A stretch of 46,115 nucleotides of DNA from a virus, in the UHGV virus genome UHGV-1356891, one strand, 5' to 3'. Below the pieces are notes generated by a model. That model was not told the origin of the DNA and ran no database searches. It saw only the letters and a program-made list of their open reading frames with translations. The translations under genes were made by a program, and so were the position numbers. This document shows positions 1 to 46,115 of the stretch, one piece after another (the stretch's first letter is position 1; each line of letters starts with the position of its first letter).

Positions 1-32
1 ACGGGTCCGATTCCCGTCAGCAGCTTTTCCTT

Positions 33-78
33 AAAACCTTGTAGACACGTAGAAAACAACGTATTTGCAAGGTTTTTT
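33..78. terminator. Bidirectional rho-independent terminator: 9-bp stem AAAACCTTG/CAAGGTTTT with an A-tract on one side and a T-tract on the other
   Basis: Perfect inverted repeat at 33-41 and 68-76 followed by TTTTTT at 73-78. Separates the upstream host sequence from the prophage left end. Confidence 0.5.
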
Positions 79-141
79 CATGTTTTTAAATAGCACTTCC
101 TCTATCTTACACGGAGGAAGTTATTATAATATTTAAGATAT

Positions 142-162
142 ATGCAACACGATGCAACACGG
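142..162. repeat. attL: attL core, the left copy of the direct repeat flanking the prophage (ATGCAACACG ATGCAACACGG)
   Basis: The same sequence recurs at 46061-46083 with a 2-nt AA insertion. It lies next to the integrase gene on the minus strand. Confidence 0.65.
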
Positions 163-177
163 AAAATATGCTATTTA

Positions 178-1269
178 TTACATGCTGTTTAATTTTTCAA
201 AGTGCTTATTGATTTTTTTGTTCTGCCGGACAGATTCCAGGTCAATCACATTTCTGTAGACAGCTTTCATAATATTGTCACTGGCCCATCCCCCCCGCTG
301 CAATATATATTGGTCCGGTACACCTATGGCGTGCATAATAGATGCAGCATAATGCCGTAGGTCATGGAAACGAAAATGCGGTACATCAATCTTTTTAAGC
401 ACCCGCCCAAATCTATGTGTGATATAATCCGGGTTCATGTCAACTAATTTCCCTTTTTTACCCGATATCCGGTCAATTACAAAGGCTGGCATTTCTACGT
501 CCCGTGTGCTGTCATCCGTCTTTGGCTGTTTGATATACCATTGATTGTCTGGCCCCTTTACCATATTGTCTCTTACGTGGATTATCCTTCCATCCACGTT
601 TTTATCAGTTAGGGCACTTATTTCTCCGCGCCTGAGTGGTCCAAAGGCTGCTAGTAAAACAGCTATTTCTAAATCAGTACCTTTGATTGTCTCCAGCAGC
701 TTTTTAATATCATTGTCATTGGGGCAATATAATTCAGGACGTTTTTTCTGAGGCAGTTTAACTTTTAGAGTTAAATCCGGTGCAAACATCTCCAGGGATG
801 CAGATAATAGGCCATAGGCATTTCGGACTGTCTTTGGAGAGAGTTGTTTTGAAGCCAAATCACTTACCCATATCTGTACAGATGGATTAGTTAGCTCTGA
901 AAGCCGTTTACGCCCAAATGCGCCGCTGAAATACTGTCTTTGCAATCCAGTATACCCTCTGAGCGTAGAAGGGCTTAAAACACCTTTCTTGACGCTCAAA
1001 TAACGCTCGATAGCTTGGCTCACTGTTATATCTTCTTCCCCGTCCTCTTCCGGGTCATTGTATTGTTCTATAGGTTTATTTTTCATGTCTAATTTCCATC
1101 TGGTAGCCATCTCCTTTGCCTCTTTACGTGATGGGGCAACAAAGCTTTTGTAATGCCTCTTACCTTTATCGTCTGTATACAGATACACTTGCACTCGGAC
1201 ATTTCCAGACGGCAGTACTCCTTTTTTTCTTTTCGGGGCTTTTGTAGTCATTTTTCTTTCCTCCTTCAA
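178..1269 (-). CDS. int: Phage tyrosine integrase (site-specific recombinase)
   Basis: C-terminal catalytic region HDLRHYAASIMHAIGVPDQYILQRGGWASDNIMKAVYRNV carries the R..HxxR..Y motifs. The gene sits next to attL at the prophage end. Confidence 0.9.
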   Translation of the reverse strand: MKEERKMTTKAPKRKKGVLPSGNVRVQVYLYTDDKGKRHYKSFVAPSRKEAKEMATRWKLDMKNKPIEQYNDPEEDGEEDITVSQAIERYLSVKKGVLSPSTLRGYTGLQRQYFSGAFGRKRLSELTNPSVQIWVSDLASKQLSPKTVRNAYGLLSASLEMFAPDLTLKVKLPQKKRPELYCPNDNDIKKLLETIKGTDLEIAVLLAAFGPLRRGEISALTDKNVDGRIIHVRDNMVKGPDNQWYIKQPKTDDSTRDVEMPAFVIDRISGKKGKLVDMNPDYITHRFGRVLKKIDVPHFRFHDLRHYAASIMHAIGVPDQYILQRGGWASDNIMKAVYRNVIDLESVRQNKKINKHFEKLNSM

Positions 1270-1419
1270 TTGATTTCCCTAAAATGGGTATAAAAAATAC
1301 AGCTCCGCAAATATCTTGCAAAGCCGCCCCGAAGATGGTACAATATAGGTGCGAATTATAGTGCATATCTTCGGGTATGTGGGCCGGTTCCTGTTGGCGC
1401 AGGGGCCGGTTTTGTTTTA

Positions 1420-1947
1420 TTATATACCTTGAAACATCTGTTGTACTTGGTCTAATGCATTGTTCATTTCTGCTACAGCATTTTTATATGCCATATATCT
1501 CCAATAAATAATTAAAGCATAAATGGATATAACCATCACTGTAAAAATTATTCTGTCAGCCAAAGAACGTTTTTTATAACACCATAGTAATGCAATTCCA
1601 AAGGGAGCAAAACAAAAAAATGTGAGCAATCCTATAAAGATATTTTTTTTATAAAATGGGTCTTGATTAGAATCATGTTCTATGATGTCTAAATTAGGAC
1701 ATTTTTCTTGAATATAATCAATTGCTCGCTGCATTGGCTCATTACTTTTTTTGGAAAATGTAAAGCGTTTCATTTTTCCATATTGGAGGTAGAAATCTAT
1801 GTATCCACCTTCTGTGGCAGAACGAAATTCATATTCGATTTTTGATATATCATCATATTTTATTTTAGTTTTATTTCCAATAATATCGATAATATTTATT
1901 TCTTTTTTACCAACATAGAGTTTTCCCCAATCACCTTTTATACTCAT
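1420..1947 (-). CDS. Membrane protein: cytoplasmic N-terminal bacterial-PH-like domain plus two C-terminal TM helices. Candidate superinfection-exclusion or abortive-infection protein.
   Basis: N-terminus GKLYVGKKEINIIDIIGNKTKIKYDDISKIEYEF resembles the bPH (DUF304/YdbT-like) fold. Two hydrophobic helices follow (IFIGLLTFFCFAPFGIALLWCY and IIFTVMVISIYALIIYW). The gene lies in the lysogeny accessory slot between int and immA. Confidence 0.4.
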   Translation of the reverse strand: MSIKGDWGKLYVGKKEINIIDIIGNKTKIKYDDISKIEYEFRSATEGGYIDFYLQYGKMKRFTFSKKSNEPMQRAIDYIQEKCPNLDIIEHDSNQDPFYKKNIFIGLLTFFCFAPFGIALLWCYKKRSLADRIIFTVMVISIYALIIYWRYMAYKNAVAEMNNALDQVQQMFQGI

Positions 1948-2010
1948 AAAAAACCACCAGCCTTGTTATTGATGTTTTATATAATGATATTGGATTGTAT
2001 ACATAAGCTA

Positions 2011-2460
2011 TCACCATTCTTTAAAATCAAAGAGCTTTTCTTTGTATCCTGTTAGACTAGCAAGCTGTTCTTTGTTTAATCCTGGATTTTCAATGATAAT
2101 TTTATCTGATATTAATAGCTCAGCAGCAAATATATTGGCCTCTTTCTCCGGTTTAGCAAGATTAAATAAAGTACCACCAAAAAACATGCATTCACTTCCT
2201 TTATGTAATATTCCATGACCAACTTCGTGAGCTAAGACTATATCAATGTATTTTTTATCTGTTATTCTCGAATTAATACATATGCATGGTACTCCTTCAT
2301 ACTCGATGTAGTAACCTGAATATTTCCCCAAGTCATTCTTTTGTATAATCATGTCTAAATAGTCTGCAATTTCAAATGGATTTCTGGTATTGTATTTTTC
2401 GACCAGTTTCAAAACGGTATCTTTAATAATCTCCAAATTGCTACTCTCCAAAGCCATCAT
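2011..2460 (-). CDS. immA: ImmA/IrrE-family Zn metallopeptidase (anti-repressor peptidase)
   Basis: HEVGHGILH (HExxH) motif. Size and position immediately downstream of the XRE repressor are typical of ImmR/ImmA pairs. Confidence 0.8.
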   Translation of the reverse strand: MMALESSNLEIIKDTVLKLVEKYNTRNPFEIADYLDMIIQKNDLGKYSGYYIEYEGVPCICINSRITDKKYIDIVLAHEVGHGILHKGSECMFFGGTLFNLAKPEKEANIFAAELLISDKIIIENPGLNKEQLASLTGYKEKLFDFKEW

Positions 2461-2863
2461 GCTTTTTTTTGATAATAGCTGCCCTGCAAAGTGATAATAG
2501 CGAGTCTCTTAATAATTTGTCCTCATCTTCATCCCCTGAATAATCCTCTCCATTAAACCTCAGGACAACTGTTTCTTTGTTCCTTATGCGGTCCATAATT
2601 TTGTCAACATCAGTAATAACATTAAGCTCTTCTGATTCAGAAAGAGTGGGCTTCTTTGCTTCTGGGGATTCCTCCTTCCCATTCATTAAGTAATCAACAG
2701 TTACTCCAAAGAAATCAGCAAGTTTTTGCAATCTCTCCGGTGTAGGAGTGCTGTTTTTCCATTTAGAAACAGAACCATTAGAAAAACCCAGCTCCTTTTC
2801 TAGTTTTCCTTGCGAAAGCCCAGTGGATTTTCTTAAGCTTTCAATCCGCTCATATACGGTCAT
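2441..2863 (-). CDS. XRE-family HTH repressor (cI/ImmR-like). Start trimmed to the internal ATG that has an RBS.
   Basis: MTVYERIESLRKSTGLSQGKLEKELGFSNGSVSKWKNS is a classic HTH_XRE. Reverse complement of 2864-2875 gives GAAAGGAGTTAT ahead of the ATG at 2863-2861. The longer track ORF (to 3040) has no RBS and would run through the promoter region. Confidence 0.8.
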   Translation of the reverse strand: MTVYERIESLRKSTGLSQGKLEKELGFSNGSVSKWKNSTPTPERLQKLADFFGVTVDYLMNGKEESPEAKKPTLSESEELNVITDVDKIMDRIRNKETVVLRFNGEDYSGDEDEDKLLRDSLLSLCRAAIIKKKHDGFGE

Positions 2864-2906
2864 ATAACTCCTTTCTAATCCACAGAAAAAATTCTGCAAA
2901 AAAAGC

Positions 2907-2934
2907 TTGACAATTAGAAAGAGTTCTGTATAAT
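2907..2934 (+). promoter_or_regulatory. Sigma-70-like promoter pointing toward cro: TTGACA at 2907-2912, 16-nt spacer, TATAAT at 2929-2934
   Basis: Perfect -35 and -10 hexamers inside the divergent repressor/cro intergenic region. Confidence 0.55.
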
Positions 2935-3011
2935 AGAGATATAGATACAGAAAACTTTCGGTAAAACTTAACGGGTACAGATATTTTTCTAATAAATTGT
3001 GTGGTAACTTT

Positions 3012-3040
3012 ATATTAGAATACTTTCTATGTTTTGTCAA
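3012..3040 (-). promoter_or_regulatory. Candidate minus-strand promoter for the repressor operon: -35 TTGACA (plus coordinates 3035-3040), 17-nt spacer, -10 TAATAT (plus 3012-3017)
   Basis: Reverse complement reads TTGACA, then 17 nt, then TAATAT. It faces the + strand promoter, the usual divergent arrangement of a genetic switch. Confidence 0.4.
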
Positions 3041-3082
3041 GAGTTTTGCTGAACATTTTCTAAAAGAAGAGAGGGTGATAAA

Positions 3083-3265
3083 TTGATTTATGACAAAATT
3101 AAAGAAATATGCGAAGAAAGAGGTTTGAGTGTTAGGTCAATTGAAATCGAAGCTGGATTAAAGAATGGAGCTATTAGCAAATGGAATGATTCAAGCCCAA
3201 CTGTAAAAAGCCTTAAAGCGGTTGCGGATGTTTTAAAAGTCAAAGTGGACAAGCTTATTTCTTAG
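3083..3265 (+). CDS. cro: Cro-like XRE HTH regulator (TTG start)
   Basis: 60 aa. ERGLSVRSIEIEAGLKNGAISKWNDSSPTVKSLKAVADVL is an HTH_XRE. RBS AGAGGGTGA. Divergent from the repressor gene. Confidence 0.75.
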   Translation: MIYDKIKEICEERGLSVRSIEIEAGLKNGAISKWNDSSPTVKSLKAVADVLKVKVDKLIS

Positions 3266-3281
3266 AGTAGGAGGTGAGGTC

Positions 3282-3707
3282 ATGAAAGCTGCATGGAATA
3301 TTAATGGAATTTTTAAAGCAGATGCCGAAAAAGTTTCGGATGAATTATCAGCAATTAAGTGTACACCATCCAATGTAGTAGAACATGCCAGGAATCCAAA
3401 AACAGAATTACATAAATGTTTTGAATGGAATGATTCTATAGCAGGGGAAAAATACAGAGAACATCAGGCACAACAAGTAATACGTAATCTTGTAATCATT
3501 AAAGAAGAAACCGAAGAAAAAACACCCATAAGGTTATTTTACAATACCGGAGATAGGACAGGAGAATATAAGCCCGTACAACTGGTAATGAGGAAAGAAG
3601 ATGAATATAAGAATTTGTTAAATAAAGCACAGGAAGAATTAAGGGCATTCAAAAAGAAATATAGCTATTTGACTGAGTTAGAAGAAATTCTTTCCTTAAT
3701 TAGCTAA
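3282..3707 (+). CDS. Hypothetical early protein, co-transcribed with cro
   Basis: 141-aa ORF with a strong RBS (AGGAGGTGAGGTCATG). No recognisable motif. Confidence 0.5.
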   Translation: MKAAWNINGIFKADAEKVSDELSAIKCTPSNVVEHARNPKTELHKCFEWNDSIAGEKYREHQAQQVIRNLVIIKEETEEKTPIRLFYNTGDRTGEYKPVQLVMRKEDEYKNLLNKAQEELRAFKKKYSYLTELEEILSLIS

Positions 3708-3721
3708 TAGTAATAATTGGC

Positions 3722-3822
3722 CTGCTGAATTGACAATATATTGTTTTGTCATCAGCAGCAAAAGAAAATACAGAACATTGCAGAATAAAACATAAGATAA
3801 CAATATATTGCCAATTCAGCAG
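3722..3822. repeat. 24-bp inverted repeat CTGCTGAATTG(A/G)CAATATATTGTT at 3722-3745 and 3799-3822, plus a local 12-bp bulged hairpin at 3722-3759
   Basis: The reverse complement of 3799-3822 matches 3722-3745 with one mismatch. The proximal hairpin pairs CTGCTGA/TCAGCAG and TGACA/TGTCA. Confidence 0.6.
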
Positions 3823-3945
3823 ACCAACAAGCATTATAATTTTTCTGACCGTATACATATTGGAATTAACCAATAAAAAATTAGAACGATGCAATACAGC
3901 AAAATAAATAACATCTCAGAATATCAAATTACAATACAGAATATT

Positions 3946-3971
3946 AAATATTGGATTTAATTCCAATATTT
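3946..3971. promoter_or_regulatory. Perfect operator-like palindrome AAATATTGGA-TTTAAT-TCCAATATTT just upstream of the RBS of the Cas6-like gene
   Basis: 10-bp arms are exact reverse complements with a 6-bp spacer. An additional AATATT repeat lies upstream (CAGAATATTAAATATTGG). Confidence 0.55.
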
Positions 3972-3995
3972 ATGCGGTCAGATATAGGAGGAGAC

Positions 3996-4673
3996 ATGAA
4001 CAAAAAGGAAGAAAGTATTATAACCTTAGAGCCTATTAAAAAGTGCAAAGTTAAGATAGCTTTAGTAGGAGATTCTGATTTGATTTTGAACAAGAAAGCA
4101 AGGTCATATGAAGAATTGGAAATATTTAAGCAATCACATCCAAAGGGAACAAAAATTCCTAAGGAGTTGCAGCAACCTTATAACCTTTTTGAAAAATTAA
4201 TTACTTCTATTACATGGGAAAATAAAATTCCGGTGTATGATGATTATTCCATGTACACAAAAGAAATGTGGGAAGAATTAATTTATTCAAACCGTCCGTG
4301 TATTTTATCAAAAGCATTTAAGGATTCTTTTATGGAAGCGTTTATTTCTTTAGGCTATAAAGAAGCCACAAGTAGGAATGGTACAGACTTTAAACGTTCT
4401 GTCAATATTTCCAATTGGAAGAATCCAGTGGATATTACATCAGCTACATTCAGTCAGCATTTGACTCCAAACACAGGAATCACAAAAACCAATGTTATTG
4501 CTCAATATAATGTTTTTTCTGGATGGAAATGTGAAATTGAAATATCCCACATTGATTATATATTCGCAACAGATACAGTACTTGAAATTATAAACAATGC
4601 TGGTGAGTTTATTGGAATAGGAACACGCAGAGCAGAGGGATTTGGCAGATATCATGTTGAATCAATAAATTAA
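3996..4673 (+). CDS. RAMP/Cas6-like protein with a C-terminal glycine-rich loop. Stand-alone, with no CRISPR array in the window.
   Basis: C-terminus EFIGIGTRRAEGFGRYHV fits the RAMP G-rich loop G-h-G-x5-G-F-G-R exactly. About 225 aa from the ATG at 3996 with RBS AGGAGGAGACATG, a Cas6-like length. The N-terminus has alternating-hydrophobic beta-strand character (KVKIALVGDSDLIL). The track start at 3951 lies inside the palindrome and lacks an RBS. Confidence 0.4.
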   Translation: MNKKEESIITLEPIKKCKVKIALVGDSDLILNKKARSYEELEIFKQSHPKGTKIPKELQQPYNLFEKLITSITWENKIPVYDDYSMYTKEMWEELIYSNRPCILSKAFKDSFMEAFISLGYKEATSRNGTDFKRSVNISNWKNPVDITSATFSQHLTPNTGITKTNVIAQYNVFSGWKCEIEISHIDYIFATDTVLEIINNAGEFIGIGTRRAEGFGRYHVESIN

Positions 4674-4737
4674 ATGCCCCGGCGGTGCTACGAACACCAA
4701 CCGGAGCCGTAACCACATTAACCACACTAATGCGGAT

Positions 4738-4784
4738 ACAGGAATATTTTACCATTTTCTCCTGTATTACGCAAGCACAGGAGG
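4738..4784 (+). promoter_or_regulatory. Three-segment alternative hairpin: ACAGGAA at 4738-4744, TCTCCTGT at 4758-4765, ACAGGAGG at 4777-4784. The middle segment can pair with either flank. Pairing with the 3' segment sequesters the RBS of the downstream gene.
   Basis: The reverse complement of CTCCTGT is ACAGGAG. It occurs both upstream and, overlapping the GGAGG RBS, downstream, ahead of the ATG at 4794. Confidence 0.4.
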
Positions 4785-4793
4785 AAAATATTT

Positions 4794-5060
4794 ATGAACA
4801 TTGAAAACCAGAAGGACAAGCCAACATGGGAAGGGCTGGAGCAGTATTTTGCTGTAGAGGTAATCGAGCAGAGCAAGAGGAATGCAAAGCATTGGTTTAT
4901 AGCGTTCCTGGTAACACTGGCGGCGCTGATAGGCACCAATGCTGCATGGCTTTATACCGCGGGTACATATGACTATGTTTCCCAGGATGGCACTGGACTG
5001 AACAACATCAACACAGGAACACAAGGAGATTTAGAGAATGGGACAGAGAGCCAGGATTAA
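4794..5060 (+). CDS. Small single-pass membrane protein
   Basis: 88 aa with one TM segment (WFIAFLVTLAALIGTNAAWLY). RBS AGGAGGAAAATATTTATG. Confidence 0.5.
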   Translation: MNIENQKDKPTWEGLEQYFAVEVIEQSKRNAKHWFIAFLVTLAALIGTNAAWLYTAGTYDYVSQDGTGLNNINTGTQGDLENGTESQD

Positions 5061-5109
5061 GAAGAACGGCAAGAGCCGGGGAATCAAGAGGAAGAGAAGG
5101 AGATAAACG

Positions 5110-5208
5110 ATGTACATTAATCCATTTTTAGCAGGAGTTGTTTGCACTGTTTTTGCAGAGATACTAATAATTATAGCAATAGCGTTTTACCAGTATTTTA
5201 AGAGTTAA
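5110..5208 (+). CDS. 32-aa hydrophobic peptide (MYINPFLAGVVCTVFAEILIIIAIAFYQYFKS)
   Basis: RBS GAAGGAGATAAACGATG and an open frame of 33 codons. Single TM helix. Not in the ORF track because it is under 60 aa. Confidence 0.45.
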   Translation: MYINPFLAGVVCTVFAEILIIIAIAFYQYFKS

Positions 5209-5209
5209 T

Positions 5210-5299
5210 GGCGGTGTGTGGCACACAGGTCCAGGTTCGATTCCTGGCATAACCATGGTGGAAAGTAAGAGGGTGCCGGTTCGACTCCGGCCGCCGCCA
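5210..5299 (+). tRNA. tRNA-like element of about 90 nt. It has a 7-bp acceptor pairing and two T-arm-like hairpins. Possibly a type-II tRNA-Ser(CGA)-like gene, or a degenerate or unusual tRNA.
   Basis: Acceptor 5' strand GGCGGTG at 5210-5216 pairs with CGCCGCC at 5292-5298, with one G-U pair. T arm is GCCGG-TTCGACT-CCGGC at 5275-5291. A second hairpin CCAGG-TTCGATT-CCTGG at 5231-5247 could serve as an anticodon arm with anticodon CGA. The D-arm and variable-arm fold could not be resolved cleanly by hand. Confidence 0.35.
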
Positions 5300-5327
5300 A
5301 CTTTAAAATTTTCAGAAGGAGATAAAA

Positions 5328-5729
5328 ATGGAACGATTAACAAAGGTTGATGACCAAGGCAGACTGTTGGCTTATTCCATAAGCGATACTGGATTGCCTA
5401 CAATTGTCATGAAGGGTAATCCATACCGCGAATTAATCGAGAGATTGAAAGCCTATGAGGATACCGGCCTGACGCCGGAGGAGATTCTGGGCAGAAAGAT
5501 GCTGGCCGGTTGGATTCCGGTGGAGGAGCGGTTGCCAAAGCGAAAAGAGTGGATAGTGACCGATGGCGAAGAACATTACCTTCGGAGATTAGAAGTCGCT
5601 GTAGCGAGTGATACTCTTGAATACTTTTTTGTATCCTATGATGGATATAAATGGTTTGATAAGTTTGGACGTACTTACGGAAATGTTGTAGCATGGAAAA
5701 TCCATGAGCCATTAAATCCACAAAACTGA
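5328..5729 (+). CDS. DUF551-like phage protein
   Basis: WIPVEERLPKRKEWIVTDGEEH motif typical of DUF551. C-terminal EPLNPQN tail shared with the 13086 ORF. Confidence 0.5.
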   Translation: MERLTKVDDQGRLLAYSISDTGLPTIVMKGNPYRELIERLKAYEDTGLTPEEILGRKMLAGWIPVEERLPKRKEWIVTDGEEHYLRRLEVAVASDTLEYFFVSYDGYKWFDKFGRTYGNVVAWKIHEPLNPQN

Positions 5730-5747
5730 AATTAAGGAGGAAGTAGA

Positions 5748-5975
5748 GTGAAATCTAAGAAGCCGTCAGAATGGCAAAAGGACAGTATCCGGTTGCTGAT
5801 AGAAGAAGCCAAAATAAGAAATAACTTTGATGATAATGAGCTGGCCTTGTATTTGGGTTTTTGTACAAGCTCGTTTAGAGAGCGTAAAGCCAACCCTCAA
5901 AAACTGACAATAGAAAAATTACAGATACTTCTGCAATTGACCGGGAAGGAGATGAAATTTGTTGAAACAGCTTGA
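5748..5975 (+). CDS. Small hypothetical protein, possibly an HTH
   Basis: 75-aa ORF with RBS AGGAGGAAGTAGAGTG. Confidence 0.4.
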   Translation: MKSKKPSEWQKDSIRLLIEEAKIRNNFDDNELALYLGFCTSSFRERKANPQKLTIEKLQILLQLTGKEMKFVETA

Positions 5976-6252
5976 ATACATACCTGTTGGAAAAACACAC
6001 TTAAGCCCCCGTCAGAAAGACCGGATGATTATTCGCGGTTTAACCGCTGCGGTGATGGTCTTAAGCGGATTGCTGGTGATATGCATGGCGGTGATATTAT
6101 GAGCCGCCGCCGGAATGGCACCAACCGGGCCGGGGCAATGATAAATGCCAGTCGGTACACCGGATATGGTAAGCCAATAAAAAAGGTCGTCAGCTTGACA
6201 GAGCTAAACGACCGGATACAAAAAATAACTCAGCCTGATTATATCAGAGATT

Positions 6253-6447
6253 ATGGAGGTTTGCAAGATGGAAGAAAGAACAGTTGAAATAAGTATTAAC
6301 GAGTATAAAAATCTTATAGAGCTTAAAGGGCGTGTAAAGTCAGCGTTGATTTTTATAGATGCGGACCAGTATGCATCAATGGATGTGATGAGGTCAATTT
6401 TGGAAGGAAGAACATACGAGAATATAGATGGTAAAAAGGATGAATAA
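6253..6447 (+). CDS. Hypothetical small protein
   Basis: 64-aa ORF with an ATGA overlap to the next small gene. Confidence 0.35.
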   Translation: MEVCKMEERTVEISINEYKNLIELKGRVKSALIFIDADQYASMDVMRSILEGRTYENIDGKKDE

Positions 6448-6589
6448 TTACCGTTGTGATTCTTGTGGATGTTTTCTTGACCCGGAACATTGGAAAGAAT
6501 GTGATAAATGCAGGGGGAAGGACAGAGAACGTCATAAACAGCATTATAAGGAGATTATAAAACATGAATCTGGAACACAAGACGATTGA
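6440..6589 (+). CDS. 49-aa Cys-rich Zn-ribbon-like peptide (MNNYRCDSCGCFLDPEHWKECDKCRGKD...)
   Basis: Hand-translated. Carries a CxxC...CxxC arrangement. Confidence 0.35.
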   Translation: MNNYRCDSCGCFLDPEHWKECDKCRGKDRERHKQHYKEIIKHESGTQDD

Positions 6590-6714
6590 TGGTACTGCAA
6601 TGGTATCTTATCTCCGGGATAGACAGTCGCTCTTGCCTATTGGAAGTGTTGCAAGAAAGGAGCTTGAAATGGCTGTCATCTATATAGTTGGAACGCTCAT
6701 GAAGGAGGGCAAAG

Positions 6715-7377
6715 ATGGGGAATCTTGACTTATATGAAAAGGTCCGTTCTGTCCCGGATAGCGCCAAGAAAACCATTAAGGGAGGCCGTACCAGTGGTAT
6801 GACCGATATTAATCCCATGTGGCGCATAAAAGTCCTTACTGAGCAATTCGGACCATGTGGGATAGGATGGTACTACATCCCAACGAATAAGTGGTTGGAA
6901 ACATCGGGTAATGAGATAGCAGCTTTTGTGGATATCGAGTTATACGTAAAGGTTGATGGGGAATGGTCTAAACCAATACCAGGAAACGGCGGCAGCATGT
7001 TTGCATCAAAAGAGAAATCCGGCATATATGTTTCGGACGAATGCTATAAAATGGCAACCACAGATGCTATATCGGTAGCGTGTAAGCAGCTTGGAATTGG
7101 TGCTGATGTTTATTGGGATTCAGATAGAACTAAATATAACAAGCAGAATAGTCCAGATTTGATTACTGAATCTGATATCAATGAAATATTCCTGGAGCTG
7201 AAACGGACAGGAATAGGGATTAAGAATGTGCTATCAAAGTATGGACTGACTGATATCCATGATATGACCAGTTCTCAGGCGAATGAAACAATCAAAAAGC
7301 TGAAAAGGAATCCAGATAAAGAGTCAGCAACCCAGCCTCCAAATGATATGCAGGATAGTGGACTTCCCTGGAATTAA
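6715..7377 (+). CDS. Rad52/Sak-like single-strand annealing protein
   Basis: KGGRTSGMTDINPMWRIKVLTEQFGPCGIGWYY resembles the Rad52/Rad22 N-terminal annealing core (GG..., FGxxGxGW). Sits in the recombination slot of the early region. Confidence 0.5.
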   Translation: MGNLDLYEKVRSVPDSAKKTIKGGRTSGMTDINPMWRIKVLTEQFGPCGIGWYYIPTNKWLETSGNEIAAFVDIELYVKVDGEWSKPIPGNGGSMFASKEKSGIYVSDECYKMATTDAISVACKQLGIGADVYWDSDRTKYNKQNSPDLITESDINEIFLELKRTGIGIKNVLSKYGLTDIHDMTSSQANETIKKLKRNPDKESATQPPNDMQDSGLPWN

Positions 7378-7389
7378 AGAGGTGATTAT

Positions 7390-8019
7390 ATGCATGAGTC
7401 AGCGGATATAACAGCATACAAGTTGGTTCCAGATGGAACATATTTGCAGATATTTATTCCCGGAAAGAATCTCATGAAACCGATTATTGAGAAGCACATG
7501 AATAGATGCAGTGTATGGCTTGATGATGGTAGGCATATCAGTTCCGACCAGCGCCGAAAGATTTACGCCACAGTCAATGATATATCGGCTTATTCCGGGA
7601 ATGTGCCGGAGGTCGAGAAAGAATGGCTTAAGTATTTACATATCAATCGGACCGGTTGCGGATATTTTTCCCTGTCTGATTGTTCCATGGATACTGCCAG
7701 GGAATTTATTAATACCATGCTGGATTATGCGCTGGAACAGGGGATACCATTACTGGATTTTGCCCTTAACCGTACCGATGATATAGGACATTACCTGTAT
7801 GCATGTTTGAAACTCAAGAAGTGCGCCATATGCGGTCGAGAGGGAGAGATACACCATGTAGATACTATCGGCATGGGAAATGACCGGAGGAAAGTTGATG
7901 ATTCGGATTATCGCAAAATATGTCTATGCCGGCAGCACCATACAGAAGCGCATAACATAGGGATGACAGAGTTTGAGAGCAAATATAAGGTATATGGTAT
8001 CAAGTTTGAGGAGAATTAA
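7390..8019 (+). CDS. Phage protein with a C-terminal HNH-like Zn motif (CAICG...HHV...CLCRQHHTEAH)
   Basis: Cys/His spacing resembles HNH nuclease fingers. Follows the SSAP gene. Confidence 0.4.
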   Translation: MHESADITAYKLVPDGTYLQIFIPGKNLMKPIIEKHMNRCSVWLDDGRHISSDQRRKIYATVNDISAYSGNVPEVEKEWLKYLHINRTGCGYFSLSDCSMDTAREFINTMLDYALEQGIPLLDFALNRTDDIGHYLYACLKLKKCAICGREGEIHHVDTIGMGNDRRKVDDSDYRKICLCRQHHTEAHNIGMTEFESKYKVYGIKFEEN

Positions 8020-8224
8020 TAGGAGGTTAAATGAAAAAACAAAAGGTAGTGAGAACGTATCCGCACAATTATACAAATCCAACGACTGCTCTTAGAGAAA
8101 GCCTTGATAAAGGTTGGTTAGTGGTTATGTGTAACAATACATATTTAGAAAATAATCACACTTGTTTGGAGTATATTCTGGAAAAGGATGTTCCGGAGAA
8201 TTAGTATTTAGTAAAGGAGATGTA

Positions 8225-8770
8225 ATGAATATTGAAAAAATAAATCCGAGGGTAATTACATATAAGCTTGTACCGGATAAAAGTGATAAGGAATATTTTT
8301 CCTGTATGTGGGCGAGATATATCTTTGATTGCGACAATGGTCGGCTGAATATCAATAGCGATGCTGGAGACTATTCTTATGGTTGGGGACACAATGACCA
8401 TGAAGATTTTATGCATCTCATGAGCAGGGTGAATGCGGGATATCTTTTGAATAAGATTTCTGACCGTACCGTATTTGATATTGACAAAAGCAAAGCGCAT
8501 ACCGTATCTAATGTTCAGAAATATGGTATTGACTATTTTGGGATTAAAGACCAGAAACAGTTAGAGAGTATCGTAGAAGAAATCAATGATATTGATGATG
8601 GCGTAAGCGAGGAAACTTTTCTTCGGGAAGTAGATAATATCGTGCCTAAAATTGATTGGGAATCAATAGAAATTGTAAAGGAATATCCGTGCGGAGCAAC
8701 AACGGTGGTTGATTTATTTATTAAATATTTGCAGCCAAAAATCAGAGAAGAGTTTTACCAGCAGAATTAA
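8225..8770 (+). CDS. Hypothetical protein (start trimmed to MNIEKIN, which has an RBS)
   Basis: RBS TAAAGGAGATGTAATG. The N-terminal ITYKLVPD motif also occurs in the preceding gene. Confidence 0.45.
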   Translation: MNIEKINPRVITYKLVPDKSDKEYFSCMWARYIFDCDNGRLNINSDAGDYSYGWGHNDHEDFMHLMSRVNAGYLLNKISDRTVFDIDKSKAHTVSNVQKYGIDYFGIKDQKQLESIVEEINDIDDGVSEETFLREVDNIVPKIDWESIEIVKEYPCGATTVVDLFIKYLQPKIREEFYQQN

Positions 8771-8913
8771 CATTTGGTATCTATTCCCCTTACGGGATGA
8801 TACATACAACGGAATTTAATACTGGTCAGATTGCTAATATGTCACGATATACTTTCTGACCCTGGGCCGGGACCTATCAAACCTCCTTTACCCGGCCCGA
8901 AAGGAGGGATTAT

Positions 8914-9288
8914 TTGAAGAATAAAAGAATTGTTAGTGAAGATGTTCAAGCAAGGGTATATAATGCGCTCCTTGTAGGTAAAGAGAATGCATTGAACAGA
9001 GATGAACTGGTATCCAAGATAGGGGAATCGGATAGAGATATACGAACCGCCATTGAGATATTAAGGCACGATAAAGTGATTCTTACATTGCCAACAGGGA
9101 AAGGTTACTATGTACCCCGTGACGATGCACAGGGACGGCAAGAAACAGAGAAATGGCTTGTCAGCCAGAATAATAGGACTAAGAGCATAAAGGCAGCAGA
9201 ACGTGGAGCACAGCTGTTTATAAGCCGGAATAAGAAAAAAGATAAAGGTATTCCCGGTCAGATTAGTGTGTTTGGAGCTGGGTTATGA
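8914..9288 (+). CDS. Putative winged-helix DNA-binding protein (TTG start)
   Basis: RBS AAAGGAGGGATTATTTG. Helix-rich N-terminal region. Confidence 0.4.
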   Translation: MKNKRIVSEDVQARVYNALLVGKENALNRDELVSKIGESDRDIRTAIEILRHDKVILTLPTGKGYYVPRDDAQGRQETEKWLVSQNNRTKSIKAAERGAQLFISRNKKKDKGIPGQISVFGAGL

Positions 9289-9944
9289 GAGATAGTGTTG
9301 TATTTTATCGCAGCTTCTGGGAAGCCATTAAGCAGCTGCCGGAAAAAGAAAGATTGGAATCTCTTACAGCAATCTTAGAATATGGACTTGATGAAATAGA
9401 GCCTAAATCGGCAGGTGTTGCATCGGCAATGTTTTTAATGGCAAAACCACAAATTGATGCGAATAATCGCAGATACCAAAACGGAACTAAGGGTGGTAGG
9501 CCAGTAACCAAACCAGAACCAAACAATAACCTAGAATCAAATTATAATAAACCAAGTGATAACCAAACCATAACCAAAGCAAAACCTAAGGAAAAGGATA
9601 ATGTAAAGGAAAAGGATAATGTAAATGATAATAATAAAAAAACATTTACTCCACCTTCGGTGTCGGATGTTTCCGATTATTGCACTTTGAATGGATATGG
9701 CATTGACCCAGAGAGTTTTGTTGATTTTTATGCATCAAAGGGATGGATGGTTGGGAAAAACAAGATGAAGGACTGGAAAGCCTCGGTAAGGACCTGGGTA
9801 CGAAGCCAGCGGCAGGAATCGACCGCCAAAGGCAGTAAAAATCAGTTTCACAATTTTGACCAGCGAGATATGGACTATGATGCATTGATGTTAAAACAGG
9901 TAAAAGACTGGGTGGCGGAGGAAGCAAATGAAGGAAATACATAA
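9285..9944 (+). CDS. Phage replisome organizer / DnaD-like replication initiation protein
   Basis: N-terminus VVFYRSFWEAIKQLPEKERLE resembles the phage replisome-organizer N-terminal domain. C-terminus FYASKGWMVGKNKMKDWKASVRTWVRSQ is DnaD-like. A low-complexity linker between them carries iteron-like repeats. Confidence 0.65.
   Translation: MRDSVVFYRSFWEAIKQLPEKERLESLTAILEYGLDEIEPKSAGVASAMFLMAKPQIDANNRRYQNGTKGGRPVTKPEPNNNLESNYNKPSDNQTITKAKPKEKDNVKEKDNVNDNNKKTFTPPSVSDVSDYCTLNGYGIDPESFVDFYASKGWMVGKNKMKDWKASVRTWVRSQRQESTAKGSKNQFHNFDQRDMDYDALMLKQVKDWVAEEANEGNT
9480..9625. repeat. Candidate origin iterons inside the replisome-organizer gene. Perfect 18-bp tandem duplication GGAAAAGGATAATGTAAA at 9590-9607 and 9608-9625, plus AACCAAA(C/G)CA repeats upstream.
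   Basis: Tandem repeat read directly from the sequence. Phage origins commonly lie in the linker-coding part of replisome-organizer genes. Confidence 0.45.
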
Positions 9945-10179
9945 AAAAATTCTGGTGTATGTAAAGCAATACATGTTAGAGCATGATTATCCCCCCACAA
10001 CCAGGGAAATAGGGGACGGGGTTGGTTATACGTCAAGCTCTACTATCTGGGGATATCTGCGGGATATGAAAGAGATAGGGTTGATTGATTATGTGGATGA
10101 ATGCCCTAGAACTATAACAATACCCGGAATGCATTACACATGGGATACCAAGGATAACATTCAGGCAAGGGGGAATTGA
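9928..10179 (+). CDS. LexA-N-terminal-like winged-helix DNA-binding protein
   Basis: YPPTTREIGDGVGYTSSSTIWGYLRDMKEIGLIDY resembles the LexA DNA-binding domain. Confidence 0.5.
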   Translation: MKEIHKKILVYVKQYMLEHDYPPTTREIGDGVGYTSSSTIWGYLRDMKEIGLIDYVDECPRTITIPGMHYTWDTKDNIQARGN

Positions 10180-10581
10180 ATTGCCAGATAACAAAATGAA
10201 AAATCAATATAGTGACAATTCAGAACGCCAAAGAATGGCAGCAATAAAGGACATGGAGAAATATCCATCACCCATGACTACAGCATTTCTCCGACCGGCA
10301 TATGATAGGACTGAAATATGTCCTGATTTTTCTAGGCGTCCAAGTAATCAAAACACACATTTATGGAGGAGGGAAAATGAAGCACTTAAGCAATAGATAT
10401 GCAAAGGTAACGGAATACAAAGGCATGGATATCTGCACCTTGAGGGTAGCAACCCCATCCGATGGAGATGAACTGGGGTACCGGATTGATGATATCTCGT
10501 ACGATGGAAGGGTGTTTGATGATTTGGGAGAGGCCATGAAGGCAATTGACTCATTTGGCATGCATTTAGAGGAGAAAAGCC

Positions 10582-11001
10582 ATGAATAACAGATGTAAAG
10601 AAGAACAGGAAACGGTAAGGGGCTGTTCTGGGGAATGCGATTATTGCGAGGATACAGAAACGTGTGAACAAAGCGGCTATTGTAAGGAGGGCAGAGGGAT
10701 GATTGAAGAAGGAATCGCGAAAGACCTATCAATGGTAGTTGAAAATGCAAAATTGATGGGATGCCAAGAGGTTAAGTCATTTAGACATATACCATTGAAA
10801 AATGTTGAGGCTGTCATATCAGCTCTACAGAAACAGATAACAAAAAAACCAGAGGATGAAAGGTGTTTTATTAAAGACAAAGAGAATATCGGATTGTGCC
10901 CATCTTGCGGTGAAGGGGTTAATTCAAATTATCCATATTGTGGACACTGTGGGCAGAGAATCAAATGGGATATTGAGTGGAGCATGGAGACAGAGGAATG
11001 A
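10582..11001 (+). CDS. Cys-rich Zn-ribbon protein
   Basis: Multiple CxxC pairs (CSGECDYCEDTETCEQSGYC ... CPSCGEG...CGHCGQ). Confidence 0.4.
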   Translation: MNNRCKEEQETVRGCSGECDYCEDTETCEQSGYCKEGRGMIEEGIAKDLSMVVENAKLMGCQEVKSFRHIPLKNVEAVISALQKQITKKPEDERCFIKDKENIGLCPSCGEGVNSNYPYCGHCGQRIKWDIEWSMETEE

Positions 11002-11204
11002 TAGATAGACAGGGAGCAGGAGATATGAAACATAAGTGTGCTGACTGTGCATTTTCAGTTAGAAGAAATCCACCAAAAGGGATATATATTCTCATCTGCA
11101 CCCATAAAGGTGCATATAAAAGACCGGGTGACAGTTGCCGGTTTTATTGCAACAATAAGGAGCTGGAAGAATTATCAACCAGTTTCACAGAAGATATTAG
11201 ATAG
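10977..11204 (+). CDS. Small Cys-rich protein
   Basis: KHKCADCAF...CTHKG...CRFYC. Confidence 0.3.
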   Translation: MEHGDRGMIDRQGAGDMKHKCADCAFSVRRNPPKGIYILICTHKGAYKRPGDSCRFYCNNKELEELSTSFTEDIR

Positions 11205-11514
11205 ATTTATCATTAAGTAATTAATAATTTGCTTAACATGAGCGTGTTTTACAGATTTTACATGTTTTTGTCAACCAAATCGTTAAGCTGGCATATCGGC
11301 TATACGGCGCAAGGACGAACGAGGGACCTTGTAAAAAAATCTCTGGAGCAAAAACCAGATAGACAATAAAAAAGAGGGTGAGCTGATAACGCGCCGAGAA
11401 AGCAACGGGAGCGCCATGCCAAAGTTGGACGGCAGCCGGGGCCGTTGATTGGGCCAAAGCCAAAGCTGGGAGCCAGTACCGGCAATTATCCAAAATCGAA
11501 ATTTGGAGGAATAC

Positions 11515-11697
11515 ATGAAAGCGAAAGAATTGGCGGAAAAGTTGTTGGAGAATCCAGAATTTGAGGTAAAAGCAGTCCATTTATATCCGAGTGTTGGTTG
11601 GGGATTAACCATGGACAAATATAGTGTTAATGGTCTTGCTGATGTTGGATACAGTGATGGTGTTGCTGTTTTAGATTTAGACCGTGAAGCAGATTAA
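11515..11697 (+). CDS. Small hypothetical protein (start at MKAKELAEK, which has a GGAGG RBS)
   Basis: RBS TTTGGAGGAATACATG. The track start at 11449 lacks an RBS. Confidence 0.4.
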   Translation: MKAKELAEKLLENPEFEVKAVHLYPSVGWGLTMDKYSVNGLADVGYSDGVAVLDLDREAD

Positions 11698-12079
11698 CAT
11701 TTGGAGGTCAGTTATGAAAGGTAAGAAGTGCTGGAAGGATTAAATATTAACATTTGACGGAGATGAAAAATGAAAAAAATAAAATATAAAGCTAATTATG
11801 GATACGCTGGTACTGATGTAGAGGATGAGCTTGAATATCCGGACGAGATGACAGATAAAGAAATCGAAGATGATATAAAAGAAATTGTCATGCAACGGGT
11901 TGACTGGTATTGGGAACCAGTAAATTAAACATTTGAGAAAAGAAGGTGCCAGATGAGGAAAGTACAATGGTGTGTAAAATGTAAAAAGTATCATCGTTTT
12001 GATGATATAAACTGGAAATACAACTGGAAACAGAGAACATGGGAGTGTTTGAAAAATTAAGATTCAGAGGAGATAGCAA

Positions 12080-12400
12080 ATGCGCGAATATATAGATTTG
12101 GATATTAGAATTGATGGTAGAACTATTCCCTATCCGGTATTGACATCATGCGAATATTTCGCGTCACATGACAATATTGATGATGTTGATGGTTTTATAG
12201 ATACCAATCCAGAGATTGACGAGTTAGTGACACAGATATTAGCTTTAAAGCAAAGCTGCTTCCTTTTAAGACATACAACATATAGTTGTCAGAGTTTGAG
12301 TGATGGTTTATATGACCTTAAAATGAAACTAATAAAAAAGCTTGCAGAAAAATACCAGTATATGTTTGATGATGAATGGATGGAAAAGCTCGTGAATTAA
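12080..12400 (+). CDS. Hypothetical protein
   Basis: RBS AGAGGAGATAGCAAATG. Confidence 0.4.
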   Translation: MREYIDLDIRIDGRTIPYPVLTSCEYFASHDNIDDVDGFIDTNPEIDELVTQILALKQSCFLLRHTTYSCQSLSDGLYDLKMKLIKKLAEKYQYMFDDEWMEKLVN

Positions 12401-12692
12401 CGTTTAGTGAAAGGAGAAGTATGTGGATACCATTTGAATTAGGGCAGACTGTTTATATAGTGGTTGATAACGGTTACAATACAGAGCACACCATACATGA
12501 CGGGTATGACCATTTAGGTGAGATTGTTCGTAGGGAAACAGTGCATCATCCCTTATTGGAAGTTGAGCCGAGACGGTTTAATTTACAGATGCTTGCCTAT
12601 CATGGGCTTGATGGTATATATGCAACCCGTGAAGAGGCAGAAACACATTTAAAAAATTAAACATTTCCGGGAAAACCGGTGAAAGGAGTATT

Positions 12693-12842
12693 ATGTTTTT
12701 TTGCGAGATATGCGGCAGTGGTGATTGCTGTGAGAGAACAGATATACATGGTGGTTTGATACTGTGTGATGCGTGTTACCAAATATCCAAACAGGATCAA
12801 GATGACAAAGATGCAGTTGAGGAGATTTTTAAGGATAATTAG
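12693..12842 (+). CDS. 49-aa Cys-rich peptide (MFFCEICGSGDCCERTDIHGGLILCDACYQ...)
   Basis: Hand-translated. Preceded by the conserved ATTTCCGGGAAAACCGGTGAAAGGAG element. Confidence 0.4.
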   Translation: MFFCEICGSGDCCERTDIHGGLILCDACYQISKQDQDDKDAVEEIFKDN

Positions 12843-12866
12843 CATTTTCGGGAGGAGGTCAAACCG

Positions 12867-13052
12867 ATGGATTATAACCCCGTGACACACCCGTTCTGCA
12901 AGGATTGTCCGCATTACAAGCCTGTTGGGACTTATATATCTGAATTAAACCGTCCTGGAGAAGAAGGGCGGCGGAATAGAAAGTGTAGGAATCTGGCTAT
13001 CTGTTTCAGGGTAAGCAAGATGGGATATCAACAACTGAGTTTGTTTAATTAA
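12867..13052 (+). CDS. Small Cys-rich protein
   Basis: RBS GGGAGGAGG. CKDCPHY...C..C. Confidence 0.35.
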   Translation: MDYNPVTHPFCKDCPHYKPVGTYISELNRPGEEGRRNRKCRNLAICFRVSKMGYQQLSLFN

Positions 13053-13085
13053 TATTTCCGGGAGAACCGGGGGGAAGGAGCATAG

Positions 13086-13295
13086 ATGGAGAAGTTAGAA
13101 AATGGTAATCGAGGATGGATTACTGATAAAATGCCTAAAGAAGCAGGTAAGTACTGGATTACTACAGATACTGTTCAACGAAATGTGGTGGAAACGGATA
13201 TAGGGGAATGGGATGGCTCATGCTGGAACACTTTTGCAAGTGTATATGCTTGGAAACCAATCATTTTCCCAGAGCCATTTAATCCACAAAACTGA
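13086..13295 (+). CDS. Small DUF551-like protein, paralog of the 5328 ORF
   Basis: GWITDKMPKEAGKYWITTD. The 3' terminal 24 nt are nearly identical to the 3' end of the 5328 gene. Confidence 0.45.
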   Translation: MEKLENGNRGWITDKMPKEAGKYWITTDTVQRNVVETDIGEWDGSCWNTFASVYAWKPIIFPEPFNPQN

Positions 13296-13316
13296 TATTT
13301 ACAGGAGGAATAAGCC

Positions 13317-13670
13317 ATGGATAAAAAGACGATAGTATTTGATTTTGATGGAGTGATACATAGTTACACAAGCGGGTGGCAGGGTATATCAGTTATACCA
13401 GACCCGGTTGTGCCAGAGATACAGGCAGCAATCAATTACTTACGCATGGAAGGGTACGAGGTAATTGTGGTATCTACCAGATGTGCAAGGCCAGAGGGTA
13501 TGGGAGCGGTTAGGCGCTATTTGAGAGATAACCATATTGTGGTTGATGATGTAGTTGCACACAAGCCGCCTGCAATCTGCTATATAGACGATAGAGCAAT
13601 ATGCTTTGACGGAGACGCATTAGGACTAATTGGGAAGATTAGGGCTTTTAAACCCTGGAATCAAAATTAA
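13317..13670 (+). CDS. HAD-superfamily phosphatase/nucleotidase-like protein
   Basis: N-terminal IVFDFDGVIHS matches HAD motif I (DxDG[TV]). 117 aa. Confidence 0.5.
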   Translation: MDKKTIVFDFDGVIHSYTSGWQGISVIPDPVVPEIQAAINYLRMEGYEVIVVSTRCARPEGMGAVRRYLRDNHIVVDDVVAHKPPAICYIDDRAICFDGDALGLIGKIRAFKPWNQN

Positions 13671-13735
13671 AATTTTGAAAACTAAGAAAGGAGCCGTTCC
13701 CCAGCTGGGAAAGTGTACACGGAACCTTTTAGAAA

Positions 13736-14368
13736 ATGAAAATATTAGTGGCGTGTGAGGAATCACAAGCGGTAACGATTGAGTTACGGAAGTTTGGGCA
13801 TGAAGCCTATAGCTGTGACATAGAGCCGTGTAGCGGCGGCCATCCAGAATGGCATTTACAGGTGGATGCCCTGGAACTGCTTAAGATACGGTGGGATATG
13901 ATAATTGCATTTCCGCCATGTACATATTTGAGCAATGCCGGGGCCTGCCGACTGTATCCCAAAAAAGGGCAGTTAAACCAGGAACGTTACGAAAAGGGAT
14001 TGGAAGCAAAATCCTTCTTCCTCCGATTTTTGAACGCAGATTGTCCCAAAATTGCCGTGGAAAATCCAGTATCAAGCACGGTGTTCCAGATGCCGCCGCA
14101 TAGTCAGGAAATACAGCCGTGGCAGTTCGGACATCCGTATACCAAGAAAACAAGGCTGTGGTTGCGAGGACTGCCGCCGCTTAACCCCACAGATATTGTA
14201 CAGCCGATTGGCCCATATGTGCCAGCCGGAACCGGGAGAAAAGACCGGAGTAAGTATGGAGCCGCAAAGCGTGGTGAAGATGCAAAAAACAGGGCAAAAA
14301 CATTTCATGGTATCGCAAAAGCGATGGCGGAGCAGTGGGCGGGAGTTAATACACAAAATAGCATTTAG
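13736..14368 (+). CDS. C5-cytosine DNA methyltransferase-like protein. Motifs IV, VI and VIII are present, the motif I glycine loop is degenerate, and the TRD is very short.
   Basis: AFPPCTYLSNAG is a PCQ-like motif IV. RYEKGLEAKSFFLRFL...PKIAVENP is motif V/VI with ENV changed to ENP. PYTKKTRLWLRG is QxRxR-like motif VIII. The N-terminus reads LVACEESQAV where FxGxGG is expected. Only 210 aa. Confidence 0.45.
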   Translation: MKILVACEESQAVTIELRKFGHEAYSCDIEPCSGGHPEWHLQVDALELLKIRWDMIIAFPPCTYLSNAGACRLYPKKGQLNQERYEKGLEAKSFFLRFLNADCPKIAVENPVSSTVFQMPPHSQEIQPWQFGHPYTKKTRLWLRGLPPLNPTDIVQPIGPYVPAGTGRKDRSKYGAAKRGEDAKNRAKTFHGIAKAMAEQWAGVNTQNSI

Positions 14369-14377
14369 GAGGTAAAC

Positions 14378-14575
14378 ATGGCGAAAGCATATAGATGTGA
14401 TTTGTGTAATAAATTTACAGATTACGCCTATAAAGTTGATGGACTCGATTTTAAAATTGGGGAATACAGAAGTGAATTTACAGGAGCCCACGATAAGAGG
14501 CAAGAGGTACATGAAGTATGTCCAGATTGCTATGACAAGATTATGGAAACCGTGGAATCTTTGTATTCTCGTTAA
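14378..14575 (+). CDS. Zn-ribbon protein
   Basis: CDLCNKF...CPDCYDK. RBS AGGAGGTAAACATG. Confidence 0.45.
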   Translation: MAKAYRCDLCNKFTDYAYKVDGLDFKIGEYRSEFTGAHDKRQEVHEVCPDCYDKIMETVESLYSR

Positions 14576-14610
14576 AATTAGGATTTCCAGGAAACCAGGA
14601 GGAAAAAATT

Positions 14611-14772
14611 ATGATTACTATGAATGAAATACTGGATTCTGGCTTTGATGTTGGCGAGACCTGCAAGGAGTGTATAAGGTGTTACGGATACAATAATTGC
14701 TGCGAGGAAACAGAGGATGAATGTCATAATTTTGACGAAGTGAGAAGCGATTATATTGATTCTAAAAATTAA
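14611..14772 (+). CDS. 54-aa Cys-rich peptide
   Basis: Hand-translated MITMNEILDSGFDVGETCKECIRCYGYNNCCEE.... RBS AGGAGGAAAAAATTATG. Confidence 0.35.
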   Translation: MITMNEILDSGFDVGETCKECIRCYGYNNCCEETEDECHNFDEVRSDYIDSKN

Positions 14773-14791
14773 GGTTTGGAGAAGATGGAGA

Positions 14792-15040
14792 ATGAATAGT
14801 AGACAGAAAAAGAAATGCAATAAAAATTGTGAATCATGTAAATTGTTTAAAGAATGGGATTGTTTTAATGGACAATATGGTGAATATGGAAGATGTGAAC
14901 TACCATCATATGTTTATCCTGTATGTAAACACTCTTCGGAATTAGAAGATGATTATGATTTGCCTTTTGGAGGAGATTTCAGAGAGCAAATAAAAAGTAT
15001 CACTGGAAAATCAGTTTGTAAATATTGGAAAAGAAAGTAA
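14792..15040 (+). CDS. Cys-rich small protein (start trimmed to MNSRQ, which has a GGAGAAG RBS)
   Basis: CNKNCESCKLF...C...C. Confidence 0.35.
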   Translation: MNSRQKKKCNKNCESCKLFKEWDCFNGQYGEYGRCELPSYVYPVCKHSSELEDDYDLPFGGDFREQIKSITGKSVCKYWKRK

Positions 15041-15107
15041 CGAACTGAAATTTTCAAACATAATAATAAAAAGTAAAGGAACACATTATATGCACAGAAT
15101 AAAAACT

Positions 15108-15144
15108 GAGCGGTGGGCACCCGCCAAGATGATTCCACCGCTCC
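15108..15144. repeat. Hairpin with 9-bp stem GAGCGGTGG/CCACCGCTC
   Basis: Inverted repeat read directly from the sequence, upstream of the second recombinase gene. Confidence 0.4.
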
Positions 15145-15151
15145 CGTAAAT

Positions 15152-15183
15152 ACGTCTGAGTATATTATATCTTACTCGGACGT
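15152..15183. repeat. lox/dif-like inverted repeat: 11-bp arms ACGTCTGAGTA / TACTCGGACGT (one mismatch) around a 10-bp AT-rich spacer
   Basis: Read directly from the sequence. Located about 30 bp upstream of the frameshifted tyrosine recombinase gene. Confidence 0.4.
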
Positions 15184-15214
15184 GAAAATCAATACGAATG
15201 AGGAGGATATAATT

Positions 15215-16259
15215 ATGAGTACACAGACAATAAAAGCCGAAATCATCAACAATGTACTGGTAGCAATGTCCTTATATATCATGGAGCAGCAGACTCTTAC
15301 CATTCTGCAAAATGTAATGCAGCAGGAATTGGTTAGGGTGAACATGGAAGAAATAACTACACTTCCAGTAGAAAGAAAAGATGATATAAGTCAACGGAAT
15401 CAGTACATAATACAGTTATTCCTGATTAAAAGCGTGATTTAGCAGAGGAACCAAAGAAAACTATCTTAATTCCATACGAAGATTGCTGACAGAGATAAGC
15501 ACAAAATCACTGGACCAGATGGATACCACAGATATTGATTGGTATTTATCGCGGTATGAAATCAGAAATGTGTCCAGTGGAGGAAAGAAAAACCAGCCTA
15601 GCACCTATAATAACGAGCGCCGTTTTCTGTCAGCATTTTTTACATGGATGCGGCTGGAAAAGCTTATTACAGATAATCCAGTAGAGTCAATACCTGCCAA
15701 AAAGGTTCCAATTAAGCCAATAGACTATTATAGTCCAGAAGAATCTGCAAGGTTAAGGGATGCGTGCAAAAATATCCGTGAGAGGGCATTGCTGGAGGTA
15801 CTTAGAAGTACTGGAGCCAGGATAGGTGAGATTGCGGAAATAACCCTGGACCAGATAGACATGAGAACCGGAGATATATGGATACAGGGAGAGAAAAGCG
15901 GAAGATATCGGACTATCTATCTGGATGATGATGCGCGACATTATTATGGCCTGTATTTGGACAGCAGGAAAGATGATTGTCCATATATGTTCCCGCGCTC
16001 CAGAAAACCATATGGAAAGATGACTACTTGCGGATTTCGGGCGATATTGAAAACCATAAGAAAGAGAGCCGGACTAACATGTCGGGTATATCCGCATAAG
16101 TCACGCAAAACGCTGGGGATGAATCTGAAAAACAGAGGGGTTGATATTGGGACCATACAAGAAATTATGGGACATGCAGACCCAGGAGTTACGGCACGTT
16201 ATTATGCACAGTCTAACCCGCGCACTCTTCGTTCAATAAGGGAAAGGGTTAATGTGTAG
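15215..16259 (+). pseudogene. Second tyrosine recombinase (XerC/D- or integrase-like) interrupted by a +1 frameshift near 15438-15442
   Basis: The downstream frame holds the full catalytic domain (ARLRDAC...ALLEVLRSTGARIGEI...HKSRKTLGMNL...MGHADPGVTARYY). The N-terminal core-binding region continues upstream in a different frame. Joined across the frameshift it reads ...QYIIQLFLIKSVI then SRGTKENYLNSIRRLLTEI..., which matches the integrase N-terminal consensus (ie.Fl..l...rG.s.nT..sY...l). Confidence 0.55.
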
Positions 16260-16270
16260 GAAGGAGGGCT

Positions 16271-16573
16271 ATGAGGACCAGGGACAAGAACTATAGTGAT
16301 TATGGCATTACCGATGATGAAGCCAAACGCATAAAAGAATACTGCCAGACCGCCAGCGTAGAAGATAAGCTAACATTGTTCCAGTGTGCCATATCCTCCG
16401 CTCCTGGCCTGGAGGTGGAGATATACGAAAGCCTTGTTAGTAATATCGGATATGACAAGCTGAGCAAGCGAAAGAATATACCAATTAAACGGGATGATTT
16501 TTACGGATATCAAAGAAAAACGTTGGATGAATATAGGCGGTTAATGACATTGTTTGGGAGGTGGAAAGGATAG
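16271..16573 (+). CDS. Hypothetical protein. Occupies the position of a late-gene activator (ArpU/RinA-like) ahead of terS.
   Basis: 100-aa ORF with RBS AGGAAGGAGGGCTATG. Assignment is by position only. Confidence 0.3.
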   Translation: MRTRDKNYSDYGITDDEAKRIKEYCQTASVEDKLTLFQCAISSAPGLEVEIYESLVSNIGYDKLSKRKNIPIKRDDFYGYQRKTLDEYRRLMTLFGRWKG

Positions 16574-16575
16574 CT

Positions 16576-16908
16576 ATGAAAATAAACAAGGGAATACCGT
16601 TAATAGGAGTTAGAGAAGATAGGTGTGCAGTGTATTTTGACAATAGACATATAAAACTAAATGCTTGTGCGCGTGATGCTTTAAATGACCCTGATTTAGC
16701 TGAGGTTAAATTTGACAAAGGCGTGATTAAAATATCTGTTGGAAAAAACCCAGAATCAGATTACAAAGTGACAAAAATAAAAGGGACAAGATGCTTTTCT
16801 GGACATTATTTTTTAAATGTAGTTTCGCACATTCCTAAATATACAAAACTTTATGGAGAAATGAAAGGAAATGAACTTCATATAAAAATTCCAGACGAAT
16901 TTCTGTAA
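16576..16908 (+). CDS. Hypothetical protein
   Basis: RBS GGGAGGTGGAAAGGATAGCTATG. Confidence 0.4.
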   Translation: MKINKGIPLIGVREDRCAVYFDNRHIKLNACARDALNDPDLAEVKFDKGVIKISVGKNPESDYKVTKIKGTRCFSGHYFLNVVSHIPKYTKLYGEMKGNELHIKIPDEFL

Positions 16909-16993
16909 TGGTATAAAATGTGGGGACGATTTACATTACATACGCATGGTAAAATTAGTATAGGACTATTATACCGCATGGGGTAAAAACATG
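16907..16993 (+). promoter_or_regulatory. Conserved leader, copy 1. Blocks AATGGTATA, AAAATGTGGGGACGATT, GGTAAAAT, AGTA(TA)GGA and GGGGTAAAAACATG. Contains a 22-codon uORF starting MWGR at 16918-16986.
   Basis: Block-wise identity to 29558-29643, in front of a paralogous Cys-rich KTR-type gene. Confidence 0.5.
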
Positions 16994-17182
16994 ATTATTA
17001 ACCTATTGAAAGAATGCTGTGAAAACTGTATACACATTGATGTGAGAGCAGAGAATAAAACTGAAACATATAGAAACACGTTGAATTCTAATATTACAAG
17101 AAAAACAACGGCTACTATCTGGTGTGCGCATATGGAAGTATGCAAAGAATACCGTGAGGCAGAAAGCAAAAATGAATCTTAG
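16991..17182 (+). CDS. Cys-rich KTR-family small protein (CxxC...NKTxT...C...C)
   Basis: LKECCENCIHIDVRAENKTETY aligns with CPICNNKTRTKIRPDT of the 29641 gene. Confidence 0.45.
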   Translation: MIINLLKECCENCIHIDVRAENKTETYRNTLNSNITRKTTATIWCAHMEVCKEYREAESKNES

Positions 17183-17435
17183 CTCAATTATGAAAAAGCT
17201 CCAGCGCGCCATATTGCAGACCAGACTTGTAATCAAGATATCCACCAGCCAATTCTACAGCGAGGAACATGGGCGCATGATAACCATATGGATATTAAGC
17301 ACCCCTGTACTACAACAGGATAAGCATGGGGAGTGGAAAACCAGGGATTATGAGATATTGCGGAGTGCATCGGGGATTGAGGTTATGAAGTGCTTGCAGG
17401 AGATATGGGAGGCGGTGAAGGGATGGAATCAATAA
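17172..17435 (+). CDS. Hypothetical protein
   Basis: ORF with an internal ATG (MNLSSIMKK). Confidence 0.3.
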   Translation: MNLSSIMKKLQRAILQTRLVIKISTSQFYSEEHGRMITIWILSTPVLQQDKHGEWKTRDYEILRSASGIEVMKCLQEIWEAVKGWNQ

Positions 17436-17677
17436 AAGACAGTTTGCCAGAAAAATATAAAAAGCCTCCTCTTGGAACCTGTCCAAGTTGGTATGTGATT
17501 CCGAAAAGAATACAAGAATTGTCAGATGCTATAAGTCGATTTACAGGGCATGATAGTATTGGAAAAGATAAAGAGGTAACTATGGCAATAAGGGAGTGGG
17601 CTGTTGAGATTATATGTCATTGTGATACGCTAGATAAATTACAAGACTTTATGGGTAAACAAGAGGACGGTGATTAA

Positions 17678-18076
17678 GTGGGGCTTACACCGAAGCAGAA
17701 AGCGTTTGCGGATTATTACATTGAGTGTGGAAATGCGGCAGAGGCTGCGAGAAAGGCTGGTTATAGCTTACGGACAGCAGACGCAATAGGACGTGAAAAC
17801 TTACGGAAGCCTACGGTTTATGCATATATCTCTGAACGGCAGAAACAAATTGATGATTGCCGCATAGCTGATGCTGCTGAAATATTACAATATCTTACCT
17901 CCGTAATGCGTGGAGAGGTCAAGGACCAATTCGGACTTGATGCTCCACTGGCAGAGAGAACCAAAGCGGCGGTTGAACTGGCAAAGCGTAAGATAGATAC
18001 AGATAAGAAGCAGGAGGGCGGCGGGATTACCATTGTCAACAACATACCAAGACCAGACAACAATAAATCTGACTGA
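17678..18076 (+). CDS. terS: Terminase small subunit (GTG start)
   Basis: LTPKQKAFADYYIECGNAAEAARKAGYS...ENLRKP matches Terminase_2 small-subunit N-terminal HTH. Confidence 0.75.
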   Translation: MGLTPKQKAFADYYIECGNAAEAARKAGYSLRTADAIGRENLRKPTVYAYISERQKQIDDCRIADAAEILQYLTSVMRGEVKDQFGLDAPLAERTKAAVELAKRKIDTDKKQEGGGITIVNNIPRPDNNKSD

Positions 18077-19292
18077 TGTAATCGCTCCTTCCTTCTATGG
18101 CGTTCACTGGGATATCCTGGATGGAAAACATACATACTATGACCTTTACGGAGGGCGAGGTTCCACGAAGTCATCCTTTATATCCGTTGAAATAGTGTTA
18201 GGAATGATGGATGACCAAGAGGCCAATGCGGTAGTGTTTCGTAAATATGCGGTAACCATCGGGGAATCAGTCTTTGAGCAGATACAGTGGGCCATAGACG
18301 CACTAGGCGTAACAGAATTATGGGAATCCCGTACAAGCCCATACCGATTTGTTTATAAGCCGACAGGACAAAAAATAATATTCCGTGGACTTGACAAAGC
18401 CAAGAAAACAAAGTCTATAAAGGCAAGTAAGGGATACTTTAAATATCTATGGTTTGAGGAACTGGACGAATTTGCAGGACCGGAGGAAATACGAACTGTT
18501 GAGCAGTCAGTATTGCGTGGTGGAAGCAAGTTTGTTGTATTTAAATCCTTTAATCCGCCTATCAGTCAAAGCAACTGGGCGAATCAGTATGTAAATACGC
18601 CAGACGATAGTGCGTATAGGCATAAAAGCGATTACCGTTCTGTGCCGGTTGAATGGCTGGGGGAAATGTTTATTGAGCGCGCTGAACATCTTAAAGCCAC
18701 CAATGAGCGGGCATACAACCACGAGTATTTAGGTTTACCGGTTGGGCTTGGTACAAATATATTTGACATGCTGGAGATTAGAACAATCACGGATGAAGAA
18801 ATACAGAGCTATCAATCCATATATCAAGGTCAGGATTTTGGATGGTGGCCTGACCCTAAAGCATTTATTCGGGCAGCTTATGTAGCAAATAAAGAAAAAA
18901 TTGTGTTATTAGATGAATTAGGCGGGTGCAAGATTAGAAACTCTGATATGGCTCGCATGATACAGGAAAAAGGATACGATGATTATACTCTTATGTGTGG
19001 AGTGGACGAGAAGGAAAGTATTGTTGACCTTCGTGACGCTGGTATTCCAGCCCGTAGTGCTATTGTAACACCTGGGAGTAGGAAATATACGTATGAATGG
19101 CTACAGTGCCGTACAATCGTCATAGACCCAGCCAGAACGCCGAGGGCATACAAAGAGATTATAGAGTATGAGCATGAGATTGATAGCAACGGAGAAGTGA
19201 TTGCGGATTATCCAGACGGAAATGACCACTGGATAGATGCCTTACGGTATAGCATTTCTCCTATGGCTATGAGGAGGGGACACAGTGCGTAG
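18033..19292 (+). CDS. terL: Terminase large subunit (PBSX/SPP1-like)
   Basis: YGGRGSTKSSF Walker-A-like ATPase motif. 419 aa. Overlaps the terS end. Confidence 0.85.
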   Translation: MSTTYQDQTTINLTDVIAPSFYGVHWDILDGKHTYYDLYGGRGSTKSSFISVEIVLGMMDDQEANAVVFRKYAVTIGESVFEQIQWAIDALGVTELWESRTSPYRFVYKPTGQKIIFRGLDKAKKTKSIKASKGYFKYLWFEELDEFAGPEEIRTVEQSVLRGGSKFVVFKSFNPPISQSNWANQYVNTPDDSAYRHKSDYRSVPVEWLGEMFIERAEHLKATNERAYNHEYLGLPVGLGTNIFDMLEIRTITDEEIQSYQSIYQGQDFGWWPDPKAFIRAAYVANKEKIVLLDELGGCKIRNSDMARMIQEKGYDDYTLMCGVDEKESIVDLRDAGIPARSAIVTPGSRKYTYEWLQCRTIVIDPARTPRAYKEIIEYEHEIDSNGEVIADYPDGNDHWIDALRYSISPMAMRRGHSA

Positions 19293-19788
19293 TGGGGCAA
19301 AGAAAAATTATCCAAGGATATATAAAATATGGCAAGGTATCCGTCAGAGATGCAATAACCCGAATGACAAGGATTATGACAATTATGGTGGTAGAGGAAT
19401 AAAGGTCTGTGAGGGATGGAATAACAACTCAATGGAATTTATTCAATGGGCCTTGCAAAATGGATATACTGATAATTTGAGCATTGACAGAAAAGATACC
19501 AACGGAGATTATTGTCCTGAAAACTGTCATTGGGCTACGGGTACAGAACAGGCCAGAAACAAGCGGAAACAAAGGACAAATAGAACCGGGTATAATGGCG
19601 TACATTATGAAGTGGATAGGGGAAAATATCGCGCTTTGATATACGTTAATAGCAGACGTATGGATTTGGGGAGATATGATACAGTAGAAGAAGCCGCTGA
19701 GGCACGAAGAAATGGAGAATTGAAATACTGGGGTGATATGCCACAAGTCCATTATCAATGCGAAGGGGAAACAGTGCATAATGAGTGA
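19285..19788 (+). CDS. HNH-type homing endonuclease with an AP2 DNA-binding domain
   Basis: N-terminal IYKIWQGIRQRCNNPNDKDYDNYGGRGIKVCEGW is HNH_3-like. C-terminal GYNGVHYEVDRGKYRALIYVNSRRMDLGRYDTVEEAAEA is an AP2 domain. Inserted between terL and portal. Confidence 0.7.
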   Translation: MRSGAKKNYPRIYKIWQGIRQRCNNPNDKDYDNYGGRGIKVCEGWNNNSMEFIQWALQNGYTDNLSIDRKDTNGDYCPENCHWATGTEQARNKRKQRTNRTGYNGVHYEVDRGKYRALIYVNSRRMDLGRYDTVEEAAEARRNGELKYWGDMPQVHYQCEGETVHNE

Positions 19789-20050
19789 TGTTACAAAAAT
19801 CCTGTCAGAAAATGAACGGTGTCAGATATGCCGCAAGAGGAAAGCGGAATTTCTTTGTGATATGCCGGTAGGAAGAATGAGAACATTGCATTTCAAAAAT
19901 AATGATGGAACAACCGATTACGAAAATAGCTTTAAGTGGTTGACTAATACATGTGACAAAAGCATATGCAGTAAATGTGCAACTGAAATTGCAGGAGACA
20001 TACATTTTTGCAAAAAATGCATAGAAAAGTTAAAGCAAGTTATAGGGTGA
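19783..20050 (+). CDS. Zn-finger small protein
   Basis: CQICRKRKAEFLCD...CSKCATE...CKKC. Confidence 0.35.
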
Positions 20051-20054
20051 CTAA

Positions 20055-21488
20055 ATGGGACTAATAAAATGGGCTAAAAAGGTGATAGGAATGATATTCA
20101 AGCGACAGGCAGAAGAAGATTTTAATGTTGAATCAGTGGTATCCCCGGAGATGGAAAGCAAGATTGCAGAGTGCGCCAATATCTACCGGGGTACTCCCTA
20201 TTGGGTGAATGCTGACGATAACGTTAAGACAATCAATTTCGCAAAGGCTATATGCTCCGAGACGGCACGGCTTGCCACACTGGCAATCGGAATACAGATT
20301 GATGGGAGCGCGCGGGCGGCGTGGCTCCAGGAGCAGATTGACAAAACATATTTCCAGATTCGCCACTGGGTAGAGTATGGTATGGCCTACGGCACAATCA
20401 TCCTTAAGCCAAACGGTAAGGGACTGGACATATTCACACCCATGGATTTTATCATTACAGACTGCGACAATGAAGGTATATACGGAATCGTATTCGAGGA
20501 TAGCTACAGCGAAAATGATAAGTATTATACCCGGTTTGAGTATCATCGGTTTGTCGAAGTCAAAGATGGAGAAAACACCTATTACCCATATTACATATCC
20601 AATAGAGCTTATGTGTCTCGCTCTGCAAAAAGTGTGGGGGACCCGATAGCATTAAACAGGACTAAATGGTCCGACTTACTTCCAGAGACTCCACCTATAC
20701 TTAAAGCAAATAATGAGAAAATAGATGGTCCCATGTTTGGCATACTCCGCACTCCACAGGCTAATAATTTGGATATTTCATCACCTTTGGGATTACCAAT
20801 GTATGCCGAATCCATAGAAGAATTAAAGGACCTGGATGTGGCGTATAGCCGGAATGTGGGTGAAATATTTGACAGTGAGAAAATCATATTGGCAGATGAC
20901 CAGCTGATGTTTGGAAGCGGTACAAACATTAAAGGCCGTTATGCTGGCATGAGCAATGAAAAGCTTCCTCATTATGTTAAAAATGTATTTGGAAATGGAA
21001 CAGAGTCTTTCTATCAGGAGATTGTTCCATCGTTGAATACTGATATAAGAATTACCGGAATAAACAACCTACTCTCATTTGTGGGATTTAAGTGTGGATA
21101 TTCCAATGGGTATTTTGTGCTTGATGAAAAAACAGGAATGGTCACAGCCACACAGGTAGAGGCTGACGACAGGAGAACCATACAGCTAATCAAGGATGTG
21201 CGCGACAAACTGGAAAGTTGTCTTGACGGGGCAATATATGCGCTCAATGTATATGCTGACCTGTACGGACTGGCACCAGCCGGCAACTACGAAATAACAT
21301 ATGATTTTGGTGACATTACATATAACCGTGAGGAGGACCGGGCAAGATGGTGGCAGTATGTTGTGCAGGGAAAGGTGCCGGCCTGGATGTATTTTCGGAA
21401 GTTTGAAGGATTATCTGAAGAAGATGCAAAAGCTATGGTAAAGGAAGCACAGCCGAAGGATGGACCTAGGATGTTTGAGGAGGAATAA
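20055..21488 (+). CDS. Portal protein
   Basis: 477 aa, immediately after the terminase/HNH genes and before the Mu-F-like minor head protein. Assigned by synteny and size. Confidence 0.6.
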   Translation: MGLIKWAKKVIGMIFKRQAEEDFNVESVVSPEMESKIAECANIYRGTPYWVNADDNVKTINFAKAICSETARLATLAIGIQIDGSARAAWLQEQIDKTYFQIRHWVEYGMAYGTIILKPNGKGLDIFTPMDFIITDCDNEGIYGIVFEDSYSENDKYYTRFEYHRFVEVKDGENTYYPYYISNRAYVSRSAKSVGDPIALNRTKWSDLLPETPPILKANNEKIDGPMFGILRTPQANNLDISSPLGLPMYAESIEELKDLDVAYSRNVGEIFDSEKIILADDQLMFGSGTNIKGRYAGMSNEKLPHYVKNVFGNGTESFYQEIVPSLNTDIRITGINNLLSFVGFKCGYSNGYFVLDEKTGMVTATQVEADDRRTIQLIKDVRDKLESCLDGAIYALNVYADLYGLAPAGNYEITYDFGDITYNREEDRARWWQYVVQGKVPAWMYFRKFEGLSEEDAKAMVKEAQPKDGPRMFEEE

Positions 21489-21594
21489 ATTGAGAAGCTT
21501 ATTAATTTGGATAGTATTCAATATACCACCTGGTCCATTTGCCCCGAAAGTGTTTGAATGGTCGATTAGACATAAGGGAAAGAAGGAAGAGTAA

Positions 21595-22818
21595 ATGTTA
21601 AGTCCTAATTACCTTGCAAAAATCGCAGAAGGAAGCGAAGAAATAGCCTCACAACTCCATACATACATTATTCGTCAGATAATAGACCGCATGATGATAC
21701 GCATAGGCCGTGGCGATGATTACCTGCTCACCTCCTCTGACCGATGGCGCATACAGATATTGCAGGATGCAGGATATCTGCTGGAGGACATAACGGTAGA
21801 GTTATCCAAAATCACTAAGCGGCAGGAAAAAGAAATCAAGTCCGCAATGGAAGAAGCGGGAGTCAAGGCCCTGGAATACGACCATAAAATATATGAAGCT
21901 GCTGGTTTGTCTCCAACACCGCTTACCCAATCACCGCAGCTTATTCGATTGATGGAACGAAACATGGATGCAACAATGGGAGAGTGGAAAAACTATACTA
22001 GGACCACAGCAGAAGCCGCACAAAGGCTTTTTATAAACGAATGTGATAATGCATACCACCTTGTATCTTCTGGGGCTGTATCGTACACACAGGCTGTCAA
22101 AGAAGCAGTTAATAATGTGGTATCGGTCGGAGTGATGGTACAATATCCTTCGGGACACAAAGATACCATAGAAACTGCCACAGCGCGTGCAGTACGCACC
22201 GGAGTAGCCCAGGCCACGGGAGATATATCTATTAAGCGTATGGAAGAAATGGACTGGGATATCATACTGGTGTCGGCGCACATCGGGGCCAGAACTGGTG
22301 ACGGAGGGCAGAATCCGGGCAATCATTTATGGTGGCAAGGGCAGTTTTATAGCAGGACTGGAAAGGATAAGCGCTTTCCTCCATTTTCCCAGACTGGATA
22401 TGGAACGGGTGAAGGATTATGTGGATGGAACTGCCGTCACTCCTTCGGAAGCGGTGATGGGGTAAACAATCCATACAAAGACATCCAAACCGCAGACAAT
22501 TACAAGGTTGAGCAGCTGGAGGAGCGGCAGCGAACGCTTGAACTGCGCATCAGAAAGACCAAACGCGAGGTCATGGGGATGCAGGAGGCCGTGGATAAAT
22601 GCAAGGACGAATCAGCTAAATTTGAAATGCAGCTTGAACTTGACCGAAAGTCGTATCTGTTACAGCGGCAGAATAAGGCATACAACGAATTTTGCAAAGA
22701 GAACGACTTACGCACCCAGCAGGAACGGTTACAGATTGCCAGATGGAACCGGGAGCAGGCGGCAAAGGCCAGGGGAGCAGCGCGGCGGTATCAGAATGCG
22801 AAAGGAAAAGAAGAATGA
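21595..22818 (+). CDS. Minor head / head morphogenesis protein (Mu gpF / SPP1 gp7-like) with a C-terminal coiled coil
   Basis: YGTGEGLCGWNCRHSF motif typical of Mu-F-like proteins. Position after the portal. Confidence 0.65.
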   Translation: MLSPNYLAKIAEGSEEIASQLHTYIIRQIIDRMMIRIGRGDDYLLTSSDRWRIQILQDAGYLLEDITVELSKITKRQEKEIKSAMEEAGVKALEYDHKIYEAAGLSPTPLTQSPQLIRLMERNMDATMGEWKNYTRTTAEAAQRLFINECDNAYHLVSSGAVSYTQAVKEAVNNVVSVGVMVQYPSGHKDTIETATARAVRTGVAQATGDISIKRMEEMDWDIILVSAHIGARTGDGGQNPGNHLWWQGQFYSRTGKDKRFPPFSQTGYGTGEGLCGWNCRHSFGSGDGVNNPYKDIQTADNYKVEQLEERQRTLELRIRKTKREVMGMQEAVDKCKDESAKFEMQLELDRKSYLLQRQNKAYNEFCKENDLRTQQERLQIARWNREQAAKARGAARRYQNAKGKEE

Positions 22819-23195
22819 GCAGATGGAAATTATTCAACCCTAATCCACGCAATCAGCGTGTGGGGGATTGCCCCATCCGGGCTATAACAAAAGCCCTTGA
22901 CAGCGACTGGGAAACGGTATTTGCTGGTGTAACTGTCTGCGCCTGTGCTTTATCTGATATGCCATCTGCAAACCATGTATGGGGGTCCTACCTACGCCAG
23001 AATGGATTTAAACGGTACATAGTGGATGACCACGGACAAGATGTATACACGGTCGAGGACTTTTGCCAGGATAATCCTATAGGAACGTACATCTTAGCAA
23101 TTACAGGGCATGTGGTGTGTGTGCAGGATGGTTATTACTGGGATACATGGGACAGCGGGCAAGAGATACCAATATATTACTGGGAAAGGCGATAA
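22814..23195 (+). CDS. Hypothetical Cys/His-containing protein, possibly a papain-like fold (start trimmed to MSRWKLF)
   Basis: ATGA overlap with the preceding gene. GDCPIRAI and GHVVCV could form a Cys/His dyad. Confidence 0.3.
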
Positions 23196-23198
23196 CTT

Positions 23199-23492
23199 AT
23201 GGAAACATTAAACTCTATTATGGTTGTATGCGGTTGGCTTATTACTCTTGGAGGAGCAGGAGCCGTAATATACAAATTGTTGCATCCAGCATTTAAGCTA
23301 AAAAACCGAGTGGATAAATTAGAAATAAATGTGGAAAAAGATTATAAATCTATCCAAGAAATAAGAGATATGCAATCTCTTTTGTGTCAAGGAATGATAG
23401 CATTAATTGATAATCGTATAACCGGTAACAACATAGAGGGTTTAAAAAAAACCAAAGAAGCTATGATAAAGCATTTGTCAGAGGGTATTTAA
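23199..23492 (+). CDS. Small membrane protein with an N-terminal TM helix and a coiled-coil tail
   Basis: MVVCGWLITLGGAGAVIYKLL hydrophobic segment. Confidence 0.4.
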   Translation: METLNSIMVVCGWLITLGGAGAVIYKLLHPAFKLKNRVDKLEINVEKDYKSIQEIRDMQSLLCQGMIALIDNRITGNNIEGLKKTKEAMIKHLSEGI

Positions 23493-23503
23493 GGAGCGTT
23501 GCT

Positions 23504-23704
23504 TTGAAGGTATATGACTTTACAGTGCCAGAACTAAATTATTTTCGTACATATTGCAACTTTACAGATGAAGAGCAGGCGCTGTTTGAGTACCGGGCTA
23601 AAAATTATCCTTTAGAATATTGCGCTGAACTGATGAACGTAAGTGTATCCACAGCCAAGAGATTGAGCCGAAAAGTCAACAATAAAATAATTAGAGTGTG
23701 CTGA
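23504..23704 (+). CDS. Sigma-70 region-4-like HTH small regulator
   Basis: PLEYCAELMNVSVSTAKRLSRKVNNKI resembles the sigma region-4 / LuxR-type HTH. Confidence 0.4.
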   Translation: MKVYDFTVPELNYFRTYCNFTDEEQALFEYRAKNYPLEYCAELMNVSVSTAKRLSRKVNNKIIRVC

Positions 23705-23729
23705 AAAAATTTCAAATTACCTCTTGACT

Positions 23730-23782
23730 TTTGTAGTGCAAAAGTATATCATATATTTGTGGCGCAAAAGTGAGGTGATTGG
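23730..23782 (+). promoter_or_regulatory. Promoter plus operator: TTGACT, 17 nt, TATCAT, with a direct repeat TGCAAAAGT at about 23737 and GCGCAAAAGTG at about 23767
   Basis: Read directly from the sequence. Immediately upstream of the RHH gene, so likely autoregulatory Arc/Mnt-like operators. Confidence 0.4.
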
Positions 23783-23783
23783 T

Positions 23784-23957
23784 ATGAGTCCACGAACAGG
23801 CAGACCAACAGACAATCCTAAATCCGGTTCCGTAAATATTCGGCTTGACGCTGAAAGCGAAAGAATATTGAAGACCTTTTGTGAACAGGAAAATATCGCA
23901 AAAGCCGAAGGGGTAAGACAAGGGATAAAAATGTTGGAAAGCAGAATAAAAAAATAA
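23784..23957 (+). CDS. Ribbon-helix-helix (Arc/CopG-like) repressor
   Basis: MSPRTGRPTDNPKSGSVNIRLDAESERILKTFCEQENIAKAEGVRQGIKML fits the RHH beta-alpha-alpha pattern. Start trimmed to the RBS-proximal ATG (GAGGTGATTGGTATG). Confidence 0.55.
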   Translation: MSPRTGRPTDNPKSGSVNIRLDAESERILKTFCEQENIAKAEGVRQGIKMLESRIKK

Positions 23958-24078
23958 GAAACGTTCGCCAACCTAGCAAGTAAACCGAACGTTTCTCCAA
24001 GAAGTTTCCTTCCTATGAAATATCATATCATAAAAGGGAACTTCTTTCAAGACGAATCGAAAGGAGTTTATTTTATTT

Positions 24079-24429
24079 ATGAATAAAGAACAGCACACCT
24101 CTAATTCAACTCTGGCAACCGAAGTAATCGCTCAACTGAAAAACGAACTATTTAAGTTGGAAACCGAAACAGGCGAAGGAACCAACAAACTGTTGATGGC
24201 TGAAAGGGCGTTGCTTATGCTGAAAGACAAATACGAATGGGGATTTGTCCCAAGTGTTGATGCAGCTTACAAAGCTATGCATACTGTTAGCGCAGAGAAA
24301 AAATGCACAGAGAATGAATACCGCTCATGGGAATATATGGTGGGATATGAAGAAATCATGTTCTTTGTAAATGTTGCTCTTGATTACTGTATTGGTGCTA
24401 AGCAGTTGATTGAGAATAAGGAGGTATAG
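24079..24429 (+). CDS. Hypothetical protein in the antirepressor module
   Basis: 116-aa ORF with RBS AAAGGAG. Confidence 0.4.
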   Translation: MNKEQHTSNSTLATEVIAQLKNELFKLETETGEGTNKLLMAERALLMLKDKYEWGFVPSVDAAYKAMHTVSAEKKCTENEYRSWEYMVGYEEIMFFVNVALDYCIGAKQLIENKEV

Positions 24430-24431
24430 AA

Positions 24432-25211
24432 ATGAACGAGATTATGAACACAGCAACACAGACACCTATTGAGATAGCTTTAGGGATTGACGAAAACGGA
24501 ATGACCACGGCGAGAGCATTATATTCTTTCTTGGAATTAAGACCGGGAAATTTCGCAAGATGGTGCAAAGTCAATATCATAGAAAATCAGTTTGCCGAGG
24601 AAAACACGGACTATTTGCGATTCCTCTTTAATGAAGAGACGCCCACAGGCGGCAAAATTCAGCGAGAGGATTACAAGCTATCCGCCGGATTTGCCAAGAA
24701 GCTCTCCATGATGTCAAAGAGCGAGAAGGGAGAACAGGCCCGCCAGTATTTCGTCAAGGTAGAGGACGGAATGAAAGAGCTTGCAATCCGGTTTAGAAAC
24801 ATGTCCGTTGAATTGCGGGCGGTCATGGTGGTAGACCAGCGAGTAACGAAGGTAGAGGAAAAGACGGACGGACTGCGGCAGGAATTTGAAGATTTCAAGA
24901 ACGATATGCCTATTCTGGGCGTAGAAGAGGGAAAAATTACTACAGCAATAAGGCGCAAGGGTGTGGAATGTCTGGGAGGTAAACATTCCAATGCATATAA
25001 CAATAAGAGTTTGCGCGCTACATTGTATTCAGATATGCATCGCCAGCTTAAAAGGGAATTTGGCGTGAGTACATACAAGGCAATCAAGCGGAATCAGACC
25101 GATTTAGCAGTACAGATTATCGAAGCGTATAAGCCGCCACTGGTGATTGCAGAACGCATTGAGAGTGAGAACGCACAGGAAAATCTTTTTGACGAGAATA
25201 TTGCAATCTAA
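24432..25211 (+). CDS. ant: Phage antirepressor (AntA/KilAC-like N-terminus plus ORF6C C-terminal domain)
   Basis: LSAGFAKKLSMMSKSEKGEQARQYFVKVE is KilAC/Ant-like. C-terminal AIRRKGVECLGGKHSNAYNNKSLRATLYSDMHRQLKREFGVSTYKAIKRNQTDLAVQIIEAYK is ORF6C-like. Confidence 0.7.
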   Translation: MNEIMNTATQTPIEIALGIDENGMTTARALYSFLELRPGNFARWCKVNIIENQFAEENTDYLRFLFNEETPTGGKIQREDYKLSAGFAKKLSMMSKSEKGEQARQYFVKVEDGMKELAIRFRNMSVELRAVMVVDQRVTKVEEKTDGLRQEFEDFKNDMPILGVEEGKITTAIRRKGVECLGGKHSNAYNNKSLRATLYSDMHRQLKREFGVSTYKAIKRNQTDLAVQIIEAYKPPLVIAERIESENAQENLFDENIAI

Positions 25212-25278
25212 ACCCGCATATGCTATAATGCCAGTAGGCAAAGAGATAGTATGTTCCATTGTGAACGACAACGAAAAA

Positions 25279-25304
25279 CCCCGGATGGCCGTCCGGGGTT
25301 TTTC
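25279..25304. terminator. Bidirectional rho-independent terminator CCCCGGATGGCCGTCCGGGG flanked by an A-tract and a T-tract
   Basis: GC-rich hairpin followed by TTTTTC on the + strand, with AAAAA preceding it so a T-tract is read on the minus strand. Serves ant on + and the small peptide gene on minus. Confidence 0.7.
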
Positions 25305-25354
25305 TATTCCCTGTTTTGGAGCGGCAGGGCTTAGAACCGCAGGCTAGTTACCGA

Positions 25355-25441
25355 CTATTTGTCGCCGTCTAACCATTTGTTGATGAGGTGGCAAACCACA
25401 CCAGCCACAACAGCGACAAGAAAAGATAGTATGAACTCCAT
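25355..25441 (-). CDS. 28-aa hydrophobic peptide MEFILSFLVAVVAGVVCHLINKWLDGDK (type I toxin-like)
   Basis: Minus strand ATG at 25441-25439 with RBS AAGGAAGGGGG and stop at 25357-25355. TM helix plus a short charged C-terminus. Has its own terminator and an upstream extended -10 element (TGATATAAT). Confidence 0.45.
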   Translation of the reverse strand: MEFILSFLVAVVAGVVCHLINKWLDGDK

Positions 25442-25459
25442 TGTGTACACCCCCTTCCT

Positions 25460-25560
25460 TTACCTGTCTAGGGGCGGTAACGTTGGATATTATATCACAC
25501 ATTCTCTCTAAAAGATATACTTTCCCGATACTTTTATAAGTCTTTGACGACCTGTCAAGG
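25460..25560. promoter_or_regulatory. Divergent promoter region. Minus-strand extended -10 TGaTATAAT drives the small peptide gene. The + strand carries a palindromic TTGACgacctGTCAA element (face-to-face -35-like hexamers) ahead of the 25610 gene.
   Basis: Read directly from the sequence. Confidence 0.4.
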
Positions 25561-25609
25561 GCTTATTTTTTATGGGATAATTGAAATATAAAAGAACGGA
25601 GGGGATATA

Positions 25610-26080
25610 ATGCCGCAACCATTTATCAATCCAAACTATCTTAATGCATATCCAAACGCATACCCGTATCAACCGCAGATGCAACCACCTATGGACCGAT
25701 TGCAGCAGCTACAGGCACCATACCAGATGCCGCAACAGACGCAGGTACCACAGGTACCGCAGACCAATCAGGGAATATTATGGGTGCAGGGTGAGGCCGG
25801 CGCAAAGTCGTATTTAGTAGCGCCCAGCACATCCATATTGCTGATGGACAGCGAGAACGAGTATTTTTATATTAAGACAACCGATGCGGCAGGGATGCCA
25901 ACACTCCGCACTTTTGAATATAAAGAGATTGTAAATGGTCAGAAGAAGGAAATTGCACCGGCTGAAAATCTTGACGAAAAATATGTTACCAGAAACGAGT
26001 ACCAGGATTTAAAGGCAAAATATGATGAATTGTACGGCCTTTTAGAATCCAGCACAGCACCAAGCGGAAAGGGGAAATAA
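25610..26080 (+). CDS. Cargo protein with a Pro/Gln/Tyr-rich low-complexity N-terminus and a globular C-terminal domain
   Basis: MPQPFINPNYLNAYPNAYPYQPQMQPPM.... RBS GGAGGGGATATAATG. Confidence 0.45.
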   Translation: MPQPFINPNYLNAYPNAYPYQPQMQPPMDRLQQLQAPYQMPQQTQVPQVPQTNQGILWVQGEAGAKSYLVAPSTSILLMDSENEYFYIKTTDAAGMPTLRTFEYKEIVNGQKKEIAPAENLDEKYVTRNEYQDLKAKYDELYGLLESSTAPSGKGK

Positions 26081-26083
26081 TAT

Positions 26084-26332
26084 ATGAATCCATTATTTAG
26101 TATGTTGGGCGGCGGCTCGCCAATGGGCGGCATGGTGCCTGGAATGGGCGGAGGAAACAACCCAATGCAGATGATTCAGAAGTTTATGGAATTTAAGAAC
26201 AACTTCAAGGGGAATCCCCAGGAAGAAGTGCAGAAGATGCTCCAGTCTGGTCAGATTACACAGCAACAGTTAGACCAAGCCCAGCAGATGGCCCAGCAGT
26301 TTCAGCAGATGCTTGGAGGCATGAAAAAATAG
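26084..26332 (+). CDS. Gly/Met-rich plus Gln-rich small protein
   Basis: GGGSPMGGMVPGMGGGNNPMQM then QQQLDQAQQMAQQFQQM. Confidence 0.45.
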   Translation: MNPLFSMLGGGSPMGGMVPGMGGGNNPMQMIQKFMEFKNNFKGNPQEEVQKMLQSGQITQQQLDQAQQMAQQFQQMLGGMKK

Positions 26333-26385
26333 TACATAAATCAATGCGCATGATTTTGTAAATAAATTTAAAGGAGTAAATATTT

Positions 26386-27108
26386 ATGGAAAGTGGTTAC
26401 TCTTTAGCGGACATTGCAGCCGCTACAGGAAACGGAAATAACAGAAATGGTGATGGTATGTGGGGAGATTGGATTTGGATTATCGTTCTCTTCCTGGTTC
26501 TCTTCCTGTTTGCTGGGGGAGGCTGGGGCAATGGCTTCGGCGGCAACGGTGCAAATGGCGCGGGACTCCAGGGTCTTGCTACCAGAGCAGATATCAATGA
26601 GGGCTTTGCTTTGAACGGTATAGAAAACGGAATTAGGGGTATCCAGCAGGGTATCTGTGACAGCACATACGCGCTGAACAACACTATCACCAGCGGATTC
26701 AACGGTGTTGACCGCAGCTTATGCCAGATGGGCTATCAGCTCCAGGATTGCTGCTGCCAGACACAGCGCGCAATTGACGGCGTAAACTACAATCTGGCTA
26801 CACAGTCATGTGATACCAGAAATACAATCCAGAACGCAACAAGGGATTTACTGGATAACAACAACAGCAACACCAGGGCTATCCTTGACTTCTTGACCCA
26901 GGACAAGATTTCCAGTCTCCAGGCAGAAAATCAGACTCTTAGGTTCCAGGCAAGCCAGACTGCCCAGAACGGCTTTATTGATGCAGTTGGTAACACCATC
27001 GTTGCACAGCTTCGTCAGCCGCAGCCTGTACCGGCTTATACGGTTCCAGCGCCATATCCATACGCATCTAACTGCGGTTGTGGATGCAATACTGGATGCG
27101 GATGCTAA
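26386..27108 (+). CDS. Membrane-anchored Gly/Asn-rich protein with a Cys-rich core and a CGCGCNTGCGC C-terminal tail
   Basis: TM segment IWIIVLFLVLFLFAGGGW, GNGFGGNGANGAG repeats, CCCQ, and C-terminal NCGCGCNTGCGC. Confidence 0.45.
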   Translation: MESGYSLADIAAATGNGNNRNGDGMWGDWIWIIVLFLVLFLFAGGGWGNGFGGNGANGAGLQGLATRADINEGFALNGIENGIRGIQQGICDSTYALNNTITSGFNGVDRSLCQMGYQLQDCCCQTQRAIDGVNYNLATQSCDTRNTIQNATRDLLDNNNSNTRAILDFLTQDKISSLQAENQTLRFQASQTAQNGFIDAVGNTIVAQLRQPQPVPAYTVPAPYPYASNCGCGCNTGCGC

Positions 27109-27314
27109 ATCGAAACGAGCAGTTTTATGATAATCTTGCTTTGTATGCAACTGCATTGCAAATGATAGATTTGCTTTTACTCGTTGGTGACGTTTCTAAT
27201 AATGATATATTAGAGGCGTTGCAACAGCAAAATAAAGAATACATGGAGAAGATTATCGACCAAAACAACCGTATATTGCGTATCTTGTCCGAAAAGGACA
27301 TGTCTACTGAATAG
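27102..27314 (+). CDS. Small coiled-coil protein
   Basis: ATG overlaps the stop of the preceding gene. Confidence 0.35.
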   Translation: MLNRNEQFYDNLALYATALQMIDLLLLVGDVSNNDILEALQQQNKEYMEKIIDQNNRILRILSEKDMSTE

Positions 27315-27380
27315 TAGTATTACACACATGGAGGGGTAGGCACAGGCTTGCCCTTCTGTGCATATAAGGAGGATTTTATT

Positions 27381-27779
27381 ATGGCAGATTTTGTAACTGC
27401 TGGCACACAGACTGTTGAAGTCAATGCAAGTGTTTTGTTTGCAGCAAACCGGATATATTCTTGCAATTGTCCAAACATAAGGCATGAACCACTCTCTGGT
27501 AGGGTAGTTTTACTTCCTGGCCTGTACCGTGTAGGCTTTAACGGAAACTTTTCCGCAGCCGCAGCAGGTGACGTTATTTTTGAAGTACAGCAGGACGGCG
27601 AAGGCATTCCTGGTGCAAGAATCCAGAACACAGTTGCCGCCGGCGCAACAATCAATGGAGCAGCAACTGTAGAAGTAAGGGTGTGCAAACCATGTTGCGC
27701 TACCTTATCGGTAAAAAACGTTGGAGCCACAGCGGCGACAGTATCAGACGCTAACCTTGTTGTTAGCAGAATAGGTTAA
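27381..27779 (+). CDS. BclA C-terminal-domain-like (C1q/TNF-like jelly-roll) protein
   Basis: Glycine/alanine-rich beta-strand pattern ...LPGLYRVGFNGNFSAAAAGDVIFEVQQDGEGIPGARIQNTVAAGATINGAATVEV...ANLVVSRIG resembles exosporium BclA-CTD or phage fiber tips. Start trimmed to MADFVTAG. Confidence 0.4.
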   Translation: MADFVTAGTQTVEVNASVLFAANRIYSCNCPNIRHEPLSGRVVLLPGLYRVGFNGNFSAAAAGDVIFEVQQDGEGIPGARIQNTVAAGATINGAATVEVRVCKPCCATLSVKNVGATAATVSDANLVVSRIG

Positions 27780-27791
27780 GGGGGTAAGGCT

Positions 27792-28331
27792 ATGAGTTAT
27801 AAGATGATGCAGAATATCCACGAAGAGCTGGATAAGATTGCGGAAAAGGGCCTGAACACTAGCAACCTTGAAACCGCATACAAACTGATTGACATGTGGA
27901 AAGACATGGAAAATGTGGAGTACTGGAAGTGCAAAGAAGAGTACTACAATCAGGTAATGGACGAAATGGACGGCGGAGAATATAGCGAAGCGCGTCGCAA
28001 GCGCGATAGCATGGGACGTTATAGCCGTGCTGATGGAATGTCGCAGGACTATGATAGTGACAGTTCTTATCGCGGCACACGCGGGAAACATTACGTCAGA
28101 GGACACTACAGCCGTGCGACCGGTCCGGCCTATGACGACTACATGAATCAGAAGCAGAGCTACAGAAGCGGCGGGAAAGATGAAGATTGCAAGCGGCGTA
28201 TGCTTGCAGCCCTGGAAGAGCATATGGACGAACTGACAGAAGAATTAGGCGAAATGTCGAAAGATGCTGACTGCCGGGAAGAAAGAGAAACCATGAAAAG
28301 GTATATTGAAAAGCTTCGTAATATGATGTAA
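27792..28331 (+). CDS. Charged low-complexity protein rich in R, Y, D and S, with a helical N-terminal domain
   Basis: RYSRADGMSQDYDSDSSYRGTRGKHYVRGHYSRATGPAYDDYMNQ. Resembles spore-coat-type composition. Confidence 0.4.
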   Translation: MSYKMMQNIHEELDKIAEKGLNTSNLETAYKLIDMWKDMENVEYWKCKEEYYNQVMDEMDGGEYSEARRKRDSMGRYSRADGMSQDYDSDSSYRGTRGKHYVRGHYSRATGPAYDDYMNQKQSYRSGGKDEDCKRRMLAALEEHMDELTEELGEMSKDADCREERETMKRYIEKLRNMM

Positions 28332-28387
28332 TAAATTGGCGGTGGGAAAAGTCCTGCCGCCTTTTAATTGTATTATAAACGAAATCA

Positions 28388-28870
28388 CTAATTGCTTTTT
28401 CGCTCATTGTACCATTTTAAAAAATCTCCAAATATCTGATTTTCGGCAGTTTCACGCGCTTTAATAGCCTCTTGTTTGTCTGCAAAGCTTCCAAGATAAA
28501 AGCGTTTTCCTTGAAAGTATATGTAAGCAATCCAAGTATCTGATTTACCTTTCTGGCGATGCAAAGATACTCCTCTATGCCCAGACGATGTATTTGACTG
28601 GGGCTTTTTAGAGGTAATGCGGGATATGTTTGTTCCCAAAACTTGACCGACCTTATCAGGCAATGGCCTGTTTTTAAGATTCCTGGCTTTATAGCAACCG
28701 CATGAAATAATTTCTCCACCAGTGACCAGACCAATACGCCTTATAATATGCTTCCCGCATAGGATGCATTCAAATTCCCACAAATAGCTTCCGTTCTTCT
28801 TATCTCCGGTACACCTAATTGCCTTAAGATATCCATATGTTTGTCCCGATATATCTTTTTTTGGTGCCAT
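28388..28870 (-). CDS. HNH endonuclease with an AP2 domain (second homing-endonuclease-like gene)
   Basis: CILCGKHIIRRIGLVTGGEIISCGCYKARN is an HNH Zn finger. GVSLHRQKGKSDTWIAYIYFQGKRFYLGSFADKQEAIKARETAE is an AP2 domain. Confidence 0.65.
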   Translation of the reverse strand: MAPKKDISGQTYGYLKAIRCTGDKKNGSYLWEFECILCGKHIIRRIGLVTGGEIISCGCYKARNLKNRPLPDKVGQVLGTNISRITSKKPQSNTSSGHRGVSLHRQKGKSDTWIAYIYFQGKRFYLGSFADKQEAIKARETAENQIFGDFLKWYNERKSN

Positions 28871-28878
28871 ACTATCTC

Positions 28879-29169
28879 CTATATTAAATCATCCACCTCA
28901 CAGTCAAGGGCTTTTGCCAATGACAAGGCATTACGCAGGGTCATGTTGCCAAGGTCCCTTTCTCCAGATTCAAATTTCTGTATCTGACGGATATTCATTC
29001 CTGCGGCGTCAGCTACTTGCTGCTGAGTCATTCCGGCCAAAGAACGTTGATACAATAGTTTGTTGATATTATTGTTATGGCAATCCCTGCCGTAACTGGA
29101 TGCGGAGCAGGCCCCACAAAGTCCATCTGTCCTAATACAATCTGGGTATCTTCTCATGATTTCCTCCAT
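28879..29169 (-). CDS. Zn-finger plus XRE-HTH transcriptional regulator
   Basis: N-terminal CIRTDGLCGACSASSYGRDCH. HTH LAGMTQQQVADAAGMNIRQIQKFESG. Confidence 0.6.
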   Translation of the reverse strand: MEEIMRRYPDCIRTDGLCGACSASSYGRDCHNNNINKLLYQRSLAGMTQQQVADAAGMNIRQIQKFESGERDLGNMTLRNALSLAKALDCEVDDLI

Positions 29170-29498
29170 TATTTTATGATATACAGCACTTCCGCATCTT
29201 TTAAAATAACTTCTCCCGCATCAAAACCGTACTCGTAATTATAGCCTGCAATCAGAGCAATGTAGGAACCAAAATATCCGTTACCTTTAAGAGATTCGGC
29301 GGCTTCTGGGGTGTTTAAATCAATGGCGCATACACCGTTCAGTTCTTCGTCTGTTTCCTCTTCGTCAATCCACACCTTCGATTTATGGTCCATAGGTCCG
29401 AGTTTAAATGGCAGTTCCTGAATGCGGATTCCAAACCTACTATATTTAATATCCCAATCGTTGCTATCTATCATTTCTTTTAACTCGGCTACTGTCAT
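29169..29498 (-). CDS. Acidic hypothetical protein, co-operonic with the XRE regulator (ATGA overlap)
   Basis: 109 aa, rich in D and E, no recognisable motif. Confidence 0.4.
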   Translation of the reverse strand: MTVAELKEMIDSNDWDIKYSRFGIRIQELPFKLGPMDHKSKVWIDEEETDEELNGVCAIDLNTPEAAESLKGNGYFGSYIALIAGYNYEYGFDAGEVILKDAEVLYIIK

Positions 29499-29557
29499 TG
29501 TTTTTATCCCCTTTCTTTATCACTGATTATATTATGCGCCCAAAAGGGCGTAAAGTC

Positions 29558-29643
29558 AATGGTATATTTAAAATGTGGGGACGATTATTTTCTGGGAATA
29601 CGGTAAAATGGGAGTAGGAATAAGCAGAAAGGGTGAAAACATG
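29558..29643 (+). promoter_or_regulatory. Conserved leader, copy 2. Same blocks as 16907-16993. Contains a 14-codon uORF MWGRLFSGNTVKWE at 29573-29617.
   Basis: AATGGTATATTTAAAATGTGGGGACGATT...CGGTAAAATGGGAGTAGGA...GGGTGAAAACATG. Confidence 0.5.
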
Positions 29644-29826
29644 GTAAAAGACGGTTGGGTGTACTGCCCTATATGTAACAATAAAACTCGGACTAAAATA
29701 CGACCGGATACGGTTGCGAAAAACCTCCCCGTATTTTGCCCTGTATGCAAGAATACATCCATAATGAATATTGCAAAAGGAAAAGCAAATGATTTAGACA
29801 AAAGTGGTTTATCACCTGCAAAATAA
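29641..29826 (+). CDS. Cys-rich KTR-family Zn-ribbon protein
   Basis: GWVYCPICNNKTRTKIRPDTVAKNLPVFCPVCKN has the CxxC-NKTRT...CxxC signature of the Cys_rich_KTR family. The track ORF begins at a GTG at 29575 inside the conserved leader. The ATG at 29641 has RBS AGGGTGAAAAC. Confidence 0.6.
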   Translation: MVKDGWVYCPICNNKTRTKIRPDTVAKNLPVFCPVCKNTSIMNIAKGKANDLDKSGLSPAK

Positions 29827-29830
29827 CTTT

Positions 29831-29895
29831 AGAGCCAGACGCCAGACGCAGAGCCAAACAGATTACAGCAATGTAGTTTGTTTGGCTTTTTCTTA
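29831..29895 (+). terminator. Conserved 26-nt element TAGAGCCAGACGCCAGACGCAGAGCC followed by a terminator hairpin GCCAAACA...TGTTTGGC and a T-tract
   Basis: 8-bp stem at 29854-29861 and 29880-29887, then TTTTTCTT. The same 26-nt element recurs at 35409-35435. Confidence 0.6.
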
Positions 29896-30180
29896 TATTT
29901 GACCTCCCTCCTATAGCACATGTCCTTAAAAGAAACAGGTTCTAGCGCATAGCGTGAACAGCCTGGAGGTTGAAAAGCGGATGCAATTTCCGGCATGTGC
30001 ATTCCTTCTAAAGGCTATCCTCCTCCCGTAATGGAGATAGAAAAAACTTGTCAGTTATGACCTGGACGAAACTGAAAAATGATACGGCATTGTTTTGGTG
30101 GGATATCGGCGGGCTGACAGCATTTCAGAGTACATATGCGGCGCAAAAAGGCGTGACGAGGAGTTTTCAAGAAATGCAAT

Positions 30181-30253
30181 CGGGAAATAGCTCAGTTGGT
30201 AGAGCAGCAGCCTTATAAGCTGTGTGTCAGAGGTTCGATTCCTCTTTTCCCGA
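30181..30253 (+). tRNA. tRNA with anticodon TAT (tRNA-Ile, AUA-decoding) by manual fold
   Basis: Acceptor CGGGAAA/TTTCCCG. D-arm GCTC-AGTTGGTA-GAGC. Anticodon arm GCAGC-CTTATAA-GCTGT. Variable loop GTGTC. T-arm AGAGG-TTCGATT-CCTCT. Discriminator A. No encoded CCA. Confidence 0.7.
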
Positions 30254-30402
30254 TGTAGTCGGGTCGCTCCCGGATGATGTGAGAGCACGCAGAATGCCTC
30301 ACAGAAAATGACAATGCCTGCTGAAAACTACTGCGATAGTTCCAGGGACTAGGACACGGGACTGAAATTCGCAGTGTGACAATCTAAGCAGGAACTGCAT
30401 CA

Positions 30403-30491
30403 TGAGGATTCGCCAAGCGGTTAAGGCACCGGGTTTTGACCCCGGCAAAGAAGGAACACTCTTTACGCTGGTTCAAATCCAGCATCCTCAG
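30403..30491 (+). tRNA. Type-II (long variable arm, Ser-like body, G73) tRNA whose 7-nt anticodon loop TTTTGAC gives an apparent anticodon TTG (UUG)
   Basis: Acceptor TGAGGAT/ATCCTCA. D-arm GCC-AAGCGGTTAAG-GGC. Anticodon arm CCGGG-TTTTGAC-CCCGG. Variable arm AAAGA-AGGAACAC-TCTTT. T-arm GCTGG-TTCAAAT-CCAGC. Discriminator G. Confidence 0.6.
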
Positions 30492-30582
30492 TTTTGGACA
30501 CGCCAAGTCCTACAAAATGGCAAACCGTTGGTGGACGGTTACACACCTACAAATAACCTAATAACGGAAAAGGAGAATCATC

Positions 30583-31206
30583 ATGAAAACCGAAGAATTA
30601 AAAGCACAAGGATTGACAGAAGAACAGATATCTTTTGTTATGGCTGAAAATGGGAAAGACCTCAAAAAGTTGCAGAAAGAAAACGACAATCTGAGCGCAG
30701 ACCGGGATACCTGGAAAGAAAAAGCAGAAGCAGCAGAAACAACGCTGAAAGGCTTTGAAGGGGTTGACCTGGAAACGATGCAGAGGGAAATATCTGACTG
30801 GAAACAGAAAGCTACGGAAGCCGAGAAAAAAGCCCAGGAGCAGCTTTACGCGCGTGACTTTTCGGACGCTCTGAAAACGGAATTTGAGGGTATTAAGTTT
30901 TCCAGCGAAGCGGCTAAACGTGCAATTATGGCAGAAGTAAAAGAGGCCGGTTTAAAACTGAAAGATGGTAAAATTCTGGGGCTGAATGACCTTTTGTCTC
31001 AAATGAAAGAAAAAGATGCTTCGGCTTTTGTTGATGATGCACAGCAGCAGGTACAGCAGAACATGGCGAGGTTTACCGCACCAGTAGGTAAGCAGAATAC
31101 GCCAGGAACTACGACACGAAAGGATATTGAAGCGATTAAAGACCCGTCTGAGCGCCAGTCTGCAATCGCCAGTAACCTACATTTATTCGGTAAAGGAGAA
31201 CAGTAA
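30583..31206 (+). CDS. Scaffolding protein
   Basis: Acidic coiled-coil 207-aa protein (EEQISFVMAENGKDLKKLQKEND...) immediately upstream of the major capsid gene. Confidence 0.6.
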   Translation: MKTEELKAQGLTEEQISFVMAENGKDLKKLQKENDNLSADRDTWKEKAEAAETTLKGFEGVDLETMQREISDWKQKATEAEKKAQEQLYARDFSDALKTEFEGIKFSSEAAKRAIMAEVKEAGLKLKDGKILGLNDLLSQMKEKDASAFVDDAQQQVQQNMARFTAPVGKQNTPGTTTRKDIEAIKDPSERQSAIASNLHLFGKGEQ

Positions 31207-32102
31207 TGGCAGCAAAAGCCAATTTAATTACAAGTGCAGACATACAGGTTACGGCTCGCGAAATTGATTTTGTAACACGCTTTGAAAGGAACTGGCAGCA
31301 CCTCCGGGATATCCTGGGGATTATGCGTCCTATTAAGAAAACACCGGGCGCGGTGCTGAAAAGCAAATATGCAGAAGGAACTTTACAGAGCGGTGCTGTA
31401 GGCGAGGGAGAGGAAATCCCTTACAGCAAATTTACAGTAAAGGAAAAGACATATGCGGAAATGACCATAGAGAAGTATGCAAAGGCCGTTTCCATTGAAG
31501 CAATTAAAGACCACGGCTATGAAAATGCCGTCCAGATGACAGACGACGAATTTTTGTTCCAGCTTCAATCGGATGTAACAGAACGATTCTATACATATCT
31601 GAATACCGGTACACTTACCGGAACAGAAACCACTTTCCAGATGGCCCTTGCTATGGCAAAAGGAATGGTAGAAAACAAATTCAAACAGATGCACCGGAAT
31701 GTTACAGGTGTGGTTGGGTTTGCGAATATTCTGGATGTATACCAGTACTTGGGGGCTGCTGAAATCACTGTGCAGAATCAGTTTGGTTTCCAGTATCTCA
31801 AAGATTTCATGGGATTCAATACAATCTTCCTGCTGTCCGACTCGGAAATTGCAAGAGGAAAAATAATAGCTACACCAGTGGAAAACATTGTAATGTACTA
31901 TATTGACCCAAATGAAAGCGATTTTGCACGGGCTGGACTGGTATATACCACAGGGGCCGGAGAAACAAACCTTATCGGATTCCACACCCAGGGTAATTAC
32001 AACACCGCTGTTTCCGAGGCATTTGCAATTATGGGATTAACTCTGTTTGCGGAATACCTTGATGGTATTGCAGTTATCACCATCAGCGCGGGGGGAGCGT
32101 AG
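31206..32102 (+). CDS. Major capsid protein
   Basis: 298 aa. Follows the scaffold gene with an ATGA-type junction. Assigned by synteny. Confidence 0.6.
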   Translation: MAAKANLITSADIQVTAREIDFVTRFERNWQHLRDILGIMRPIKKTPGAVLKSKYAEGTLQSGAVGEGEEIPYSKFTVKEKTYAEMTIEKYAKAVSIEAIKDHGYENAVQMTDDEFLFQLQSDVTERFYTYLNTGTLTGTETTFQMALAMAKGMVENKFKQMHRNVTGVVGFANILDVYQYLGAAEITVQNQFGFQYLKDFMGFNTIFLLSDSEIARGKIIATPVENIVMYYIDPNESDFARAGLVYTTGAGETNLIGFHTQGNYNTAVSEAFAIMGLTLFAEYLDGIAVITISAGGA

Positions 32103-32185
32103 CCGCCAGTAATCTATCCCTGGACGCTGACGGCGAAGATTTGACAGGGAGCAAGAAAGCAAGAAGCAGATAAGGAGGAACCGGC

Positions 32186-32683
32186 ATGGCCTATGCTGAC
32201 TATGAGTTTTACACAACAAAATACTACGGCAGTGCCATACCGGATTCCCAATCATTTGATAAGCAGGCAGAACGGGCAAGCGACTTTCTTGACATTATAA
32301 CATTTGAACGATTGGTTGACGGCCTCCCAGACAATGAACGAGCGCAAACCAAAATCAAGAAAGCCGTATGTGCCTTAGCTGATAAGCTGTATGGTTTGGA
32401 ACTGGCAGAAAAACAGGCGCTATCTGCCGCCGCTGGAAGTATAACCAGCGGGACCGGCGGCGCAACAACAGGCGTTATCACGTCAAAGTCATCCGGTTCC
32501 GAATCAATCAGCTATGCATCCCCGTCAGAAATAGCTAACGGAGCTAAAGCCTGGAGTACTGTATACTCTGCGTCAGGGGATGAACAGGCAACCAATAAAC
32601 TCCTGTATGATACTGCAAAGGTGTATCTGATGGGAGTAAGAGATGATAGTGGCGTTCCATTGCTGTACGCCGGAATGGGGTAG
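32186..32683 (+). CDS. Head-tail connector (gp6/gp15-like) protein
   Basis: N-terminus MAYADYEFYTTKYYGSAIPDSQSFDKQAERASDFLDIITFERL resembles the Phage_connect N-terminal pattern. Position after the MCP. Confidence 0.45.
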   Translation: MAYADYEFYTTKYYGSAIPDSQSFDKQAERASDFLDIITFERLVDGLPDNERAQTKIKKAVCALADKLYGLELAEKQALSAAAGSITSGTGGATTGVITSKSSGSESISYASPSEIANGAKAWSTVYSASGDEQATNKLLYDTAKVYLMGVRDDSGVPLLYAGMG

Positions 32684-32685
32684 AT

Positions 32686-32949
32686 ATGGATATTACGACA
32701 TTGGGAACATGTGTGGCTATTGTGGCTTTAAGTTATGTGGTTGGCCTTGGATGCAAAGCGGCAAAGAAGATACCGGACGAATGGATTCCGGTTATTATGG
32801 CTGTAGTGGGTGGCGCTTTGGGCGCGCTTGGAATGGGAACAATACCAGACTTCCCGGCATCGGACTATATCACGGCTGTAGCAGTTGGTGCTATGTCTGG
32901 CCTTACGGCTACGGGAGTTAACCAGGTGTATAAGCAGGCCAAGAAATGA
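32686..32949 (+). CDS. Small three-TM membrane protein, holin-like
   Basis: 87 aa with three hydrophobic segments and a basic C-terminus (YKQAKK). The only holin-sized multi-TM ORF in the prophage, yet distant from the endolysin. Confidence 0.4.
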   Translation: MDITTLGTCVAIVALSYVVGLGCKAAKKIPDEWIPVIMAVVGGALGALGMGTIPDFPASDYITAVAVGAMSGLTATGVNQVYKQAKK

Positions 32950-33587
32950 GTAACTACCGAAACCGCAGAAATTATGAAAATCTGGAGCGCCAGATATTTG
33001 ACGGCGTGGGAGAATATGGCATACCGCAGATAGAGCCAGCAACCTACGAAAGAGGCTGTGACTGGGTTGGTTTCAACTATGCCAAGACATGCAAAGAGCC
33101 TGAAAAGAAAGGTGTGCATTTCTTTCTTGATGATTACCAATTCAATAGGTTATGGAATGATGTTGACCGATACATACCCATGTTACAAAAATTCCGTTAT
33201 GTAATGTCTCCAGACTTTTCCACATACACAGACTTTCCAAAAGCTATCCAGATATACAATCATTATAGAAAACATTGGGTAGGCGCATATTTGCAAGAGA
33301 CAGGAATACAGGTTATTCCCACAATCTCATGGAGTACGCCAGACAGTTTTGCATGGTGCTTTGACGGAGAGCCACAGGGTGGTGTTGTGGCGGTATCGTC
33401 TTTGGGCGTGATGAACAGCAAAGAAAAGAAAGTGCTGTTTCTGACAGGCTATAAGGAAATGGTACGGCGTCTTTGTCCTGACACGATTATCTTTTATGGC
33501 TCTGTGCCGGATGAGTGCATGGGGAATATCGTGAGGGTACGGGCGTTTACAGAAAGGTTTAATGAGGTATTATGCAATGGGTGGTAG
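32946..33587 (+). CDS. DUF4417-like protein
   Basis: FFLDDYQFNRLWNDVDRYIPMLQKFRYVMSPDFSTYTDFPKAIQIYNHYRKHWVGAYLQETGIQVIPTISW matches my recollection of the DUF4417 signature. Confidence 0.4.
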   Translation: MSNYRNRRNYENLERQIFDGVGEYGIPQIEPATYERGCDWVGFNYAKTCKEPEKKGVHFFLDDYQFNRLWNDVDRYIPMLQKFRYVMSPDFSTYTDFPKAIQIYNHYRKHWVGAYLQETGIQVIPTISWSTPDSFAWCFDGEPQGGVVAVSSLGVMNSKEKKVLFLTGYKEMVRRLCPDTIIFYGSVPDECMGNIVRVRAFTERFNEVLCNGW

Positions 33588-33939
33588 AGGTGGAGCGAGT
33601 GGATTATCTGCTAAAAACCAGAAAATATCTTTTAAAGGACTGCCAACTTTAAAAGGTTCAGAGAAACAAGTTCAATGGGCCGAACAAATCAGAAATAATG
33701 CTATTGATACTATCAATAGAAATATTGATTTAGCTAATGAAAGGATAAAGAAGTATCCCAGCGCTCAAAAAAAATATCAAAATGAAATTGAATCTTTGCA
33801 AGAGATAGGTAAACAGCTAAAAGAAGTATTGTTAAAGGTATCTAATGCTTCTCAAATTATTGAAAAGCGTCACATATTTGAATCATCTAGGATATTAGAT
33901 GAAGCGTCAAAAATCGAACAAAGAAAAAAGAAACGCTAA
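33562..33939 (+). CDS. Hypothetical coiled-coil protein with a GGRGGASG N-terminus
   Basis: 125-aa ORF overlapping the end of the DUF4417 gene. Confidence 0.35.
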   Translation: MRYYAMGGRGGASGLSAKNQKISFKGLPTLKGSEKQVQWAEQIRNNAIDTINRNIDLANERIKKYPSAQKKYQNEIESLQEIGKQLKEVLLKVSNASQIIEKRHIFESSRILDEASKIEQRKKKR

Positions 33940-33942
33940 TAG

Positions 33943-34419
33943 GTGATTAATATGTACAATGCTACAGTAACAGTATTTAACTACTACGAATCATCCACAA
34001 CTGGCATTGGTATTTGGTATCCCCATGTATTATCTGGTGTTGACCTTAATACCGACAAGGGCGCAATCCTAAAAAAGTATGGGCCAGACAGCACGGATAA
34101 TGCCGAATTACACATAGCTTATGAATTACAGGATGGTAAACAAATAATCTGTGATGCTGACGGTAAAGAATTGCCGTGGCTTCCTCCAAAGGAGTGGAGG
34201 AGACAGGTAAATGACTTGTTGGACGATACCATTACTTTTGAAGCATCGGATGATTGTTTTTTCTGGGAAGGGGTATGGGATAGCGGCCCGGTCAATGATG
34301 AAGATTATCGTGGTGGGTTTTATGCCTATATGAACAACCGGTACGACTTCGTATATTTGGTATCTTCTGTTGGAGGTCCATACTCTGTGATTCCTCACTT
34401 TGAGATATTGGGGAAATAA
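33943..34419 (+). CDS. Virion protein, candidate head-tail joining or head-closure protein
   Basis: Assigned by position between the connector and tail genes. Confidence 0.35.
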   Translation: MINMYNATVTVFNYYESSTTGIGIWYPHVLSGVDLNTDKGAILKKYGPDSTDNAELHIAYELQDGKQIICDADGKELPWLPPKEWRRQVNDLLDDTITFEASDDCFFWEGVWDSGPVNDEDYRGGFYAYMNNRYDFVYLVSSVGGPYSVIPHFEILGK

Positions 34420-34912
34420 TATGGCAAGTAAAATAACACATTTTAAAGGATTCTCTGTTGTTGATGGAGATATCAAAATCAAACTTAATTTAACCCGGTT
34501 TGATAAGCAATTCCAGCGCGCGCAGTATCAACTTGATGGAAATGTGATGAATAGTATGGTCCCTTTTATGCCGATGGTCACAGGCGATTTTGTGGATGTT
34601 ACCAGAGCAGCGAGCGTTGCAGTACAAGGGAGCGGAAAAGTATATGCCGCATATGGCCCTGCTGGTCGTTCTTTATACCAGGGTAAAACTATGGTTAGCA
34701 CTGTTACTGGTAGTACCTGGGCTACAAAGGGTACTAAAAAGGTATTAGTAAGCCAATATGGAGGAAAAACCAAAGCAAAAGAGGATTTACAGTATACCAA
34801 AACAGCGCATCCTAAGGCACAGGCTAAATGGTTTGATGCAGCAAAAAAAGCAGATGGTAAATCATGGATAAAGCAAGCCAAGAAAACGGCTGGAGGTGGA
34901 AAGCGTGGGTGA
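34400..34912 (+). CDS. Minor capsid / tail-completion-type protein
   Basis: Assigned by position and size. The MVTGDFVDVTRAAS region resembles minor capsid family proteins of SPP1-like phages. Confidence 0.4.
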   Translation: MRYWGNNMASKITHFKGFSVVDGDIKIKLNLTRFDKQFQRAQYQLDGNVMNSMVPFMPMVTGDFVDVTRAASVAVQGSGKVYAAYGPAGRSLYQGKTMVSTVTGSTWATKGTKKVLVSQYGGKTKAKEDLQYTKTAHPKAQAKWFDAAKKADGKSWIKQAKKTAGGGKRG

Positions 34913-35411
34913 TGAACGAAAACCAATAGGAAAAGACGCAAGCGGATATGATGTGCTGACAATCGCTGTAAAGGCTTTGCTTAATCAATTCCCCGGTTTG
35001 TATGAAAATGAAACCGTTAAGTTTGAAGAATTGGGCGAGGATAGTGGGATTGCATTTTCGGCAGATAATGGAGCCTTAATCTTTTCTGAGACTGAGGATG
35101 TACTGGGTGGAGTGCGCCAGACCTGCCAGTATCCCTTCTATATTATATACCGTACATCATCCACAAAAGAGCGGCAGAAAATGAGTATACAGGAATTTCT
35201 TGATACATTTGGAAAGTGGTTATGCCGGGAGCCGGTTGTGATTAATGGGAGTGAGCAACGATTATCAAAATATCCCACATTATCCCAGGGAAGAAAGATA
35301 ACCAAAGTTACACGTGATAACTCATACGGCCTGGAACCGCAGGAAAGTGGTGTGCAGGACTGGATACTTCCAGTGTCAATAGAATATAAATATGATTTTG
35401 AAAGATGGTAG
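34896..35411 (+). CDS. Minor capsid / tail-completion-type protein
   Basis: Assigned by position. 171 aa. Confidence 0.4.
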   Translation: MESVGDERKPIGKDASGYDVLTIAVKALLNQFPGLYENETVKFEELGEDSGIAFSADNGALIFSETEDVLGGVRQTCQYPFYIIYRTSSTKERQKMSIQEFLDTFGKWLCREPVVINGSEQRLSKYPTLSQGRKITKVTRDNSYGLEPQESGVQDWILPVSIEYKYDFERW

Positions 35412-35460
35412 AGCCAGACGCTAAGACGCAGAGCCTTGTGTGATGGCTCTATTTTTATTT
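35409..35460 (+). terminator. Second copy of the 26-nt element TAGAGCCAGACGCTAAGACGCAGAGCC plus a terminator hairpin AGAGCC...GGCTCT and ATTTTTATTT
   Basis: Read directly from the sequence. The stop codon of the preceding gene is inside the element. Confidence 0.55.
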
Positions 35461-35475
35461 GAAAGGAGAAAAGCA

Positions 35476-36012
35476 GTGGCAACGTGGACTTATGCCGATG
35501 GAGAGGCAAAAAGAAAAGACTTTATGGTCTTTTGGATAACTGATGGAAGCACCACAAATATCACAAAAGATAAACTTGAAATTATTGGAAAAGGCGTTGA
35601 GGATATGCCGATTTCGATGAATCCAGAGACGGAAGAAAGCCAGGATGTACTTGGAAATAATAACTATGATATCACCGGATATGCGGAAAGCATGACAGTG
35701 GACCCGACTAATGTATCAGGCGAAAGTAAATATGCTCAAAAGATAGATACGCTTATGGAAGAAAGGGCAACTCTGTCAGATTTACGGTTGAAATATCTTT
35801 GTGTAAAGCGATACAAAACCGACAGTACAGGAAAGATGCGTGCGTGGGTGCAGGAGGGTGTTGTTGAGTTGGGAGACTTTGCAGGAGGACTGAAAGGTGT
35901 TTCCGCAGCTCATACGGTGCATTATGTAGGTGATAGGACTCTTGGCGCTGTAGACCCTACAACAATGGCTTTTACGGCTGATGGGGCAAGTCCTGCTTCG
36001 TTGTCCGAATAA
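35476..36012 (+). CDS. Major tail protein (GTG start after AAAGGAGAAAAGCA)
   Basis: About 178 aa, directly upstream of the chaperone pair and the tape measure. Assigned by synteny. Confidence 0.55.
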   Translation: MATWTYADGEAKRKDFMVFWITDGSTTNITKDKLEIIGKGVEDMPISMNPETEESQDVLGNNNYDITGYAESMTVDPTNVSGESKYAQKIDTLMEERATLSDLRLKYLCVKRYKTDSTGKMRAWVQEGVVELGDFAGGLKGVSAAHTVHYVGDRTLGAVDPTTMAFTADGASPASLSE

Positions 36013-36023
36013 GGAGATTAATC

Positions 36024-36494
36024 ATGCCTAATATTCCAATAAATATTGAAAGTCCGGTTAAATACTACGATTTTACTGACCAGCATGGAGATGTGTTGGC
36101 AACTTTTAAATTTGTTCCAACAGACCTTGACATATTCGAGCGGCAGCAGAATGTGTATAGAGCATTCGAGGATATGTGGATGGAGTTAAAAGCAACCCTT
36201 GATAGCAAAAAGAAGGATGAACTGTCGTTAGAGATAATCAATAAATACGCAAAGTCTCTCCAGGATAAATTTGATTATCTATTTAACGCAGACACTTCTG
36301 GCTTCTTCAAAATCGCCAGCCCATTCACGCCAATGGAAACCGGCGACCCCTGGGCGCTGGTAATACTCGAAAGTGTCCAAAAAATCATAGAGCAGGAAAC
36401 CGGTAAGAATTTTACGGAAATGGAAAGTAAGGCCGGAAAATATACACAACCGTATAATGCCGGTCCGGGAAAATACCCATTTCCCGTAAAATGA
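36024..36494 (+). CDS. Tail assembly chaperone
   Basis: Position between the major tail gene and the TMP. Acidic 156-aa protein. Confidence 0.55.
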   Translation: MPNIPINIESPVKYYDFTDQHGDVLATFKFVPTDLDIFERQQNVYRAFEDMWMELKATLDSKKKDELSLEIINKYAKSLQDKFDYLFNADTSGFFKIASPFTPMETGDPWALVILESVQKIIEQETGKNFTEMESKAGKYTQPYNAGPGKYPFPVK

Positions 36495-37048
36495 GCGCAG
36501 CGTGGTCCCTCCCATATTCTCTCTCTGTTAATGGAATAGACTATGAAATCCGTGAGGACTTCCGGGCAATATTAGATATTTTATCAGCCTTTGCAGATGA
36601 AGAATTATCTGACCCAGAGAAAACACAAGCAATGCTTGAAATTCTTTACTGGCCCGTTATCCCGCCTCCGCACGATTTAACAGAAGCGGCAGAAAAAGCA
36701 TTATGGTTTATCGACTGTGGTGTGGTGCATGAAGATACTCCATCACCGCGTGTAATTGACTGGGAACAGGACGCAGGAATTATTTTCCCAGCGGTTAACA
36801 GGATTGCAGGGTTTGAAACACGCGGATGCCAGATAATCCATTGGTGGACTTTCTACGGATGGTTCATGGAAATTGGGGACGGATTGTTTTCTCAGGTCCT
36901 TTCTATCCGGCAGAAACTGTCAAAAGGGAAGCGCTTAGAAAAGTGGGAGCAGGAGTTTTTACAGAACAATAAAAAGCTATGTGAACTTGAAAAATCCACT
37001 GACAAATCTAAAGAAGAATTTGATTATTTTGCAGAGTTGCTAAAGTGA
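36491..37048 (+). CDS. Second tail assembly chaperone-like protein in the -1 frame (ATGA overlap)
   Basis: Position and frame relationship typical of the G/GT pair, but with its own ATG. Confidence 0.45.
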   Translation: MSAAWSLPYSLSVNGIDYEIREDFRAILDILSAFADEELSDPEKTQAMLEILYWPVIPPPHDLTEAAEKALWFIDCGVVHEDTPSPRVIDWEQDAGIIFPAVNRIAGFETRGCQIIHWWTFYGWFMEIGDGLFSQVLSIRQKLSKGKRLEKWEQEFLQNNKKLCELEKSTDKSKEEFDYFAELLK

Positions 37049-37049
37049 G

Positions 37050-39506
37050 GTGATATCTTTGCAACCTGATGGAACTGTATTAATAGATACTAAAATCAAT
37101 ACGGATGGTGCAAAAACAGGCAGCGAAGATATCAAAAGGACGCTATCCGGCACAATGGATTATATAAAATTGCTACCTCAGGCTTTTAAGGATATTCCAG
37201 GCATTATGAAACATACATTTTCATCTGCTTCTAAATCCATACAAAGTCTTACACCAAGTGTACGCAATTTGCAAGATGAAGTGGACCGGTATAAAGATGC
37301 ATTATATTATGCCGAAAAGGCTGGTTATGGGCTTGGAGATGCACCATACGATAAGGCATTGGCAGGATTGCAGCGGGCTAAAAAAGCAATGCAGGATTAC
37401 AAGAAAAAGCTGCTCGGTGTTGATAATGAACAAAAGAAGGCAAGCAAAAGTGGAAGTAAGCTCAATAAATCATTAAAAGGTACTGAGAAAGCATCCCGAG
37501 GTGCACGAATGGGATTGGGCCGAATGCTTGCAACATCTATCTTATTTAGCACTGTATTCCGTGCCATTTCCGCAGTAACGGGCGGATTAAAAGAAGGTAT
37601 GGATAATCTGGCCCAGTATTCAGATGATACCAATAAAGCGTTATCCATGCTGATGTCCAGTATGACCCAGCTTAAAAACTCTTTTGGCACAGCCTTTTCT
37701 CCGTTGGTGGAATACGCATCTCCGGCCCTGGCACAGTTTATTAATTTGCTATCCCAAGCTGTTACCTGGACGGCGCAACTGCTGGCAGCATTAACCGGGA
37801 AGGATACATTTGTTAAAGCGGTTAAGGTCCAGCAGGATTACGCGGACAGTCTGGACAAAACCAAAGACGAAACAAAAGATGCAGCCAAAGAAACGGAAAA
37901 GGCTATAGCGCCGTTTGATAAACTGATACAGATAACAACCGGAAAGAAAAAGAAGGAAGATAAAAACGAACTTAAACCAGAGGATATGTTTACCACCGAG
38001 GAAGTATCCAATGATATTAAGCTACAGGCAGAGGCTATAAAGGATACGCTTGGGAAACTGTTCGACCCGCTTAAGAAATCTTGGTTTGAAAATGGCCCAC
38101 AAGTAATGAGTTCATTGCAAAATACATTCTCTGCAATTAAGCAGCTTGCAAGTGATGTAGGCGCATCGTTTATGCAGGTGTGGAATGTAGAAGGATATGG
38201 GAAAGCAATCACGGATGATTTACTAATTACTTTTGCAAATCTGGTTGATACAGTTGGTAATCTAGTTACAAACTTTGATAAGGCGTGGGTATCTGGCGAT
38301 ACTGGCACAAACATTTTAAGGCACCTTGGGGATATTATTCTTGAAATAACAGGATTTTTCCGTCAAGCATCAGAAAGTTTAAAACAATGGTCTGCGAATT
38401 TGGATTTTTCACCTTTGCTGGAAAGCTTTGACAGGATTTTGATTGCTGTAAAACCTATTGTATCAGATGTTGGAAACTTGATATTGTGGTTTCTTAACAA
38501 TGTACTACTTCCAATTGCAAAATGGGGAGTAGAGCAAGCGTTGCCAACTGTATTTGATTTAATTGCAGCAGCCCTGAAAGCAATACATAGTGTGATTGAT
38601 GCACTGAAGCCATTGGGGATATGGTTATGGGAAGAATTTTTACAGCCATTAGGAGAGTGGACCGGGGCAGTTATCATAGCTGCATTAGAAAAGGTCGTAG
38701 AATGGTTGACTAAATTTTCGGATTGGGTAAGTCAAAATCAGACATTGGTTGAAAATATTACAGTTGCAGTACTGGCATTTTTTGCGGCGTGGAAGTTTTC
38801 AGCATTTGTATTGGGCATAGGACAATTAATAAGCAATCTTGGAGGCTTTTTAGCAATTGGAGAACGTGTTATTTCACTTTTAGCAAGAACCGTATCAAAT
38901 ATAAATCCCCTTGTCCTTGCTATATCAGGCATAATATCGCTGATTGCTGTGTTGGCCAAGAACTGGAACAACATGTCTCCAACAGAAAAAGTTATAGCAA
39001 GTATTCTTGCAGCGGCTTCGGCAGTTGGAATTCTTGCAGTCGCTTTAGGAGCATTAGCTGGTGGTGTAGGCGCTGGTGTTGTAGCTGCTTCATTAGCTGC
39101 TGGAATAGCTGCTGCTACAATAGCAATTAATGCTGGTAAGCGTGCTGCATCTGCCGGATATTCTGGTGGGTATGGAGGAAGAAGTGCCTACCCCATGTCT
39201 GCCTATGCAGCAGTCCCCTATAAAATGCCAATGCTTGCAACCGGTACAGTAGTACCACCGCGGGCAGGAATGTTTGCTGCTATCTTGGGAGATAATACAA
39301 AGGAGCCGGAAGTGGTATCCCCTTTATCAACTATGAAGCAAGCTCTTAAGGAAGCGCTGGCAGAAAGCAATATATCAAGCGGAAACCAGATTGCTAAAGC
39401 GGAGCTAATACTTGATGGTACAAGATTCGGTCAGCTTGTAGTCAAATTTGGAAACAACGAAAAGAATCGTGTGGGTGTAAGAATGGTCACGGAGGGCAGC
39501 GTATAA
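37050..39506 (+). CDS. Tail tape measure protein (GTG start)
   Basis: 818 aa. Coiled-coil N-terminal half and hydrophobic Gly/Ala-rich C-terminal region (ILAAASAVGILAVALGALAGGVGAGVVAASLAAGIAAATIAINAG). Confidence 0.8.
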   Translation: MISLQPDGTVLIDTKINTDGAKTGSEDIKRTLSGTMDYIKLLPQAFKDIPGIMKHTFSSASKSIQSLTPSVRNLQDEVDRYKDALYYAEKAGYGLGDAPYDKALAGLQRAKKAMQDYKKKLLGVDNEQKKASKSGSKLNKSLKGTEKASRGARMGLGRMLATSILFSTVFRAISAVTGGLKEGMDNLAQYSDDTNKALSMLMSSMTQLKNSFGTAFSPLVEYASPALAQFINLLSQAVTWTAQLLAALTGKDTFVKAVKVQQDYADSLDKTKDETKDAAKETEKAIAPFDKLIQITTGKKKKEDKNELKPEDMFTTEEVSNDIKLQAEAIKDTLGKLFDPLKKSWFENGPQVMSSLQNTFSAIKQLASDVGASFMQVWNVEGYGKAITDDLLITFANLVDTVGNLVTNFDKAWVSGDTGTNILRHLGDIILEITGFFRQASESLKQWSANLDFSPLLESFDRILIAVKPIVSDVGNLILWFLNNVLLPIAKWGVEQALPTVFDLIAAALKAIHSVIDALKPLGIWLWEEFLQPLGEWTGAVIIAALEKVVEWLTKFSDWVSQNQTLVENITVAVLAFFAAWKFSAFVLGIGQLISNLGGFLAIGERVISLLARTVSNINPLVLAISGIISLIAVLAKNWNNMSPTEKVIASILAAASAVGILAVALGALAGGVGAGVVAASLAAGIAAATIAINAGKRAASAGYSGGYGGRSAYPMSAYAAVPYKMPMLATGTVVPPRAGMFAAILGDNTKEPEVVSPLSTMKQALKEALAESNISSGNQIAKAELILDGTRFGQLVVKFGNNEKNRVGVRMVTEGSV

Positions 39507-39916
39507 TGGATCAGAATGGGAACGGAGTATTTACCATAGACGGAGTTAATCTCCGCCTATGTGTAAAATCCTTAAAGCGAAATTTTTCGGTCGCAGATAG
39601 TGAAAATTCTGGACGTTTGCAGTCTTATAGGATGCACCGTGATATTATCGGTACATTTTATAATTATACGCTTGATATTGATGCGGAAAGAAGTAATCCG
39701 GCAGACTATGATACATTTTACGAAATTATCTCCGCTCCGGTCGAGTCTCATAATATGGTATTTCCATATGGTCAAGCTACCAAAGAATTTGAAGCATACA
39801 TAACCAGCGGGGATGATGATTTAAAAATCAACAAGAACGGAAAAGAAGGTGAGCGTAACCATTGGACCGGGTTATCCATTACCTTTACCGCTATGGAGCC
39901 GCAGAGGAGGCCGTGA
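39506..39916 (+). CDS. Distal tail protein (Dit)-like
   Basis: Immediately after the TMP. 136 aa. Confidence 0.45.
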   Translation: MDQNGNGVFTIDGVNLRLCVKSLKRNFSVADSENSGRLQSYRMHRDIIGTFYNYTLDIDAERSNPADYDTFYEIISAPVESHNMVFPYGQATKEFEAYITSGDDDLKINKNGKEGERNHWTGLSITFTAMEPQRRP

Positions 39917-39917
39917 T

Positions 39918-41711
39918 GTGTTTTTAAAGCAATCCATATTATCTGATGCAGAACAGAATACTGAGGGATTAAAGATTGTTTATGATGACTTGGCCCCTTA
40001 TGCCAAAGAAAATAGTACAGCATCCATTACAAGACCTGGATTAAGACCGAGAATAGGACTTCGTCCAGGCCCTGGTTTACATCCGCGTGGGACAATAACA
40101 GAGCAGGAATTTCCAGAATTAAAGCGAGATGATATTTCTTATCCTGGATATGCTCTATGCTTTCCACGGTTTTCTCTGCTGAATGGAAAGTATATCAATT
40201 TTCCAGATAATCCGCTTCCGTATGGATATATAAGCCCAGAAGTATCAAATGAACAAGGATTGTTCGGATATGTTAAGCAAAGCCAAGGACTTAAGCCCCA
40301 AATGGGTTTGCATCCAGGAATGTTTTTATATCCTAAATCAACAACTGAAAAGTTAATTGAATCCCCCATGCTGACAGTAACCTTTAATCAAAAATTCACC
40401 AGTGTAGGACTGCTTTTTACTTTTAATATGATGTCTGGAGATTATTGTACGCGAATGAGAGTAAAGTGGTACGCGGATAATAACCTGTTGTCAGATATGG
40501 AGTTTTCCCCGGATTCAGTTCGATATTTTTGTAATAACTATGTGAGAGGATATAACAAACTGGAAATCACGTTTTTGCAGACATCAAAACCCATAAGGCC
40601 AGTATTTGTTACCAGAATAGATTATGGAATATACCGTGATTTTCTGGACAACGAATTATTGGAAAGAAACTGTTTGCAAGAAATCAATGCAATATCAGAA
40701 AGCATAAGTATTAACACCTTAAATTTCACGGTCAGGACAACATCCGATATACCGTTTGATTTACAGAAAAAGCAGAAACTTACTTTATATTTCAACGGTG
40801 AGTTGATAGGAAATTTTTATCTTAAAAACGGTGCCAGGAAAAACAAAACGGATTACCATATGGACGCGCATGATGCGGTGGGGGTATTGGATGGTAATGA
40901 ATTTGTTGGAGGAATATATACAGGCCAGCCGGTTTCTGAGATATTAGAGAAAATATTTGAGAATGAAGATTTTAATTATTTGTTGGATGAATCATTTTCA
41001 GATATTCCGCTTTATGGTTACATACCGTATACCACAAAGAGAAACGCATTAGTATACATATGCTTTGCTATTGGAGCTATTGCAGATACAAGCAATTATG
41101 ACGGAATTGTTATCTATCCGCAAGAAAATGCTTTGAGTGGTGAATTTTTGAATGATGAAGTATTTTCTGGGGTTACATTGGAGCATTCTGATATTGTCAC
41201 AGGAATCCGGCTAACAGTTCATACATATCAAAAATCGGATGAGGCGCAAGAACTATATAATGATACTTTGAATGGAACAGCAGAGGTTATTTTTAGAGAG
41301 CCTTATCATGGTCTGGAGATAACTGGCGGCACCATTGGTCAGTCTGGTGATAACTATGCTTACATAACCGGAACCGGTGGAAATGTAATACTAACCGGAA
41401 AGAAATACAACCATCTTACAACATCAATCCTTAAAGAGAATCCTGATATTGTGTTTAACAAAAATATTCGTGAAGTAACAGATGCAACGTTGGTGCACAA
41501 TGGTAATGCTCAGCAAGTGCTTGAACGCGTATATGCATATTACCAGCGCGCAGAAAATGTGGTGGGGGATGTACTTATAGGAAATAAAAAACTAGGACAG
41601 AAGGTTAGGATTGATACAGATTATGATGGATACCGCACCGGTATTATTGAGAGCTACAATTACAGCTTTTCTCCCAACGAAATTAAGGCAGAGGTAAAAA
41701 TACATGAGTAA
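39918..41711 (+). CDS. Tail-associated lysin / tail fiber (Tal)-like large tail protein (GTG start after AGGAGG)
   Basis: About 597 aa, following Dit. Confidence 0.5.
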   Translation: MFLKQSILSDAEQNTEGLKIVYDDLAPYAKENSTASITRPGLRPRIGLRPGPGLHPRGTITEQEFPELKRDDISYPGYALCFPRFSLLNGKYINFPDNPLPYGYISPEVSNEQGLFGYVKQSQGLKPQMGLHPGMFLYPKSTTEKLIESPMLTVTFNQKFTSVGLLFTFNMMSGDYCTRMRVKWYADNNLLSDMEFSPDSVRYFCNNYVRGYNKLEITFLQTSKPIRPVFVTRIDYGIYRDFLDNELLERNCLQEINAISESISINTLNFTVRTTSDIPFDLQKKQKLTLYFNGELIGNFYLKNGARKNKTDYHMDAHDAVGVLDGNEFVGGIYTGQPVSEILEKIFENEDFNYLLDESFSDIPLYGYIPYTTKRNALVYICFAIGAIADTSNYDGIVIYPQENALSGEFLNDEVFSGVTLEHSDIVTGIRLTVHTYQKSDEAQELYNDTLNGTAEVIFREPYHGLEITGGTIGQSGDNYAYITGTGGNVILTGKKYNHLTTSILKENPDIVFNKNIREVTDATLVHNGNAQQVLERVYAYYQRAENVVGDVLIGNKKLGQKVRIDTDYDGYRTGIIESYNYSFSPNEIKAEVKIHE

Positions 41712-42144
41712 GTATTTAGAATCTCTTATTTTTGACCGTACGCAGTCAGACATAATAGAATTAACTGACAAAGCTTACATTGATTATAAAGACCTAAACC
41801 GAATCGAACAGGCGATTAAATGGGTATCTTATGTTCTCAATCAGTATGGATATAGAAATACGACAAACAACAAGCTGAATTGGAAACCTGAGGACCATAG
41901 GACGGATAAAGAAATGGAACGTCTAAGAAAAAATATAGTTGCAATAAGAAACGCGTACTATACAGGCGATAGCACTCCCCTTACCCCAGATAAGATAACA
42001 TACACATCAATTTATCAGGCCAATGCCATAGAAAAAATCATTTATGATTTGGGTAATTTGATTGAAAAGTCCTATCCTGGTCCTCAGCATTTGTCGTTTA
42101 AATTGGGAACCAAAGTTCTAGGAAATAGAGGTATTAAGCTATGA
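41704..42144 (+). CDS. Tail / baseplate-associated hypothetical protein
   Basis: Position only. Confidence 0.3.
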   Translation: MSKYLESLIFDRTQSDIIELTDKAYIDYKDLNRIEQAIKWVSYVLNQYGYRNTTNNKLNWKPEDHRTDKEMERLRKNIVAIRNAYYTGDSTPLTPDKITYTSIYQANAIEKIIYDLGNLIEKSYPGPQHLSFKLGTKVLGNRGIKL

Positions 42145-42617
42145 ATTTGAAAACAAATTTTAAAAATGACAAATTTTCCGGATTACGAAAATATAAGATG
42201 ACCACAGATGCGTCAACCGGCCTAACAACGCTTGAAGATAAAACAGAGTATCAGGAAATAGGAGACATTTTTACGGCTGATGATATTAACGAAACCAATA
42301 AGGCTGTATTACAAAATAACTCAGAAATCGAAGATATCAAAGGTATAAAAAGAATTATGGTTCTTTCGGAAAATTGGAGCACATCTGTGCCCTATTCGCA
42401 GACTGTTGGTGTTCCTGGAGCAAAAGAGAACATAGGGCTTATTATTGGTGGTCCATATTTAGGGGATAAACCAAGCGCAAGCGTAGCCAGAGAGAGAAAA
42501 AAAGCTTTTGGATATGTCGATAGTGCTGAAAGCAGAAATGGAGTTGTTACATTATATTGCTATGGTTCTAAACCATCAACAGATTTTCAAATTCTCGTAA
42601 AAGGGGCAGGGAACTAG
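42141..42617 (+). CDS. Tail fiber-associated protein
   Basis: Position only. Confidence 0.3.
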   Translation: MNLKTNFKNDKFSGLRKYKMTTDASTGLTTLEDKTEYQEIGDIFTADDINETNKAVLQNNSEIEDIKGIKRIMVLSENWSTSVPYSQTVGVPGAKENIGLIIGGPYLGDKPSASVARERKKAFGYVDSAESRNGVVTLYCYGSKPSTDFQILVKGAGN

Positions 42618-42618
42618 C

Positions 42619-43023
42619 ATGGCAGAATGTATACTATATAACGGAGGCATGTTTAATAATGACTATCTTACTGCAAAACCAGAAGATGTCAGGTATGGAG
42701 AAACGTTTATTGGTGCAGGAACAGAAAATGCACAAGAGGGAACTATGCCAACTTATTATAATGTGGAACATGATTTCCCGATTAATGGAAAATTTTATAT
42801 CCCAGAAGGATATTTTGTTTCAATAACATTAAAACAGGATATCCCAACGCTAGGGGCGCAATACGTTGACCCTTCTATCAATGGAACAACCGCCGGGGTC
42901 AAAGGAACCTATATGACTGGAAATACCTTTATAGGTGGCATATCGGGAATTTCAAGTGCTGTAATAAAAAAGGGAGTTAAAATAGGTCCATATATTGGGA
43001 CGTTTGAGGGATGGGTTGATTAA
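42619..43023 (+). CDS. Receptor-binding / tail fiber module (short paralog)
   Basis: Shares the DIPTLGAQYV / NIPTLGNQYV segment and overall N-terminal layout with the next gene. Confidence 0.4.
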   Translation: MAECILYNGGMFNNDYLTAKPEDVRYGETFIGAGTENAQEGTMPTYYNVEHDFPINGKFYIPEGYFVSITLKQDIPTLGAQYVDPSINGTTAGVKGTYMTGNTFIGGISGISSAVIKKGVKIGPYIGTFEGWVD

Positions 43024-43960
43024 AATGGCTGATTGCATAATTAAAAAAAATGGAGCTAATGCAGATACAAGTGATTTAACTGCTCTTCCATCGAGCGTAA
43101 AAAAAGGAAAAATATTTTTAGGTCGTGGAAGTGATAATGAACAAATTGGAAAAATGCCAATTATACAACCTGAAAGGTATGAATTGCAATTAAATCAGAC
43201 GCTATCTTTGGGAGAAGGATTTTATGAAGCAGGTAGTACTGTAACACAAAACATACCGACATTAGGCAATCAATATGTTGTTCCGAGCGCAGATTTACAA
43301 ACAATAGAAACAGCTGGTAAATATATGGAAGGTGATGTTTTTGTAGAAAGTCTCCCGAATCTTATTGCATCGAATATTAAAAAAGATGTTGTTATTAGAG
43401 TAGGGGATACAACTATTGTAGGAACTTACGAAGGATACGAAAATGATGACCCGTATACGCCGTATTATAATGGCGTGTTTGGTCCAGGCCAATCAATAAG
43501 CTCGTTCCCATCTTTTGGGCGTAAAGGTGGACCTTACTATAAAGGAGACGTGACATTTGGGCGAGATAACATCCATATTGAAAATCCTCTTAGCACAGAT
43601 TATGTAACAACGGCAATTGTATTTAATGTTCCTCTCAATTTTGATAATATCAATCGAATAACGCTGAAATATTCTCTCGCCAATGCTTCTGGAGGATGTG
43701 AAATGGTTCTAGCTACTGGATATGTCAGTGATTATATATATATGCGAGATTCCAGTGGCTCCGGTAAAGATTATAACTCTGGGCTAGGTGATTATTGGAG
43801 ACGAGAGATACCAAATACATCAGGAAATTTAAAAACGAATAATTTTGATGTGTCCAATATTACTGGAACACGATTTATATACATATCACTTTTTATGCGC
43901 ACTACAGCAAGCACATCAGTTGTTAATATGACATTACGTGAATTAAAATGTACTATGTAA
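42995..43960 (+). CDS. Receptor-binding / tail fiber protein (long paralog)
   Basis: 321 aa. Shares an N-terminal module with the 42619 gene. Confidence 0.4.
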   Translation: MGRLRDGLIKMADCIIKKNGANADTSDLTALPSSVKKGKIFLGRGSDNEQIGKMPIIQPERYELQLNQTLSLGEGFYEAGSTVTQNIPTLGNQYVVPSADLQTIETAGKYMEGDVFVESLPNLIASNIKKDVVIRVGDTTIVGTYEGYENDDPYTPYYNGVFGPGQSISSFPSFGRKGGPYYKGDVTFGRDNIHIENPLSTDYVTTAIVFNVPLNFDNINRITLKYSLANASGGCEMVLATGYVSDYIYMRDSSGSGKDYNSGLGDYWRREIPNTSGNLKTNNFDVSNITGTRFIYISLFMRTTASTSVVNMTLRELKCTM

Positions 43961-43972
43961 CAGGAGGCATAC

Positions 43973-44521
43973 ATGGCAATCAAAAATTTAGAAAAAATGG
44001 ATATCTATAATCCAACTAATTATGTAAATAATTCTGAACCAGATATTGATGCTGATAATCTGAATAAAACCGAAAATAAACTTGAAGAAACGGTTGCAAA
44101 AGCCAATGAAATCATTGATGCTTTAAAAACATTAATTTCAACCGTTCAAACAAATTCGGACAACACTGTTCCGTCATCCTCGTTGGCCTATGTAATGCAG
44201 CAAGCAATCACAAAAAACAAAGAGGATATTGCTACTGCAAATAGCAATTTAGCATCTAAAATAGCTGTGGTGACTTATTCAAAAGCCGGTATACCCATTG
44301 CTGCCGGAGACGATTTTTTTGCTAACATACCTGTAGATATTGACACATCTGCATATAGATGGGTATTCCCCATATTATCTGATGTATCAGGGGATAACAG
44401 TACCAAAATAAACATAAGCAATTGTATATGGCAAAATACACAGGTACATATTAAAGGCAATAATCAAGCAGTCGGTGCAGCAAACATAAGCCTTGCGGGT
44501 GTTGTAGTTGCTATCAAATAA
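43973..44521 (+). CDS. Tail-associated coiled-coil protein
   Basis: Position only. Confidence 0.3.
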   Translation: MAIKNLEKMDIYNPTNYVNNSEPDIDADNLNKTENKLEETVAKANEIIDALKTLISTVQTNSDNTVPSSSLAYVMQQAITKNKEDIATANSNLASKIAVVTYSKAGIPIAAGDDFFANIPVDIDTSAYRWVFPILSDVSGDNSTKINISNCIWQNTQVHIKGNNQAVGAANISLAGVVVAIK

Positions 44522-44685
44522 TCATTTTGAATAAGCATACCAACCTTGTATTTTAGACACTATTGTATCTCCCACATAAAAATACATGGTATCACCAGAC
44601 CATTTAACAGATATGTCTTGTGTGCCAGTAGGAATGTCAATTGTTGGGGTATATGTGACCGTAGCTTTATTCTTTAAATGCTAAT

Positions 44686-45135
44686 TTGCTATATAAAAAC
44701 CATATCCACGAAAGGAGTCAAATGAACCAATTAAAATTATCAAACAACACAAAATACGACTTAATAACAAACGGGGTGGAAGAATCAGGCAAATACCTAA
44801 CCCTGTCGTTTCTTCCCGTCCTAGATAGTTTTGAAACGGTAGAATCCGAATTTAATCCGACAAATACAGAAAAAATTTACATACTTGGTTTGGACGGTCA
44901 GCCGATGGAAGTAAAAACCGGATTTACTCAGCTGGTTGAGATGCGCAAGAAAATGGATTATGTCATTTCATCTGAAACAGTAAATACCGGAACCGAGGAA
45001 GAGCCGAATTATGAAACCAATGAAGTGAAGGATAGCATTATGGTTGTTAAACTTCGTAGGCCAGATATCCGGGATACAGTGCGGACATTGCAAGATACAG
45101 TGGATGCAATAATTTTAAATCAGCTGGAGGTGTAA
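44686..45135 (+). CDS. Hypothetical protein preceding XkdX
   Basis: Position only. Confidence 0.3.
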   Translation: MLYKNHIHERSQMNQLKLSNNTKYDLITNGVEESGKYLTLSFLPVLDSFETVESEFNPTNTEKIYILGLDGQPMEVKTGFTQLVEMRKKMDYVISSETVNTGTEEEPNYETNEVKDSIMVVKLRRPDIRDTVRTLQDTVDAIILNQLEV

Positions 45136-45136
45136 C

Positions 45137-45262
45137 ATGTATACAACGTTAAAAAGGTTATATAACAATGGAAAAGGGCCATTAACCGTTGATGAGCTTA
45201 ACCGGGCTGTATTACTTGGATGGATTACAGAGCAGCAGAAAAACAGTATAATTGGAGGATGA
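45137..45262 (+). CDS. xkdX: XkdX-family small phage protein (41 aa)
   Basis: Hand-translated MYTTLKRLYNNGKGPLTVDELNRAVLLGWITEQQKNSIIGG. LGWITEEQ is the XkdX signature. RBS GGAGGTGTAACATG. Confidence 0.6.
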   Translation: MYTTLKRLYNNGKGPLTVDELNRAVLLGWITEQQKNSIIGG

Positions 45263-46005
45263 TTATGAGAGATATCACATTGTGTCATCCACGCTTACAG
45301 CTTTTAGCAGGTCAGTTAGTGGATGAATGTAATAAACAGGGATTAAAAATTAAGATAGGCGAAACATTGCGAACTGTGGCAGAACAGGATGCGTTATATG
45401 CTCAGGGCAGGACTAAACCGGGGAACATTGTAACTAATGCTCCAGGCAGTAGCTACAGCTCATATCATCAGTGGGGTACTGCCTTTGATATCTTCCGCAA
45501 TGACGGAGCTGGAGCTTATAATGAAATTGGTGGATTTTTTAACCGTGTAGGTGCTATCGGTGTATCTTTGGGACTTGAATGGGGTGGAAATTGGAAGTCT
45601 CCTGTGGACAAGCCACATTTCCAATTGCCGGATTGGGGAAGTAGCACATCTGGAATCAAGAAACTATATCGCACCCCGGATGAATTTATGAAAACCTGGG
45701 TGACAGAGGGACGCACTGGCTGGATTAAGGATAATAACGGCTGGTGGTACCGCAGACCAGATGGAACTTACCCGGCTAATAAGTGGTGTGTCATAAATCA
45801 CCATTGGTATCTGTTTAACAAAGACGGATATGCTTGCACCAGCTGGCACCGCTGGAATGGAAGTGCATGTGACCCGGATGATGGTTCGGGGGATTGGTAT
45901 TACTTTGACCCTACACCAAACGGTCCATTGGAGGGGGCGTGCTGGCATAGCCAGGACAATGGGGCACTGGATGTCTGGTACATAGAGGATTCTAATTCAA
46001 TATAA
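45220..46005 (+). CDS. Endolysin: peptidase M15 (VanY/L-alanyl-D-glutamate peptidase-like) catalytic domain plus C-terminal cell-wall-binding repeats
   Basis: SYHQWGTAFDI (HxxGxAxD) and DKPHFQ Zn-ligand motifs. C-terminal GWIKDNNGWWYRRPDG...NHHWYLFNKDGY choline/cell-wall-binding-type repeats. Likely true start at the ATG at 45259 or 45265, after GGAGG. Confidence 0.8.
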   Translation: MDYRAAEKQYNWRMIMRDITLCHPRLQLLAGQLVDECNKQGLKIKIGETLRTVAEQDALYAQGRTKPGNIVTNAPGSSYSSYHQWGTAFDIFRNDGAGAYNEIGGFFNRVGAIGVSLGLEWGGNWKSPVDKPHFQLPDWGSSTSGIKKLYRTPDEFMKTWVTEGRTGWIKDNNGWWYRRPDGTYPANKWCVINHHWYLFNKDGYACTSWHRWNGSACDPDDGSGDWYYFDPTPNGPLEGACWHSQDNGALDVWYIEDSNSI

Positions 46006-46060
46006 AAGCGCCAGAACTTGACTCTGACGCTTATATAAATAAAGTACCATCTTCGGAAAT

Positions 46061-46083
46061 ATGCAACACGAAATGCAACACGG
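46061..46083. repeat. attR: attR core, the right copy of the flanking direct repeat (ATGCAACACGAAATGCAACACGG)
   Basis: Matches 142-162 apart from an AA insertion. Lies immediately downstream of the endolysin, the last phage gene. Confidence 0.65.
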
Positions 46084-46115
46084 AGCCTACAAACCGCATA
46101 AAACCGTTGTATTTT

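What the first reader, a model, noticed from the sequence alone, without database searches (positions are those of the whole stretch)
3700..4700. Stand-alone Cas6/RAMP-like protein in the phage early region, beside an operator palindrome and a 24-bp inverted repeat
The protein ends in EFIGIGTRRAEGFGRYHV, an exact fit to the RAMP glycine-rich loop (G-h-G-x5-G-F-G-R) near a Cas6-like C-terminus. Length is about 225 aa. There is no CRISPR array and no other cas gene in the window. The gene has its own perfect 26-bp palindrome (AAATATTGGA-N6-TCCAATATTT) just upstream. About 200 bp further upstream lies a 24-bp inverted repeat pair plus a 12-bp hairpin that could be an RNA substrate. Possible roles for a phage-encoded solo Cas6-like ribonuclease: processing a phage transcript or structured RNA, acting on host CRISPR transcripts as an anti-defence or decoy, or processing a solitary repeat-like RNA. 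Any of these would be new.
Basis: partly seen in the sequence, partly recalled or inferred. Interest (0 to 1): 0.75.

Follow-up and report, generated by a model that had tools for sequence, protein, structure and literature searches.

The report
Prophage VIPR system with ACA-repeat guides
The gene is not a lone Cas6 nuclease: it is the protein half of a phage 'VIPR' RNA-guided DNA-recognition system (first described in 2026), and the inverted repeats beside it frame two guide RNAs made of five-base repeats that carry a different fixed triplet (ACA) from the published GGY.

Summary
The 225-aa protein (3996-4673) has the RAMP glycine loop, and both inverted repeats are real. The Cas6 reading fails. 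The model is a single-RRM, Cas7/Csm3-like fold, and the family profile hits the solved SUSP1 Vipr protein (E 1e-6; hhalign 93%).

The inverted repeats are handles. Each encloses a tract of 5-nt repeats: ACA plus two variable bases, about 9-16 units. The tracts sit between a conserved 141-aa winged-helix-like partner gene and the RAMP gene. This order recurs in 24 of 26 related loci.

Handles keep pairing through compensatory changes, whereas tracts are hypervariable. G:T outnumbers A:C 122:43 in the stems, so the RNA is probably on the gene strand.

Guides from sister phages match conserved motifs of rival-phage replication genes (PolA, SNF2 helicase, SSB, VapE). They match only when every third DNA base is skipped, always in frame and always on the sense strand. 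One such guide hit at least 120 IMG/VR contigs.

No target was found for the window's own two guides. I conclude this is a VIPR system with a variant repeat code and architecture.

The parts
2907..2934 (+). Perfect sigma-70 consensus (TTGACA-16-TATAAT) between the cI-like and cro-like genes. It is the likely early rightward promoter that feeds cro-like, ORF141, the two RNA units and vipr.
   Evidence: 12 of 12 matches. Gene identities. Promoter use is inferred, not shown.
3282..3707 (+). ORF141, a conserved partner gene and candidate accessory ('vap-like') protein. It has a winged-helix-like N-terminal part and a long C-terminal helix.
3717..3827 (+). vrRNA-like unit 1. The 5' arm is 3717-3745 and the 3' arm is 3799-3827 (27 Watson-Crick pairs plus 2 A:C). 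They enclose a tract of about 9-11 pentamers starting at 3755: GCAGC AAAAG AAAAT ACAGA ACATT GCAGA ATAAA ACATA AGATA ACAAT ATATT. The 5' arm can also form a local hairpin (3722-3755).
   Evidence: 4 compensatory pair changes among 5 close relatives. The tract is hypervariable among phages whose protein is 98-100% identical.
3844..3982 (+). vrRNA-like unit 2. The 5' arm is 3844-3869 and the 3' arm is 3957-3982. They enclose a tract of about 12-16 pentamers at 3871-3950, with core 3886-3945: ACGAT GCAAT ACAGC AAAAT AAATA ACATC TCAGA ATATC AAATT ACAAT ACAGA ATATT.
   Evidence: 2 compensatory pair changes. There is a 15-nt (three-unit) indel relative to the Dorea MAG relative. A occupies pentamer position 3 in 15 of 16 units.
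3987..3993 (+). Ribosome-binding site GGAGGAG of the vipr-like gene. It starts 5 nt after the end of the 3' arm of unit 2.
3996..4673 (+). vipr-like gene, encoding a 225-aa single-RRM RAMP. It has a thumb hairpin (about residues 149-175), a glycine loop (residues 203-217, nt 4602-4646) and a family-specific helical insert (about residues 32-100).

Best explanation
Window 3282-4673 is a three-part VIPR-type module in the early operon of a temperate Lachnospiraceae (Dorea-associated) phage. The parts are a small winged-helix-like partner gene, two guide-RNA units and a Vipr-family RAMP.

**Proposed mechanism**
1. The early transcript carries both units.
2. In each unit a 26-29-bp stem formed by the flanking inverted repeats closes a loop of 9-16 pentamers, A-C-A-N-N.
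3. By homology with SUSP1 Vipr, one protein protomer binds each pentamer. It holds the invariant triplet and presents the two variable bases.
4. The row of NN dinucleotides then pairs with DNA in which every third base is skipped. A guide therefore reads codon positions 1-2 of a conserved protein motif and ignores the wobble base.
5. Binding silences the target.

**Targets.** In sister phages the targets are replication genes of rival phages. The window's own two targets are unknown.

**Shown here**
- Fold and homology of the protein.
- Periodic tracts and conserved stems, with covariation in the stems and hypervariable tracts.
- Conserved gene order.
- The 1-nt-skip, in-frame, sense-strand matches of sister guides.

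**Inferred**
- Transcription from the gene strand, and hence ACA rather than TGY as the fixed triplet.
- One protomer per pentamer.
- Repression as the outcome.
- Maturation by cutting of the long stems (RNase III is a guess).
- A role for ORF141.
For: **Protein**
- The profile of 40 homologues hits PDB 36pp 'SUSP1 Vipr protein' at E 1.3e-6. hhalign against SUSP1 Vipr gives 93% probability, E 2.4e-7, over residues 105-225.
- The AF2 model has pLDDT 93. Its best matches are Cas7-type RAMPs, E down to 4e-7.
- The SUSP1 base-contact residues differ: D177/W178/R179 correspond to T/R/R, and R138 to Y. This fits a changed fixed triplet.

**RNA**
- Runs of xCAxx at period 5 number 86 on the gene strand against 1 on the other strand across 26 loci. 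Most lie between the ORF141 homologue and vipr.
- The pentamer logo is A .70, C .86, A .91, N, N.
- The window's two tracts are significant and unique in the 46 kb.
- Stems show compensatory changes while tracts are unalignable among near-identical phages.
- In the stems G:T outnumbers A:C 122:43. A curated set gives 74:22, p = 1.6e-4 against composition.
- As a positive control, the same scan recovers the four published GGYNN vrRNAs of SUSP1, all on the vipr strand.

**Function**
- NN composition matches codon positions 1-2 of the sense strand (r = 0.92 against 0.17 for antisense; 21 bits better than an all-phase model).
- The guide shared by L006, L007 and L014 hits at least 120 IMG/VR contigs at 1-nt skip. 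All hits are in frame and sense on MFQFYGANRT of family-A DNA polymerases.
- Against those 1.1 Mb, 7 of 31 other long guides reach at least 85% match at skip 1. The counts at skip 0, 2, 3 and 4 are 1, 1, 0 and 0. Shuffled guides give 3 of 155 and reversed guides 0.
- These matches lie on PolA, SNF2 helicase, Enc34-type SSB and VapE motifs.
- Target phage L031 comes from the same metagenome (3300021255) as the Vipr phages L005, L007 and L009.
Against: - No target was found for the window's own guides. Exact 1-nt-skip patterns gave nothing for unit 2 in IMG/VR, GTDB genomes or JGI metagenomes. Unit 1 gave only 7 unrelated, chance-level hits. The sister guides of L003/L028 also found nothing.
- The window's tracts are more degenerate than the family norm. 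C occupies position 2 in 6 of 11 and 7 of 16 units, against 86% in the family.
- No expression data exist. Strand, ends and processing of the RNAs are all inferred.
- In the window clade alone, G:U-type and A:C-type variation in the stems is balanced, about 6 pairs to 5. The window folds slightly better on the minus strand.
- The complement of ACA is TGY, which resembles the canonical GGY.
- Homology to SUSP1 Vipr covers only the C-terminal 120 residues.
Confidence: 0.8

Rival explanations
1. Same system, opposite strand. The guide RNAs are transcribed antisense to vipr, so the fixed triplet is U-G-Y, a relative of the published G-G-Y that would fit the preprint's alternative 'YNNNG' consensus. 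The guides would then be antisense to their target genes. They could pair with the non-template DNA strand, or even with the mRNA.
For: - The complement of A(.70)/G(.17)-C-A is T-G-Y with Y = T .70 / C .17, which keeps G2 and Y3 of GGY. In SUSP1 arrays the tolerated degenerate units are TGT and AGT.
- R179, the Y3 contact, is conserved as R212, while D177, a G1 contact, is lost.
- The preprint lists a YNNNG variant.
- All 9 guides with identified targets share one orientation relative to the gene. A strand-dependent mechanism such as mRNA pairing would explain this.
- The window region folds slightly better on the minus strand.
Against: - G:T exceeds A:C 3:1 in the stems on the gene strand in nearly every clade. 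Third-codon-position composition shows only a mild mutational asymmetry.
- Both G2 contacts of SUSP1 Vipr, R138 and W178, are not conserved.
- The arrays sit inside a same-strand operon. Only 4-20 nt separate them from the vipr RBS, and no conserved minus-strand promoter was found.
- The RNA-seq-verified SUSP1 vrRNAs are co-oriented with vipr.
- Guide-target mismatches of the G:U type favour the gene strand 5 to 2. This is my count on the output and is weak evidence.
Confidence: 0.2
2. One reading: a solo Cas6-like endoribonuclease that recognises and cuts the nearby hairpins, processing a phage transcript or host CRISPR RNA.
For: - A glycine-rich loop sits near the C-terminus.
- There is a weak PADLOC Cas6 hit, E 0.011, over residues 142-219.
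- Stable hairpins lie immediately upstream.
Against: - The model has a single RRM with a thumb, and its best structural matches are Cas7 subunits, not Cas6.
- The protein is homologous to Vipr.
- The sequence between the hairpin arms is a 5-nt periodic, hypervariable tract whose sister copies match foreign genes under a gapped code. A processing substrate would not need this.
- No host CRISPR repeat link was found, and Rfam finds nothing.
Confidence: 0.03
3. The module is real in the family but is a decaying or idle copy in this particular phage. Its two tracts have drifted and no longer specify any target.
For: - The window tracts keep A at position 3, but many units have lost C at position 2.
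- No target turned up in any of four guide scans across three collections.
- The array has only two units, against up to seven or more in relatives.
Against: - The protein is intact and 98-100% identical across at least five phages whose guides differ. The stems are maintained by compensatory changes.
- The indels seen include one three-unit (15-nt) step.
- The scans required exact matches, whereas real sister-guide matches are often only 85-95%. The negative result is therefore weak.
Confidence: 0.15
4. The inverted repeats are DNA operators or iterons for the cro/cI-type regulators, and the periodic tracts are incidental A-rich spacer.
For: - The location is just downstream of the lysis-lysogeny switch.
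- The arms contain short palindromes such as ACAATATATTGT.
Against: - The same architecture recurs with unrelated arm sequences in 26 loci. It is always tied to the vipr gene and is strand-asymmetric, 86 runs to 1.
- The stems show RNA-type wobble bias.
- The tracts carry codon-like information that matches foreign genes.
Confidence: 0.02

Closest known systems
VIPR (Viral Interference Programmable Repeat) systems, type II of Escherichia phage SUSP1 (bioRxiv 10.64898/2026.04.26.720920 and 10.64898/2026.04.26.720927)
   Same: - A small single-RRM RAMP with G-loop and thumb, homologous in sequence.
- Phage-encoded, with no CRISPR array.
- Guide RNAs made of 9-16 tandem pentamers: a 3-nt invariant part plus a 2-nt hypervariable part, on the vipr strand.
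- The 1-nt-skip rule, with the skipped base falling on the codon wobble position.
- Targets are genes of rival phages.
- A small predicted DNA-binding accessory gene.
   Different: - The invariant triplet is ACA (or TGY if the other strand is used), not GGY.
- There are no in-register GG runs anywhere in the window or in 25 related loci.
- Each tract is closed by a 20-35-bp long-range stem, rather than having a 5' hairpin and a 3' pseudoknotted tail.
- The gene order is accessory, array, vipr, with all RNAs upstream.
- The protein is 225 aa against 195 aa, with an extra helical insert of about 70 aa. The base-contact residues D177, W178 and R138 are replaced.
- The accessory protein is unrelated to vap1.
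- All identified guides are sense-oriented, whereas the preprint reports both strands.
- The hosts are gut Lachnospiraceae.
- The preprint's tables of loci are not held, so I could not check whether this clade is among its seven types.
CRISPR type III / type VII Cas7 backbone subunits (Csm3, Cmr4, Cas7 of type VII)
   Same: - The best solved structural matches (Foldseek E 4e-7 to 1e-4, TM about 0.5).
- An RRM core, G-loop and thumb that hold a guide RNA in a periodic way.
   Different: - Sequence identity is only 10-15%, and no Cas profile reaches its threshold.
- There are no Cas10, Csm or Cmr partners, no CRISPR repeats and no spacers.
- The guide period is 5 nt with 2 read bases, rather than 6 nt with 5 read bases.
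Cas6 endoribonucleases
   Same: A RAMP glycine-rich loop close to the C-terminus, and a neighbouring RNA hairpin.
   Different: - One RRM instead of two.
- Structural neighbours are Cas7, not Cas6.
- No CRISPR repeat substrate.
- The homologous protein with a solved structure is a filament-forming guide binder, not a nuclease.
TIGR-Tas tandem interspaced guide RNA systems of phages (recalled from my own knowledge; not tested here)
   Same: A compact phage-borne RNA-guided DNA-targeting module with an array of short structured repeats and no CRISPR adaptation genes.
   Different: As I recall it, the effector there is a Nop-domain protein with contiguous split spacers. Here the protein is a RAMP and the guide is a gapped dinucleotide code.

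Membership tests
VIPR system (Vipr protein + vrRNA) | Vipr protein: a small RAMP with a single RRM core, glycine-rich loop and thumb, homologous to characterised Vipr | tested here: met
   AF2 pLDDT 93, with Cas7-like matches. Profile against PDB 36pp SUSP1 Vipr gives E 1.3e-6. hhalign gives 93%, E 2.4e-7. The homology covers the C-terminal 120 residues only.
VIPR system (Vipr protein + vrRNA) | Minimal locus outside CRISPR-cas, mostly in viruses or proviruses | tested here: met
   Prophage early region. No CRISPR array. All 25 relatives are IMG/VR viral contigs.
VIPR system (Vipr protein + vrRNA) | Flanking non-coding RNA made of 9-16 tandem pentamers with an invariant trinucleotide alternating with a hypervariable NN | tested here: met
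   Period-5 tracts of about 9-16 units in the window and in all related loci. NN positions are hypervariable among near-identical phages. That the tracts are transcribed is not shown.
VIPR system (Vipr protein + vrRNA) | Canonical repeat consensus YNNGG (GGY/NN) | tested here: not met
   No in-register GG run of 4 or more units in the window or in 25 loci, while the same scan finds all four SUSP1 vrRNAs. The consensus here is ACANN on the gene strand. Its complement (YNNTG) would fit the preprint's 'YNNNG' variant.
VIPR system (Vipr protein + vrRNA) | Targets follow the 1-nt-skip rule, with the skipped base on the codon wobble position | tested here: met
   Met for sister loci: at least 120 in-frame PolA hits, and 7 of 31 further guides match only at skip 1. 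Not met for the window's own two guides, for which no target was found.
VIPR system (Vipr protein + vrRNA) | Associated accessory (vap) gene | tested here: inconclusive
VIPR system (Vipr protein + vrRNA) | Protein-RNA filament that binds double-stranded DNA and represses transcription | not testable with these tools
   Needs pull-down, binding assays and reporter repression.
Cas6 | Two tandem RRM (ferredoxin-like) folds with the G-loop in the C-terminal one | tested here: not met
   The AF2 secondary structure and fold matches indicate one RRM plus a thumb. The top 50 PDB matches are Csm3, Cmr4, Cas7 and Cmr1, with no Cas6.
Cas6 | Match to Cas6 sequence profiles at family threshold | tested here: not met
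   Pfam gives none. NCBIfam gives only Csx10 at 15.9 bits against a cut-off of 177. PADLOC Cas6 gives E 0.011.
Cas6 | Cognate CRISPR repeat hairpin substrate and array | tested here: not met
   No array or CRISPR repeat in the window.
Cas7 of CRISPR type III | Part of a Cas10-Csm/Cmr operon with a CRISPR array | tested here: not met
   The neighbours are cro-like, ORF141, a small membrane protein and an exonuclease. Synteny in 26 loci shows no cas genes.

The most novel reading that the evidence does not exclude
This Lachnospiraceae-phage clade is a distinct VIPR type that is not in the published catalogue.

- Its RAMP has been re-tuned to hold a wholly different invariant triplet (ACA).
- Its guides are looped out between long stems.
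- Its guides are strictly strand-specific. Every identified guide, and the bulk NN composition, is sense to the target gene.

That bias points to a mechanism which differs from the strand-indifferent roadblock reported for SUSP1. It could be obligate template-strand capture. If the RNA comes from the other strand, it could be pairing with the mRNA, giving a gapped-code RNA-targeting RAMP.
Probability: 0.3. Interest if true: 0.85.

Novelty: new variant of a known kind. Interest (0 to 1): 0.68.

Why it matters
VIPR was described only in 2026, as a gapped RNA code for DNA recognition built on GGY/NN repeats.

- **A movable scaffold.** A clade that keeps the 5-nt RNA / 3-nt DNA geometry but swaps the invariant triplet shows that the scaffold part of the code is evolvable.
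- **Recognition contacts.** It gives natural sequence pairs (G-loop DWR against T/S-R-R; GGY against ACA) for working out how a RAMP reads its repeat.
- **Tools.** It would offer an orthogonal second protein-guide pair for programmable repression.
- **Biology.** The data give a concrete picture. Temperate gut phages carry arrays whose guides spell the most conserved peptide motifs of rival phages' replication genes (PolA, SNF2, SSB, VapE) with the wobble base left out. One guide therefore covers more than 120 diverged viral contigs.
- **Open question made testable.** The uniform sense orientation, if it holds up, asks whether all VIPRs are really strand-indifferent DNA binders.

Tried and rejected
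1. **Canonical YNNGG search.** No run of 4 or more in-register GG in the window or in 25 loci.
2. **Guides against the Vipr loci themselves and the window.** Nothing beyond chance at skip 0-4.
   - One outlier at skip 4 (23 of 28, L009 guide on L019) was examined and dropped. A shuffle reached 22 once in 300, about 210 tests had been made, and the 'frame' is a 29-codon stub.
3. **Exact 1-nt-skip scans that found nothing.**
   - Window unit 2 in IMG/VR, GTDB genomes and JGI metagenomes.
   - An L020 guide and an L012 guide.
   - L003/L028 unit 2 and unit 1.
4. **Exact scans that gave only chance hits.**
   - An L006 guide gave one hit with no extension.
   - Window unit 1 gave 7 unrelated hits, including a GIY-YIG endonuclease.
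5. **Rfam on the arrays.** No hammerhead or any other family. The only hit is a sub-threshold miRNA-precursor match, which merely reflects the long hairpin.
6. **Promoter and terminator scans to settle the strand.** No conserved signal. An 11/12 minus-strand promoter match in L005 overlaps the RBS and is not conserved in L011 or L018.
7. **ORF141.** No Pfam, PDB-sequence or Foldseek match, and no homology to SUSP1 vap1.
8. **The preprint's supplementary tables.** They are not held as text, so I could not check whether this clade is already typed.
9. **Protein search of the deposited phage collection.** No relative among 50,697 phage genomes.
Full report
**1. What is in the sequence**

The ORF at 3951-4673 contains an ATG at 3996, three bases after GGAGGAG. 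It encodes 225 aa ending ...AGEFIGIGTRRAEGFGRYHVESIN.

The intergenic 288 nt upstream holds two long inverted repeats, at 3717-3752/3792-3827 and 3844-3869/3957-3982. The region folds with z about -9 on either strand.

The surroundings are the switch region of a temperate phage:
- integrase at 178-1269 (-);
- ImmA-like protease and a cI-like HTH gene (-);
- a perfect TTGACA-16-TATAAT at 2907-2934 (+);
- a cro-like gene at 3083-3265 (+);
- a 141-aa ORF at 3282-3707 (+).

There is no CRISPR array.

**2. The protein is a RAMP, but of the Vipr/Cas7 kind, not Cas6**

- Pfam finds nothing. PHROGs gives an unknown-function family. NCBIfam and PADLOC give only sub-threshold hits on the last 35 residues: Csx10 at 15.9 bits against a cut-off of 177, and Cas5_IIId and Cas6 at E 1e-3 to 1e-2.
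- The family is well populated: 183 clusters at 47-98% identity, 220-240 aa, from Lachnospiraceae MAGs and metagenomes. Its profile reaches 604 cluster representatives at E <= 1e-3.
- An alignment of 40 members shows invariant G203, G207, G209 and G217.
- Searched against PDB sequences, that profile hits one relevant entry: 36pp, 'SUSP1 Vipr protein', E 1.3e-6. hhalign against the SUSP1 gene product gives 93% probability, E 2.4e-7, over residues 105-225.
- The AF2 model is confident (pLDDT 93, pTM 0.84). It has one beta-alpha-beta-beta-alpha-beta core, a long beta-hairpin at 149-175 and a helical insert at about 32-100.
- Its best solved matches are Cas7 backbone subunits, namely Csm3, Cmr4 and type VII Cas7, at E 4e-7 to 1e-4. 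None is a Cas6.

**3. What Vipr is**

Two 2026 preprints describe VIPR systems.
- They consist of a roughly 20-kDa single-RRM RAMP and vrRNAs of 9-16 YNNGG repeats followed by a structured tail.
- One protomer binds each repeat and sequesters GGY. The NN dinucleotides pair with double-stranded DNA in which every third base is skipped.
- The skipped base usually falls on the codon wobble position.
- Targets are rival phages or satellites.
- Seven types are reported, some with 'related consensus' repeats (NNNGG, YNNNG, NNNNG) and with accessory vap genes.

**4. The inverted repeats frame periodic guide tracts**

No in-register GG run exists in the window or in 25 related IMG/VR loci.

The regions upstream of the gene in those loci are instead filled with period-5 tracts of the form xCAxx.
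- There are 86 runs on the gene strand against 1 on the other.
- The consensus is A .70 / C .86 / A .91 / N / N.
- The same scan applied to phage SUSP1 recovers its four published GGYNN vrRNAs, all on the vipr strand.

In the window, the stretch between each pair of arms is such a tract.
- Tract 1, 3755-3809, has A at position 3 in 11 of 11 units.
- Tract 2, 3871-3950, has A at position 3 in 15 of 16 units.
- Each carries 30-35 bits of phase information, with 0 of 5000 shuffles as high.
- The two tracts are the top-scoring sites in the whole 46 kb on both strands.

Among five phages whose protein is 98-100% identical:
- the arms are conserved and show 2 and 4 compensatory pair changes;
- the tracts differ by substitutions concentrated at the NN positions and by indels, one of exactly three units.

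**5. A conserved three-part module**

Clustering the ORFs of all loci shows one partner present in 24 of 26. It is the homologue of ORF141, always upstream of the array and on the same strand.
- It has no Pfam or PDB-sequence match.
- It is unrelated to SUSP1 vap1.
- I treat it as a candidate DNA-binding accessory protein, with low confidence.

**6. Which strand is the RNA?**

*For the gene strand:*
- Stems flanking the tracts carry 122 G:T against 43 A:C. A curated non-redundant set gives 74:22, p = 1.6e-4 against composition. Third-codon composition shows little mutational asymmetry.
- The arrays lie in a same-strand operon, with 4-20 nt to the vipr RBS and no conserved minus-strand promoter.
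- SUSP1 vrRNAs are co-oriented with vipr.
- Both G2 contacts of SUSP1 Vipr are replaced.

*For the other strand:*
- The complement TGY resembles GGY and would fit 'YNNNG'.
- R179 is conserved.
- In the window clade alone the wobble bias is absent.

I put the gene strand at about 0.75.

**7. Functional evidence from sister guides**

The pooled NN dinucleotides (545 from 58 tracts) have the composition of codon positions 1-2 of the sense strand. The correlation is r = 0.92, against 0.17 for antisense and 0.33-0.36 for other phases. This model fits about 21 bits better than an all-phase model.

One guide is shared by L006, L007 and L014. Its NN positions are conserved while the triplets drift.
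- Its 1-nt-skip pattern has 19 specified bases.
- Five other guide patterns with 18-24 specified bases gave 0, 0, 1, 0 and 0 hits in IMG/VR. An AT-rich sixth gave 7 unrelated hits.
- All 120 hits are in frame and on the sense strand, with NN on codon positions 1-2. They encode MFQFYGANR(T) within ORFs of median length 653 aa that match Pfam DNA_pol_A.

I then used those 1.1 Mb as a target set, excluding the guide that ascertained it.
- Of 31 other guides with 9 or more units, 7 reach at least 85% identity at skip 1.
- The counts at skip 0, 2, 3 and 4 are 1, 1, 0 and 0.
- Order-shuffled guides give 3 of 155, and reversed guides give 0.
- The sites are conserved motifs of PolA (QEINDRGV, PKLVENITQAISRD), an SNF2 helicase (LTGTPSSNGLM), an Enc34-type ssDNA-binding protein (AFNSNGN[KR]GIA, hit independently by guides of L005 and of L008/L009) and a VapE primase-helicase (DHGGFVGGV, 18 of 18). 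Where the reading frame is unambiguous, all are sense and in frame 0.
- A target contig (L031) comes from the same metagenome as three Vipr phages.

This establishes, in silico, that the family uses the VIPR 5-nt RNA / 3-nt DNA code against rival phages' replication modules.

**8. Limits for this window**

- Neither of its two guides found a convincing target.
- Its tracts are more degenerate than the family norm.
- The scans needed exact matches, and real pairs are often 85-95% identical, so the negative result is weak.
- The only relative among GTDB species representatives is a 44-kb contig of an uncultured Dorea sp. MAG, 99% identical in protein but with different guides.
- No deposited phage genome has the gene.

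**9. Verdict**

- The finding is real and interesting, but it is not a solo Cas6.
- It is a VIPR-type RNA-guided module, made of a winged-helix-like partner, two stem-closed guide units and a Vipr RAMP. It differs from the published systems in its invariant triplet, its RNA architecture, its accessory protein and its uniform guide orientation.
- The preprint's locus tables are not available to me. I therefore cannot exclude that the clade is already among its seven types, read on the opposite strand as 'YNNNG'.
- I rate it a new variant of a known kind.

Noticed in passing
window 5210-5299 (+): A 90-nt tRNA-like element. It has an acceptor-like stem ending ...GCCGCCA and two T-arm-like hairpins (GGTTCGATTCC and GGTTCGACTCC). 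Rfam tRNA scores 26.1 bits, just under the 29-bit threshold, and ARAGORN does not call it. Locus L013 has a 90-nt Rfam tRNA hit at 4140-4229, at a similar distance downstream of its vipr gene, which ARAGORN also misses.
   Followed up: partly
window 29915-30560 (+): A cluster of small RNAs ahead of the structural genes: RAGATH-21 RNA (84 bits), tRNA-Ile(TAT), tRNA-Gln(TTG) and a GP20-b cis-regulatory RNA.
   Followed up: no
window 9505-9588 (+): Three AACCA-rich 29-nt direct repeats inside ORF 9285-9944. They look like iterons of a replication origin embedded in a replication gene.
   Followed up: no
window 4674-4793 (+): A GC-rich structured leader just after the vipr stop codon (z = -4.1, three hairpins). 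The last hairpin pairs with the GGAGG ribosome-binding site of the small membrane-protein ORF at 4794-5060. It has no 5-nt periodicity and is conserved in L001 and L003.
   Followed up: partly
loci L005-L016 guides against loci L029-L148: Every guide with an identified target is identical to the sense strand of the target gene. The pooled NN composition of 58 tracts says the same. The preprint reports targets on both strands, so this orientation bias is unexplained.
   Followed up: partly
L008-L012 arrays, e.g. L012 2540-2960: In this clade two kinds of inter-tract element alternate: hairpin + GGATGTAGGG, and CCCTACATC + hairpin. Each is complementary to both of its neighbours, so successive tracts can be closed by mutually exclusive stems. 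This chained architecture differs from the window's two independent units.
   Followed up: no
L018-L022 3772-3806 (+): A short ACA-period tract (ACAGG ACAGG ACACA ACACT ...) also lies just downstream of the vipr gene in most of the roughly 80-kb phage clade. Arrays are therefore not always confined to the upstream side.
   Followed up: no
window 2011-3265: The switch region carries an ImmA/IrrE-type metalloprotease next to the cI-like repressor. This suggests protease-mediated induction, and that the VIPR module is expressed only after derepression of the early promoter.
   Followed up: no
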